A stretch of 64,000 nt of DNA from Anthoceros angustus (lineage: Eukaryota > Plantae > Anthocerotophyta). The notes beneath the pieces were generated by a model that saw only the letters and a program-made list of their open reading frames with translations, had not been told where the DNA came from and did not search any database. A program made the translations under genes and the position numbers. Positions 1 to 64,000 of the stretch are shown piece after piece (the stretch's first letter is position 1; every line of letters starts with the position of its first letter). The DNA is taken from the NCBI GenBank assembly GCA_010909165.1, contig VJWM01000007.1, positions 310,001-374,000 of the forward strand, given 5' to 3'.

Positions 1-1915
1 AACCCCTCGAAACCATCAAGAATAAATGTCGAGAAAGGAGGGAAGTCCTTCCGAGCATCCACTGATAACATGTCCCTAGCTTGCCTCAAGGACGTTTGGA
101 GAGAGAAGGTTCCCTCCTCCACACCTGATACGAGATCCTCCAGAAAGGGCCTGTCATGGAGGATGAACCGAGAAGCCAAAGCAGGCAGAGGGCCCAATCG
201 CCTGTGAAAGCCGCCGGGAAGAGACCTCCGAGAGTGCACTGTGCCTCCAAATTGCATGTAGGGACGCTTGCCGGGCCGACGCCCATAGGGCACTCAAAAG
301 CCCCGAGCCTGGATGTCCCCGAGAGTATCCATAATCTTCCTATCAAACCGCCGCAGCCGGGACAAAAGTGTCGGGGATGGAGGCAACGTACGGATGAGGT
401 AACCAGGGCGCCTAGCAAAACAGGAGGAAAGAATTCCAAAGGCCACATGTGCATCCTCCAAAGAAAGGGAGGTCCTCGACATGGGAGAGGTCCTCAGAGC
501 CCGTCCAGAAGCTCCCGATGAAGTCGGGAACCAAGGGGACCCCTAGAATCAGAACAGCCGGAGCAATCTCCCAGTGAGATTGCAAAGTAGGTAGAATCCC
601 GACGGAGACCGACGCTGCACTTGGATGCCTTGACCTTCAAGCCCACCAGAAGCTCATGAGAGAAGAGCTCAAAGGCCTCCTTAACTTTGTCCCTGTGCCC
701 GAGGATGTGAGAGTCGCCCCACAAGGGAAGACACAACAAGGCTGAGAAGGCGGCCCTAGATAGGGCCCTATAGTGAGCAATGGCGAAGAGAGCACCGCCT
801 AGGGGGTCGCCTTGCCTGGTACCTGTGGCCGATTCCAAGACAGTAGACAAGAACTCAAGAGACGTCAGGCCGGTAGTAGAGGTTGGAGGACCTCCGTAGA
901 AGCACCGACAAAAGGTATAAGGCTCCCAACGCCGCCAAGATCCCTAAGCTCCTCAAGATGACGCCCTAGAAATGGTATTGAAGGCGCTCGACATCAACTC
1001 AGAAGACCACCCACCCGGTGGGTATCAAGGCATGCCTTCACTCCAAGCACCATGCACTCACTGAGTGGCAATGCCAAATTGAAGGGGTTGAGGTGTCAAG
1101 AAGAGCGCAATCAAGGGCAATAGTGTGGTGAGTAGTCGCATGAAGGCTTCTCATGAGTGGGCGACGCCTGAGCGTGTGCTTGTCCATAGCGACAAGCCGC
1201 TAGCCGCAAGAACATGGGAAATCCGGTGAGGCGTCTCACCCCGAGCCACCGCAGCGGCCAGAGAAAAGAGCTCTGGGAAGCCGCTAGATGGATCTTCGGG
1301 GAGAAAAAGGTCCCTGAGGTGTTCAAACACCATTCCTGACAACCCGGCAGATGAAAGACGTGGGGTCGTAGAGAGTGCCAGAGCAAAAGCTGCCCGATCC
1401 AGAGAGAAGGGATCCTCCGGGACGTAGTCAGATATGTCCGGGGGGATGGCATCCTTGGGAGCTGGATGGAGGGCACGGAGGGCAACAATGGTCTCCTCGA
1501 GCGGGGCTAGGGAGGGTCAAGAGCCTGGCAACATGAGCATACCACCGCTCGCTCGGCTTGCAACGACGCAGGTTTGTTGCATTACCCGGACTGCTCCAAC
1601 CTGCGGATTCCGCCCGAGCCTTGGCAGCACGCAAAGCCTCCTCCTGGAGGGATGCCCAGTCACCAGCCCGAAAGCGCCGAAGACGGCTAGCAACTTCCCG
1701 ATGCCCAGAAGCCCCACCCCTAGAACACCGAAGGCACCACCGGGGGAGAAGCAGGAGAAGGCACCAAGCTAACTCGTCCTGGGGATCGAGCGCAAGGCGA
1801 TCCAAGGGAAGACGGAACGCCAAACGGGCATCATCATGAAGGTGGCGGGGAAGCCTGCGGAAGATGCGCGGGCATGGAAAGCGGGTTTCAAACATCCCAA
1901 GTATGTGATCCAGCT
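1..1915 (-). mobile_element. Degenerate, 5'-truncated non-LTR retrotransposon, CRE/SLACS-like clade (RT region); continues beyond the left window edge
   Basis: Broken minus-strand frames encode AWCLLLLLPRWCL...RLRRFRAGDWASL (1428-2078 ORF), FPELFSLAAAVARG (1151-1342), the RT motif GTRQGDPLGGALF plus LKVKASKC (494-850), AFGILSSCFARRPGYLIRTLPP (294-482) and PAAFTGDWAL. Several frameshifts are present. The clade call is from recalled motif similarity. Confidence 0.72.
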
Positions 1916-3218
1916 GACCCCGCATTGCATTGTGCTGGTTGTTGTAAGTATCTAATGGGAGCTGAGATTGCCATTTCCTACATCTACAGATCCTGCATAG
2001 TTGCTTGGATCGAACTCGGTGATTGGTTGAAGATCGATGTACTTGGAGTTTGGGGAAGAAACTGGAGTAGCTGCCCACAAGTTTAGGCTAAAAAGCAATC
2101 AGTCGAAAGGGTGCAGTCTTAGAGCATTTGCATGTGTAGGAAAAAGCGGTCTGAGCTGTCCTAAGATGCTTACAATAACTAGCACAATGCAATGGAATAA
2201 CGACAAGGTGTGGGACAAGTATGTCTGTCTCTTTATAATCAAGAATATAATCTATCACAAGGCAGATATCGCAAATCCAAGTTTCAATGGATCCACAACT
2301 TCTACATATATAGATGTAGGCAGTCTTATATCTCACTATCTTCCTATTTCATCTTGACAATAGTATGCTAAATAATCCTTCTATTCTCTAGATATCACTT
2401 ACCTTTTTTTAACATTTATCCTAATATATAGATATGGAGTTGGGGACGTGGCAAATTAAGTATTTTACATTAGTATGAAAAATAAAAGAATATATAATTT
2501 TTTTGAGATATGTTAAAAATAAATAATAATAGAGCCTCTCGTATCCCTTGAGATAAACCATACAACCCAGCAAGCAACTTTCCCCTATGATAAGCCAGAC
2601 CTTAAACTTTTACGATTCCACATGCATCTATAATTTATGCTCTTTACGGTGCAACGCATTATCATGTAATGATAAGTTGGTGCCGCTCCAGCTGAATGGT
2701 AGGTCGAAATCAATTGCCGCTCCCAAAATCGTTGTACATACGTAACAAACTGCATTTAGTATTTGCGAAATGATATTTTCCCAAATGGCAGGCAAAGCTT
2801 TTTGCCTGAGGAGTGACGGAAGGCTACGAAACCTCAGTGAAACTCGTCTGACAGCAGTTGGTGAGCTAGTTGAGGATGCTGCTCTAGCTACCTAAACTAC
2901 GATAGGCTCTTTGTTGAGCTGGGCTGAGCCCCGCAGCAGGAATGGCTCATACAATCAATGGTGGTTACCCCCTCCCCTCAAAACTGTGGTGTAGGTGGTA
3001 ATCGAACAAGATGCCCAAACATTGCAGGAGCAAGTCACAGGCGGAGGGCTGCATCAACAGACAGCACAAGGCTCAGCAAGGTGGTGAGCAAAGCTGGGTG
3101 TCAAAAGCAGAGGCCAATAGCGGCTGGGCAGAGCACAATTCTGCTCCATTTGGAGCAAAGCATGCTGAAACCCTAGCTAGGCCAAAGCGAGGGATGCGGG
3201 GGGTGAAGTAAAAAAAAA

Positions 3219-4850
3219 TCAGGTGGAAATGATCCGAACGTCCGGCACATGGACAGGGAAGTTGTGAATGCAGGCAGCCCAGGGGCCAGCTTTGGGAGGC
3301 TGGATGGTGCGCAGGGCTCGCCAGACCGAACTGTTGCACTTGAAGCCACTGCCGAAGGCGATCTGCCACACCCTGTCCCCGCGCCGCACCCGCCCCTTGG
3401 CCTCCGTGTAGGCCAGCTCGTACCAGATGGAGGAGGAGGAGGTGTTGCCGAACCTGTACAGGGTCATCCGCGAGGCCTCCACGTGCTCCTTGGACAGCTG
3501 CAGGTTCTTCTCCAGCTCATCGATAACCGCCCGGCCGCCCGCGTGAATGCAAAAATGCTCAAAGGCGAGCTTGAAGTCGGGAATGTAAGGCTTGAGCTTG
3601 GCATTGAAGAGCTTCCTGGCAACCAGGGTAGCGAAGAAGAGAATCTGCTCCGAGAGCGGCAGCACGAGCGGTCCTAGAGTAGTGATGTTGGTCTTGAGCG
3701 CGTCGCCGGCAATGGCCATGAGATCCTTGGAGAGCGACACCCCGAGCTTCCCTTCCTCGTCCTCCTCCTGGTACACGCAGCGGAAGCACTTGCTATCCGC
3801 GCCCTTGTGCGTCCTCACCGTGTGCACCAGCTGGTACTTCGATCTCCGCCGGTCGGAGGCCTTGTTGGAGAGCAGAATTGCCACGCCCCCAACCCGGAAC
3901 AGGCAGTTGGGAATGAGCATGGAGCGGCGGTTCCCGAAGTACCAGTTCTGCGTGATGTTCTCCGTGCTCACCACGATGGCGTAGCTGCTCCGGTGCACCT
4001 GCAGCAAATCCTTGGCCAGATCCACCGAGATGACATTGGCGCTGCACCCCATTCCCCCCAGATTGTAGCTCCGGATGTTGCCCCGCATCCGGTACTTGTT
4101 GACGATCATGGCCGACAGCGAGGGCGTGGGATTGAAGAGGCTGCAATTCACCACCAGCACGCCGATGTCCTTGGGCGTCACCTTGGTCTGCGCGAAGAGC
4201 TGGTCCAGCGCCCCGAACATGACCGCCTCCGCCTCGGCGCGCGCCTCCGCCATGTTGATGGTGACCGGCACGCTGTGCAGCCCCGGCGGCAGGTACGTCT
4301 CCTCGCTCAGCCCCGAGCGCTCCAGGATCTTGCGCTGGAACTCCAGATTCTTTGGGTCGAACAGGCCCACCATCTCGGATCGCTTGATGAAGAGGCCGAA
4401 GGGCACCTTGAGCTCGTCCGGCGGCAGGTAGCAGGCGTAGTCGACGCAGTACACGGGCCGCGCCCGCGACATGAAGTACACCGTCCCCCCGAACACCAGC
4501 AATGCGGAGCACCCCAGCACGCTCACCAGGTTGAATTGCAGCTTCACCCACAGCCCCCACATCTCCTCCCTCCCCACCCGCGTCATCTCCAGCCCCACCC
4601 CCAGCACCAGCGGCACCACCAGCAGCGTCACCAGATGCGTGATCAGGTAGTGGTACCCCAGTTTCACATACTTGAGATTCACAGACTGCACGAAATCCGG
4701 CAGCCTCGCCCTCCGCGTCCCGCCGCCGCCGCCGCCATGGTGCCCATTCCCGTTCCCGTTCCACGCATTCCCGTTCCCGTTCATCAGCGCCGCCCTCTCG
4801 TTCTCGCTCTCCCTCTCCCTCTCCTTCTCCCGCGCCCGCTCCTCCTCCAT
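3219..4850 (-). CDS. KCS: 3-ketoacyl-CoA synthase (FAE1/KCS very-long-chain fatty acid condensing enzyme), intronless, ~543 aa
   Basis: ORF contains [21 protein letters not shown], two N-terminal hydrophobic segments, catalytic Cys in NLGGMGCSA, His in [15 protein letters not shown] and Asn in RFGNTSSSS. The ORF track starts at TTG 4895; the first ATG is at 4850. Confidence 0.97.
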
Positions 4851-7068
4851 CTCCGCTGCTCCTCCACACCTCCCACCTCCCACCTCCTTCCCCAAATCCC
4901 CTCTGCCCGGCTCTCAGCTCAGCTCAGAGCTCAGAGCCCAGAGCCCAGAGCTCCGAGCTCTGCTCGGGGAACAGGAGAAATGCGCGGGCACCACCAGCTC
5001 CCGCACTGCCGCAGCGCAGCGGGCAGGGCTGAGCTGCAGGCAGTTAAGCCCGTCGACAGACAGACTGACTGGAGAGAGACGGCCTGGCCCCATCGCCCTA
5101 GGTTTCACTCCCTGCCAAGTGCCAGCGCTGCAAGCCTGCCACGAACGAGAGTGCAATTCCCGTTTTACTGCTGCACCTGCAGTGTGGCGCGCCACGCTCC
5201 AGTCACCCGGCAGCCTCCGGTCGTTTTGACATGACCATTTCTGCCTCCCTTTCCACTCATGTGCACTGATGACTCCATGGCGGATGGTATAAATGCTTTT
5301 CTGCTTCCCGTCTGCACCGCCGGATACAAGCTTCCTGCAGGCTGCGAGTTTCTAAACCCTACGTCCCCGGGCGCTGTTTCTGCCTTTACAGCCTTGGCTG
5401 CCGCCTCGAGACCCCCGTCGGCGCCTCTTCCCGCCGACGTTGTCGGCATCCGGTACTCGGCTGCCAGCAACATCGGACAGCAGCTCCGAATATTCCTCCG
5501 CGCTTGCGAACGGCGAGGAAGAGGTGCTGCCCTGCCGCTGCCCCTGCCGCTGCCCGTGCCCCTGCCGGGATTTCCCCTTTCTCGTCGCCGGCTGGGCCTT
5601 GACCGTTTCACCCTCCTCGTCGCTGTCGGGCCCCGGCATCTCAGGGTCGCTGTCCAGCGCGGGCTCCATTAGCTCGCCGTCCGCTTCGGACTCCGGTTCC
5701 GATTCGTCGTCGCTGTGATTGCGGACTCTGGAATCGCGGCCGTCGTCGCGCCTCAGGACTGCGTCCAGTTTGTCGTAGTCGAACTCGCCGTCGCTGCTGT
5801 TGTTGTCGTCGTCCTCGTCGTCATCGGCCGAGTCCATGTCGGCACCCTCGTCCCGCTCCAGCAACGCCTCCACTTCCTCGTTGTCGCTGTCGTCTTGATC
5901 ACCGACGTCGTCGTCGTTCGTGATGACAGTGATGTCGTCCTCTCCTCTCCTCTCCTTCTCCTGCGCTCCTCCTCCATCTCCGCTGCTCCTCCACACCTCC
6001 CACCTCCCACCTCCTTCCCCAAATCCCTCTGCCCGGCTCTCAGCTCAGCTCAGAGCCAGAGCCAGAGCTCAGAGCTCTCTGCTCGGGGAACAGGAGAAAT
6101 GCGCGGGCACCACCAGCTCCCGCACTGCCGCAGCGCAGCGGGCAGGGCTGAGCTGCAGGCAGTTAAGCCCGTCGACAGACAGACTGACTGGAGAGAGACG
6201 GCCTGGCCCCATCGCCCTAGGTTTCACTCCCTGCCAAGTGCCAGCGCTGCAAGCCTGCCACGAACGAGAGTGCAATTCCCGTTTTACTGCTGCACCTGCA
6301 GTGTGGCGCGCCACGCTCCAGTCACCCGGGCAGCCTCCGGTCGTTTTGACATGACCATTTCTGCCTCCCTTTCCACTCATGTGCACTGATGACTCCCATG
6401 GCGGATGGTATAAATGCTTTTCTGCTTCCCCGTCTGCACCGCCGGATACAAGCTTCCTGCAGGCTGCGAGTTTCTAAACCCTACGTCCCCGGGCGCTGTT
6501 TCTGCCTTTACAGCCTTGGCTGCCGCCTCGAGACCCCCGTCGGCGCTTCCCGCCGACGTTGTCGGCATCCGGTACTCGGCTGCCAGCAACATCGGACAGC
6601 AGCTCCGAATATTCCTCCGCGCTTGCGAACGGCGAGGAAGAGGTGCTGCCTGCCGCTGCCCCTGCCGCTGCCCGTGCCCCTGCCGCTGCCCCTGCCGGGA
6701 TTTCCCTTTCTCGTCGCCGGCTGGGCCTTGACCGTTTCACCCTCCTCGTCGCTGTCGGGCCCCGGCATCTCAGGGTCGCTGTCCAGCGCAGGCTCCATTA
6801 GCTCGCCGTCCGCTTCGGACTCGGTTCCGATTCGTCGTCGCTGTGATTGCGGACTCTGGAATCGCGGCCGTCGTCGCGCCTCAGGACTGCGTCCAGTTTG
6901 TCGTAGTCGAACTCGCCGTCGCTGCTGTTGTTGTCGTCGTCCTCGTCGTCATCGGCCGAGTCCATGTCGGCACCCTCGTCCCGCTCCAGCAACGCCTCCA
7001 CTTCCTCGTTGTCGCTGTCGTCTTGATCACCGACGTCGTCGTCGTTCGTGATGACAGTGATGTCGTCC
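4821..7068. repeat. Tandem duplication of ~1.12 kb (copy 1 ~4821-5940, copy 2 ~5952-7068) spanning the KCS 5' end/upstream region and the NOC1 3' exon
   Basis: Near-identical blocks, e.g. cctcctccatctccgctgctcctccacacctccc at ~4841 and ~5968, and gatgacagtgatgtcgtcc at ~5922 and ~7050. The junction lies in a CTCCT-rich tract. The differences I noticed are mostly 1-bp homopolymer indels. Confidence 0.95.
5352..5940 (-). pseudogene. Duplicated orphan copy of the NOC1 C-terminal acidic exon
   Basis: ORF 5352-5996 encodes DDITVITNDDDVGDQDDSDNEE...SSSPFASAEEYSELL...RGRRV*. This matches the NOC1 tail but is disconnected from the upstream exons. Confidence 0.8.
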
Positions 7069-10000
7069 TCCTCCTCATCGTCTTGCTTTTGTTTCTTCCG
7101 AGATTTGCCCTTCAAGGAGGCCTTTGCCTGATAGAATTTGTGGAACACCACATCTTCGGGTGCGACATCCGCCTCCGCCATGGACGAGAACTGGGCTCCC
7201 ACTGGAAGCGTCGAGGCAGACTCCAACTGCGACAAAGTACCCAAGCACAGGTCACGCCAACTACTTCCTCATTCCACACATTTCAATCTGTTCCGGTGGA
7301 CTGCTGTTTTTGGCGACAGCATTGTGCGACTGATCAAAGACGACAGCCATGTGGGGGGACGAGCACTCACCGTCTGTGATGGATTGGAGGTGGACAACCC
7401 ATGCCATGTGCCTCCCTCCTTGCCTTTCCGGGCCTTCGGCTTCTTCTCTGCAAACCGATCCAGAAACACACCGAGAGCAAAATCTTGCAACGGGTCTCCT
7501 GAGTAGAGCACGTTTGAGCCAGAGAGCAGAGTTCGGGCCATAGCTGCCACTGATGGATGCACATGAACGCTCAAGGATGTAAGCTCCCACCAACACGTCT
7601 GATCTGCGTTACTGCGCACAGCCACCACACAACAAACGTTACTGACTCGCCAAATAGTCTACACGCTCACAGTCGTTACTACCTGTGAAACACTTCCATG
7701 ATACCATCATACAGGGTAGCGAAGATCCACATACCAGTAAGAAGGCTCTCGAAGAAGAGGGTTGTAAGCGTGCGTCTCCACTCGCACCTTTCCTTTCCCA
7801 TCAACGGGGCCCGCAGAAGTAGGTAGAAGCTGGCTATTGCGCAAGCCATCTCCCACCCCGGAAGTGACTTCACCCTTCCCTCTCTTGCTCCCTGAAGATC
7901 GCCGTTTCTTGGGGTGTTCCAGTGAGTCATCCGAACTAGCGTCATCTTCTTCGGAGTAATCAAAGTTTGCACGCTCCATATCTTCTGCTTCTGAGCCAGA
8001 ATTCTCATCCCCGTTGCCACCACGTGAGGCTGCATCATCGCCTTCACTTGACTTGCTGCTTTGCTGATCACGACGTTGCAAGTCTTTCGTTGCAGCTGCA
8101 CCATCCTCGTTATCATCCAGAACATCAACAAAGTGCTCGTCCTCCTCGTCGTTACTCTCCGGTTGAAGTATTGCATGCCTGGAGACATAGCCCCATCAGA
8201 TCAGCCAGTTTGGGCTTTCAAGCGGCATAAAATGCCTGCATAACTTCCCAAAATACCAGCACAACGGCATGGATGCTTACCATAGACTAGGTCGTCCTTT
8301 AAGAACTTCAGAAACAATCAACAAAGACCCACAAGCATATTGAGGCGGCTGCTGCATCGAGACCTGCAAAACCCAGCTCCTCAATCCACCTGCACGTTTT
8401 TTGTCAACATGTAGCTGATCGGATAAACACATAGGTGGGATCAGGGAACCGACCTGAAGCAAACGCTTCACAAACGCAGCAACCCGCTTTGAATTGATGT
8501 CAGACTTTATCGCCTTGAACATGAGACCTATGAACATCTCCACCTGCACGACACAAAGTTTATTCTCTGGAGAAGGAGCCATCTAGAGTATCTCAAATCA
8601 TATCCGCAGTCTTGAGTGGACCCTAACAGAGATGGATTCCACAAGCACAACTGACTATCTGCAAAAGAGTGAGGCATGCCACCTGACCTTTGAGGACTTG
8701 AAAAGCCCAGGCATTAGAAGAACGGCATAGAGCGCACGGTAGAAGCGGTCACTCATTGCCAAATTCTTGGACAACAGCTGATGAATTAGTATAAGGGCTT
8801 GCACCCCAATATTCAAATTCTCGGAGTGCACCTTTCCAGTAAACAAGCGATGTTTAACAATCAGGCCCCACGTCACACTTTTGTAGCAATATGAATAACC
8901 ACATCAACCAAAAAACAATTCGAAATGAAAATTACCAGCCGGAAAAGAAGAGGAGTATGCGATTCCACAACCCCATCCACCTCACCGGCGGCAACAAATG
9001 GGAAAGCTCTGTTGATACCCTGCAAAGCGTTACCGAATACATCATTAAATACTCCCACCTCCAGGGCTCTTCACACACCGGCACACACAAAAGAACTAGC
9101 AGATAGATAGACAAAAAAGACACACAATCAAGGCAAGTCCTGTACATCTCTGCTGGGATACAGCCTCCAAAGACGAAGCCCTGCCTACCGTAAGCAAGGC
9201 TGAAAGAAGCCGAGAATCTACTTCCGTTGGCCCATCCCTATCAGAACCTCCATTCTTCTTGTCCTTCTTGTTGTGCTTCCCTTTCACCTTTCCTTTCTGT
9301 TTGGATGTGGCTGCAGCTTGAGTTTGCTCCGTGGTAAGTGTCTGGTATGGATAACAATACGTAAGATATCTCCCTTTTGAATAGGAGACTTGAAAATGCG
9401 CAGCCAAAGTTGGTAAAATGCTCTCCTGCAAATTCAATCTCTCTCAAACTTACCTTGAACATGGCAAAGTACAAATCAACTAGACGTCTAGCAAGCTTTG
9501 GTCCGTCTCCTCTATTACCAAGGATGATTTGATTCAAGAAAACTACCTGCAAGCAAAGTTGACAAACTTGGATAGAAGCCCAAACACAATAAACATAATG
9601 CACAAAGAGCTATCATCCCAGTGAACCAAACGAATGACAAGGGTCATTGCGCATGTGCGCAGACAGATGCAGCTGCCACTTGGCTAAATCGTGGTGCCAT
9701 CCTACAGAGTGGCTGACATTTGGAAACATATAATCAGAGCAGTACCGCATAGTATCTTGCTCGCAAACCCACATGTGGTCGGAAAACAAAGGTGTCTACC
9801 TCGTCAATAACAACTCCCTGCTCATAAAGGTTAAAGAAAATCGTCAGCAATTACACTAGAAAGCAAGTACAATATCACGGTCGGAGAGAAGATCTGCGGC
9901 TCACAACAGCAGTACTGTCATCTACTGAACAGGATAGACATGAAGCATCTCGTACCTTCATGTTTGGGTGTTCAGAAAGAAGACATGAGAGCATATAGCT

Positions 10001-11814
10001 GGCATTAGAGGCCGTCTTCCTTTCTGGATCTCCAAGCTGGTTCAGGAAAGTAGAGAGAACCCCATGACAAAGTTTCTCGTGGAACTGTGTGAGAACTGAC
10101 ATTCCAGCACAGCAAGGCAAAGTCATTTTCGTCCAGCACATCACTATGTATGCCATTACCTTGTTCACTAAGGCTGACAGCAATCTCCTTTCTTGCTCAG
10201 GTTTTCCCTTCAGAAGGTCGTACACAGTCTGCAACATATCAGGGACAGATAGCATTACAATGTGTGGCAGGCACTCGACCTGCAAACGTACATTCACTTG
10301 TCTCAAACAAGATAAACAGAATAGCAGTTCCTGTAATAGGCGCTCACCCTAACTGCTTTCTCCTTCAGTATGGGCAGCGTATCCTTGGCAGCTTCTTCCA
10401 GAGTACTTACAAACTTGTCATACCTACGCTCATGCCACCACAAAAGTGCAGACAAAAAATGGACGGTGAGGAAGAAAACAGGCTGAAAAAGATATGGACA
10501 ACGAGACTGCTTGGGCAAGCAGGATCCATAACAAAGGCCACCCTCCCATGTGAGAGGTATGCAGAAAGACCAACCTACGCTTCAGAGAGTCTTCCCAGCA
10601 CCAATAAAGTAGCAAATCCTTCCCCTCCTTGGTTGCTGGCAAGGATGATAGCGGCTGTTGTGACAAGTATTTCAGCTTCCGCCCCGGCAGTAGACTGCAA
10701 GAGAACCACCATAAGAACAAAGCTTCAAGCAGCATATACGTCAAGGTACAGGGCAGCAGAAATTTCCTGGGCAACGCTTACGTACTTAGTAAGAAAGAGC
10801 TCCTTCAAAGCCAGAATGCCTGTGACAGCGTGTCGTTTACCTCCTTTTGAAGTCACCATCCCTGAAAGACACATCATTGCCTCTTATTACAAGATTTATC
10901 CACAGCAAAGGCTTGAATCCGGCAGTAAAAGGCTTCTGTAACGCACCTAGCAATGCGTCCAGACTTCGCAAATTCGCTATAGGATTATCCTGCAGCAGAA
11001 CAGTCATGGCAGCGACCTTGTCGGCTGATGTTCCGAACTTGCTTGCCTTGGCCACCCAACGTCTGTCACTATCCTTATCCTGGGACCTGGCATGATCAGA
11101 GGCTGCCTTTTCCAGCAGCTTATCCCCCTCCACCTTTTTTTCCTGCACCAACTTTTCCCATTCGCTCCGGTCTCCACCTTGAGCCGGCTGACTTGAACCA
11201 GCAATCCAGGCAATCCGTTCAGCTGCAGCGGCCGCAGCTTCGTACCAGAGGGACGAGGAGAATTGGCGAACCCTGGATACGCTCTTGTCGGTGTCGGTTG
11301 TCTTGCCCCTTTTCGGCCCTCTCTCGGCCTCCACGAAGGGAGATGCCCGTTTCCGGTCCTTGCGCATACTTCCATGCTGCGGGTCCGTGTCGGCATCGGA
11401 TTTGGCCTTGTTGCTGCGAGCTTGTGTCTGGACGGTTCCCTGCTGCTGTCTTCCAGCATGAGATTTGCCCTTGTTTCCGGGAGCTTGAGTCTCGACGGAT
11501 CCCTGCTGCCTCTGCCCCTTGTCAAAGTGGGGTTTTCCCTTGTTCCCCCGAGCTTGAGTGGGGGCAGCATCCAGCCTAGTAGAATCATCAGCAGGCAGTA
11601 TTTTGGCTTCCTTCTCCTTCTGCTTCTTCTTATGCTTGGGAGCAATGGGCCCGGACTTCCGAAAGTCGGAATCGTCGAACCCATCAAAGCCAGCTCCAGG
11701 AACTAGCCCCAAACTAGCTGCAAAAGAGGCGACTTCAGCCTGCAAACTCTCATCATTGACCACCTTCTTCTTAGCGGCAGGGGCCCGAGCAGGGTCACTC
11801 GTCTGGGCCGCCAT
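6474..11814 (-). CDS. NOC1: Nucleolar complex protein NOC1/MAK21/CEBPZ (CBF domain; Arabidopsis SWA2/EDA25-like), multi-exon; last exon frameshifted as assembled
   Basis: Exons encode SKFGTSADKVAAMTVLLQDNPIANLRSLDALL, LKGKPEQERRLLSALVNK-LGDPERKTASNASYMLSCLLSEHPNMK, NLNIGVQALILIHQLLSKNLAMSDRFYRALY, FIGLMFKAIKSDINSKRVAAFVKRLLQ and an acidic C-terminus ending in the FASAEEY motif. ATG at 11814; stop at ~6474. An apparent 1-bp deletion lies near 6820 relative to the duplicate copy. Confidence 0.93.
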
Positions 11815-11948
11815 AACCCGCTCCGCTGGTGGACGAGGCGGTCAACTGCCTGGGTTTAAGGCTGGCTGAATAGAGGCGGAAGTTAGGGTTTAAGCCTTTC
11901 CTCCCTCCCGGAAACGCCAAATATTGCATCTTCCAATTTGGTCCAGCT
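11815..11948. promoter_or_regulatory. 134-bp bidirectional promoter between NOC1 and the LSm10-like gene, containing a telo-box
   Basis: Divergent ATGs at 11814 (-) and 11949 (+). TTAGGGTTT (telo-box, reverse complement AAACCCTAA) at 11883-11891. Telo-boxes are established features of plant ribosome-biogenesis and RNA-processing promoters. Confidence 0.7.
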
Positions 11949-12658
11949 ATGGAGGAGGAAGGTGCAGTCTTGGGCATTCCGGAGCCGGTTGGCGAGGCTG
12001 AGACTGTGTCCGGTGCTAGGCAAACGCCAACGCGGAAGCCCAAGATCCGGCTGAGGCGATCTGAAAAGGGATTGGTGTGTTTGATCCAAGCCTTGATGGG
12101 TATGCAAGTCATTGTGGAGCTGCGGAAGGACGTGACAATCTCCGGAGTTTTGGAAGAATGCGATGACGCCATGAAGTATTATTCCACTGCTGCCCCAATA
12201 CTTTGTGGGTCCGTTTCCTCGCTATACCATTTGTGTCAATTACATTGTTCCGTGCCTGCAGTGTCCTGATCAAGGATGCCACTACGGAAGATGTGGAGGT
12301 AAGTGTCATGCTTGACGCTCCTCCTCACCCTATCCTGCCACGCACCGTGTACTTCAGTTGACCTGGTGGTGTCCGGCAGGGCGTCCGAAATTCGCTGCCT
12401 ATGGTTTTTGTGAGGGGAAGCAACATTCGGTTTGTGCACATTCCAAAGACCGTGGCTGTATCGGAGGCTATAGAAGCGAGGGTGAGTCCACTTCCCCAAG
12501 AAGCACGCTGTCTGTGCGGGCTGGTAGATAACTCATATTGCCTGTTGCAGCGGTTGATGCTGGATAAAGCAGCGCATGCCTACCTTGGCGGCAGTGGACA
12601 AGCCAATGCGAGTGCGGCCAGGTCGTCTGGCACTGGGAAAGGTTTCCAGAATGAGTAG
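11949..12658 (+). CDS. LSM10: Sm-like protein most similar to U7 snRNP-specific LSm10, 4 exons (11949-12175, 12262-12298, 12380-12481, 12551-12658), ~157 aa
   Basis: GT-AG splicing gives an in-frame 474-nt CDS. It encodes SEKGLVCLIQALMGMQVIVELRKDVTISGVLEECDDAMNVLIKDATT (Sm1) and MVFVRGSNIRFVHIPKTVAVSEAIE (Sm2). These recall human LSm10 (SENSLIILLQGLQG...MN; LFVTGRNVRYVHIP) better than SmD1, SmD3 or LSm2. Confidence 0.8.
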
Positions 12659-12718
12659 ATGGACAATCCTTTACTCTCCAGTCAGGTACACTCAATCCTT
12701 TCCAGACCTAGCCGGCTC

Positions 12719-15338
12719 TCATGAAAGGAATGCGAATCCAGTTACAGCCAAAACTAGCCCCACAGTCTGTGCCAGGCGTTGAGTGGACGGAGGGCCGTTA
12801 GTAGCTGCAGCATTGGTTTTGGGTTCACCTGAAACGCAAACGCCCAAAGGAAAATGTCATGGCTCAGGTGTGGGTGCACACAGGCACCTGAGTTGTTCAA
12901 AGTGGTAACGAATGAGATTACCTGGGGTACAGACACAGCCGGAGGCGAGTGGAATCTGATGTGGGGGGCATGGTGCACAGGAGGAACCTGCCAGAGCAAT
13001 GCTGAAGCTTAGAGACGCGGAATATCTGCCAACCTTTAGTCCAGCTGCAAAGGCGGGCTGTGTGGAAGACTACCGCCCTTCGTCAGACTCAAAAAGGTCC
13101 GACAGTTCAGAGATCGTTGGCATTTCGCTGGTGAGTCGTCCTCCGCCTCCGTGACGTTGTCGAAGCAGTTCTCCTTGTACCCTCTTTGGTGGAAGCAATG
13201 GAGCACAGCTGAATAATGAATAGTAGACAAGCAGTTCAGCATGTAGACGAGGAGGATTAGAGTAGGGGCTTACAACATGCCGTCCTCTTGGCCATAGGTT
13301 GGATAAGGTCCGGTAAGAAAGTTACACTTGAGGTTCCTGCATTGTGTTAGCTCCTTCGTCAGACACCTGTGCTTGGAATCACGCAACTGGCAGCGCAAAA
13401 GACCAACTTACAGCTTCTTGTATTTCTGAAGATCGAACTTGGGGAACGGGCCTTGAAACTCATTGTTGTACAACTCTCTGTAAACCGAGCCAGTCCGGGG
13501 AAGGAGTTAGGTCTCGTAGGTGGGTACTCCAACTGATTCAGCGCTAAGGCCATCCAAATCGATCCTCACATTTGGACAAGGCTCGGAATGTTGAACAGCC
13601 AAGTAGGCAAATCCCCCGAGAGGGAGTTCTTGAACATTTGCCTGTTTTCCCCCATGGGGGAACGTTAGGTCGGTGCCTGTGGATCTGCGGCAGTGAGATT
13701 GGAATGGAAGGCAAGGCAATGCAATAATAACTCACAGAACAGCCAAGCTTGTAAGAGACTGCCACGAGTCTGGAATAGGTCCTGTCAAAGTGTTTGTCTG
13801 TAAGGTACTGCACAGCCAAGAAGCACTCATGAGTCTCATTACAGGCTACATGTGTACACGCAAGGAAACAACCAACAATAATACGAGCATGCATGTGGTG
13901 GTTGAAGCCTTACAGCTTCTGAAGGTTCACAAGACTTCCAAAGCTGCTGGGAAGGCCACCGTAAAGATCACAGGTGTGCAGGTTCCTGGCATCGTTGTAC
14001 CAAACCAGTGAAACCATGCACGCACTGCACTGAAGGGAACGGAATGGGATGGACAGAAAATGAGGAAGGTTTCCAGAAGCTTACAAGTAGGTCAGCCTTG
14101 TCAATTTACCGATGTCAGAAGGAATTTGGGAGTTGAAGGAGTTATTCCACATCGTCCTGAATGAGACAAGCTTGCCCAGCCGCATGTCAGAGACTAGTCC
14201 CAAGGGCTGCTTCAACGCCGAAAGGAACAGGCACGCAAGATCAGGGGAGTGTATAATTCACAGTTCCGTCAAGTTGGACAGTGTCGTAAGTTCGGGGGGG
14301 ATAGGCCCCGTCAGTGAGTTGTTGCCCAAGTACCTGCCGCAAGGTGACAGAGCATTGAGGGTTGTAGCAACCCGGAATAGCTAGCAGTACGCTAGTGAAG
14401 TGCAAATTGCACCCACCACTCACTCACTCACTCACAATGTCTCAAGATTTCGAAGATTGCCAATTCCTGAGGGAATCTGTCCTACCAAGTTGGCATTATC
14501 CAGCTTCCTGACATCCATTCACGGAACTGGTCAAGGCAGAGGCAGAGGGTGGGTACATGTACACATGCAGGTATCATGGGCTGCAACTCACAAGTTCACG
14601 AGGCTAGTCAGACCCAGCAGCACGTCCGGAAATGTGGTATCCAGAGGGTTGAAAGTGAGGTACCTGGTGACACAGCCAAGCCATACACGTCAGGAAGGTG
14701 CATCAACACACGCACCGTAGCCTCCAGACACATGGATGGGCCAAGCAACACTGACAGGGTCTGAAGACTGGTGAGCATGGCCAGCTCCTGGGGCCAGGGG
14801 CCGGTGATGGCATTCCAGCCCAGGTTGCCAGTGATGGTGATATCAACGTAGTTGCTCAGGTCCAGCACAAGCAGGGAGGGCAGCTGGGCAATCTGCGGCG
14901 GTATCGGGCCCACCAAGCCCCGGTTCGTGAGATTCCTGAGACCCACAGACACACCAACAGGGAGCCCCTTACAGCCTGACCGTGCACATTGCAGAGCTCA
15001 TTACAAACGGGATGCTGCTCGTGATTGCAGTACAGGGAGATGACGTTGCGGTTGCTGGAGTCACAAGTTACGCCTTCCCAGGCGCCGGCGCCGCACGGGT
15101 CGCCCCCAGCAGTCCAGGAGGGGAAGGCCGCCTGCCATTTCTGCATCATAGCGTACAGAGCGTCTCCTGCTCCCAACAGCAAGCGCAGATTTGAAGATTC
15201 AGGCCTTCAAGAGCGTGCCGGCAAACCAGGCTACCCAACTTCAGTTGCCGTCTTTTCACCTTGCGGGGTTGCATCGACTTGGCCTGCCAGGAGGAGAGTG
15301 ACGGAAGCCAGCAGCAGGCATCCCTTGAGCCAGGCCAT
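12719..15338 (-). CDS. Secreted LRR receptor-like protein: signal peptide, LRRNT, roughly one LRR per exon, Cys-rich cap, C-terminal hydrophobic tail, no kinase domain
   Basis: Spliced reading gives MAWLKGCLLLASVTLLLAGQVDATPQ / WTAGGDPCGAGAWEGVTCD / LTNRGLVGPIPPQIAQL / LDNANLVGQIPSGIGNLRNL / LGNNSLTGPIPPELTTL / MWNNSFNSQIPSDIGKLTRL / LQTNTLTGPIPDSWQSL / NCFDNVT...CQRSLNC / SSCAPCPPHQIPLASGCVC / EPKTNAAATNGPPSTQRLAQTVGLVLAVTGFAFLS*. Stop at 12719-12721. Confidence 0.85.
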
Positions 15339-16149
15339 CTGCAGGCAGCTGCCCGAGTTGCTACAAACAGACGCCATCGAACGCACAGCACGACCGTGTA
15401 GCGAGCCTCACTGGAACCTTTGTATCGATCCACCCATGACCCACAGTTGACTTGGCAATGGGGTCGCCCAACAAACAACTAACTTCACACACACACAAAC
15501 CCACAGACCTTAGGAGACTTCACGCACACTGGATTTTGTTTTTTTTATAAATTTGATATTTTGAAAATATCAAAACAAACCTTGGGGGAGAAATCTTCAC
15601 ACATACTAGATATCCATTATGCAAATCCTCGATCCGATTCCCTGTAACAAATTTTAACGGAATAAAAGCTAAAAAGGAGTCCCTTAAATCGATGCCCATT
15701 CAGCAAATCCTCGATCCGATATTTTTTGACAACACAAAGCAACTCGATCATAGGTGTCCTTAGACCGAGTCCTCACTAGCCGTCTTCTTCTGTGTAAGAG
15801 CATGGACCGAGTCCTCTCTAGCGGTCTTCTCCTTTGTGAGAGAATAGATATTACGGGAATGGACACCATGTCTTCTAAGGGTGTGATACTCTGGAGCAAG
15901 TCATGCTAAGAAAACATACACAACATTAACAACAACAATATTTGTATTTATATTCGTTAAGGATGGAGGCACCAGCATCGGACAAAAATGGTACACTTGT
16001 GAAGTAGCAGAAGAAAGCGTATAGTACACATTCGTGTATCTCACTACGTTTGAATTAGAGAGACTCAAATGGTAACTAAAAAACTAATGCAAAGCGAAGG
16101 CAAAGACAAAAAAACCATCAGCGTATCTCTACGAAATAAAGCTACTTGA

Positions 16150-16440
16150 CTTGCAGCACGAGTAGCCTTAAAAGTAGGTATTGTCTTTTTCGTCCATGTA
16201 TTGTCATTGAAGTGCCATAAGATCCTCGCTAATGTATAGTCTTATGTCCCAAAGAGTAGTCCTTGTCTTCAACACCTGAAGACGATCTTCTAAGGAGCGA
16301 AAAATCACCAAAATCTCTTCCAAGCCAGAAGGCACGTGAAATTGTCACATCCACTTTAAGCAGACTGAGAAACTCCTATAAACACTCGTAATTGGTGACG
16401 TCATCGAGTCTTTATTAGATTATGATAATTGAAGAAAATT
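16150..16440 (-). mobile_element. Decayed LINE ORF1-like (RRM/CTD) fragment
   Basis: Minus-strand frames give EFLSLLKVDVTISRAFWLGR and ILVIFRSLEDRLQVLKTRTTLWDIRLYISEDL, with stops and a frameshift. Same motif pattern as the 18899-19594 ORF. Confidence 0.5.
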
Positions 16441-17027
16441 CCCAAGGTGGTTTCAACCATGAACAAACTATGTAGGTATCACATCACTTCGGCATCTTTG
16501 TAAGATTACATTACCTAGTTGGAAATACAATTAATAGTTCATCTACTTCATAAAGAGAACCTTTAACAAGGACTAAAATCAGGCTTAAATTTGGAGCTAA
16601 TTCTATCTAGGTATTCTATTTCTCCTTTTTTAATATTTTTGATCTTATATAATAACAATAATACCCAGTTCTTTTACGATGTCTTGGTCAATTTTCTTAC
16701 AATATTATAGGGAGAGCTCTCGAAGTAGTGTGGCGCCCGAAAAGTTTTGATGTAATCATCTGTTAACCAGTTAGTTTCTACTTTGGAGTTGCTTGTGATT
16801 ACAATCGATACAAAACATGTTATATAACAATCATATTTTTTTCATCTTGTAAGTTATATCTCACATGACCTATTGTTTTTAGATTTCATCTTTTGTGTTT
16901 GTGTTGTGAAGCGACTTGCTCCTTAGGTCGGAGTACCCCAATTTGACTTTTTTTCTTTTTTTAGTGTATCCAAAATATTCTATTTTATATGGAAAAAAAA
17001 AGAAAGCTTACCATGAGTGTAAGACAT

Positions 17028-17754
17028 CTAACCTTTCATATGTCGTAGAGTTCCGGAAGCAGCACCAGATGGGAGATGATAACTTAACGAAGCGGTTGTG
17101 AGACCCGTTCCAGCTTTCTTAGCTGGTTTAGTAGCTGAGCACGAGTTTTTATGATGACCAAAAGCCTTCGGGGTGAACCTTCTATCGCAATGAGGACACT
17201 TCTCAAGTGTTTGTTGAAATTGTTTGAAAGCTCTGTAAACAACAACAAATCTATTAGCAAGTATGCGGTTAATTCACACACTATCATTTTTCCTACATAT
17301 GGTTAACTTTTTTCAAAATATGATAAACGTAAAGACCAAGGTATAAAAAAAATTCTTAGCAGTTTATTATCATACTCCTCATTTAGATCGTCAATCTGTT
17401 GTGCTGTGGCACCCCCTTTTCGTATAGCAATAGGAATTTCAGAAGTTGCTTTAGGTGGCAAAGGTAGAGGACGACGCTCCTTCTTTGGTTTCTTTTCTTC
17501 TTCAGCTAACCACTTCTTTTGACATTGAGGTATATGTATTGGTAAACTGGTAAGTTAATTTATGCGAAATTATTAAGTTCGAGAGTGCAGTTGATCACTT
17601 GTAACTCAATTCAAGAAGGCAATCAATTACATAAACATAAAACTTTCAAAGAAGGTCGTAAATACCTTCTGCTTCCAAACTCACGTCCACATAGATAGCA
17701 CATCAACATGCGAGGACGTTTACTCGAATCGCCGCCTACTTTTATATCCATCAT
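17028..17754 (-). CDS. ZNF474/ZNF475-like C2HC zinc-finger protein, 3 exons (17754-17666, 17546-17376, 17232-17028), ~154 aa; not in the ORF track
   Basis: GT-AG splicing gives an in-frame 465-nt CDS: MMDIKVGGDSSKRPRMLMCYLCGREFGSRSLPIHIPQCQKKWLAEEEKKPKKERRPLP...QQIDDLNEEAFKQFQQTLEKCPHCDRRFTPKAFGHHKNSC. Two CX2C-X11-H-X3-C fingers. Further downstream exons cannot be excluded. Confidence 0.8.
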
Positions 17755-18898
17755 TGTATACGCTTCACGAATTCATTAGTTAGAAAAAATATGGCCGTTC
17801 TTCATGGAGCTTCCACAACAAGTAGTGTGATCCAAGATGCCCTTCCTCAAATTGCCCTTGCTGTGGCATGAAGTATGTTGACAACTAACAAGGGCAAATT
17901 GTGACCTATTACATATTGTCGGTATTTTCATCAGAAATATGACATTCTCATTCTACAAAATATTTTGTGCAAACATGATTGATGCCTGAGAATTTTGTCA
18001 TATGACAACTTCACAAAGTTATAGAATACATCTTTTCATGGTGTGATCTCATCACAAATATAGTTCTCCTATTGCCATCATAAGCACATCATTTTTGATA
18101 CCTTGCTATTCAAACTTTAATAATAATATTTTTATTTTAAGGTAATTTACTTATTAATAATAATTAACTTGTTTTGGTATAAGTAGTGAATCCCTGTCTT
18201 TATTTCTTTGTCCACAAAATTTCCTCCTCTTAATCTCTTTATGTACTATCAATACCAATTTCTTTATATTAGTATGGTATCTAATATCATAAAAAATTTA
18301 TTATCATCAATAATATATTTTTAAAATAATAATATAAATACGCAATTTATTAATAAAATAAATAAGGTTACTGTGAACAGTAATATTCATAATTAAGATG
18401 AATATTATATTTTATATTTTATATATTCAATATTTTCATGTTAATTTTCACTTATGCATGAGCAATAACAGCAAGGTGACAACAAGGGAGAAATGTATGC
18501 ACACATATAACTTGATTGTTAACTAGGGCGTTTTAAATGTGCTTCATATAAGTTTTTACCATTGCTTTGCTAATTTTCTTCAATTATTTACTACAGTGAT
18601 ACTATTAGAATAATATTAAAGAATAGAGAGAAACTATTTAGATGATATCTACAACATTAAGACCTTTTCTTTTTTTCAATATTTATAGTTAAATAATTGG
18701 TATTTAATTAAAACTATTTACATAAATAAGTACTTTAAAAATAATGAATACTATTAGAGAGCACGAATTTAGGAGAAATACAATAGCAAGAAAAGAATTG
18801 ATGTCCATTTCCACTAGACTAACGAAACACTCAAATAGCAACATGATTTACGTATGTGTTTGCATCAAAATATTTCTTGATTTAAATTTCTAATTCAA

Positions 18899-19594
18899 AT
18901 GATGGATTTGTTGGAAACCATTTGCAAAGAAACTATGGCTGAAGACGTAGATAAAGATATCAAGGTTGAAAACAACTTATGTGAAAAAAGAATCCATCTT
19001 GTTGATAGAAAATGCTTCAAACATGTAGAAAGGTCAGAAAATAAGACTGTACAATCCTTGTGTACACCAATTATAGAGCCACTTATTCCAATTTCTTGGG
19101 AAGTAATAGAAGTAGGGCAAACGAATTTAGCAAGTCGTCGTAGAGATCTTAATATGTTTTTTTTCAAGAATTCAGAGTTATGTGTTTTCATATTTCTTGC
19201 GGAGAACAATAATAATGAAGACAAAGATATAGCAAAGATAGTACAAAATATGTTATCAAAGTATTTTGGACTCGCAAATGATGCTGTCCATCAAATGTGG
19301 ACAATTGGAAAAGCAGATTTGTACGGATCTAGATGCCTTGTCGTGCAATTTGTCTCCCAAAAAGATCGAAGGCATGTTCTTGATAATCGAATAAGCTTGT
19401 GTGGTACCAATATAGCTATTTTTGAAGATTTGACACAGAATGTCTATTGTCGTAGAAATGCATACCGCTCATACGACAGTCGACCACGAATATGGCCAGA
19501 AGAATCTCCGTCCTATATGGTTGAATATCAAAAAATGAAGGAAGCCAAGCAACAACGTACGTACACATTTATGCGAAGTCAAAAGAGTCTATAA
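18899..19594 (+). CDS. Stand-alone 231-aa ORF resembling LINE ORF1 (Transposase_22-like RRM/CTD); no ORF2 nearby
   Basis: EDKDIAKIVQNMLSKYFG...MWTIGK...RCLVVQFVSQKDRRHVLDNRISLCGTNIAIFEDLT matches the recalled ORF1 C-terminal pattern (V.F.S..DR..VL....L.GT.I.I.EDLT). AT-rich. Confidence 0.5.
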   Translation: MMDLLETICKETMAEDVDKDIKVENNLCEKRIHLVDRKCFKHVERSENKTVQSLCTPIIEPLIPISWEVIEVGQTNLASRRRDLNMFFFKNSELCVFIFLAENNNNEDKDIAKIVQNMLSKYFGLANDAVHQMWTIGKADLYGSRCLVVQFVSQKDRRHVLDNRISLCGTNIAIFEDLTQNVYCRRNAYRSYDSRPRIWPEESPSYMVEYQKMKEAKQQRTYTFMRSQKSL

Positions 19595-20425
19595 ATTAAA
19601 AGATACCAAGAGTTATAGGTAATACACAATATCACTGTTTAATAACATAAATTCTCAAATTCTTAATCTTGAATGCTAGTCTTTTAGTTCCAACACACTA
19701 GTTCTAAGCTCTTTCGTTTGTTTTGATTTATGCAAATATTATGTGCTGTATTGAGGAATTACCCACAATAAGGAAGGCCAAGACATATTTTGAGATTCTT
19801 TAATGCCTTTGAGGGACAATACTATTTTTTAAGGTAAATATTTTATTAAGTGGCTCAAAAGTCATTATTAAGTGACTTCTCAATATGTCACACCACTCCC
19901 ATGAGATTGGATGACATCTAGCGGCCTTTTATTCTTTCCTTGTTATTTCTAATTGCTCCTATCTTTTCACTTGAGATGAGCAATGTTGGTGAGACACATG
20001 CGTCTTCCACTTCGGGTGTTATTTAATTTTTTTTATATACCTAATTTTTCTTGAGGCATGCTTGAAGAAACTCACATAATCTTAGCTCATCTTTGTTCCA
20101 TTATATATGACTTCCTCATACTTGAGCTATTTACTTTGAAGCAATACATATATCTTCTCTCAAAGATAATCATTGTGCTTCAAAAATTGACCATGGCATG
20201 AGAGGTTTCCATGAATGAAGAAAGAGCGCCACAATAAAAGTCAAAGAGCTTCTAAGAAACTGACACAGAGAGATTTGTCTACCTCATGAACAAAGAAAGA
20301 GCTTCACGCCAAAGGCTAAAGAAGGATATGACCTTAGCTGATTCCTAAAGCTCTGTTATCTATTGTTATATTTTTATTTAATATGAAAAATATTTTACAA
20401 TTAATGAAGGAGTCACTGCATAGCT

Positions 20426-20643
20426 CTCATATGCTGAATGAACTTTGTAAGCCTAAACATTCTTGCCAAAAATTTAAGTTATGTCTATCTTTGTTTAAGT
20501 TTTTATAGGGAATGTGGAGACTTTATAAAAAGAACTCATATGCTGAATGAACTTTGTAAGCCTAAACATTCTTGCCAAAAATTTAAGTTATGTCTATCTT
20601 TGTTTAAGTTTTTATAGGGAATGTGGAGACTTTATAAAAAGAA
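20426..20643. repeat. Perfect 109-bp direct tandem duplication (2 copies)
   Basis: ctcatatgctgaatgaactttgtaagcc...tttataaaaagaa begins at 20426 and at 20535. Confidence 0.9.
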
Positions 20644-20651
20644 CGAGAAGG

Positions 20652-20748
20652 GAAATCCCATATACCCCCAGACCAAAGGGGATGAGAAATCCCATATACC
20701 CCCAGACCAAAGGGGATGAGAAATCCCATCCACCCCCAGACGAAAGGG
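20652..20748. repeat. 34-bp tandem repeat, ~3 copies, probably a TE subterminal array
   Basis: gaaatcccatatacccccagaccaaaggggatga begins at 20652, 20686 and 20720 (last copy divergent). Confidence 0.85.
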
Positions 20749-22077
20749 GACAACCCACGATGGGGAACCAGGCCGGGGGGCGTGCCCCTGCACTAATGTA
20801 CCCTATAACCCCCAACCGCCCAAGTTTTTATATAGGTGGGTATAAGAATAGTTTTATATTAGATTTACACTTTGTGGTTGATAGTTTGCAAAAACTTGTG
20901 AAAGAGCTTTATGAAGGCACAAAGGAGCCTACCATTGTGATAATATCTCCTTAAGACTGTGTTTCTATGTGCACCTGTATAGTGCCATACAGGCTTAAAA
21001 CCTATCCTACTCACGCATATGCATACATATCTTAACAACCATCTCACTTCCACTTTGTTATAATTCTGTCTGATATTAAAAATCATCCCTCTGACGTTTC
21101 CACATGGCAAATCAACAGTATTACGTTTCAAAGCAAGCTACTCGAAGTTTTTGTTATCGAAGATGTTATGGATATTTCTAAGCGTACATATTTCAAACCT
21201 TTCATTCATATTTTGAAACAAGTGCAAGGTTCAAGGTGCATCTAGGTGATCCAAATGAGATCAATAAGCTTTTCTATATGGGCTTGGTTGAACTTAGTAG
21301 CCCCCTTGTTTCTCCTATGCTATGATGGTTCCCCCTCATGAAAATCCATGGGACACATAGCTGATAGAAGAACAACAAATATTTATATCTATAGGATCCA
21401 GGCCATAGATGGGCACACAGAGAACCATGATATACACTTCAAATACATCACTAAGCTTCATCACTTATGTAACATATCGTGGCAATTCAACTCCATAGTA
21501 GCTGGTTTTTTAACTGTCACAGTTCGCGTACCTCTTGTCAAAGTGCATGTGAACGGTAGGAGGTAGGCGTACCTGGACTGGGTACGTCGGAAGTAATGAC
21601 GAGAGTGTGGCGGCACCGGGATCCCCAAAGCCGTTATTAATATAAAAAGAATAAACCAGCCAACGTATCTCTCGAACTCTGGAACTCGCTCTTCCCCCCA
21701 AAGCCCGGTTTGAAATGCAGCGAAGACTGTCATCTTGACAGGCCCTGACCGGCAGCGGAAGAAGGGCCGCTCTTTCATCATAACAGGCGCTACAAGCCGT
21801 CAATTTGACAGGCGGTACAGGCGTGGACTCCCCTCGTCTCGTCTCGTCTCCTCGCCCCCGGAGTGCCGTTGCCCGCCATCTTTCGAACGGATCCTTTCCC
21901 CGAGCTCGGTGGATGAGGCGTGCAAACGTCTCACTGCTCGCCATTCTTGCCCTGGGCACCTTGCAACCTTGCCTGGACTCGGCTCCGCTGTGCTTGCACT
22001 CCGCTGCACTGCATTGCCCTGCTTCCACCTCCATGTGCTTTTTTTCAAGATAGCCAAGCCTGCCTGGTAGCGCCAAA

Positions 22078-25000
22078 ATGCTGGCCAGGACGTTTCTGTC
22101 CGAGGCGGAGCGGCAAGTGGACCCTCAGCTAGGGTATCCGCGGGGATACGCCAAGCTCTGTCGAAATGCGGCCACGCAGCTGCGAGGGCTCATCACTCCC
22201 TTCACCGAAGGACCCCCGCAGCGTTTCATCCCCTACTCTCCTCAGCCTGATGAGGTTGTTGTTCACCTCTGCACAAATTGCCGCCGGTTGTAGCACATTT
22301 TGCTGTCTGTCCGTCTGTCTCACATTTTGCCTGCTCTGCAGATTGCAAGGTTGAAGGAGCTGGATACTTGGTTCCCTGTTCTGGCGGAAGAGGACCGGGA
22401 TCCTCCCAATGCCCGCAAGTATGCGGACTTCCTGTGGCGTCAACTGGACCACCTTGGGTATGCCAGCGCCTGTCCTCTTCCGTTTTTGGTTTCTTGCCTT
22501 CCGTGGTTGCAAGGGCTGCTCACAGTGTTGTGGCTCCGTCGTGTAGGAACGCTGGTTTTGATCCTGCGAAGTTCAGGGTTGATATGTATGGAAATGTGCT
22601 GTACTGGCATGCTGACGCTGGCTCTCCTTTGGCGTGGGAGATTGACCACTGGTTTCCTCACTCGAGTAGGTTTTCTGATTCCTTGAAAGGAGCTCAGCCT
22701 CCCGGGCCTCCCGGTTCTGCGTGCGCTCCCTAATCAAGTCTTTGCCTATCTTCTGCAGGAGGCGGCAAGACGGTGATGAGTAATTTACGTGTGCTACAGT
22801 GGCAAACGAACCAGCGGAAATCGAATAAGCTGGAGTTTCTGGTGCCTTGGTGGGATCTCCAGCTCGGAGTTTCTGTCAATCAATTCCTTTCAGTGTTCGC
22901 CTCGAAGAATGCTGAGTTCCGGTAGGTCACCGTGTTCCAACCTTCATGGTCCGGTCATCCAGTCTTTTCCAGTGCTTGCCGTTTGTACTCATGCCAGAGG
23001 CTGTGCGCATGGGATGCCGCTTCTTTGCAGGAAGAGGTCGCTTCTGCTCTTCTTTGCAGGCGGCGAAGAAGAAGAAACAGAAGGGAAGAGGCTTGTTGAG
23101 CCTCATTCCTGGCCTGCCCCGTTTCGAGAGCAGAAGGCGGAAATCGGCTTGGCCCCCGCGGCAGTTGTATCGGTGTCAAGGAGGGACAACGAAGATAAAA
23201 TCAGAGGAACCGCGTCTTGGGCTTCAAGGGCTGCCAGGGATTTGAGTACGGAAACCTCTGCTGTGACGGGTGAGGTCACTGACCAGTGTTCTCTCCAGTA
23301 ATTGAGTCTTCCTTTCTCTGGGTCTACCGTCAGACTGCTGACATCAAACCTGAACACGTCAGCTACAGGGACACCTGCGAGACGACGATGGAGCCTGGAA
23401 GAGGAAGAAGCTCTAAGGCGTGCGGTCCTCAAGTTCGGTCCAGGCAGCTGGAAGGAAATCAAGGAGAGCGAGCCTGCGCTGGCCAGCCGGTCGACGGTAC
23501 AGATCAAAGACAAGGTGAGCCAGGATTTGAGCCTTGAGCTGTCTTTGCTCGTTTGTTAGAAATGCTCTTGAAGGCGATCTGACTGAGTTGTCGTGCGTGA
23601 TGGATATCAGTATCGGCTGCTGAGAGGGGATTGGCACCCTGACAAAGAGAATGTCACGGCAAACGTCGATAAGGAGACTGCGGTGGTAGCAGCTATCCAA
23701 AAAGAGCAAAAGTTGAAGCAAATGAGGGAGGACGAGAAGAAAGTCAAGGAGGAGGAGCTGGCTCATTTGGAAGAGACGCTGGGAGCCATCACTCGGGAGA
23801 ATGAAGCCGAGTTTCTAGCATTGGAGGACTTGGAGCGGGTCCTGGTTACAAGCAGAGAGAAGGTGGAAAAGCAACGGCGATGGTCTGAAACCCAGTCGTC
23901 GTATCGCATATGCTTGGAGCGGATGATCCGAGACACCATGCACCAGTAAGTGGCATGGCCATGACTGAACATCCCTAGTTTGAGCTGTATGCTGAAGAGA
24001 CTGTTTTGTGTGAAACCTGTAGGAGCGTGGTGTACAAGGAGCAAGCCCGATTAAATCAGGCAGCCTGCAATGCACTTCAGGTTCGCCTTGACTGTGAGAA
24101 GCAGACCTCCGTGGCTGCTGGCACAGACCTGGTGAAGAAGTACAAGCAGAGGGAAGAGCTGTTGGCTCTGTCCTGTCCAGATCAACTGGACAATGAGCTG
24201 GCGAATGCCTTGGAAATGCAGGCAATGACCAGCTTCGCTCTCGCGGAAGAGGAAGAGGGACCTGAGCCCCCCAAGCTGACGGATTCCGAGCATCGCTGGC
24301 TTCCTCGCCTTCCTTCCGTGGCTGAAGATCGTAGCATTTCTCGTTGCGCGTCGAAGGTGGCGGGGATGTATGATAAGGGAAGCGAGTTCTCGGACAAGGT
24401 ACAAGGGTCTCTGGACACCCGCAGCAGTAGTACAAGATCCCTTCAAGCTGGAACGGAGGAAGAGCTGGTAGCAAGCTTGAGGGGCTTGAAGCTGCGCGAG
24501 GATTTCAGTGATTTGAGCAGGTCTCCAGCAGAAGGGAGTTCAGGCAAACGATCCCTGGACGAGGAGAAGGAGAAGCTGGGCAGGGCTGGAAGGGAAGGTA
24601 GCCGCCTGAAGAAGAAGAAGAAAGTGGATGACGAGGACTCTTCCGACTTCAGGTTTCACAAGGCGGCCTTGCATGAGGTGGAGAAGGGACTCCAATCGGG
24701 GAAGGACAAGAAGTTGATAAATCGTCCAGTTGGAACAGTCGACAAGGACTTGGGGAGGCGATCAACGGAATCGGGAGCGTCCTCTCTCATCAGCTGGTCA
24801 TCAGCAAGAGGAAAGCTTCATGAAGGGGACGCTGAAACTGGCAATGTGCCCGGCTCCGGCTCCGGCACTACTTACTTGAGGGCAATTGAAGGGGACAGGC
24901 TACAGAAGGTCGACAAGGTGAGCCGCGTGACCGAATGGCTTGATGCAGTGCCGACGCCCCGGCCAATTCGTGGTCAAGAAAGGTCTGAGGTTTGGGACAG

Positions 25001-25985
25001 CAACGAGCAGAGGCTTCAGGAACAAGCCAGAGTGGGAGAGCCAAAGCTGGAAGCTGATGCGGACGGAGATAGTGGGGACGCCGGCCGAGCGAGTCTGCAC
25101 CAAGAAACGGAGACTGGAGCAGGGAAGGAGGAAGACTCGGGCAGGCGGCGGACCAGTCGTCGGGATGCTCGCAGGCTGAGAAGAGGCGACGCCGTGCTTG
25201 AGCAGATTGACGCATGGCTAGAGGTGGACAGTGCACGGGGAGCGCCAAAGAGCAGTGAAGGGGAGGGCGAAGAACAGAAAAATGTAATCGTGGTTGAAAG
25301 CCCTGTCCGGCTTGAGAAGGAGGAACCTCTGCTGGACGAAATCCTTCATGACATGCTGGATGCGCATCTCAGCAACTCAGCTGACGCCGAAGAAGTCGAC
25401 GAGGACGAGAAAATACGGCAGCTGGGCAAGTCCAACTTGGACAAATGGTTGCACGTTCTCCTTCATAAGGAGGCCATCGCAGCGGAGGAGCCTTCCAACG
25501 TCGACGGTGAGGGGAATGAAGAAGTCTGCCCGGGTACCCCACAGGCGGAGGACGAATCTTTGGAGAGATTGAGGATGGACTTCAATAACGCGGTGGCCAA
25601 AGAAAGGTCAGAGCAGGAGTCCAATGGCGAAAAACCAACAGGTCTGCTGGTTGCCATGCTGAAGAAGCTGAGCTTCCGACCTCCGGTGGAAGCTAAGCAC
25701 TGGCTGCGGTCTTCCCTCTCTGTCAAACGCACAGAAGAGACCAAAGGTTTGTGCGAAGGGCAAGAGGGGACCTTTCATGGTGGAGCTGTCCTAGAGGAAT
25801 TTCCCGCAGCGACACTGGCCTCTGGTTGCGCCGGCGACGAGGATGTCTGCGGCGTCGTCGCGGGAGACCTGGGTGGCCCGTCATCCTCACTTCGAGCCTC
25901 CATTAAAGCATGCACGGTAGCATGGAAACGAGCAGTCAAGAAGATGGAGACTCGGCCCGTTTCAACGACGTGGGCACTTATGTAA
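22078..25985 (+). CDS. Conserved plant protein with an HNH-like motif, a TRF/telobox-type Myb domain, a coiled coil and a long disordered C-terminus; multi-exon
   Basis: Exons encode LGYPRGYAKLC, NAGFDPAKFRVDMYGNVLYWHADAGSPLAWEIDHWFPHS-RGGKTVMSNLRVLQWQTNQRKSNKLEFLVPWWDLQLG, a Myb exon at 23363-23514 (RRRWSLEEEEALRRAVLKFGPGSWKEIKESEPALASRSTVQIKDK) spliced to YRLL at 23611, SSYRICLERMIRDTMHQ-SVVYKEQARLNQAA, and NLDKWLHVLL. Confidence 0.88.
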
Positions 25986-26659
25986 CTGGACATCCTTCGT
26001 ATTTTCCCGCGTTTTCACCTAAGTGCATTTTTGTGACATGGCCTTGTATATATTAGATTCCCGACAGGCAGCGCACTGATAACCATCCGTCGGAGGAAAC
26101 CGTTTGCGGAATTTCTGATGGAAGTGGTGTTGGATTTTAATGAGTTTGTCCATGTGGAGTCGTGCTAAATGGAAAAGAACACAGACCTGCACATGGCTGC
26201 ACTGTTTCGCGATTACACTTTGTCACACCATCCATCGCTTTGGTTGCTCCGGAAGACTAGTGGGAGAGGTATCTACTACCAGCAGGAGGAGCACACCTAA
26301 CTAACCTTCTCTGCAGGAGCGCCTTGACTTTGTTGAGACTTCAGTCACAGCATTTGTGTGCGCCATCACTATTGTTTTGGTAACGTTAACTAAGCTACTC
26401 CCTAATATATCAACATGCCTACTAGCACATTGAAGCTTGAGAGACACTAGCCATTTTGGGGCTACCACACAACGACACTGACAATCTTTGGAGGCTAGAG
26501 TAGTGCCTCCAACTGTGCTGGCAGGCTAAAGCTAAATCATCGTCCACTAGTTTAGTTACGTGGTCACGGACTTAGGTTTCTAAGTTCTAATTTTGAATTC
26601 TAAGACCACGAAAACTTGTGCAGAAGCGTCACATTCCACTCGTGTTCAGTGCCTTCAAT

Positions 26660-29600
26660 TCATGCTTCCTTCAATCTCTTCCTAAACAAGGCTTTCGTGC
26701 ATGCAATTGCAAGTAGGGATACTGCAGTGGTACACGCGCCTGACAGCAACACCAGGTTATCGAACGCGCCACTGTCCTGCACAAATAATTGCAGACCAGT
26801 TGTTCTCCAGAAGCTCTCCGTCCATACTGGGTCCACAGCACCCATAACATCCTCAGCCGCTGCTGGGACCAACTCCCAACCTCCATCTCCATAGTGCAAT
26901 CGAGGGGAATAGGCTGGAACATATCTGCAATAAGAATACGCACAGTTAGCTGTGTCACTCAAGGACAAATAAGCGAGAGGTCTGCGTGGATGTTTACCTT
27001 GTACTTGAAGGGAGACAAACCCCTTTGCCTTCTGCAGTTGAGCCAACACAGATTTCTCCATATCCGCTGCATGTCGCTGAACATTCTGCAGGCTGCTGCC
27101 CTGCAGCCGTCTTTTGTTCAAACTGTTCGTCCAAGTGGAAGCCGTAACTAGCGAGGAAGTTCCAGATGAATTGTGATGTATAGCTGACAGTTTCTAGGAA
27201 AGGATTTGCCGCAGGTTTCCCAAGTACGACTCCCACATAATGGCTCGCCGACCTTGGAGCGGATATTGAATATTTATTCGCCAAGTCACAAACCACCTCT
27301 TGGTCAATCTTGAGCAAACAGTTTACCAGCTCCTGAACAAGTGTCTCGTTCACATCTATTGCTGCAACATCTGAAGCTGAATCACTAGCAAGGATGTACA
27401 ATGTCCGAGCTAGTAGGCGTGCCGAGTCAGCAAGGGAAGTAACGTTCACTGCAAAAACATAAAAATCTTAGCGGCACTCCCAATGGTTCGCTTCGAAACA
27501 TATCCTTAAGCAGATCAGTTTGCTCCAACAATGAGTATCTGCTCTAACTCTAACTAAGAGTAGTCCTAGTATAGTAATAGACTTCTTCTTACTAGAGCAT
27601 GAAGGTAAGTGAGGAAATGTACCATGAGTATCAAAATGGCTATGGAATGCTGGATTCACAAAGACAGTATCAAATTCTTCCAGTAATACACCTGCAAAGG
27701 TCTCATTCTGCAGCGAATTGTAAACTTTAAGATTCACTCTGTGAAAAGTTGTGATAGTACAAAGAAGTACGGTAAGGTTTGACCTTGTGTAAGAAGTAGC
27801 TTAATGAGGAAGGTGGGAGGCCTGGATTTGATCTGCTTGCGTTTTTAACCTCAATACTTGAACCTGGCACGCCAGCAGAGACTTGCAAAGCATCGAGGAT
27901 TGCAATTACTGCCGCTGACTCCCCACCCTAATCACGAGATACCCAGGGATCAGAGGTTTAGGAAAAAAACAGGAACACAGATCATGTTGGTCAGCACCTG
28001 AAGAAACGAAACCTTTCTTATTCCATTCAGACCTGGCCAGGTTGCTTATGGGCATAGAGAGTAGTCGAGCGAACGTCAGAGGCCCGTCCAACAGAGCCAA
28101 TCTCAAGAATCTGATAAAACATCCATCAAGGAAAAGTACACAGAATTCAAAATTATGCTGGTCATTCAGAAAGTCAGTTTTACAATTGACCTGAACACTT
28201 TTCACGTTCTGAGTATGAGCTCACCTGGTGAATGCGAGAAGAATCAAGGCCAGCCAATGGAGGTGCATTGGCTGCCAACGATGCAAAAAATTGGCGACTC
28301 CCAATGTATCCCCATGGTTCTCCTGCTAGAAAGAGGAAAACCACCTGCAGAGAGGACATAAGAAAACTTTTGCGTATCTGTTTGATGCAAAAGAAAGTGT
28401 CTGCAGCGTAACAGACAACTCGTTCTACAAACCTTGTGGCTAAGCCTCACCTGCATTTTCCACAGTTGGGCAGAACCCCCCCTCCCTAAAGCATCCGCTG
28501 CAGCTAGCAGTGCAATCATGCCCTGCGGATACCATGTTTGCCAATGCATTAATGATGACGGCAAATGTGCTGCGCTAAATGAAAGCTGATCCTTGACCTG
28601 TAAAGGACAGACCTATAGCTTGCCAGATAGAGATCTGACCAAGATCAGGTTAACGCACTAGTCACCAAGTTTCACAGCTCTCCGGGTAAAGGGCTGAAGC
28701 ATTCAAGAACGCCTCCAGTTGAGACTCACAGAGAGTGGCGAGTCAGCGCCTGGTGTTAGATCCCTGAACAAGGACATGGAATCCATCGATGCCATAGCAA
28801 GGACAATAGGCTTTCCGGAAGCTGCTGATGAGTTAATAGGTGGGAGCGCCGACAACACACTGCATGCGAACCAACAGAGGGCCTCCACAGTTAGGAACAG
28901 ACGGGACTCCCGAACTATGCAGACAAGAAAAAGCCTGTCTTCCAGGGTGTTTGAGTGCGCATAGATATTCGACTGACCTGTAACCCCCCAAAGGCAAACA
29001 CGATCTCTCTTCGAGACATGATTTTGATGTTCTTGTCCCTGACTTAGTTGTCTGCAAAGGATTCACACGTCAGGATTTGCCACCACGACACGGCCCTGTC
29101 CACCAGGCGCCTGGGGCACCTTGCGTGAATTAGCAGGCACGAGGAAACATGCTGACCTGCATAACCAAGTCGAATTCCGCAACATGCACCGGATACTGCA
29201 GATTGCTCTCCCGGTTCTTAGACGCTACCTGTTTTCCAAGCATGTTCAGTAAGTACCATGATACACAGGAAGCAATTGCATCCACCAAGTGGTCGGGTAA
29301 TACCTCGCGAGCGGAAACGGTACTCTGAGGCGAGAGCTGGAAAATGGGAAAGTTGAAAGCGCTGTGCACAAGACCGGATCCCTGAACAGACATGAAAGCT
29401 GGATCAGAAGACTGCACTTGGAACGACCGAGAGCGAGGAAATCGGTGTTACCGTAGGATTCCAAACGTAGCCATCGCCGTAGCCCGAGAAGGGAGCTTGT
29501 GGGAAAGTTGAATCGGCAGAAAAAATTGCTGCAATTCCAGAGCACAATGAGCCCTCATCACCCTGTTCCCAACACACAAGTCCCAAAATCACAAGCAGAA

Positions 29601-30152
29601 GGAATAGAAGGAATACCAGATGTGTCGTTGCCATCCTCAAACTCCACCAGAATTCCAGCCACCAGTGGTGCAAATTGGTGCACACCCCTGTACCAGGCAG
29701 CAGAACTCAGTACCCCACAGACCTGGAGCTCGTGCTGCCAGCAAAAGGCCCAGTACAACATACACCTTGATAGAAATTCCCGCAGCTGAGACGATGGCAA
29801 CAGGACGGAGACAGGCTCCGGCAGCGAGGTGCTGAGGTCCGCGAAGTGCCAGATAGGAGCTCTCACTTTGAGCCTCCCAGGATCTGCACCCGCGACCCCA
29901 AATGAGCAATTGTGCACGCACACGAGAATGGGGACAGCACAGCAGGAGAGGATGCAGAGACCGGAGCTTACTGGCGCAACCGACCTCTCCCGTGAGATTG
30001 AGCAGCCTGACGCACGGGGTGGCGTCCAGGACTCGGTACATGGCGGCGTCGAGCTCGGGCACGGAGCGCAGCGGGGCGCAGAATGCGAGGCCAGGGAAGG
30101 TGGCGGGAAGCAGCAGCCAGAGGAGCAGGTGGAAGACGACAGAGGCGGCCAT
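26660..30152 (-). CDS. NCT: Nicastrin (gamma-secretase subunit), multi-exon
   Basis: Signal peptide MAASVVFHLLLWLLLPATFPGLAFC followed by YRVLDATPCVRLLNLTGEVGCA. Internal ASMDSMSLFRDLTPGADSPLS (peptidase-like domain). C-terminal DPVWTESFW motif and a single TM segment ending RKRLKEA*. Confidence 0.93.
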
Positions 30153-30158
30153 GGCGAG

Positions 30159-30204
30159 CGAGCCGGAGATGGCGGGCGAGCCGGAGATGGCGGGCGAGCC
30201 GGAG
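30159..30204. repeat. 18-bp tandem repeat (~2.5 copies) just upstream of the nicastrin ATG, inside the 225-bp divergent nicastrin/Prx spacer
   Basis: cgagccggagatggcggg begins at 30159, 30177 and 30195 (partial). Confidence 0.8.
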
Positions 30205-30377
30205 CAAAGGGTCGACCGTGTCGGCCCCGGCTTCGTTGGCATGCCTAGCCCGTTCTCGACGAGGAAGAAGGGGAAACACTAGGTCTGGTGCCTGCTAGAC
30301 TCGGGTTATCACAACCCTTGTCCATCGCGGGATCAGAAGAAGGGCAGCATCAAGAAGCAAGAGTCTCAGCAGCAGCT

Positions 30378-31142
30378 ATGGCTTCCACCGCCAGCAACAT
30401 GGCATCCACCTTCTCCGCTTGCAGCCGGTCTCTCGCTCTGTGGTCCGCCCCCCGGCCGCGGTCGGGCGTGGCGCCGGGGAGGTGGAATCCGCAGCCGCAG
30501 ATCGGGCAGCATCTGCAGGCTCAGGTGCAAGGGTTGGTGGGAGTGCGGAGCGTGGCGGCGCCGCTCAAGGGGCTGAAGGCGCTGGCGCCTTTGGTCCGGT
30601 GCATGGCCACGGCGGCGGGGGCGAGCGTGCCGGCCACAGCCGCGCCGTCCAGGAGCATCTCGGTCGGGGAAAAGCTCCCCGAGGCGGAGCTCTCCTACTT
30701 CGATCAGGAAGGGAACATCCAGGTGGTGAAGGTGTCGGAGCTGACCAAGGGGAAGAAGGTGGTGCTTTTCGCGGTGCCCGGGGCCTTCACCCCGACCTGC
30801 TCGCAGAAGCACTTGCCAGGCTTCTTGGAGAAGGCGGACGAGCTGCGGGCCAAGGGCGTGGACACCATAGCCTGCGTGTCTGTGAACGACACCTTCGTGC
30901 TTCGCGCCTGGGGCGAGAGCGTGGGCGTGGGGGACAAGGTGCTGCTACTTTCCGACGGCAACGCTGTTTTCACCAAGGCGCTGGGAGTTTCGGTGGATCT
31001 GAGCGACAAGCCGGCCCTCCTAGGGATCCGATCCCGCCGCTACGCCCTGCTTGCCGACGACGGCGTGGTGAAGGTGCTGAATCTGGAGGAGGGCGGCGCC
31101 TTCACCATCAGCGGGGCAGAGGAAATTCTGAAGGCTCTGTGA
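30378..31142 (+). CDS. PRXIIE: Type II peroxiredoxin, plastid-targeted (PrxIIE-like), intronless
   Basis: Ser/Ala/Arg-rich transit peptide from ATG 30378. Motifs [25 protein letters not shown] (peroxidatic Cys), [11 protein letters not shown] and RSRRYAL...[10 protein letters not shown]. Confidence 0.95.
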
Positions 31143-31433
31143 GAAAGCGGATGAAATGTAACTGGAAGTCAGTGTACTCGGCGTGACATTTTGTAACTCA
31201 GTACTCCTTTCTTTTCGCATGTTCGCACGAGAGTGTTCAGGGAAAGTGAACTTCAGCCTGTGCGCGGCTCCACCACGACGTGAAATGAAGGTGGTGGAGC
31301 TTCGTGCCCCGACATGGCCGCATGACGCGTGCAAGTGACTATGATGTGTGTAAGGAGGTATTACATACGGAGGGAGGGATTCGAGGGAGGCAACATTTGT
31401 TTCCTTCCGTTCGCATCCATACATACGCACGTA

Positions 31434-33797
31434 CTATGTCGGGACAATGGTCCCAACGTATCCAAACCCACAAATGAAGTAAGCCAGGGATTGACTGTAC
31501 AAGTAGATCCAAAAGTAATTTCTTCCGAATGCTAAGTCGTATGATGCGCAGAAGAAGAGGTAAAAGGCGGTGAAGAGCTCCAGCGCGTGAAGCCTGCGCA
31601 GTCGAACACGCGTCCCGACAAGAAGAAGACAGAAAATCAGAGTGGGGCCTTGCTGCAACTGTCAATAGAATGGAATAGACGAAGGGGAATGCCACCGTGG
31701 GTGTTCGCCACTGCCGGGTAAAAGAAGGAAGAGAGAATGGTTGATTTCTGGATAGCTCCTCACCTTTCCCCAAACTTCATTCGCCTCCTGCCCAATTTGA
31801 GAGCAGAAGACTTGAGTTTCATCACGTCGCCCAGCTTCTCGGTGACAATCCACTCGTTGACACGCCCGAGGTCGAAGAGGCCAATAATGGTGGCTTTGCT
31901 TCTGTGCAGCGACATGACATTCTCGAACAGGATCCAGAACACTAGCAGATGAAGGGACCTGTGGAGGTAGATCACACCAGGGTGAGGAAGATATTCCAGG
32001 GCACAATCAGGTGTGTGAAGGGTGAAGCAGTGTGAGTATACCTGAAGGTGACCACCGCATTCAGAAATGTTATGACGGAAGGCGCATAAATTGCTCCCCA
32101 GACAGGTAGGCGCACTTCGGGGACAAGGACGGTGGCAGGAATGACGAGGGAGTAGAAGAAGTAGGTGACGAGATGCGCAACCAATTTTCTCACCACGAAG
32201 AAAGAATAGATTATGTGCCATTTGGTGTAGAGGGAAACTCTCTGGCCATTGCACACAACACAACAAACACTCTCTGGTGAGCAAGTGGAACACAAGCTTT
32301 GCGTTTCCTTGGCAAGCTAAGCTAAGAGAAACAGTGTAACTGACCTTGTTTTTCAAAATTTGTGGCAGAATCCTTCGGAAGAGACTGGCGGGTCCGCATG
32401 ACCACCGATGCTGCTGATAGCGGTACGCTTTGAAGGTACTTGGGAGCTCGCTTTTGACCTTGATGTCCCCTCGGAAAAGAAACTTCCAGCCTTTGAGGCT
32501 GGCACGAACTGCCAGATCCATGTCCTCCACTGTGGTGCGATCGTTCCAGCCGCCAGCCTCGTTGATGGCAGATATACGCCACACTCCCGCGGTGCCTGAC
32601 ACACGAGGGAAAGCAAGCAAGGTAAGCGTGAGAAAGCCTGGGCAGGGTCGTTGAACTGCAGTGCAGGAAAGAGGTCGGAATGAGGCATAGAATGTACCGT
32701 TGAAGCCGAAAAAGGAGTGAGAACCAGATCCCACCGGTTGCTCCACCGAGAAATGGTACCCCAGAGACATGTCTTGCATCTTCGTAAGCAAGCATTCGTT
32801 GCTGTTAACTGCAAAGCCACGTCCAACCGTGTGGTGTGCGTGAGCAAGGGCGGAGCAGAGAAGAGCAAAGTAGGCAGCAAAAGGGGCGAGGTTGGGTTGT
32901 GATTCTTGCCGAAAGCCCAGCGCGCTTGCACCAAACCCAGCTGCGGGTCCTTCCGCAAATGCGGCATTGTGAGCTGGAGGAACTCCGGTTGCGGCTGGAA
33001 GTCGGCGTCGAATATGGCCACAAACTCGCAGCTCCGCACGTACTCCTTCTTCATCCCCTCTCGGAGGGCCCCGGCCTTGTAGCCCTTTCGATTCTCGCGG
33101 GTCTCGTACTTGATGTTGATTCCCTTGCTCCTCCATCTCTGACACTCCATCTCCACCATAGCCTGCCACAATGCGCACGCCCTGCCTTCCAATCAATACT
33201 CGCTAATTCCACAAGACAGCAGGCAGCGCAGTGGAGGTGAAGGATGCAGACCTTGATCTGGGGATCCGTGGAGTCGTCCAGCACCTGGATGATGATGCGA
33301 TCCGCGGGCCATACCAGGCCGCAGGCAGCTTGGATGGACAACTGGTACACCTGAGGCGGCAAGGGCAAGAAAATGAAGCCACGGAAGAAAAGGAGAAAGG
33401 TGGCAAAGATGCTGGCACAAGGCAACGCGCCTGGACTCACCTCCTTCTCGTTGTACATTGGAATCTGGACGAGCACGGCGGGACAGTCCGACTGGCCTCC
33501 CAGCTCAATGTCCTCCTCCGCAGGCTCCGACTTAGAAGACCTGAGCCTACGGAAGAAGGCCAGGAGCTTGACGAGGAGGAGCACGACTGCCATGTACACT
33601 CTCTCCAGAAACAGCATGAACACCATGAGCAGGCAGACGTAGACCGCGGCCTGCAGCAGCGGGGCGACGACGGGCGCCCGCAGCCGCAGCCAGAGCGCGG
33701 CCAGCTGCGAGACGACATCGCCGTCCCCAGCCGCCTCGTCGCCCCAGGATCCGCGCTCCACCACGAGCTCGGGGAGGAAGGCATTGGTGAGAGACAT
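31434..33797 (-). CDS. CSLA: Cellulose synthase-like A (glucomannan 4-beta-mannosyltransferase, GT2), multi-exon
   Basis: Motifs VLVQIPMYNEKEVYQLSI, IIQVLDDSTDP, GYKAGAL, EFVAIFDADFQP, GGWNDRTTVEDMDLAVRASLKGWKF, YRYQQHRWSCGP (QxxRW) and EWIVTEKLG, ending GFGYVGTIVPT*. Confidence 0.96.
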
Positions 33798-34589
33798 GGG
33801 CGTGCAGGCCAGACACCGCGGCAGCGGCCTCCCCTCCCCTCACAACGCCACAGCAAGCCCGAGCTATGCGTCCATTGCGTCTGCTCGCTCCAGCCAGCGC
33901 CGAGGCGGGGATCTAGGGGAGGGCGAGGGGAGCAGGGGGAGGCAGCTGCTGCTGCCGATGCTGCTGATGCTGCGGCTCCCGCTGCTGGTGATCCGTGAAC
34001 CACTCTGGAAGCAGCATTGCCTGGTCGTGAAGCCGGCAGTGGGAGGAGGAGGAGGTGTAGCTGATGGCAAACAGGAAAGACAGAGAAGCAGCAGGCAGGA
34101 AAGAAGAAAGGCGATGGCGATCGCGTTGGAGGAGGAGGAGGAAGGAATTTGCGAAGGGAAGGGCTGGCCAGCCGATGCGATGGCTGTTGCTGCTGGTGGC
34201 GGCGAGTGGGGCGCTTGATGAAAGAAAGCAACTGACAGGTAGCTCCTTACCTGCCAGTGTGAGTGCCAAGGCTCGAGCTTGGCGGGAAGAAATCATTTCG
34301 CAATGGTACTGGACACATGGATATGTTAAGAGAGGCAAGTACGAGTCGAGTCTATGTACAGTTGCGTTGCCTGGGAGTCCCGGTCCCGGCCATAAAAATA
34401 AAACTGTTGTGTGTGTTGATGAGAGCATGTCGAGTGGGTTGCATCACAGGCACGCCCGGGTAGGTGCGCTCATTGGCCATTGGCCGGGAACACCGCCTCT
34501 GACGGCTCGGCTTCACCAAGCCAACAAGCGCGCCACACCACCGCCCTGGCCCACTTCCCTGTAAATTGCAGATTGCAAATTCTGCCAAA

Positions 34590-34850
34590 CCCTAAGAGTA
34601 AACTCCGCCCCTTTCCTTCCCCTCTCCTTCCCATTCCCTTCCACCTCGCCTTCCCCATCCCCATTCCCTTCCCATTCCCCATCCCCATCCCCTCCATCCC
34701 CATCCCCTCCCTCCTTCCCCTCCCCTGCTTCCCCTCTCCTGCTTCCCTCCCTTCTTCCCCTCGCCTTCTTTCCTCTCCCTTCCTCCCCTCCCTTCTTCCC
34801 TTCCCTTCTTCCCTTCCCCGTCTTCACCCTCCACTTCCCCTTTTCAGGTT
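34590..34850. repeat. ~260-bp polypyrimidine/polypurine low-complexity tract (C/T-rich on the + strand)
   Basis: Almost exclusively C/T on the + strand, with CCCCAT/CCCTT units. Confidence 0.85.
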
Positions 34851-36699
34851 TTCACGAGGGATATTCGGGTCCGGGGCCCCAAGGATCCAACCCCCCCGCC
34901 ACCGACACAACAAAGTCAAGCCTTCAACCGGGAACGGGGTTCTCCGCGCTCCACGTTTCCTCCCTCCACTCCAATCCAATTGCATGAATTATTTTGCAGC
35001 CAACATATTAAACCGGGCCCTCGGCTCCTGCGTCTTTGTCCGCCGTACTCTCCGATTCATCTCCCATCTGTATATTGTAGGTACCTAGGATGTACGCACG
35101 ATTTCCAAAAAATCTAGTCGTGTATATTCTACTCTCCACGCCCACACACGTTTACTCCCCTTTCGATGCAACGGCTTTTTCAAATTATTGCTCCGTCTTT
35201 GCTTTCTGCCCATGCTAACAATCTTAACCATATTCTGGCATATTTTATAAATAAAAAATAATATAAGATGATTCGAAAGATGTATGTACCTCCAACGGAC
35301 CACTGATCTCGGATATTTCAGCATGCGCTACCGAGCTGATACCGATTTGATCAATGGGTTACCCGGATAACTGCTTTTACCTTACTACCAACCAGGGCTT
35401 CAGCTTGAAGCGGTTTTCTTGCGGGTCCCATACACACAAAACAAGGACACAGACACAGGCAATGGAGTTAACCCCAGAATCGGCGGGAACCTCCTGCCCG
35501 GGGGATCACAGGATCGTGTTTGCTATCTTTGGAAGGTAGCATCAAGGTTATTAACCAGCCAAAATATCCGGACGGGCCGCCAACCTGGCCCACGGAGACA
35601 CAGTCTTGAACTTGGAAGTGTTCCGGTCCAAGTTCGGTTTTTCCTGAACGTGTCCGATGAAAACGCAGTTTGCGCGGGCATCTCAAATAAACTAAGGTAA
35701 CGGAGCTCTATCCGTGGAACCCCATAATATTCAGCAGCCCGGGACCGGGGCTCCGTTTGTGTCTAACCACGCCTATATACAAGAGGAGGGAAGGAGAAAG
35801 GAATCATTCATGGTTTAAGTAGTGCATCCCGGATATTTCAGGCCTACGAATATCCATAGCCACACATGCCAAGGGGTCCTCAGGCCTGCCATATTGAGGG
35901 GTTGTAGTGGGATGTAGCTGTACCTTCGTCGGTAAGAAGTGCACCAATGTATAGTTAATGGACCTTTATCTTATATTAAAGAGGGTAGTTTGGTACAAAA
36001 AACTCGCGCGTGAGAGTAAATTGGACCAAATTGCATTGATGACAGGCCTTGGGATTCTTCACACTCATCTCCAAAATCCCAGAAATAGGTGCATCTCCTC
36101 ACACATACTAGGTTGCCTTAGTGTTCACATGACCTCCACCCCAGGATAGTCAGTCAAATTCAACAGAGTCTTGTGCAGGAATCCGCAGGACTCTCAACAC
36201 ATTTGCAGCTAGGAAACGAAACTAAGCATAACGTCATGGTGGGTCCCAAACCAGTACTCAATACAACATACTGAAAAGCTTAGGAAACAAAATTAAGCAT
36301 GACGTATGAGGGGGTACTCAATATATGTAGCATGTTGAATAGCTTTTAATTTAAAACTATCATGAGAACACAAACCCCTAAACATTCATAAATCTAATAT
36401 AAGGTAGAAGGGTTTGGCATCACACAATGAACAATTCAGACACCAACTGAAGGATAGATGAAAGACTAACACAAACTAGAAAACTTCCGAAACTAAACCT
36501 GAAGTGATATATTATTATATTCTACCCTTCCCATACATCACTAAACCTGAAGTGACACATTATTATATTCTACCCTCTCCATACATCTAAGATAATTACG
36601 TCCACAAACTTCACATGTGTGTATGATGTCCACTCTTAGGCCCCAAATGTCATACATCTAAGCACACAAATGTTACCAGGTTTGCATCCAAAAAACTAC

Positions 36700-37100
36700 G
36701 AATTGTTAAGCAAGTGCACACATATGATGGTGAGAAATGTACACATCATTGATCATGTTGCTTGACAAGACTACAAGACATCCATACAATTGATATCCAC
36801 ACATACGGCACCCTGCCCAACAAAAGGTGTTCAAAGCCATTGCATCAAGCATGCCTCTTGCAAAGTATCCAAGCCACCACAATCTTAATTTAATTTCGTG
36901 CTCTTCAAACGCCATAAGAGTAAACAATTGATACTTATATTTATTTACTCCAAATGTTGAATCCATGACTATCAAATTGTTGGGCCAATGTCAAACACAA
37001 ATTGGCAACATGAAATCAATTTCGATGCTCAAGATAAACGATTCATCCTCTTTCAAAGCTCAGGTCCATGAGGTCATACTTTGTTGTTCTCATAATGAAG
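36700..37100 (-). mobile_element. Mutator/MULE transposase remnant
   Basis: ESFILSIEIDFML...NNLIVMDSTFGVNKYKYQLFTLMAFEEH matches the MULE DDE first-Asp motif (MDSTF..NKY...LFT.M). Stops are present. Confidence 0.7.
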
Positions 37101-38643
37101 GTGCCAGATTTGTTGATGTCCAATTACAAGTTATGAATATACATTGACAAGTCAATCTTTGACAAGTTGACACTTGACAAGTTGTGAATGTAGAGGAATC
37201 TTTGACTTCTTTCAGCTAAAGCTTGAAGAGAAGGTGAAAATTCGGTAGGGCGCACCTTTGCCACCCACCACGAGATGTAAAAAGTAGAATCTAAGCTCTC
37301 CTTGTAAATTGACCGTATGTTATGAAGTGAGCGAAAGTGTATTTAAGCCTTGGACCTTTGCCATTACCTCTGCAAAACTGATAATTATCTGAGCAAACAC
37401 TAATAAGAAACGGGGTTTTTTTCTAGTAGCAAATATAACAGAGAGCAGAGATTTTAGCATCAGATCGGTTTATACGAGGCTTTTGGATCGACGTATAATT
37501 TTTATGTATAGTTGTGGTGGTACTTTCGCTGACGGCCAGCCGGGCGCGCACTTGTCCCGTGTCGTTGCAATATGGGGTCCGTTCTCAAGGGAATGTCTTG
37601 TTCCGTTATACACATCCGTGGCCAAACACTCTCCGCCGTTAAAGCACGATGGCTTACCTGAGGTCGCCCACCTCAACGAGTTCGTTTTTCTTCCTCTACC
37701 CCGCCCTACTCGTTCACCGTACAGGCCCGGGATGACCAAATGTTTAAGGACCCGTATACGTCCGAAATCTACCGATCTTCTCTTACTCCCTTCCCTACTT
37801 CGTTTCCCCTACCGTTCTTGCTTACGCCCAATATGCCAGTTGAGGCTCACGATCGAGCATGCGTAGGCTGCAGACCTCCGCATCGCGTTCACCAAGTCTC
37901 TTCGTCCGGGCTCTGCACGCCCTCTCGGAGTCCGGCTACGCATGCCCGCTCCGGTCCGTCTCTCGTCGAACCTCTGTCCGGGAGGAGCAGGGGTCCGGGG
38001 TCCTTCGCACCTATACACACACACCACCACGCGTTAGGGTCCGTCACCAGGACCTGGATCAGTCTCTCCGGAGTAGTCTTGCCCGCTCAGTGACTCGAGA
38101 CTCGCGTTAGCAAGAGACACACAAGGGCCTGCAAGGATAACGCGGTATCAACCCCAAAAGAAAGATCCCTTTACTTGAATGGCAATCGCCCTCTTATACT
38201 ACGTCCTGAGGGAGCGCCTTTATTACACCCCTAATCCAAGCTAATGTCCAGCTCACTATGCCCTAGCAAGTGGCCTCCTCTTCCTATCTTCCTACTGCGT
38301 CTCGGCCGGTGGGGCATGGTTGATCATGATTCCTCCACATGAGTGCGGAGCACCCAATACTCCGCCTCCGCCCGCGCTCGGGCGCACCAATCGGATGATC
38401 CGCAACCCCCGGAGTCCCGCGGAGGCTCTTCCCCTGCCTCTAATTCTGTCAGGCTGCACCACTGGTGGTGGACTAACAACTACAGTGACCATTACGTCCT
38501 CTTCGATCACTATCCACTGGCGCGCAGGTGGGTTCCTGCTCTGCGGGTCCGTCCGGAGCCCGTTCTTCCTGGGATGGTTGAGATTGACTCTCAACCGCCC
38601 CCTATCTCCACTCCCGGGGTAAGACCTATTGGACTCGTTCTCT

Positions 38644-38800
38644 CCTCCTGAGTCTGGACTTCGGGGTCCACGCTCTCTCCCTGAGTCCGGACCTCGGGGT
38701 CCGTCCTCGCCTCCTGAGTCCGGACCTCGGGGTCCGTCCTCACCTCCTGAGTCCGGACCTCGGGGTCCGTCCTCGCCTCCTGAGTCCGGACCTCGGGGTT
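38644..38800. repeat. 33-bp tandem repeat, ~5 copies, in the 3' non-coding region of element A
   Basis: Repeated unit cctgagtccggacctcggggtccgtcctcgcct. Related cccgaggtccggact arrays occur in copy B at ~54530-54950. Confidence 0.9.
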
Positions 38801-41009
38801 TGTGCTCTCCGATCTCCAGACATCCAAGTCCGGAGTTTCCCCCAAGGGTCCGACTTCCCTTCCGGACCCACCCTTCCTTCGTTCCGTTGCCTCCTTCCCT
38901 CCTGCACTAGGTCCCCTAGCCGCACCTCCGGGGCTTCCCCTTCTGTGTTCTGCTCCTGAGCTCTCTCTTCCTCTCCCGACATTGGGTGTGACGGACCTAC
39001 CTCTGGTCTTGCTGTCTCCGCCGCCTCACCCTCCTCCGGTCAACCTTCCTCCTCTGGGCCCTCCCCGCTGCTGCTCTCGTCACCAAACAAGGCTCCCAGG
39101 TTCCCTGTGGCGGCGCTCTCCCCTAGGCCCTCGTCTCTCAGGCTTCCCTTACGTGTTACGCTCACAGGCTCTCTCTCTTCCTCTCCAGGCATTGGGTGTG
39201 GCGGACCTACCTCGGTCTTCTTGTCTCGCCTCACCCTCCTCGGTCAACCTTCCTCCTCTGGGCCCTCCCCGCTGCTGCTCTCGTCACCAAACAGGGCTCC
39301 CAGATTCCCTGTGGCGGCGCTCTCCCCTAGGCCCTCGTCTCTCCAGGCTCCCTCCGACTCCTCTGGCGGTCCTTCAATCTCAGCAGCGTGGTGTGCTGCC
39401 CCTACCGCCTTCAGGAGCTCCGCGTGATAATACGCAAAGTCGGAGTGGACCTGTTGGATGGCCTCCTCCACATGAGTGCGGAGCACCCAATACTCCCGCC
39501 TCCAGAGATTCTCCGGCAGCTGGGCGTGCCTTGTTGCTTGTTGTGACGTCCCCTTCGCGAGGTCGTCCAGCTTGGTCCTGTCCGAGTCCCGTAAAGCCGT
39601 TAAGGCGGCCTCCGCCACTTCCTGGAGTCATTGCCTCTCCTTGGCGCGCTCCTCCTCTGCCTTGCCACCGCCCCTACCGCCTTTCGGCCATGGACCAGAG
39701 TTCCGCCTCCGCCTTCCGTAGGCGGATCAGCAGCTTCTACTCCTCCCTCAGAGCCCTCTCTTGTCCTGCCATCTTTCTTTTCAGGGCCGCCATATCCTGT
39801 TCCTGCCGCCCCGGCAACTCCACTCGACGCCTAGTGTCGTCCAGCTCTCTTTCCAGCTTGGCAACGTCGTGCTCCTTGTTGCGCCGGCGACCCTCCTCCA
39901 CCCTCAAGAAAAGCTGGAGACGTTCCATCTCCTGCTCATGATCTCCTATCCGCCCTTGAAGGAGTCCATTCCTCTCTTCCACTACCCGGAGTCGCAGTTC
40001 CAGAGTCTCCTTTTGGCCTTCCAACTCATGACGATTTTCTTCCAAATCCTGGAGCTGCAGCCGGAGGTCCCCCAGCTCTCTGGTGCTTGCTTCCATCTCC
40101 TCATCCTTGGCCACGTGCGCTTGCTCCGCCACTTCACAGGTCATTGCCTCCTTGGCGCGCTCCTCCTCTGGGCCCTCCCGCCTCCGCCACTTCACAGGTC
40201 ATTGCCTCCTTCCCTCCCGCCTCCTCCACGGTTCCTATCCAAGCGGTAGTGGTCCCTATCCGCCTCTATTGCCCCCTTCAGCTGAGCCTCCAACGCCTGG
40301 CTCTGCTCCTGTCGGGCAGTCTCTGCCAATTCTTTGGCTCTCTCCGCTTGCCGACGTGCTTCCTCCACCTCTTCCCTGGTCACTTCCCTTCTCCGGCACA
40401 GGTCCTCCGCCCGCGCCTGCGACTCCCGAGTGTGCTTCAGCTGTTTGCACAGATGGAGCACCTTGGCCCTGTCCTGCTGGGCGGACCTTGCCTCTGTCTC
40501 GGCCGTTCGGCACTTCTCCTCCTCGACCCTCGCGAGGGACTCCGCCTTCCTCTTAGCAGCCTCTGCTGCCTTGCCACCGCCTGTCCTTAGAGCTCCACCA
40601 TTCGTCTTCGGGTGGCCTCCACTTCCTTGGTCTTCTCTGCTGTCCCGCAGAGTCCCCAGAGCATGCCGGCAGTCCATGACGGCTGACAAAACTCGCCGTG
40701 TCTCCTCCACGGTTGCCGCTGGCGAGACCCCCAAGAAGTCCATCGAGGGCGTAGGTGTCTCCCGGTCCGTTAAGGACTGCCATACCACCGCCTGGAGTGA
40801 GTCCGAATTAGGGACTCCGGACACAATCAGGACCCTTAGGTCCTCTCTGTCCTGAGCCAGCACTTCCACCTCCTTGGCTTTCTTTGCCGCTAACTCCTTC
40901 TCTACCCGCCTTCACTTGGGGTCCGGAGGTGGCGAGGGGGTTCGGGAGCTGGCCTGCTTTCCCCTTCGCGTAGGAGATAGGACTGGCTCGGGGTGGGGTT
41001 GCTGCCAAT

Positions 41010-44000
41010 TAAAGGAGTATATAATCCTAAGGTTATTTACCTTATTAAATCTAGGGTTATTAAGTAGACTCATAGGCAGTTGTTATGAGACCTAACCGTA
41101 ACTCATGCAACTCAACAATATGAAACATACTCTTTACAAAGATAACCGTCACTTGTTTATGTTTTTGCTCCTTCCCGTGCTCTCGCGCTGCCGCTGTCAC
41201 TGCACTTGCATCCGCTTTATGGTATCAGAGCCATGAATCTGCCTTCCTGTAGACGGTCATCGGCACCCTAGCGATACCGTGCCGATGTTCAGAGGGAGAC
41301 GATGCGAAGACACCATGTTGTGATGCAGTCTGCGGGCAGAGGTGCAAACAGAAAAATCCCGGTTCCCAGAATTCACCGCGAATTCATCTGCCAGGATTGC
41401 CGTGAGGCAGAAGATCAGATCTGCTCACGAACCCCCTCGATTCCTCGCCCAAGGGAGCGCATCGAAGTAATCTCTTGCGTTCCCTGCAGACCTTTCAACA
41501 ACAATCGGCGTTCAGATTTGGCCAAATCCCCTTCTCACCGCAGCAGCGAACTCGAAGAGTTGAACTTCAAGGTCAACCTACTCCAGGATTTGTTTAACAA
41601 TCTCAGCGACATGATCAACAAGCTACATCAGACCTGTGTGATCCACAAAGCGCTTGAGTCAGGACGGACGAAAAAGGAGTCACTTTTACCTTCGAGTTCG
41701 CGCTATTGCATTTAAGCAATTGTCTGCAGGGATGCAACTCGAGCCTGATGATGACAATGAGTTACATTTCAACGATGCTGGGATTATTACTCCGACCCGT
41801 GAGTTTCAACAACAAGGAAGGGACGGAGCCAGCATCGAGGACGAAGGCCTTCTGGAACCACCTTCTCCTGAGAGGCGACAGGATCAAGGGCTTTCAACCT
41901 GCTGTAACCATTGGTACAACATCACCAGGATTATTTGGCAGTCCACACTTTGGACAACAAAGCGGTGCAGCTTCATCATCTGCGAGCCATCAACAACCAG
42001 GAGTAGCTCCTGGACCAGGAATTGGTAACCCTATTCCGAATCCAGCAGCAAATCCTCCTGTAATGGCTCAACTTGCTGCACTTCTTCCTGGTACCTTGAA
42101 GATCGACTTTAAGGATCGTGATCGTTTTAACGGCACAGACTACACTGTATGGTCTATGAGGCTTACTCAAATTCTGGAGGAGAATGAGTTAATGGGAGTT
42201 GTCGATGGTTCTGAGCAATCACCAGTGCCAACTCCGACGAACGCTGACGATGTCCTAGCTTGGAAGCGGAAGGACAGGCGTGCACGTTCCATCATCATTG
42301 CTTCTTTGGATAGGACAATGATGCCTCACACTCTGAATGCCGTAACCTCTGCAACTGTGTGGAGAAATTTTACAACGATCTACAAGGACAAGAGCTCAGC
42401 CTCTTTGGTTCATTGTTTCCGAGGTTTATTCTACCTGCGGATGAAGGATGGGGAATCAGTGGAGTCCTACGTTAACAAGTTCAGGACTGCACGAGCCGAC
42501 CTTGCATATTGTGGGACTGTCCTTACAGAAGTCCAAGCAGCAACTGCTTTTCTGGCATCATTGCCGGAGGCTTATTCTTATTTTATCAGCGCTCGACATG
42601 CTAAGATAGACTCAGCACAACTACTTGCTGGTAGAGGTGTGCCCCACATATCTCTCGAGGACGTGTTTGGTGCACTCCTTGGAGAAGAGCGCATAAGAGC
42701 CCTGACTAAGCACAAGGGGCAGAGCCCTAATAGTAGCAGAGTACTCTTCACAGCTAGGGGCAGGGGCTCATGGCGTGGCAGAGGTGGTAGAGGCAGAGGC
42801 CTGCAATCCATAGCAAGGCAGCCTAATTTGCAGCGTAAGACTTTTAGTTGCAACTGGTGTAAAATCCCAGGTCACTATGAGCGTGACTGTAGGAAAAAGA
42901 CGGCTGGTGAGCCGAGGAGGGATGGACCTGCCGAGTCCAATATTGCTTCCACCAAGCCTACCTCAACTGTCAAATCACCTACCATTCTTGCTGTTTTCCT
43001 TTCATCCATTCAGATACAAACCGATATGTGGTTCTTAGATTCAGGAGCAACCAGCCATATTTGTTTTGATAAGTCTGCTTTTTGCACTTTCAAACCTGCT
43101 TCTGATGACAGACAGTTTGTTTTGCTTGGTGATGACAGTGGGTTAGCTATCAAAGGGACAGGTTCAGTCATGGTCCAACTTCCAGATAAGTCTACTCTTA
43201 CTCTGTCAAGCGTCCTTTTTGTACCATCCATGACTAAAAATCTCATGTCAGTACTTAAGTTATCACAAGAGCATGCTTGTAGAGTGTGTTTTGATCACAC
43301 AGGGTGCTCTGTTTCACATTTAGGCAACTGGTCAGAGATTTTCTCTGGAATCCCCTACCATGACTTGTATTTGCTGGATATTAGAAGTTTCATCCCTTCA
43401 GTGTCAGCCTATGTAGCGACTAGTCCTCATCTGACACCGACACAACTCTAGCATTGCAGACTAGGTCACGTTAACTTTCATAAGCTGTCTGCTGTCATTA
43501 AAAATGATGTCTTTAGGGAACCCTAGTCTTTTTCTTTTGATGATCATGCTTTTTGTGACGCCTATCAGACCAGCAAAGTTGTTTCTCAGCCTTGTAAGGA
43601 TAAACACCTGTCTAGAGCCACAAATCTGTTGCATAGTATCCATAGCGATATTTGTGGACCTATGTCAACAACATCTTTTGGTGGTGCCTCCTATTTCATA
43701 ACCTTTATCGATGAGTGGAGCCGTTACTGCACTATATATGTTCTTCATCACAAGAGTGAAGCCCTCTCGACCTGTCAACAGTATGTTCTCTTTGCTCAAC
43801 GACACACTGGCGCTAAGGTACGCATTTTAAGGACTGATAACGGCGGTGAGTATACTAGCAATGCCTTCGAGGATTTTTGTGCTTCAGAGGGAGTCCGGCG
43901 TCAATTCACAGTTCCCTACACACCTGCACAGAATGCATTTGCTGAGAAAAAGAACAGGACTTTACAAGAAGCAACTTTATCTAGCTTGTCTTTTGTTGGA

Positions 44001-47000
44001 CTGACAAGAGGTTATTGGGCAGAAGCCTTGTGTGCCGCAAATTATGTACAGAACCGCTTACCTACAAAGGAGCTAGGTATGGTGACACCTTATGAGCGAT
44101 GGACTGGAAAGAAACCTCGTGTTTCCCACCTTCGAGTTTTTGGAGCTCCTGCATATTCCCTCATTCCTCCTGCTTTGCGTTCTAAGCTTGACCCCAAGGC
44201 AGTTAGACACATTTTTGTTGGTTACTCTGACAATGTTAAAGGCTATAAGCTTTTCGATCCTCACACTCGTCAAGTTTCCTTCTCTCGCAGCGTTGTTTTT
44301 AATGAGGATGCCCTTCTTCGTCGTCATCAGACCATTCTTCAGCCAGACTCTTCTCTTTCTGTTCCTTCCATTCATGGTGTTGATGATACTGACGATTCCC
44401 CTGATCCTTCAGATGTCACTGTCTTTGATGTAGATTAGTCAGATTCACATTCTGCAGCTTCAGGGGGCAGCTCCCCACCAGTCATCTCTGCAGCACCACA
44501 GCATCCTGTCCAGTCACCACAACCTCCCAGTCTCACGCCCACGATAAGTTCTCTTTCCACTGGTGACGGTTGTTCTGTGTTACCGATCCTTCATCCGACC
44601 ATCCTCGGTTTTGACCCCGAACCGGCTGATCCTCCGCACTGCTGAGTCTGGTGATGCACCAGCCTACCTCACCTGTTCTTAGGCGTTCTACTCGTGTTAA
44701 ACGTCCCATGTCTGAGTGGGCTGAGCCTCCCTTTGTAGCTGGTCTTGCACGCAGCTTTCCCAAACCGCACCAACCTGTCTCTCCACCCTCATCTTCATTA
44801 GGAGAACCTGCTACATATTTGGAAGCCATTACAGGCCCTGAAGCTGAGCAGTGGAAGGCAGCAATTGAGTCAGAGTACAATTCACTTATTGAAAATCAGA
44901 CTTGGACTTTAGTGGATTTACCTCAGGGTAGGAAACCTGTTGCCTGCAAATGGGTGTTTAAGAAGAAGCTTAATACTGACGGAACAGTTGGTCGATACAA
45001 GGCCCGCTTAGTAGCAAAGGGTTATAGCCAAGTCGAGGGACTTGACTACAATGAGACTTTTGCACCGGTAGTTAAGGGCACTTCTGTCAGAATCTTGCTT
45101 GCTCTTGCAGCTCAATATGGTTTAATTGTGCACCAGCTTGACGTTAAAACTGCCTTTCTCCATGGATCCCTAGAAGAGGAAATATATATGGCCTAGCCAG
45201 AAGGCTATGTTGTGGACACAAGGAAAGTATGCAAGTTGTTGAAGACATTGTATGGCCTTAAGCAGTCTTCGCGGGCCTGGAATGAAACTTTCCATGCACT
45301 CTTAATAGAACTTGGCTTCATATGTTTAGCAGCTGATACTAGCGTGTATATTCTGTGGGACCAGGATGATTTTATTATCATTTCCGTTTACGTAGATGAT
45401 AACTTCCTGTTCTGTACTTCTGCTGCTTTGATGGATAGAATAAAGAAGGTTCTGCTAGCTCGTTTTGAGATGACAAACTTAGGACAACTTACTTTCTCAC
45501 TTGGAGTGCAATTTCAATTTGGTGATTCTGGCCACAGCATACACATACATCAAGAGCACTTTGTGCAGCAACTCTTGAAGCGGTTCAACATGGAGGACTG
45601 CAGACCTGTTGCCACACCTATGGCCACTGGTGAGAAGTTGTCAAACGAGGATTGTCCAGTCACACAGGCAGACAAAGATGAGATGAGTAAGTGAACCTAT
45701 CGTCAGGATGTCGGATGTTTAATCTACTTAGCTGCCTGGACCAGATTTGATATAGCCCGTGCTGTCAGCAACGTGTCTCAGTTTCTTGAGAACCCTAGAG
45801 AGGTTCATTGGACTGCCGTGAAGTGCATTTTTCGTTATTTGAAGGGGACTGCTAGGCATGGTTTGCAATATCAGAGACAGCCTAAGGGCTTGCGTTTGGT
45901 TTCGTACTGCGATGCTGATTGGGCTGGAGACCCAGATACACGTCGAAGTGTGGCTGCATACTGCAATATACTTGGTGGTTCTGCCGTGTCCTGGAGTAGT
46001 AAGAAACTTACAACTATTTGTCTTTCATCGACTTAGGCAGAATATGGAGCACTGTCACAAGCAGCCCGAGAAGTAATCTGGATTAGATCTTTCCTCAAGG
46101 GGCTACAACAGCTTGTTCTAGGAGCTACTCAACTCTGGTGTGACAATCAATCTGCAATTGCTTTATCACAAAATCCAGTGTTTCACGCAAGAAGCAAGCA
46201 TATTGAGATCACACATCATTTTATTAGACAAGCAGCAGACACAGGTGAAGTTGTGGTCAACTACATTTTTACAGAAGAGAACATTGCCGATTTGCTGACT
46301 AAGGCACTTTCTAAGCCACTGCACCAGAAACATTCCTCAGCAGGTGGTTTACATGAGGTCCCAGCCTCAGCAGTTAAAGGTAAGGCACACTGAAGAGTGC
46401 CAGCAGCATCAGTCCTCATGCTTGAGGTAACCCTGTTTCACCATTTCTTCTTTGAGCTTGTCCAATAGTGCAGCTACTTTTTTGGTTTCCCCAAGAAGAG
46501 ATGTAAGTAGTGAGGCAAGCATAGCTGGGTTAGACTCATAGCTTGTTGATGAGATGCTGTGTTAAAGGACAGTAGAGCAGGGATGCGGGAGGATGAAGCT
46601 ACAACTTACATGTAAGCGTCGTGTCCACTTGCTTGCTGCTGTTAGTACTTGAAAGAATTTCAGCAGCACGTTTTTCTGCATCCTGTATCATAATAGCTCC
46701 TATCAGAATGCTAGTCCGTTTCTTCTCTACCTGCATGCTCAAGACTCTCCTCGCTGATCACATGATGGTAGTAGTAATCATGCTCCCCATCTTCACGCGG
46801 GAATGCTCTCTTCATCAGATCCTTGTACTCCTCCCTTGTGATCCTAGTCAGTCTCCTTTCAACTTCAGTCACTGGGAAGGCCACACACTGGGGAGTATGC
46901 CAGACCTCAATCCTAGTTTGACGACAGGGCATCATTGCATCAGCCCTTGTCCTCACCTCCAGCAGAGCCATCTCCTCTTCCTTGGTCTTTGTTTCTGTTT

Positions 47001-47638
47001 ATGTCCACAGGAAGATACTCGCAGCTGATGGAGTGGAGAATCCACTGTCTTGGCGTGAATGAGGAAGCTGGGAGCCAGCGTTTGCCACAGTGGAGGCACT
47101 CAAGGCCATTCGACATGGCATCCATCAGCATGCAGCAGTGCGAGCAGGATTGCCACAGTCGTACCAAGAGGCGGGTCACGCAGAAGATAAGGATTTCAGC
47201 AATCCCCACGAGTCTCAGGCATTGGAGCGTGGAGAATGGGAGCGCCATCCTTTATGGCAGCAAGGGAGCGTAATTGTGACAACCAGGCGTTTGTGGAGTA
47301 GAGAGCACAGTCCTTGGAGGCCAGCTAGTCAGTTTTGAGCGCAAAAAGATGCCCGCGTGTTTAGCTTGAACCCGTGGTGTCCTTCAGTTTTGTTTCTCCA
47401 TTTATTGCCCATTTCGTCTAAGAGGGAGTAAAGGAGTACATAATCCTAAGGTTATTTACCTTATTAAATCTAGGGTTATTAAGTAGACTCATAGGCAGTT
47501 GTTATGAGACCTAACCGTAACTCATGCAACTCAACAATATGAAACATATTCTTTACAAAGATAACCGTCACTTGTTTATGTTTTTGCTCGTTCCCATGCT
47601 CTCGCGCTGCCGCTGTCACCGCACTTGCATCCGCTTTA
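41010..47638 (+). mobile_element. Full-length defective Ty1/Copia retrotransposon with 210-bp LTRs (41010-41219, 47429-47638) and a 5-bp TSD CCAAT
   Basis: TSD at 41005-41009 and 47639-47643. PBS TGGTATCAGAGC (tRNA-iMet) at 41220. [12 protein letters not shown] at 47420-47428. I counted 5 mismatches between the LTRs. Confidence 0.96.
41706..46393 (+). pseudogene. Copia gag-PR-IN-RT-RH polyprotein with in-frame stops
   Basis: Zinc knuckle CNWCKIPGHYERDC, protease WFLDSGATSH, integrase HSDICGP/FIDEWSR/LRTDNGGEY, RT YKARLVAKGYSQ/HQLDVKTAFL/YVDD, RNase H YCDADWAGD/ARSKHIE. Premature TAG at 43449 and 45194, plus further stops. Confidence 0.95.
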
Positions 47639-49494
47639 CCAATGACCCCCGGCGCCTTGGGCTGCATCGCGTTCCGCCCTCCTTACTGCCTCTTCCGCCT
47701 CCTGCCACTCCGTTGGGAAAGGTAAGGGCACCGGAGCTGTCCTTGGAATGGTGGAAGCGGGTGCCTGTTTCCTCTTCTTTGCTTCCCTCTTGGTCCGTCG
47801 GGGCTCAACGGCTTGGTCCAGAGTAGGTTGCAGGGTCACTGGGGCGACTGCCACCATCTCCATCCCTGTCATAGTAGCCCCTGGGGATGGATGTTCTGGC
47901 GGATGGACCAAGAGGAGGGAAGCGAGAATATCCTCCCATACTTCCCTTGGAGGAGAGAGGGTCCGCTCCAGGCGTATGGAGTCCGGAATTCCCTCCCAGT
48001 CCTCGTCTTGCTGGGTGCGCCTTGCCTTGGGCGGGCGGCCCTCTAGTTCGTGCACTCTTTCCTTCCGCTTTGCCTTCGGCAGAGTCGCCAGCCCTTTCCG
48101 GAGCGCTCGCTCCTCCTCCCCTTCCTTTAGAAGGTTGAGATGTCCCCACACATGGACAATGAACGGAGACAACAATGACGGGGGTGGCCTCTTGTTCCTC
48201 AACTTCCTCGACTCCCGAGCAATATGGGCGAAGATGATCCGTCCCCAATCCGCCCTCTTGCCTCTCTGAAGGGCATGCAGGAAAACTAGCAGATTGTCAC
48301 CAAGGTGGTCTACCTAGGTGAGCATGTTCCAGTGGACAATAATCTTTGCCACTGCCCTCACTCGTCGGTCCATCAGGTCCGACATGAGCCATCCGTTAGA
48401 GGACCGCTGCGTCCTCGGCCTCAGGAGCGCCACCTTCGCGGCCTCCACCTTCCCCTTCACTTTTAGGGGCTCTGGCACTACGCCCCCTTCTTCCTCGGTT
48501 GGGCGATCATAGGCCGCCCTAAGGACTTTCACAGTCCACCTCCTCGGGTCCTCCCACAAACTCTTAGAGCGGACAGACTTGGTAGTAGCCGCTAACATCT
48601 TTCGGGTGTATTCCTGGACCAACGCCACGCTATCAAAGGTTCATATTGCCTGGAAAATGTCTAGGTGCCACTCCTGCACCAACTCCTTCGCCTCAGCCAG
48701 CCAGGGCCCGAAATCTGGGTAGCGCCTTGTGACGATGTTTTTCTCTACCAGGCACTAGGGCTCCCAGACCTCCGCTGTCTTCTTGGGTCACATGCTTGCG
48801 CTCTAGCTGATCCGCTGCTAAGAAATGGTGGGCAAGGATACTCCCGCCAAGTTCCGAAGCAAGGAGCGCGCAGTTCGAAGGCGATGGCCACTCGGCGATA
48901 TGCTTGTGCGTCGGAAGAGAAGGCGCCAGAGAGCGAGTGACCGCGAAAACTGCTGAGAATTCGGTCGAGAGAATGGCCTTCTCTCAGTGTCGGAGCGTCG
49001 GGAGTAACTGAAGCGCGGGAAGACGTCCTTTCACTGCCAAAAACTGCCAGAATCCTGCATCGTACTCTAGCTTTACGCCGCCGCCTTCTTGGCGCATGTC
49101 CTTGGGTCGTGGTTACCTGTCTATAACGGCCGCTGACAACCCTGCGGCCCTGGTCCCCTGTGGACAACGGACTCTCCTTGGGTTTAGGAAATAAGATGGG
49201 TTTGTTTTTTCTCGTAGGTATGGAGTGTAAAATAAGGCGGAAAGGGAGGAAGAAGCACGGACGGTACTCCGGACTGTACTCCGGACTGCACTCCGGACTC
49301 CGGGGTAGGTAACGAACCCTGGAGCCCACTCCGGAGGACCTCCGGACCACGCACCGGAGTACCGGGATAAGTCCGGACCCCACTCCGGGTCAGAACAGGA
49401 TAAGTACGCCAAGGAAAGTAACTTAGAAGTTGGAGCGTGAGTTAGACAGGGCGGCACCACGTGGACGGTGGTGAGAGGTGAACGGGCATGCAGC

Positions 49495-52400
49495 AGGCCA
49501 GGACCGTAGGGTTGCCAGTGGCCGTTATAGGTAGGTATTCACGCCGGGCGGCAGAAGTCTAGAGTACGCCGAAGATGTTGGCGGCCAACAAGGAGGTCCG
49601 ATCAAGAACCTGGGAGGCAGAGGGAAGAGCGCAGGAGGCAGAGGGAAGAGCCTTCCGCGGCGGTTACTTCCGACGGAGAGAAGCGAGGCGGAGGTCATTC
49701 TCCCAAACCACTTCGCAGCGAGTTTCGCATTCTCTCGCCGACACCGCCTTCGGGCGTTGTCTTTTTTATCACTCCGGCACCCTTCGGCGCAGTTTGACTT
49801 GGCGAGAGAAGCAACTGACACCGCGGCCGAGGAGCGGGAGAGGGCGAAGCCTCACGCCCCAATGCGGTGGAGGCAAGATGGGACCCAAGAAAGCGGCGGA
49901 GGCGTGGGAGCCATGGCGCTTGGTGGAGCGCAACATTGTCACCAAGCGCTACCCGGACTTTGGTCCGTGGCTGGAGGAGGCGGGGGAGCTGGTGAAGGAA
50001 TGGCACCTGGACATTTTCCAGGCCGTCTGGACCTTCGACAGCGTCGCCTTAGTCCGGGAGTACGCCCGGAAGATGTTGGCAGCGGCCAACAAGGAGGTCC
50101 GATCCAAGAACCTGCGGGAGGACCCTAGGAGGTGGACCGTGGAGGTCCTGAGGGCGGTTTACAACCGCCCAGCAGAAGAAATTGGGGGCGTAGTTCCGGA
50201 GCCCCTCAAGGCAAGAGGAAAGATAGAGGCGGCAAAGGCGGCAATGCTGAAGCCAGGGACGCAACGAACAACCAACGGCTGGCTGATGTCGGATTTGCTC
50301 GACAGGAGGGTGAGAGCAGTGGCCAGGATCATTGTCCACTAGAACATGCTCACCAAGGTCGATCACCTTGGTGACAATCTACTGGTGTTCCTGCATGCTC
50401 TGCAGAGGGGAAAGAGGGCAGATTGGGGGAGGATCATCTTCGCCAGGGTCAATCAGGAAGCTCGCAAGCTAAGGTGCGAGAAGCCCCCTCCGTCGGCGTT
50501 ATCGTCGTTTTTGATTCATGTGTGGGGGCACGCGAACCTCTTGAAGGAGGGTGAAGAGGAACAAGCACTGTAGGGCCGCCCACCGGGAGGCAGAGGGAAG
50601 AGCGCAGGAGGCAGAGGCCCGCCCCCGAGTAAGAGGGTCCGGAGGAGGGCAGTCGAGGGAATTCAGACTCCATACATTTGGAGCGGACCCCCGCCACCTA
50701 GGGAAGTGTGGAGGACATCCCCGCCTCCTCCCCGGTGCCCCACCGAGCAGGAGGCAGAGGAAAGAGGCGGCCACAGATCGGAGTTGGCGGCCCAGAGGCT
50801 AAGAAGAAGGCGAGTCCTCGCCGAATCGAGGAAGGGAAACGCCGGAGGCGAGGGAAGAGCGCAGGAGGCGGAAGACGGTGCACCGCAGGAGGCGGAAGAC
50901 GGTGCCGTGCCTTGCACCAGCGGAGTGGCAAGAAGCGGAGGAGGAGGCGGAGGCGAGAGGACGCCCAAGGAGCGGAGGCCACCGGCAGCAGCCTCACCCG
51001 AGCTCCGCCCTGCCTCCGACCGGGAGAGGAAAAGGGCCAGCCCCGACCCTTCACCACCTCCAAGCCCCGGAGAAAAGGGCGGAGAAGGAGTTAGCGCCAA
51101 GAGGGCCAAGGAAGGTGAGGCTCCTGACTCAAAGACTGTGGACCTAAGGGTCCCGATTAGGTCCGAGAGCCCCGACTCGCCCGGATCGGTGATGGTGGTC
51201 CTTGACGGACCAGGAGATGCCCATGCCCACAGCAGACTTCCTAGGCATCTCCTCAAAGAAGTGGAAGAAACGCTGTAGTTTCCCGCTACATGGACGTATG
51301 CTTTGGGGTCTCTGAACAGGAGAAGACCCAAGAAGTGAGGAGGAGGCGGAGGCGAGAGGACGCGCCCAAGGAGCGGAGGCCACCGGCAGCCTCACCCGAG
51401 CTGCCCTGCCTCCGACCGGGAGAGGAAAAGGGCCAGCCCCGACCCTTCACCACCTCCAAGCCCTGTGAGAAAAGGGCGGAGAAGGAGTTAGCGCCAAGAG
51501 GGCCAAGGAAGGTGAGGCTCCTGACTCAAAGACTGTGGACCTAAGGGTCCCGATTAGGTCCGAGAGCCCCGACTCGCCCGATCAGATGGTGGTCCTTGAC
51601 GGATCAGAGATGCCCGCCCACGCAGACTTCGGCATCTCCTCGCGCCGTGGAAGAAACGCGGCGAAGTTCTACCGCATGGACGGTATGCTTTGGGGTCTCT
51701 GAACAGGAGAAGACCCAAGAAGTGGAGGCCACCGGAGGATGGTGGAGCTCAAGGTAGATCACCTTGGTGACACCCATCGGTGTTCCCGCATGCCCGCAGA
51801 GGAAAGAGGGCGATTGGGGAGGATCATCTTCGCCAGGGTCAATCAGGAAGCTCGCAAGCTGAGGTGCGAGAAGCCCCCTCCGTCGGCGTTATCGCCGTTT
51901 TTGATTCATGTGTGGGGGCACGCGAACCTCCTGAAGGAGGGTGAAGAGGAACGAGCACTCCGGAAAGGGCTGGCCGCTCTACCGGAGGCAGAGGGAAGAG
52001 CGCAGGAGGCAGAGGCCCGCCCAGTCCGGAGTAAGAGGGTCCGGGAGGAGGACGACTGGGAGGGAATTCCAGACTCCATACGTCTGGAGCGGACCCCCTC
52101 GCCACCTAGGGAAGTGTGGGAGGACATCCCCGCTTCTCTCCTCCTGGTGCCCCACCGGGAGGCGGCAGGAAGAGGCGGCCAGATCGGAGTTGGCGGCCAA
52201 CAAGGAGGTCCGATCCAAGAACCTGGGAGGACCCTAGGAGGTGGACCGTGGAGGAGGCGGAAGACGGTGCACCGTCAACGCAGACCTGTGAGCCTGTTGC
52301 CTCGCCAACGGAGTGGCAAGAAGTGAGGAGGAGGCAGAGGCGAGAGGACGCCCAAGGAGCGGAGGCCACCGGCAGCAGCCTCACCCGAGCTCCGCCTGCC

Positions 52401-55400
52401 TCCGACCGGAGAGGAAAAGGGCCAGCCCCGACCCCTCACCACCTCCAAGCCCTGTGAGAAAAGGGCGGAGAAGGAGTTAGCGCCAAGAGGGCCAAGGAAG
52501 GTGAGGCTCCTGACCAAAGACTGTGGACCTAAGGGTCCCGATTAGGTCCGAGAGCCCCGACTCGAGGTCCGGACTCGGGAGGCGAGAGGTCCGGAGATCG
52601 GACCAGAGATGCCCATGCCCACGCAGACTTCCTAGGCATCTCCTCAAAGAAGTGGAAGAAACGCGAAGTTCTCTCGTCATGGACGGTATGCTTTGGGGTC
52701 TCTACGGAACAGGGGAGAAGACCCAAGAAGTGGAGGCCACCCGGCAGAGGATGGTGGAGCTTCAAGGGCAGGTAGAGGCGGCCCAGGAGGCGAAGAAGAA
52801 GGCAGAGTCCCTCGCTCGAATCGAGGAAGGGAAACGTCGGGAGGCGGAGCGAGAGGTCTGGACGGTTCAGCAAGACCGGACCAAGGTCCTCCAGCTGTGC
52901 GAACAGCTGAGGCATGCGCAGGAGGCCCAAGCACGGGCTGAAGACCTCTGCAGACGAAGGGGGGAGGCGCGGCAGGAGGCGGAGAGGGCTCGCGACCTGG
53001 CCGAGGCGGCCCGGATGGACCAACATCAGACCAGCGAGGCTCAGGTGAAGGCAGCGCTGGAGGCGGAAGCCGCGGCGAAGGGCGACTGGGATCACTACCG
53101 ACGTGATCGGAACCGGTGGAGGGAGACGGCCGGGTAGCTGCCAACTCAAGGCCGAACAGAGGCTGGAGGAGGCCCAAGCACGGTTGAGCCGTGAGGAGGA
53201 ACTGGAGGTCAGCACCCGGGAAATAGCGGACTGAGGTGCACCGCAGGAGGTAGAAGAGCGGGGCAGAGCCGGAAGGCGCAAGGACACTCGAGCCGCAACT
53301 CCAAGACGACGGAAGGTGGAGGGATTCTCAACGAGAGAATCCAAGACTTCGAGCGGAGATAGAGCGCCCGCCTTCGCTTGAAGACGGAGGAGAATAGGCG
53401 GCGGTCCAAGGAGTTCGACGCCGAGGCGGAAGCAGGAGCCGGAGGAAGCTGTGAGTTTGACGGGATACCGCCCGCCTGAGAAGGAAGTGGCGACTCCGGA
53501 AAGGATGAACGGAGGGATGAGAGCGCGGAGGAGGAACTGGAGGTCGCACCCGGGAAATAGCGGACTGAGGTGCAGCAGGAGGTAGAAGAGCGGCGCAGAG
53601 CCGGAAGGCGGCAAGGACACTCGAGCGCAACCCCAAGACGACGGAGGAGGGATTCTCAACGAGAGAATCCAAGACTTCGAGCGGAGATAGAGCGCCCGCC
53701 TTCGCTTGAAGACGGAGGAGAATAGGCGCGGTCCAAGGAGTTCGACGCGAGGTCAAGAAGGAGCCGGAGGAAGCTGTGAGTCGGACGGGATACCGCCCGC
53801 CTGAGAAGGAAGTGGCGGACCTCCGGGAAAGGATGAACGGAGGGATGAGAGCGCTGGAGGAGGAGCAGAGGCTGCTTGTCCGATTGCGGGAAGCAGAGGG
53901 GAGCTCGGGCCCATGTGGAGGAGGCGGGCTTCCAAGAGCTCAAGGAGGAGGCGGAGCTAGAACGACGAAGGGAGGAGGAGAACGTCGAAAGCAGCAAAGG
54001 CTGCAGGAGGTGTCGGAGGCCGCCTTGGCATCAAGGAGGCTGCCCGGCCATGGGCTTGGCAAGCCCGGCTGGTGGAGACGGGCCAGCGGGACACAACATG
54101 CCTAGCCGAGCACCTCCTGGAGGAGGGAGTACCGGTGCTCCGGCCCATGTGGAGGAGGCAATTCACCAAGTCGATTCCGACTTTGCCTACTACCACGCAG
54201 AGCTTCTCAAAGCTCTAGAGGTCCGGACTCGAGGTCCGGACTCGGGAGGCGGAGGCGGGCTTCCAAGAGCTCAAGGAGGAGCGAGGGAGGAAGGCCCCGG
54301 GGACAGCACAACCACGGGGACCTTAGGAGCGCTGTTTGACAACGACGGCAGCAGCGGCGAGGGGGAGCAGCTGGAAGAGCGGGGCATAAGGACGGTCGCT
54401 GCGCCCGAGGTAAGCACTCCGCACCTCACGGGAGAAGGGGAGGAGGGCCTTGGAGGGGCCGAAGAAGGGGCGACTCGAGGCAACCTGGAAGTGGGGGCCT
54501 CATGAACCTTGAGAAGTCCAAATGAGGGGAAACCCGGTGCTCGAGGTCCGGACTTTGTCCAGACTCCTGAAGAACGGCCGGACCCGAGGTCCGGCCTCCT
54601 GAAGAAAGTCCGACTCGAGGTCCGGACTCTAGTGACAAGACCGACCCTCGTGTCCGGCGCCCGAGGGAGGGCCGGGTCCAGAGATCGGACCCGAGGCAGA
54701 TCGGACCCGAGGTCCGGACTGAAGAACGGCCGGACCCGAGGTCCGCCTCAAGAAAGTCTAGACTCGAGGTCCAGACTCTAGTGACAAGACCGACCCTCGT
54801 GTCCGGCGCGAGGGAGGGCCGGTCCAGAGATCGGACCCGAGGTCCGGACTCGAGGTCCGGACCGAGGTCCGGACTCCAGAAAGAAGACCGGACCTAGAGG
54901 TCCGGACTCCGGAGTCGAGACCGGACCCCGAGGTCCGGACTCAGGAGGCGAGGAGGAGCCCCCTCCGACTTACGCAGGGGGAGCAACCAGTCGGTGGCCC
55001 TACCGGGAGAGGACCCACTCGGGGGCCAGGGGAGGAAGATGTCGTGGTGACCGCGGTCATCAGACCGCCGCCGGTAGCCCAACCTGACAGGATTCCGGGA
55101 AGGGGAAGGGGTCCCGCCTCGCGAATCATCCGATTGGGTGCGCCGCAACTGTCAGAGCGGGGGATTGGGCCACCAGCGCCGAGACGGGACCAAGGGCATC
55201 CCCAGGCCCACCACCGACGACGGAGATAGGAGGAAGGGAATAAGATGGTAGGCGGCCGATTAGGGTATACTGAGCTGGCCACCAGCTCAGAATAGGGGTG
55301 TAATAAAGACGCCGACTTGGGCGTAGTATAAGAGGGCTGAGGCTACTCTAGTAAAGTATCTTTCTCTTGGTGTTGATGCTGCCTTCTTGCCCTATGTTGC

Positions 55401-56355
55401 CTTCTGTTAACGCGAGTCCCGAGTCATCGAGCAGCCGACCCCGAGAGATCGATCAAGGTCCCGTGACGGACCCTAACGTGGTGGTGTGTGTGGAAGAGCG
55501 ACTAGGGACCCTTGCTCGTCTGCAGGCGCCTGGCTTTACGACGGGAACGCGGTGAGCCGGAGGAACTCCGGGAGGGCGTGCAGAGCCCGGACGGAGAGGC
55601 CCGGCAGAGCGACGAAGGAGGTCCGGACCGCGTAGCCACCCGCGTTTTTTTCCCAAGGACGATGAGTGTAGTGAGAGTGGTGAGAGGAACGGACTAGAGG
55701 GACGAGTGACGAACTTGAACGACACGGACGCGAACGGGTCCTTAAACGTTTGGCCACACCGGGCCTGTCAGTGAACGTTGCGGGTAGTTAGGCGTAAAAC
55801 GATGGATATGTGTGTTGAGACTGAAGGGTTACTAAGTGAGGTGAGAAACGATTGAAACGTGGCAAACGGAGCCTATCATTCTCTTGGGAGCGGACCCCTT
55901 ACTACAACGACACGGATTGTGCGCGCCTGGCCATCGCCGAAAGTCGCCCATCCTCGATGCCCGGCCCCGCCTCAAGAAAGTCCGGACTGAAGAACGGCCG
56001 GACCCCGAGGTCCGGACTTTTCCGGTTACCTTTCCCAACGGATTTACCGTGTTCTACTCCGAAGTTTAGTCCGAAGTGGCCTACTACGGAGTGGCCTACT
56101 CCGGAGCGTAGTCCAGAGTGGCCTACTCCGGAGCGTAGTCCGGAGTGGCCTACTCCGGAGCGTAGTCTGGAGTGGCACACCCGGAGCGTCCCGCGTACCT
56201 GACTCCATCGCCTCCTGCCGTCCATCGCCATTCCCCCTATTCAACCTTATTTCTCTTTTTCAGCCTTATTTCCCACTCAACACTAACGAAAACCACAAAA
56301 AAAAACTGTCTATTACCTTCCTAAGGGGGAGTCCACAATTTTCTCCTTGTCCACA
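49495..56355 (+). mobile_element. LTR-type element copy B (same family as A, opposite orientation), 5' LTR missing, internally scrambled, 3' LTR 55299-56355
   Basis: ORF MGPKKAAEAWEPWRLVERNIVTKRYPDFGPW...VALVREYARKM...DWGRIIFARVNQEARKL...SALSSFLIHVWGH is homologous to copy A. Purine tract AGAATAGGGG then TGTAATAAAG at 55299; LTR ends in TGTCCACA at 56355. Many internal repeated blocks. Confidence 0.7.
56085..56190. repeat. 27-bp tandem repeat (~4 copies) within the 3' LTR of element B
   Basis: Repeated unit ccggagtggcctactccggagcgtagt. Confidence 0.85.
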
Positions 56356-56739
56356 ATAGCCCTGACTTTGTAATAAAAGTTTGGTGTTTTACTACAGGGC
56401 GTATTTTGGCATTGGCTACTTGATGATGTGGGCACACCACATGGTCATTTACTATGCTGCCCGGGCACTTGAACTTTACTACGGAGTAAGACATTACAAT
56501 CGGGGTTGGTGCTTAACAATGCACCCATTACAACGGTGGTTGATTGTTTTACTATATAGCGAGAGATTACAATGGAGGAGGGTGTTTGGAATGCAAACGT
56601 TTATTACGGGTTGATGCTAGTTTACAATGAACCATGTTTCCAATGGGACAATGCATCAATTACAACGAACGTAACGTGGATACTTATTTTCCAAGGCCTT
56701 TATATAAGGGTTTGAACTTTGAAAATTTGAACTTAAGGG

Positions 56740-58560
56740 TTTGTACATCAAGGGTTTTCAAGAGCATGAGGGTTTCCAAGGGACCATGATGGTTTACACC
56801 ACAATATTAGGGCATCTTATTGAGGACATACATGCATGTGCCACACGGTTTGGTAGTGTTCCTACCTGGTCATATGTACATGACATGGTATTTGAACATG
56901 CCAAGCTCTACCAAAGACAAACAGAGTGCCCGCATACAAAGGCGACAGGGTCCGCGCTTGTGACGGGTAAATATGCCCTCATCCACCACACGTTTGATGC
57001 TGCTCTTCTCAATTCTAAGTACCTTTTCCATTTCGGCCATGAGCATATGGTAGGCCCTGAAATCTTTATCCTCCCAACCCCCAGCCTTCCCCTTCGAGAC
57101 GCTTGTCCGTGTCTCAAACATGTCAACCTCGTTGAGCACACGGTCTAGCTTGTCCAAATGCTTACAGACCAAGGCGATGCATTATGCGCCACAAGTACCT
57201 GTATGAGAGCGAGCTGGGTTTGTCGGTGAGATAGGTGAACTCCTTCTAGTCGTTTGCGTAATGGATATAGAGGTCATACCTGTTGCACAGCATCTGTTGA
57301 CGAACTGAAGGATATGTGGATTCCATTCTAACAGTATGCGCTTCTTCTTCCAAAGCACTTCACTCGCCACAAATCTTAATAGCTAGACTGGTGGACTGGT
57401 GGTGAGTAAGATCTCGCGTGGGTGACATCTCTTTGTAAGCTCTTGAAGTATAAGAGTATCACATAGTAGACACGAATCGTTGTTGATATGCATGGCAACT
57501 AGTTGCCTACAAGAACTCCACACTAGAGTTTCCTAGGTACGAGGACATACTGCCTCAAATGTGTCCAAGTTCATCAGATCGCTCCAAAATAAACACTCCA
57601 CCTCTAACGTAAGAAGTGCCAGATAAACTCCGTGCACTTACTTCTTTAGTGGTCCCATCCCATCAACTCTATGATCCAAAAGCCAAAGTGATATGTTGGA
57701 CACGTGACCATCCTCCTTAAGCGCCCAACTCAACTCTAGCTGAAGTTCCTTAGATGTCTTCGCAACTTGCCACACCTACACATCAACACATCGAGTATCT
57801 ACCTACAAAAGCACCTTCATGTTAAGCACAAGATCAAGGTTCTCAACTTCTCAATCATAGTAAACTGATGCCAAGACAATATCTCATCCACGAAAATTGC
57901 GCTTAATCAGGGGATACTCTAAGATTGCAAGTTCTATTTCGAATCTGTGATCACCCAAACTTTAATTGCAATGTCCATTTCAACGACGGTTGAGTCATGT
58001 GCAAAATGCGGCAAATTGAATCACAATGCATTTCAGCAAACAAACACCAAGATCTTGTAGAGACTTAATGTTAAAAACCATGTGCACATACAAATATAAA
58101 AGCAAAGGACCAATCTACATAAAGATAGTAAATGTGGGATTGCTGATGGGACTTTGTCTCTGTGCTACTCAAATACATACATTTTCCATTCTCCCATAGC
58201 TACCTTAGTCAATAATTTGAGGGTGTTCATAAATCCACTGCGGTGGAGTGTAACTGCAACGTTGTCGGCTTCTTTTACACTCCATATGCGTTGCTCGATA
58301 TAGTGACCTATATATCTTCATTTTCATAATGGACTTTATAAGTTGTGAATGAACAGACATATGGACAGGTCAAAGGGAAGAAAAAAACTTTCAAAGACGA
58401 GTAACAGCCGCTTCTCACAATCATATGCGTCACAATCACAGGCTTCTTTGTACTTAGCAAAAGGCCAATTATAAGAATGCGAAAGCCAATTCATTACTTG
58501 TTGAAAAAGTTGTCTCACATATATCAGGCGAAAGCTCGAACACGTTAAGTTTTTCGTCAT
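56740..58560 (-). mobile_element. Degenerate KDZ (Kyakuja-Dileera-Zisupton)-like DNA transposon transposase remnant
   Basis: Minus-strand fragments: CxC-like EACDCDAYDCEKRLLLV...FDLSICLFIHNL (58336-58560), HRVDGMG (~57670), LWKKKRILLEWNPHILQFVNRCCAT (57182-57370) and HLDKLDRVL...GWEDKDF...IFTRHKRGPCRLCMRAL (56870-57172). Family assignment is from recalled motifs only. Confidence 0.45.
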
Positions 58561-60958
58561 TCATATCTTGTATGCCTGGATATTGACGAGTTTGTTGCCC
58601 GTCATGAGGGGTTTGCAAACGGGTCCTCAAACTCTGCCAGCATTTGCTTTATCTCTTGAAACAACAACTTATCTGCTTGCCTTTGAAATTCGATCCTAGA
58701 CTCAGCTGTTCCTTCTAGTGGTGTCACTGATCCTCCTACTTGTTAGTATTTTGCTGTTATTTTTTCTGCTACCTACTTTCTTAATACCTTCCTATTAATT
58801 TTTCTTTCGGGTTATGATAGTTTCAGCCCCTATAATTGTAGGTCACGCTAGTTTTCCTAGAGAGAGATTTGCAGCATGTAACAAGTTTCATATCAATCGA
58901 TCAATCAATCATGGGAAAAGGCCTTAAGGCAAGAAAGCCCTGTCCATGAAATCCCTATTTTTCATCAGACGGAGTTTTGTTTGTGTCAGAAGTCCCTATT
59001 TTTCGTGACGACGGAGATCCGATTGTGTCAGCTGTTAAAAACACGCCTTTATACAATAGGTACATAGTTTGGGTCTAGCATCTTGGATATTTTAGGTGTA
59101 ACCCCAGAATGCTTGAATGTCTTGATTTGAGACTTTTCACTTACTTTTCCGGTTCTGGTAAATTCATGGTCACTACATGATTCGATGTTTTGTTCCGCAA
59201 GCATCGGCGCATCTTTCCAGCTAGTCCGCAAAACATTTGCGCACTCTGAGTTTGTTTGTAGTCAGATAGGTAGGAAACGCGCCAAGACCGATTGTTCCTT
59301 TTTCGTTAGAGCTACAATTCAATATTAGGAGCCGGAGGTGGTTTTGCAATGAGGCCCTCCATAAGCTTGTTCCCCTTCGTCTCGAAGTAGATGGGATTTC
59401 CCATCTCCTTTTTCATAAAAAATCTCCACGTTAGGATGTCCCATCTCTTTTTTATGTAAAATCTCCCCGTTCGCGTTTTCTATCCTCACAAGAGTGTAGC
59501 TCCCAAGTGCTAGGATCCTTCTAGACATGCTCACACTCCAGGCTCCCAAAGCCTTTAGGCTCCAAAGTCCTATCGTCACGAGTGTAGCTCCCAACGCTAG
59601 GATCACAAGATGCTCTTCTGGGGCTATCCTCATCTCCTTTTATAGAGAGGCTTACATCATTTCCAAAGTAACTGTTAAAAGCAGACTATCTTCCTTAAGC
59701 CCTACGCTAACTCTTACCACCACTACTTACAACTTACTAACTAGATCCAGGGCTGCATGCCTCTCATACAAGGCTTCTTACTCTCTAGGCAGCTTAGTAT
59801 CTTTTAACCCACCGATCCCCAAGGGATAGACACATTCAGCATTACACTGTGGTGCCTAGAGTGTGAGCGTGCTAGAGGGGAGAGTTGTTGAGGAGGAGAT
59901 CGAGGGGAGAGAGCTAAGCTCCTAGCTTAGGCAAAGATGGGGAGCTCTCTCTGATCTCTCATGTATTCTTGTTGACTCTTGCTGTAATAAACAAGCAGTG
60001 AGACGTGTCGATCGCGAGTCGTCCTGGAAGGACGGCAGCTACTTGGAGGCCTAGTGGTGCTCGTAATGTATTTTGTCGCTAATCACAGGATCGCCCACCT
60101 CCTTGAAAAGGGGGTGTTACTGAGATAGAAATTTCATTTTGGGTTGAAGTTCAGATTCAAGTTTATTATTAATGTAGTTTAAGTTTTTGGATAAGTGTGA
60201 GTCAAACTACTCTGAGAAAGGAAACTTGGGGAGATTGCTTTTGGAACAAATAGTGCCGCATATGTACTTGCGCTTCGGTAGTAGGGAAGATTGACTTGTT
60301 CGATCCCCAATGTTTCCTCTTATTTTTTCGAACTTTTCGGATGCCAGATAACGACCTTCAAAAGAAATTCCTGCACAATTTCCACACAAAAAACCTAACC
60401 CGCTCCTCGTCACGTCAATGCAATGGGGCCTTGCCAGGACCTGAACTAGCCACACATACAGCGTGCCATATTTAGGGGTCCTTGTGGGACGGAGATTTCC
60501 CCATGTAGTTTTGTATAACGGAATGTAAGTAGTGCTTGACAAGAAATTCCACTACAATCTACCGACAAAACATGCCATTTGCAATTGCCCTCATCCACTT
60601 CAAATATGTACGAATTGTTTTGCTCTCCTAGTCCTGTAAGCCGCCAGCCCCATCTCATGAAGGGTTCGGCCTCCACAAAAATTCTTAAGTCCCTCGCCTC
60701 AAATGTACAGCCCGCCAGTACCTCCGGCCAGACCAGTTGCTTTACACTGTAGAGCTTTCGACAAACTACAAAACCTACACACTTATGGTACAATTTGAGA
60801 TACATCCTGCCTGCTCTCTGGCCTGGACGCTTATGTTGAGACCCCAGCTTCAAAACTGCCTTGCTGTAATGGTACACCTGATAATTAATGCACGGGCATC
60901 CCGGATCCAATCTTAGCCAAAACTTCCCACCTTCCAAGCTTACCCAATTGAATCCTCG

Positions 60959-63900
60959 CTACTGCAAGGTGCTCAAGAGCTCCCGAGCACTGCTCAAAGT
61001 CCAGTCCGCAGTGTTTGTCCGTTGCAAGTATCCATTCGACAAATCCTCATTTGAAATAGGAGGCACCGATAGAGGACCAGGCGAATTCGCCATCAGTTCC
61101 TCGTTTAGCCAATCAACAGCTCGTTTCCAGTCCACTCTGCGACCAAGAAGGTACTGTCGAGCAGCGGGACAACTACCTACCAGCTTCACAACAAATTTCA
61201 CTAATGCATACCGCTTGTGAGGATTCACGGCCTGCATCATCCATCACACATTCACTGCATATAGTCAAAACAAGTGGTTAAGAAAGCATGGCCACCAGCA
61301 TCCAACATTTTAGCAGCAGCCTTCGGAAAATGACACACTTTACCTTTACTACAATAAGATCTATAACCCCTTGGGGGAAATCATGAAATCCAAGGAGCAT
61401 TATTTCTTGCCTCACCTGTGCAGAGGGCAAAAAGTTAGCTCTTGAAACAGTATTCCAGCATACTCGCTGTCAATTCCACATCAATGGCACATTCCAGCAC
61501 TCACTGTTTGCAACGAGTCTTTTAATTGCAATAACCGCAATATCAAAGACAGCAGATGACTGACTTCAGTAGTTCCAGCCCTATGGAGCACTTCTAGGAT
61601 GTCCTGCAGAATTGTCTACATACGCTCAAGCAGTACAACAGAGAATGTTACTCAGAGGACTGGAAAGGTGGAACATATATACTAGGCCCAGCAACATTGC
61701 CGGCATCTGTGATGCAAGCAAATCAACGATACTGCAATCTTCACGGAACAGAAAATCACACAATGCAGTTACCAAAAACTCACCACACTGAAGGTCTCAT
61801 TTTGCCAGCAACAGAACTCCAGCAACCGGAGTACATCCTCTTGCTCGCAGCATGATTCTATCTGCAGAAAGAATTCATTTAGGAGGATAATGGGAAGTGT
61901 GCCGTTATTCCACCAAACACACTTGCCAACTACACCAAGGACCCTTGCCGCCTGATGTGAAATAGCAGAACTCACCAATACGTTTATGTAGGGGTGATGC
62001 TTGAAGATGACTTCCACTGCATCAGATGGCAATGGCAGCACGGGAACCAGCTGAAGAGGACTGGGTGGAACTACCACCTTGCTCTCCAGTTCATCCACGC
62101 CATCACAGATCATATTCTCTTTGTCTGCATCGAAATCCTCTACAATATTACAAGAAAGCATGAGTTCTTCCAACTGTGTGTGGAGGCCCTTTCACAATGC
62201 TAGCACTTTGAGGACAAAGGTGTTTGACAAGGTTCAAAGAACTAACCACACAGCTTTGAGACATCACAGCTCCTTATGAGCATTGAAACTGTTGAGTGGA
62301 GGCATGAAAGATCCACTTTCAAAGCAGAATAGCTGACTTTACTCGCAAATCCCGCCTGCAAAATACAGGAGCACATCCTGAGACGCCTTAATCAAAGCTA
62401 CTAGACCAAAAAACCCATCCCCAGCAACTATCTCTAGTTATAATGAAACCTCACCAGGTGGCTGACAACGCATTTTTGAAGTAGATGTTGCCGCTGCGAA
62501 GTTCCAATCTTTGCATATTCCAGAACTACTCCAAAGTACTGTGACAACAAAGGTAACACAAATTGATACAAAGCCCTCAGCCTCGGGTGAACCATACGTC
62601 CAAAATCCAGGTCACAACCGGTATCTGGCAATGGATTACATGGAGTTGACCCCGTAGGTGTCAGACTGACCTGTGCTAGGTAGCTTTTTGGGGCTGTTGC
62701 ATCCCTCAGAAGCGACAGCAACACCTCTATAAGTGCATCTACAAAGAGAGCATCTGCTTGCCGACCATTCCCATCTCTCAAGTAAGAACTTCCTCGTAAG
62801 AACGAGACTGCACACTGCATGGCCCGCACAAGCATTGCTGCAAACGACTGCACACAACCACATGCACTCTATTGTGTCAGTACATAAACAACTGTAATCC
62901 CGACCCGCCATTTCAGATACTGCTCTAGAAAGTACCTGCCGAATCTCATCTACAGGACACTTCAGGAGATACTGATGTAACCAGTATGGTCTGTCCACGA
63001 GTGCCAAAACAAAGTATCTACAAGCATGTACGTTGGCCTCAAGAAGCCTCCACATAGTACCCTGCACACATAACATCAGACATCAGTCACTAACTGTGAA
63101 GTAAACAGACCTTCAACAACACATTTTCATTCCTTAACCACCTTCCACTGCAGTAAGTCTTCACGCAGGCTCGCGTGAGTTCTTAGGTACACTCGCAGCA
63201 AAAACTCAGTGGCAAGCTGTGTTGTTAATCTGGCATATTCGTTAATCTGTACATCAGGTACCACACCGTCTATCCGTCTCCCAGCAGTTTCCCCAATTCC
63301 TCGTGCACCCTTCAACTCACCCTCTACCGCAGCTTGTGATTTTCGAAATAGCCTGCACTAGAAGCCCCACAATTCAGTCTTCTGCACCAACAGTCTGTGA
63401 TTTATGGCTACCGCAGTGACGTAGAGTACAGATAGCAGAGCCACAAAAACCCAGTTTCTGACTCATCAGAATGTCACCAGAACATTACGTGGAACCCATA
63501 TCATTTTCCATCATCTCAACATCTCCCAGACAGCATAATCACCTTTCATCAAGTATGCCACCATTGACCTCCACCAGTGCATGCAGAAACCGAAAGTAGT
63601 CCTTGTCTAGTAGATGATTTTCATGCACAAACCTGGTAATCAAGCTGCAAGTGAGTAACTCTCCAGAATCAGAAGGCAAAGCTGACAGCACTGGGCAATG
63701 ACAAAGAAAAAATCCAGACTTCAGACAGTCACACAAGCGTAGACACAGGACAAACCTTAGATTCTCTTCCCAAACACTTCTGTGAATGGAAGCTGGCATC
63801 TGAACAGATGTCAACCTGCACAAGGAAATACGTGAGAAATTTCTCCCCTCTGGAAGATAGAAGAAAAAGCTTTGGCCCACACACGTTCCACAAGACCTAC

Positions 63901-64000
63901 ATGAACGGTGGCCGTTCCGACGCTCTTGTCTCCTTCATTGACTCATCTCCGTCATCCTCTTCTGATAAGGACCACAGATATCAAGTGGCTGGAAAGAACC
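60959..64000 (-). CDS. C-terminal exons of a large USP9X/USP24 (fat facets)-like ubiquitin-specific protease; 5' part lies outside the window
   Basis: PASIHRSVWEENLRFVHENHLLDKDYFRFL, QLATEFLLRVYLRTH, LHQYLLKCPVDEIRQV and final exon HKRYALVKFVVKLVGSCPAARQYL...WKRAVDWLNEEL...PPISNEDLSNGYLQRTNTADWTLSSARELL*. These parallel the recalled USP9X C-terminus (WTWAVEWLGDEL...[20 protein letters not shown]). Confidence 0.82.

What the first reader, a model, noticed from the sequence alone, without database searches (positions are those of the whole stretch)
11949..12658. LSm10-like gene in a land plant: hint of a U7-type snRNP or a repurposed Sm ring
Seen in sequence: an intact 4-exon Sm-fold gene whose Sm1/Sm2 residues (SEKGLVCLIQALMG, RFVHIP) match LSm10. 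Established: LSm10 and LSm11 replace SmD1/SmD2 in the U7 snRNP that processes non-polyadenylated replication-dependent histone mRNAs in animals, whereas flowering-plant histone mRNAs are polyadenylated. Inference: this lineage may retain a U7-like particle, or may use LSm10 in an undescribed heteroheptamer on a different small RNA.
Basis: partly seen in the sequence, partly recalled or inferred. Interest (0 to 1): 0.72.

Follow-up and report, generated by a model that had tools for sequence, protein, structure and literature searches.

The report
LSm10 gene in a non-flowering plant
This is an intact plant copy of LSm10, the small protein that in animals helps build the U7 particle that trims histone messages. 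Such copies are already recorded in mosses, ferns and conifers, so the gene is real but not new, and its job in plants is still untested.

Summary
Window 11949-12658 (+) carries a clean four-exon GT-AG gene for a 157-aa Sm-fold protein.

Its closest relatives are a conserved land-plant family:
- It occurs in ferns, a lycophyte, mosses and a conifer; no flowering plant appeared among the hits.
- The Physcomitrium member is already named "U7 snRNA-associated Sm-like protein LSm10" in nr.
- All three intron positions match the Diphasiastrum gene.

Four checks point to LSm10:
- A plants-only profile hits human LSm10 (6v4x_C) best in the PDB: 61 bits, against 50 for LSm2, 46 for SmD3, 45 for LSm4 and 33 for SmD1.
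- An animal-only LSm10 profile scores the window protein at 68.6 bits, against 22-43 for SmD3-like proteins.
- Foldseek's two best matches to a confident model of a proxy orthologue are human U7 snRNP chain C, and all four such chains are in the top five.
- The window protein has the LSm10-type C-terminal helix and no RG tail.

The gene is therefore an LSm10 orthologue (about 0.9).

Its role in a U7-type ring is inferred only.

An October 2026 preprint already reports LSM10 and LSM11 in land plants. Unchecked notes from this scan record LSM11, an SLBP-domain gene and unknown Sm-site small RNAs elsewhere in the same genome. This is a new member of a known kind, of modest interest.

The parts
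11949..12175 (+). Exon 1. It holds the start codon, a lineage-specific N-terminal extension of about 35 aa with the basic patch RKPKIRLRR, the N-terminal helix, and Sm1 up to ..CDDAM plus two bases of the Asn codon.
   Evidence: Searches give the frame and the GT donor at 12176. Pfam LSM at residues 46-75; alignment to LSm10 profiles and members.
12176..12261 (+). Intron 1, 86 nt, GT-AG, phase 2, inside the Asn codon of the Sm1 'MN' motif.
   Evidence: The Diphasiastrum gene L002 has an intron at the same position.
12262..12298 (+). Exon 2, 37 nt: the end of Sm1 and strand beta-3 (N)VLIKDATTEDVE.
   Evidence: Alignment with the plant family.
12299..12379 (+). Intron 2, 81 nt, GT-AG, phase 0.
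   Evidence: L002 has an intron at the same position.
12380..12481 (+). Exon 3: the Sm2 motif (VFVRGSNIRFVHIP) and the start of the C-terminal helix.
   Evidence: Pfam LSM positions 49-65; best PDB match is human LSm10 6v4x_C.
12482..12550 (+). Intron 3, 69 nt, GT-AG, phase 0. It is in frame and stop-free.
   Evidence: L002 has an intron at the same position.
12551..12658 (+). Exon 4: the rest of the C-terminal helix (RLMLDKAAHAYLGG), a short Gly/Ser-rich tail with no RG repeats, and the stop codon TAG.
   Evidence: The helix and the GG(K/S)G motif align with human LSm10 ..NFGGKG through the proxy P0001.
11815..11948 (.). A 134-bp spacer between the start codons of this gene and the divergent CBF/Mak21-family gene. 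It is a probable shared bidirectional promoter and 5' UTR region.
   Evidence: ORF 10837-11814 on the minus strand. CBF domain further down that strand. The promoter function is inferred, not shown.

Best explanation
The gene encodes the orthologue of LSm10, the SmD1-like Sm protein that in animals, together with LSm11, replaces SmD1 and SmD2 in the heptameric Sm ring of the U7 snRNP. It belongs to a conserved family kept in non-flowering land plants: this genome, mosses, a lycophyte, ferns and a conifer. The most likely mechanism is that the protein takes the SmD1 position in a seven-membered ring with LSm11, SmB, SmD3, SmE, SmF and SmG. That ring would sit on a small U7-type RNA built as a 5' guide, a non-canonical Sm site and a 3' hairpin, and would serve 3'-end cleavage of replication-dependent histone pre-mRNAs. 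What is shown here: gene integrity, the Sm fold, closest kinship to LSm10, and conservation across land plants. What is inferred from the animal system and from co-occurrence reported by others: the ring partners, the RNA partner and the histone substrate. My confidence in orthology is about 0.9. My confidence in the U7-type function is about 0.55.
For: The gene model is clean, and all three intron positions are identical in the Diphasiastrum orthologue. A deep search with the exon 3-4 read-through found full-length plant orthologues. The proxy P0001 hits human LSm10 6v4x_C best in the PDB, at 59.9 bits and E 2e-15 over residues 8-110, including the C-terminal helix and the GGKG motif; the next hit is LSm4 at 43.6 bits. 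A plants-only profile (A2) scores LSm10 at 61.3 bits, LSm2 at 50.1, SmD3 at 46.3, LSm4 at 45.4 and SmD1 at 32.6. Beyond plants, the named hits of that profile are insect 'U7 snRNA-associated Sm-like protein LSm10' and one unnamed fish protein, at E 3e-11 to 5e-7, plus a single SmD3 at 7e-5. The Physcomitrium member already carries the LSm10 name in nr. An animal-only LSm10 HMM scores the joined window protein at 68.6 bits, against 22-43 bits for SmD3-like proteins. In the tree the window protein is sister to all other land-plant members (SH-aLRT 92). It lies inside a 77-row clade that holds every named LSm10 and is separated from the SmD3-like rows by a 99* branch. The window protein keeps 36 of the 42 columns that are invariant in the plant family. 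An AlphaFold model of P0001 with the 76-row alignment reaches pLDDT 84.6. Foldseek's two best matches are human U7 snRNP chain C, and all four such chains (9nh5_C, 9n96_C, 6v4x_C, 9nb1_C) rank in the top five, with S. pombe LSm4 third. The ESM Atlas puts two LSm10 clusters nearest to P0011. The C-terminus has no RG/GR repeats, unlike SmD1 (read from the sequence). A preprint reports LSM10 and LSM11 together in land plants, SLBP in mosses and seed plants, and histone stem-loop features in bryophytes. Unchecked scan notes record an LSM11 gene and an SLBP-domain gene in this same genome.
Against: The margin of LSm10 over LSm2, SmD3 and LSm4 is only 11-16 bits for plant queries, and the Foldseek and Atlas margins are small. 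The tree had only SmD3-like rows as an outgroup; no SmD1, SmD2, LSm2 or LSm4 sequences were available as files. Exon 1 alone does not reach human LSm10 in the PDB search. No U7 RNA, histone gene or histone stem-loop lies in the window. No plant U7 snRNA or U7-dependent histone processing has been shown experimentally in any paper I could read. Older literature holds that higher plants lack this pathway.
Confidence: 0.6

Rival explanations
1. It is a true LSm10-family protein that has been repurposed in land plants. With LSm11 it would form a ring on a different small RNA, or on a family of them, with a target other than histone pre-mRNA.
For: Flowering-plant histone mRNAs are polyadenylated (established knowledge). 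No plant U7 is known. Unchecked scan notes describe arrays of snRNA-promoter-driven, Sm-site small RNA genes of unknown family in this genome, some with swapped 5' domains.
Against: The same genome is noted to hold an SLBP-domain gene. The preprint reports histone stem-loop features in bryophytes. That is the expected setting for the canonical function. Nothing here points to a non-histone target.
Confidence: 0.2
2. It is a fast-evolving plant-specific paralogue of SmD3, LSm4, LSm2 or SmD1 that only resembles LSm10 and is not orthologous to it.
For: The bit-score margins of LSm10 over LSm2, SmD3 and LSm4 are modest. Exon 1 alone hits LSm4/LSm2 weakly. The Atlas score for SmD3 (0.92) nearly equals that for LSm10 (0.93).
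Against: LSm10 is the top match in every independent test. The match is collinear over the full length, including the LSm10-type C-terminal helix and Gly motif. Related sequences form a continuum from plants through unnamed eukaryotes to named animal LSm10.
Confidence: 0.07
3. It is a decaying or unexpressed relic in this genome, with no function.
For: No expression data could be obtained for this copy. It has an unusual N-terminal extension.
Against: The frame is open across four exons with canonical splice sites. It retains 36 of 42 family-invariant residues and 11 of 15 near-invariant ones, and most changes are conservative. Intron positions are conserved. In other plants the CDS lies uninterrupted on contigs of about 1 kb, which are most simply transcripts.
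Confidence: 0.05

Closest known systems
Human LSm10 (U7 snRNA-associated Sm-like protein; PDB 6V4X, 9NH5 and 9N96, chain C)
   Same: It has the Sm fold with an N-terminal helix, Sm1 (..D.aMN..) and Sm2 (..RG.N[IV]R[FY]VHIP..). It has a C-terminal helix followed by a GG-K/S-G motif and no RG tail. It is the best PDB sequence match for the plant family and among the top fold matches (ranks 1, 2, 4 and 5).
   Different: Identity is only about 31-33% in the Foldseek alignments of the proxy P0001. The window protein has a roughly 35-aa N-terminal extension. It has Ser where the other plant members have Arg and human LSm10 has His before the Gly of strand beta-2 (SG, RG, HG). Its partner RNA and its function are untested in plants.
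Physcomitrium patens protein named 'U7 snRNA-associated Sm-like protein LSm10' in nr (P0017), and its fern, lycophyte and conifer homologues (P0014, P0015, P0026, P0019)
   Same: They belong to the same family. Identity is 50-57%, 36 of 42 invariant columns are kept, and the Diphasiastrum gene has identical intron positions.
   Different: The window copy branches outside all of them. It is 157 aa long against about 120-133 aa, because of its longer N-terminus.
SmD1 (the spliceosomal Sm core protein that LSm10 replaces)
   Same: It has the same subfamily architecture and is presumed to occupy the same ring position.
   Different: The sequence match is much weaker: 32.6 bits against 61.3 for LSm10 with the plant profile. 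The window protein also lacks SmD1's C-terminal RG/GR repeat tail.

Membership tests
LSm10 (U7 snRNP-specific Sm-like protein) | Sm fold with Sm1 and Sm2 motifs | tested here: met
   Pfam LSM matches exon 1 and exon 3. The orthologues carry PF01423. The AlphaFold model of proxy P0001 shows a helix, five strands and a C-terminal helix at pLDDT 84.6.
LSm10 (U7 snRNP-specific Sm-like protein) | Closer to LSm10 than to any other Sm/LSm paralogue, in both directions | tested here: met
   A plants-only profile has human LSm10 as its top PDB hit, at 61.3 bits against at most 50.1 for any other. An animal-only LSm10 HMM scores the window protein at 68.6 bits, against 22-43 for SmD3-like proteins. Exon 3 alone also has LSm10 as its top hit. 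Foldseek ranks LSm10 chains 1, 2, 4 and 5. Caveat: no tree with all paralogues could be built.
LSm10 (U7 snRNP-specific Sm-like protein) | SmD1-like but without the C-terminal RG/GR (symmetric dimethylarginine) tail | tested here: met
   The C-terminus reads ..AYLGGSGQANASAARSSGTGKGFQNE and has no RG/GR repeats. The defining feature itself is taken from established knowledge of SmD1 and LSm10.
LSm10 (U7 snRNP-specific Sm-like protein) | Co-occurrence with its ring partner LSm11 in the same genome | not tested
   This rests only on an unchecked scan note (s1-267924) and on the preprint's general statement for land plants.
LSm10 (U7 snRNP-specific Sm-like protein) | Assembly on U7 snRNA through the non-canonical Sm site | not testable with these tools
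   The window has no U7 (Rfam), no U7-type Sm site and no significant snRNA USE element (one 1-mismatch match, fewer than chance expects). Testing this needs the whole genome and RNA immunoprecipitation.
LSm10 (U7 snRNP-specific Sm-like protein) | Required for 3'-end cleavage of replication-dependent histone pre-mRNA | not testable with these tools
   The window has no histone gene. Testing this needs genetics and 3'-end mapping.
Canonical SmD1, SmD3, LSm2 or LSm4 | Strong, family-specific similarity to the animal, fungal or algal protein of that name | tested here: not met
   With the plant profile, LSm2 scores 50.1 bits, SmD3 46.3 (including Chlamydomonas 8xi2_a), LSm4 45.4 and SmD1 32.6 (including Chlamydomonas 8xi2_c). 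All are below LSm10. Exon 1 gives no alignment with a protein named SmD3.

The most novel reading that the evidence does not exclude
Non-flowering land plants may still run a complete U7-type machine. In this reading LSm10 (this gene) and LSm11 assemble on the unclassified Sm-site small RNAs noted elsewhere in this genome. Those RNAs have the U7 layout: a variable 5' part, an Sm site and a 3' hairpin. Their swapped 5' domains would act as guides that direct cleavage of different histone pre-mRNAs, or of other pre-mRNAs. That would make a plant family of programmable U7-like RNAs.
Probability: 0.2. Interest if true: 0.8.

Novelty: new member of a known kind. Interest (0 to 1): 0.33.

Why it matters
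Textbook accounts treat U7-dependent, non-polyadenylated histone mRNA processing as an animal trait that plants lack. This gene adds one more deep-branching land-plant lineage to those that keep the U7-specific Sm protein. The family's apparent absence from flowering plants fits loss of the pathway on the line to angiosperms. The gene alone does not show that the pathway works in plants. Together with the LSM11, SLBP-domain and unknown Sm-site RNA genes noted in the same genome, it makes the question directly testable in a transformable bryophyte.

Tried and rejected
- **Word search on exon 1.** I queried ORF 11949-12266, scored on residues 1-75. It found one candidate and no hit. This part shares too few exact 5-mers even with true orthologues.
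- **PDB search with exon 1 alone.** It gave only weak LSm4/LSm2 matches, so it is not decisive.
- **AlphaFold with the 12-row plant alignment.** It gave pLDDT 47 and was unusable. I repeated it with 76 rows.
- **Rfam on the whole window.** There was nothing at gathering thresholds. At E<=1 there were three sub-threshold matches (a flavivirus xrRNA over intron 2, SCARNA7 and SorX), which I take as chance.
- **Motif scans of the window.** I scanned for the plant snRNA USE, the animal U7 Sm site and core histone motifs. Nothing was found beyond chance.
- **Unavailable papers.** Lopez & Samuelsson 2008 (PMC2151031) is not held. The preprint's supplements are not held.
- The joined 157-aa protein was never sent to any database tool. 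Searches used exons by reference, one stop-free read-through of exon 3, intron 3 and exon 4, and full-length orthologues as proxies. The joined protein was built only inside scripts from window coordinates and compared locally with proteins already fetched.
- **Tree with all paralogues.** A tree including SmD1, SmD2, LSm2 and LSm4 could not be made. No such sequences were available as files, and I did not type any in.
- **dN/dS.** I did not attempt it. At 50-57% protein identity, synonymous sites are saturated.

Full report
**Observation**

The stretch 11949-12658 on the + strand holds a four-exon gene.
- The exons are 11949-12175, 12262-12298, 12380-12481 and 12551-12658.
- The three introns are GT-AG and 86, 81 and 69 nt long.
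- The joined frame is 474 nt, giving 157 aa.
- Pfam's LSM model matches exon 1 (residues 46-75, E 1.9e-4) and exon 3 (E 4.9e-3). Each is below the gathering score only because introns split the domain.

**How the searches were done**

I searched three kinds of query:
- exons, given by reference;
- one natural stop-free read-through (window:12380-12655:+, which is exon 3, the in-frame intron 3 and exon 4);
- full-length orthologues returned by the tools, used as proxies.

The joined protein was assembled only inside scripts from window coordinates. It was compared locally with sequences already fetched.

**Relatives**

A word search with exon 1 found nothing. The exhaustive representative search with the exon 3-4 read-through gave nine hits, among them the full-length 126-aa protein P0001. 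Searches from P0001 and from a 12-row plant alignment (A2) recovered a conserved family:
- ferns: Adiantum and Ceratopteris;
- a lycophyte: Diphasiastrum;
- mosses: Physcomitrium and Ceratodon;
- a conifer: Cryptomeria.

No flowering plant appeared among 108 hits, although angiosperm proteomes dominate public plant data. This absence rests on a word-indexed search and is suggestive, not proven. The Physcomitrium protein already carries the nr name "U7 snRNA-associated Sm-like protein LSm10".

The window protein compares with this family as follows:
- It matches at 126-147 bits.
- It is 50-57% identical.
- It keeps 36 of 42 invariant columns and 11 of 15 near-invariant ones.
- All three intron positions and phases coincide with those of the Diphasiastrum gene L002.
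- In Physcomitrium and one other plant the CDS lies uninterrupted on contigs of about 1 kb. These are most simply transcripts.

**Which Sm protein is it?**

- *PDB sequence search.* Exon 3 alone has human LSm10 (6v4x_C) as its best hit. P0001 hits LSm10 at 59.9 bits over its full length, including the C-terminal helix and GGKG motif, against 43.6 bits for LSm4.
- *Plants-only profile.* A2 scores LSm10 at 61.3 bits, LSm2 at 50.1, SmD3 at 46.3, LSm4 at 45.4 and SmD1 at 32.6. The Chlamydomonas SmD3 and SmD1 chains are among these.
- *Named hits beyond plants.* These are insect LSm10 and one unnamed fish protein at E 3e-11 to 5e-7. Only one SmD3 appears, at 7e-5.
- *Reverse direction.* An HMM of 15 animal proteins (14 named LSm10 and the fish protein) scores the window protein at 68.6 bits over residues 39-122. 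SmD3-like proteins reach 22-43 bits.
- *Exon 1.* It aligns with the LSm10-clade protein P0039 at E 9e-10 and not at all with a protein named SmD3.
- *Tree.* The window protein is sister to all other land-plant members (SH-aLRT 92). It lies inside a clade of 77 rows that holds every named LSm10 and is split from the SmD3-like rows by a 99* branch.
- *Fold.* An AlphaFold model of P0001 built with 76 rows reaches pLDDT 84.6. It shows the Sm fold plus a C-terminal helix. Foldseek's two best matches are human U7 snRNP chain C, and all four such chains rank in the top five, with S. pombe LSm4 third. They also give some of the longest alignments, 87-102 columns.
- *ESM Atlas.* The nearest clusters to P0011 are two LSm10 clusters.
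- *C-terminus.* It has no RG repeats, unlike SmD1.

Three caveats apply:
- The margins over LSm2, SmD3 and LSm4 are moderate.
- The outgroup held only SmD3-like rows.
- The invariance of RFVHIP in alignment A3 is partly an artefact, because hits were collected through shared 5-mers. Human LSm10 reads RYVHIP.

I put orthology to LSm10 at about 0.9.

**Function**

In animals LSm10 and LSm11 replace SmD1 and SmD2 in the Sm ring of the U7 snRNP, which guides cleavage of histone pre-mRNAs (established knowledge). Nothing in the window bears on this. It has no histone gene, no U7 or histone stem-loop, and no significant snRNA USE or U7 Sm site.

Outside support comes from two sources:
- A preprint of October 2026 reports LSM10 and LSM11 homologues in land plants, SLBP in mosses and seed plants, and histone stem-loop features in bryophytes and gymnosperms.
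- Unchecked notes of this scan record, elsewhere in the same genome, an LSM11 gene (called a hornwort copy), an SLBP-domain gene, and arrays of Sm-site small RNA genes of unknown family.

I did not test any of those notes. The U7-type role is therefore inferred, at about 0.55. A repurposed ring is the main rival.

**Novelty**

LSm10 in land plants is already in databases and in a preprint, and LSm10 outside animals has been described before, for example in Physarum. This copy is a further member from a deep land-plant branch. It has a lineage-specific N-terminal extension of about 35 aa. The scan has also found its presumed partner LSM11 on other DNA of the same genome.

**Surroundings**

The gene sits head to head with a CBF/Mak21-family gene. 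Their start codons are 134 bp apart. A single-exon FAE1/KCS gene lies at 3222-4895 on the minus strand.

Noticed in passing
window 5000-11814 (-), first exon ORF 10837-11814, CBF domain piece 7272-7628: A CBF/Mak21-family (NOC1-like ribosome-biogenesis) gene lies head to head with the LSm10 gene. The two start codons are only 134 bp apart, which suggests a shared bidirectional promoter. The arrangement is not seen around the Diphasiastrum orthologue (L002).
   Followed up: partly
window 12482-12550: Intron 3 (69 nt) is in frame and free of stop codons. If retained, it would insert 23 residues into the C-terminal helix rather than truncate the protein. Whether retention happens is unknown.
   Followed up: no
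window 11949-12060: This copy has an N-terminal extension of about 35 aa, acidic at first and then the basic patch RKPKIRLRR. The other plant LSm10 proteins start MG(R/K)R.. just before the Sm fold and lack it. The patch is a possible nuclear localisation signal.
   Followed up: partly
window 3222-4895 (-): A single-exon FAE1/3-ketoacyl-CoA synthase (KCS) gene, Pfam FAE1_CUT1_RppA at E 2.5e-139. It is an ordinary plant gene.
   Followed up: partly
public protein P0009 (267 aa): A public protein model joins an unrelated N-terminal part of about 190 aa to the exon 2-4 part of a plant LSm10. It is either a mis-predicted gene or a real fusion in another plant.
   Followed up: no
window 12294-12382 (+): A sub-threshold Rfam match to an insect flavivirus xrRNA (29.3 bits against a gathering score of 50, E 0.035) covers intron 2. 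I take it as chance.
   Followed up: no

What the first reader, a model, noticed from the sequence alone, without database searches (positions are those of the whole stretch)
22078..25985. HNH-like nuclease motif fused to a telobox-type Myb domain: candidate telomere- or telo-box-directed nuclease
Seen in sequence: a spliceable exon (23363-23514, joining YRLL at 23611) encodes a single Myb repeat ending RSTVQIKDK-YRL. It sits in the same gene as an HNH-like motif, EIDHWFPHSRGGKTVMSNLRVLQWQTNQRK, which has D-H, N and a distal N. Established: the TRF/TRFL telobox consensus is (V/D)LKDKWR(N/T), and HNH/HNN motifs form metal-dependent nuclease folds. Inference: the angiosperm homologues I recall share the HNH and coiled-coil parts but not the Myb repeat. 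The non-seed form could therefore be an uncharacterised sequence-specific nuclease for telomere repeats or telo-boxes. The W-to-Y change in the telobox may shift its specificity.
Basis: partly seen in the sequence, partly recalled or inferred. Interest (0 to 1): 0.75.

Follow-up and report, generated by a model that had tools for sequence, protein, structure and literature searches.

The report
HNH nuclease fused to telomere-type Myb
A real, expressed land-plant gene joins a nuclease-type (HNH) domain, with its catalytic residues present, to a TRF-type telomere-repeat-reading Myb domain and a probable dimerising coiled coil; this protein family has no published study that I could find, and flowering plants have lost the Myb part.

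Summary
An 8-exon GT-AG gene on the + strand (CDS 22078-25985) encodes 1087 aa. Spliced contigs of a public run remove all seven introns exactly as modelled, and one contig runs exon 5, Myb exon 6, exon 7, exon 8. Skipping exon 6 gives a stop at aa 282.

The N-terminal domain is a divergent HNH fold. Pfam hits are borderline, but distant relatives pass the Pfam threshold, and a confident AlphaFold model finds almost only HNH nucleases in an unbiased PDB scan. The window's protein carries D131, H132, N146 and N155.

The Myb exon passes Pfam and matches TRF2/Terfa best. By my reading of that alignment, all four TRF1 base-reading residues are kept.

The family spans land plants, and probably streptophyte algae. 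An intact Myb is found in mosses, lycophytes, ferns and gymnosperms. The angiosperm homologues examined (11 aligned in detail, the rest by family-Myb HMM score) keep at most a vestige, so "non-seed" should read "non-angiosperm". The W-to-Y/F change holds in all land-plant members examined, sits in the core position, and probably does not affect specificity.

Nuclease activity and telomere binding are untested. I found no paper on the family. Verdict: a new variant of known kinds, a candidate fourth plant telobox architecture, of moderate to high interest.

The parts
21915..26184 (+). Minimum transcribed extent of the gene (5' UTR, 8 exons, 3' UTR)
   Evidence: Spliced contigs of run X1 lie on 21915-22252 and run to 24023-26184.
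22078..25985 (+). Coding region. Exons: 22078-22254, 22342-22457, 22547-22665, 22759-22921, 23031-23269, 23363-23514, 23611-23945, 24023-25985. Product 1087 aa; stop TAA at 25983-25985.
   Evidence: Model A. All seven joints confirmed by contigs. Colinear with orthologues.
22129..22164 (+). Conserved N-terminal family motif LGYPxGYAKLCR (aa 18-29), function unknown
   Evidence: Invariant or nearly invariant columns in A1. Also present in the algal-like locus L001.
22417..23100 (+). HNH (beta-beta-alpha-Me) nuclease-like domain, aa 85-215, spread over exons 2-5
   Evidence: Pfam HNH families hit the same stretch. AF2 model with pLDDT 83.5. The top of the unbiased PDB scan is almost all HNH nucleases.
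22644..22649 (+). Codons for D131 and H132: the putative metal ligand and general base at the end of strand beta-1
   Evidence: Coordinates. D in 45 of 49 and H in 48 of 49 family members. Strand position.
22666..22758 (+). Intron 3 (93 nt), which splits the HNH motif inside the SRGG codon for R138
22782..22784 (+). Codon for N146, the structural Asn of the HNH motif (invariant)
22809..22811 (+). Codon for N155, at the position of the last metal ligand (H/N) on the alpha-helix
   Evidence: Present here, variable across the plant family, conserved in distant relatives.
23363..23514 (+). Exon 6, the Myb exon (152 nt). It encodes the N-terminal arm, helices 1-2 and helix 3 up to KDK.
   Evidence: PF00249 at 38 bits. 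Best PDB matches are Terfa and TRF2. Included in the 2801-nt contig. Skipping it gives a stop at aa 282.
23374..23634 (+). Whole Myb domain, aa 276-330, across intron 6 (23515-23610). Aromatic residues W281, W301, Y323. Putative DNA-reading residues R278, K320, D321, R324.
   Evidence: It is 71-84% identical to orthologues, against 20-35% for the flanking linkers.
23692..24131 (+). Conserved helical, charged region (aa 350-470), a probable dimerising coiled coil. It contains the near-invariant block VEKQRRW..TQSSYR.CLE.MIRD.MHQS..YKEQARLNQAACNAL.
   Evidence: Alignment; 43-63% identity across all land plants. The coiled-coil nature itself is inferred, not computed.
24609..24623 (+). Run of five Lys (aa 630-634), a possible nuclear localisation signal
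   Evidence: Seen in the sequence. Inference only.
25425..25451 (+). Conserved C-terminal motif GKSNLDKWL (aa 902-910)
   Evidence: Conserved from mosses to angiosperms. Function unknown.
25893..25949 (+). Conserved C-terminal motif RASIKA....W[KR][KR][AS]VKK.E (aa 1058-1076)
   Evidence: Function unknown.

Best explanation
Shown:
- This is a genuine, spliced and transcribed nuclear gene of a bryophyte-grade land plant.
- Its 1087-aa product has five parts:
  1. a family-specific N-terminal segment;
  2. a divergent HNH (beta-beta-alpha-Me) domain carrying D131-H132, N146, N155 and K158, residues placed at the positions usual for HNH catalytic and metal-binding residues;
  3. one TRF-type (telobox) Myb domain;
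  4. a strongly conserved helical region;
  5. a long, poorly conserved acidic tail ending in two conserved motifs.
- The architecture is at least as old as land plants, and probably older.

Inferred mechanism:
- The helical region dimerises the protein and so presents two Myb domains, as the TRFH domain does in TRF1/TRF2 and the coiled coil does in plant TRBs.
- The Myb pair reads TTTAGGG-type repeats at telomeres, interstitial telomeric repeats or promoter telo-boxes.
- The HNH domain then nicks or cuts DNA nearby, using a metal held by D131 and N155 with H132 as general base.
- On this reading it is a cis-fused version of what mammals achieve in trans, where a nuclease such as Apollo is recruited by TRF2.
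- After gene duplications, one copy repeatedly lost the Myb and changed N155. Angiosperms keep only such a copy.
For: Gene and transcript:
- Gene model and frame.
- All seven introns removed in run X1 contigs, with the Myb exon included.

HNH domain:
- Pfam HNH_4 at 22.8 bits (cut-off 22) and HNH at 18.7 bits on the Sphagnum orthologue; 29 of 49 members hit PF01844 on the same 35 residues.
- A profile search of 1.84 billion proteins finds distant relatives (E about 1e-12 to 1e-19). Of these, P0243 passes PF01844 at 27.8 bits.
- Those relatives keep DH..N..N..K.
- The AF2 model (pLDDT 83.5) places W128-H132 on a strand, L147-Q151 on a second strand and W152-K158 on a helix.
- Of 48,161 PDB chains only 59 reach Z>=2, and the top 20 are all HNH/beta-beta-alpha-Me nucleases. 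The best is a Cas9 HNH domain, Z 5.9, rmsd 1.7 A over 66 residues.

Myb domain:
- PF00249 at 38 bits.
- Best full-length PDB matches are Terfa (2e-6) and TRF2 (1e-5).
- The TRF1 base-contact residues R380, K421, D422 and R425 (Table 3 of PMC2377444) correspond to R278, K320, D321 and R324 here. This mapping is my reading of the alignments.
- Domain pI is 9.7.
- The Myb is 71-84% identical between this plant and Sphagnum, Diphasiastrum, ferns and Ginkgo, while the linkers on either side are 20-35% identical. That indicates selection on the domain itself.

Co-retention of Myb and N155:
- N or H at position 155 occurs only in Myb-intact proteins: 13 of 24, against 0 of 27.
Against: - No biochemical data exist for any member that I could find.
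- Sequence matches to HNH models are borderline for the plant proteins. The window's own split exons give no HNH hit. Structural Z scores are modest (below 8).
- The structural Zn-binding cysteines of many HNH enzymes are absent.
- Position 155 is variable in the plant family, and H132 is Y in one Ceratodon paralogue, so catalysis is evidently dispensable in some members.
- The last telobox residue is L rather than N/T, and the third aromatic is Y.
- The association of N155 with the Myb is not significant once relatedness is allowed for: 6 independent pairs, p about 0.25.
- Dimerisation is inferred only.
- The structure and most statistics come from orthologues, not the window's own protein. 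I did not submit the spliced protein because it has no reference form.
Confidence: 0.45

Rival explanations
1. It is a telo-box or telomere-bound chromatin or transcription factor whose HNH domain no longer cuts DNA. On this reading the HNH fold serves as a DNA- or protein-binding module, and the protein works like a TRB-type recruiter.
For: - Position 155 is freely replaced (R, Y, K, S, C) in many members whose other residues remain strongly conserved, and one paralogue has Y at H132. Conservation therefore does not depend on a complete catalytic set.
- The structural Zn cysteines are absent.
- The best-studied plant telobox proteins, the TRBs, act mainly in gene regulation.
Against: - The window's protein, and the slowly evolving orthologues in every major lineage, keep D, H, N and N with the same relative placement as in HNH models.
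- Distant relatives almost always keep the last N.
- H132 is present in 48 of 49 members and N146 and K158 in all 49.
Confidence: 0.25
2. It is an active HNH nuclease working in general DNA repair, recombination or replication-stress processing. The Myb would then act as a SANT-like histone or protein-interaction module, or as a non-specific DNA clamp, and not as a telomere-repeat reader.
For: - Angiosperms and several paralogues dispense with the Myb yet keep the HNH domain, coiled coil and C-terminal motifs. The core function therefore does not need the Myb.
- Helices 1-2 of the exon also match SNAPc4, c-Myb and the CHD1 SANT-like domain at similar E-values.
Against: - Alignments that include helix 3 are to telobox proteins only.
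- All four TRF1 base-contact residues are retained, plus R415, S417 (as T) and R423 (as K).
- The domain is basic (pI 9.7), unlike typical acidic SANT domains.
Confidence: 0.2
3. The fusion is an artefact of gene prediction: the Myb exon belongs to another transcript or is normally skipped.
For: None found. The only caveats are that the run is labelled RNA by guess and that only one run holds the transcript.
Against: - One 2801-nt contig joins exons 5, 6, 7 and 8 with exact GT..AG joints.
- Skipping exon 6 gives a stop at aa 282, before the most conserved block.
- The same order of domains is annotated independently in mosses, lycophytes, ferns and gymnosperms.
Confidence: 0.02

Closest known systems
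TRF1/TRF2/Terfa telobox Myb domains (vertebrate shelterin)
   Same: - Single three-helix Myb with a basic N-terminal arm.
- Best PDB sequence matches: Terfa 2e-6, TRF2 1e-5.
- Base-reading residues R, K, D, R retained.
- Probably presented as a dimer.
   Different: - The Myb is internal, not C-terminal.
- The third aromatic is Y (or F/C in relatives) instead of W.
- There is no TRFH domain.
- It is fused to an HNH domain. In mammals, telomere nucleases such as Apollo are recruited in trans (my own knowledge).
Plant telobox proteins: TRB/SMH, TRFL family 1, TRFL family 2 (the three classes named in bioRxiv 10.64898/2026.01.29.702503)
   Same: Single telobox-type Myb. A coiled coil accompanies the Myb, as in TRBs.
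   Different: - No H1/H5 globular domain was found, so it is not a TRB.
- The Myb is neither N- nor C-terminal.
- It carries an HNH domain.
- It is absent as a Myb protein from angiosperms, which may be why screens based on Arabidopsis and rice did not list it (inference).
HNH (beta-beta-alpha-Me) nucleases: Cas9/IscB HNH domains, Gme HNH nicking endonuclease (4h9d), McrA, human ZRANB3 HNH
   Same: - Same core fold, with His at the end of strand 1, Asn before strand 2 and N on the helix.
- By my recollection the D-H, N, N spacing (14 and 9 residues) equals that of SpCas9 D839/H840, N854, N863.
   Different: - Sequence identity is only about 20-25%, and Z is at most 5.9.
- There are no CxxC zinc-binding pairs.
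- Large family-specific N- and C-terminal helical extensions are present.
- It is a cellular eukaryotic gene, not a defence or mobile-element gene.
Uncharacterised protist proteins with the same extended HNH-like domain plus a C-terminal MYND finger (P0193, P0213, P0223 and others), and cryptophyte (Hanusia phi) relatives
   Same: Share the extended domain core LW..L...FRVD.YGNV...DH.FP.SRGG.T..NL....AN..K..LE....G.S..QFL, at E 1e-12 to 1e-19 against the plant profile.
   Different: They lack the plant N-terminal motif, the Myb, the conserved coiled-coil block and the tail. They carry a MYND or HhH module instead.

Membership tests
HNH / beta-beta-alpha-Me nuclease superfamily | A significant match to an HNH family model | tested here: inconclusive
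   - The window's own exons, split by intron 3, give no hit.
- The Sphagnum orthologue scores HNH_4 22.8 bits (cut-off 22) and HNH 18.7 bits (cut-off 21.4).
- 29 of 49 members hit PF01844 at E<=1 on the same stretch.
- A distant relative, P0243, passes at 27.8 bits.
HNH / beta-beta-alpha-Me nuclease superfamily | A two-strand plus helix core with the catalytic His at the end of strand 1 | tested here: met
   - AF2 model of the orthologue: pLDDT 83.5, strands at 128-132 and 147-151, helix at 152-158.
- Unbiased scan: the top 20 of only 59 chains with Z>=2 are all HNH-type nucleases, best Z 5.9 with rmsd 1.7 A over 66 residues.
- The test was done on a 63%-identical orthologue, not on the window protein itself.
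HNH / beta-beta-alpha-Me nuclease superfamily | Catalytic and metal residues: D/H-H, structural N, final H/N | tested here: met
   The window has D131, H132, N146 and N155, plus K158. Family-wide counts are H132 48/49, N146 49/49, D131 45/49, but N155 only 10/49.
HNH / beta-beta-alpha-Me nuclease superfamily | Metal-dependent nuclease activity | not testable with these tools
   Needs an in vitro assay with an H132A control.
Telobox (TRF-type) Myb domain | Myb/SANT three-helix domain above the family threshold | tested here: met
   PF00249 at E 1.9e-9 and 38 bits, cut-off 24.4, on window:23365-23514.
Telobox (TRF-type) Myb domain | Telobox signature in helix 3 (xLKDKWRN/T) | tested here: inconclusive
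   The window has VQIKDKYRLL. K, D, K and R are present, W is replaced by Y, and the last N/T by L. An algal-like relative has QLRDKWKSL with W.
Telobox (TRF-type) Myb domain | Residues that read telomeric bases in TRF1 (R380, K421, D422, R425) | tested here: met
   R278, K320, D321 and R324 sit at the aligned positions. The contacts come from Table 3 of PMC2377444. The alignment comes; the numbering correspondence is my own reading.
Telobox (TRF-type) Myb domain | Specific binding to (TTTAGGG)n | not testable with these tools
   Needs EMSA, DAP-seq or ChIP.
Plant TRB/SMH family | N-terminal Myb followed by a histone H1/H5 globular domain | tested here: not met
   No linker-histone domain appears in any exon or in the orthologues. 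The Myb starts at aa 276.
Plant TRFL family 1 | C-terminal Myb with the Myb-extension (fourth helix) | tested here: not met
   - The Myb is internal, with more than 750 aa following it.
- PDB matches to AtTRP1 and NgTRF1 are weaker (1.5e-3 to 0.2) than those to TRF2 and Terfa.
- The presence of a fourth helix was not modelled.

The most novel reading that the evidence does not exclude
An ancient streptophyte enzyme that reads telomeric repeats with its own telobox Myb and cuts or nicks DNA there with a built-in HNH nuclease. That would make it a dedicated telomere or interstitial-telomere-repeat nuclease (trimming, end processing or repeat surveillance). It would be kept from algae to gymnosperms and remodelled in flowering plants, which lost the reader domain.
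Probability: 0.25. Interest if true: 0.85.

Novelty: new variant of a known kind. Interest (0 to 1): 0.62.

Why it matters
Plant telomere biology still lacks clear end-protection and end-processing factors. A recent preprint (10.64898/2026.01.29.702503) lists only three telobox protein classes and says that key factors may remain unidentified. Those classes were defined largely from work in Arabidopsis, rice and tobacco.

This family would be a fourth telobox architecture and the only one carrying an enzyme domain. It is invisible in angiosperm models because their copies lost the Myb. It gives a directly testable candidate in tractable bryophytes for sequence-directed DNA cleavage at telomeric repeats.

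It is also a natural experiment. The reader domain was lost repeatedly after duplication, and the last metal ligand appears to go with it, though that link is not statistically supported.

Even if the nuclease proves inactive, a protein of about 1000 aa conserved across all land plants with no literature is worth a knockout.

Tried and rejected
- **First AF2 run.** On a 49-sequence alignment of plants only it failed (pLDDT 41.5). I did not use that model.
- **PDB profile search.** The plant N-terminal alignment found nothing.
- **ESM Atlas feature search.** It gave only sub-threshold HNH leads (0.77-0.79).
- **Foldseek against PDB.** No hit at E<=1e-3, so I relied on the VIA-align scans.
- **Third word-index search.** Run with the distant-homologue alignment, it returned only 6 proteins.
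- **Tree error.** The second tree in that call is invalid, because unaligned rows were treated as aligned. I redid it correctly.
- **N155 versus Myb.** The link is suggestive but not significant by independent pairs.
- **Literature.** Four searches found nothing on the family.
- **Arabidopsis orthologue.** I could not identify one among the 120 listed hits, so I could not search by gene identifier.
- **Origin of locus L001.** The source organism (run SRR14092360) could not be identified.
- **The window's own spliced protein.** I did not submit it to Pfam or AF2 as a whole because it has no reference form. Orthologues stood in for it.
Full report
**1. Observation**

Reading 21500-26500 and building the splice model gives an 8-exon gene on the + strand. 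Every intron is GT-AG.
- Exons: 22078-22254, 22342-22457, 22547-22665, 22759-22921, 23031-23269, 23363-23514, 23611-23945, 24023-25985.
- The product is 1087 aa without an internal stop.

**2. Transcription**

The one run that holds most of the stretch (X1, 0.77 of sampled words, same organism) has contigs identical to the window. In them all seven introns are removed at exactly the modelled sites.
- One 2801-nt contig joins exon 5, the Myb exon, exon 7 and exon 8, and runs into the 3' UTR to 26184.
- The run's RNA label is a guess. Seven precise GT..AG deletions are hard to explain other than by splicing.
- Exon 6 is 152 nt long. Skipping it gives a stop at aa 282, before the most conserved block of the protein, and retention of any intron also truncates.

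**3. The Myb domain**

- The exon alone hits PF00249 at 38 bits (cut-off 24.4).
- Against PDB sequences, the matches that cover all three helices are zebrafish Terfa (2e-6), TRF2 (1e-5), TRF1, AtTRP1 and Tbf1.
- SNAPc4, c-Myb and CHD1 match helices 1-2 only. The Sphagnum orthologue gives the same picture.
- Table 3 of PMC2377444 lists the TRF1 base contacts as R380, K421, D422 and R425. The aligned residues here are R278, K320, D321 and R324.
- The phosphate contacts R415, S417 and R423 correspond to R314, T316 and K322.
- The numbering correspondence is my reading of the HMMER alignments.
- W424, the position that is Y323 here, is not among the DNA contacts. It is the third core aromatic residue, so I do not expect Y to change specificity.
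- The domain is basic (pI 9.7).
- It is 71-84% identical between this plant and Sphagnum, Diphasiastrum, Ceratopteris and Ginkgo. The linkers on either side are only 20-35% identical. This shows selection on the domain itself.

**4. The HNH domain**

Sequence evidence for the plant proteins is borderline but consistent.
- HNH_4 scores 22.8 bits (cut-off 22) and HNH 18.7 bits on P0007.
- 29, 25 and 23 of 49 members hit the three HNH families on the same 35 residues.
- A profile search of 1.84 billion representatives found 683 hits. These include distant eukaryotic proteins of 250-470 aa that share the whole extended domain.
- Several of these carry a C-terminal MYND finger, one carries an HhH motif, and two are from the cryptophyte Hanusia phi.
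- One of them, P0243, passes PF01844 at 27.8 bits.
- These relatives keep DH..N..N..K almost without exception.

Adding them to the alignment turned a failed AF2 model (pLDDT 41.5) into a confident one (pLDDT 83.5, pTM 0.77).
- W128-H132 lie on a strand, L147-Q151 on a second strand and W152-K158 on a helix. This is the beta-beta-alpha-Me layout.
- Foldseek found no hit at E<=1e-3, but its weak list is nearly all HNH nucleases.
- In an unbiased VIA-align scan of 48,161 chains, only 59 reach Z>=2.
- The top 20 are all HNH-type nucleases: Cas9 and IscB HNH domains, Gme HNH, McrA, PacI, Cas8-HNH, Cap5, TagI and a type II restriction endonuclease (4l0k).
- The best hit has Z 5.9 with rmsd 1.7 A over 66 residues.
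- The Z values are modest, so the fold call rests on the combination of evidence.

In the window protein the residues are D131, H132, N146, N155 and K158.

**5. A caution on catalysis**

It is Cys in 16 (mostly angiosperms) and Y, R, K or S elsewhere. One Ceratodon paralogue has Y at H132.
- N or H at position 155 is found only in proteins with an intact Myb: 13 of 24, against 0 of 27.
- With only six independent contrasts this is not significant.
- The window's protein is of the conservative, apparently ancestral type. It has the complete residue set and an intact Myb.

**6. Distribution and history**

The word-index search found 254 relatives in mosses, lycophytes, ferns, gymnosperms and angiosperms. 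They carry only automatic names: HNH nuclease domain-containing, Myb-like domain-containing, and spurious 'trichohyalin'.

A family-specific Myb HMM separates three grades.
- Intact Myb (87 bits or more): mosses, Selaginella, Diphasiastrum, ferns, Ginkgo Gb_23424 and Cryptomeria SUGI_1199280.
- Degenerate Myb (40-55 bits): two Physcomitrium paralogues, two Sphagnum proteins (one of them a partial match), Ginkgo Gb_34647 and four unnamed proteins that cluster with the gymnosperm paralogues.
- Vestige or none (10 bits or fewer, or no hit): every angiosperm in the set, several fern paralogues, the second Cryptomeria paralogue, Taxus and one Sphagnum protein.

Some angiosperms still show a helix 1-2 remnant with the tryptophans lost; the 11 aligned in detail lack helix 3 altogether.

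A tree built without the Myb columns shows the following.
- The intact-Myb gymnosperm clade (support 95) is sister to a clade (support 97) that holds the degenerate gymnosperm copies plus all angiosperms.
- Ferns and mosses have their own duplications and losses.
- At least 6 changes of Myb state are needed.
- The window protein is sister to all moss sequences (support 89).

'Non-seed form' should therefore read 'non-angiosperm form'. The Myb is ancestral rather than a lineage-specific gain.

**7. Depth beyond land plants**

- Spirogloea muscicola (Zygnematophyceae) proteins P0156 and P0257 have the HNH domain followed by the start of a Myb. The Pfam score is 18.5 bits, below threshold, and the gene model is truncated.
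- A 63%-GC contig of unknown origin (L001) encodes the N-terminal motif and the HNH domain, at E about 1e-39 to the plant profile.
- On the same strand it then has a Myb-like exon ending ...QLRDK, followed by a GTGAGT donor and an acceptor before WKSLVRND.
- This is the same phase-0 intron position as KDK|YRLL in the window, with W as the third aromatic. A coiled-coil-like ORF follows.
- This suggests the fusion predates land plants and that W-to-Y/F arose later. The organism is unidentified, so I hold this loosely.

**8. Mechanism**

The shown and inferred steps are separated in the best explanation. The key inference is that the conserved helical block after the Myb dimerises the protein. 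Single telobox Myb domains need to be paired in this way, as in TRF1/2 and the TRBs.

The rivals cannot be excluded without experiments. They are a non-catalytic, TRB-like regulator, and a general repair nuclease whose Myb is not telomere-specific.

**9. Novelty**

Four literature searches found nothing on this family. A 2026 preprint names three classes of plant telobox proteins, and this architecture is not one of them.

The proteins are in public databases, so the sequences are not new. The reading as a telobox-HNH fusion and its evolutionary pattern appear to be new.

The earlier notes of this scan on the same window concern other loci. A word search of the scan's notes found nothing related.

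Noticed in passing
L001:2852-4515 (Logan contig SRR14092360_48743, 63% GC, organism unknown): Algal-like orthologue with the HNH domain, a Myb exon and a coiled coil on one strand. The Myb intron sits at the same phase-0 position as in the window (RDK|WKSL against KDK|YRLL), and the third aromatic residue is W.
   Followed up: partly
Proteins P0193, P0213, P0220, P0223, P0224, P0233, P0235 (alignment A2): An undescribed protist family that joins the same extended HNH-like domain to a C-terminal MYND zinc finger. P0252 has an N-terminal helix-hairpin-helix motif instead. P0250 and P0258 are from the cryptophyte Hanusia phi.
   Followed up: partly
Family alignment positions 136 and 155 (window 22659-22661 and 22809-22811): In most angiosperms both positions change together to Cys (FPCSR ... 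QWQVCKKK). The ancestral-type proteins have H and N there. This could be a new metal site or a mark of lost catalysis. It is unexplained.
   Followed up: no
P0185 (306 aa, metagenomic): A protein made of four tandem copies of an HNH-like unit related to this domain (PF01844 at 69.7 bits summed).
   Followed up: no
P0109 (Sesamum angolense, named NADH-ubiquinone oxidoreductase chain 5): A database entry in which a member of this family is fused to, or misannotated with, a mitochondrial nad5 fragment (PF00361). It is probably an annotation artefact.
   Followed up: no
window 30288-31142 (+): An uninterrupted ORF of 284 aa that looks like a plastid-targeted type II peroxiredoxin (motif PGAFTPTCS). 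An ordinary neighbouring gene.
   Followed up: no
window 31760-33800 (-): ORFs with the QQHRWSCGPA motif of a family 2 glycosyltransferase (cellulose synthase-like/CslA type), split by introns.
   Followed up: no
window 23361-23368: Two AG acceptors lie 6 nt apart at the start of the Myb exon (cag|ctacag|). The assembled transcript uses the upstream one. Use of the downstream one would delete two residues (AT) in frame.
   Followed up: partly
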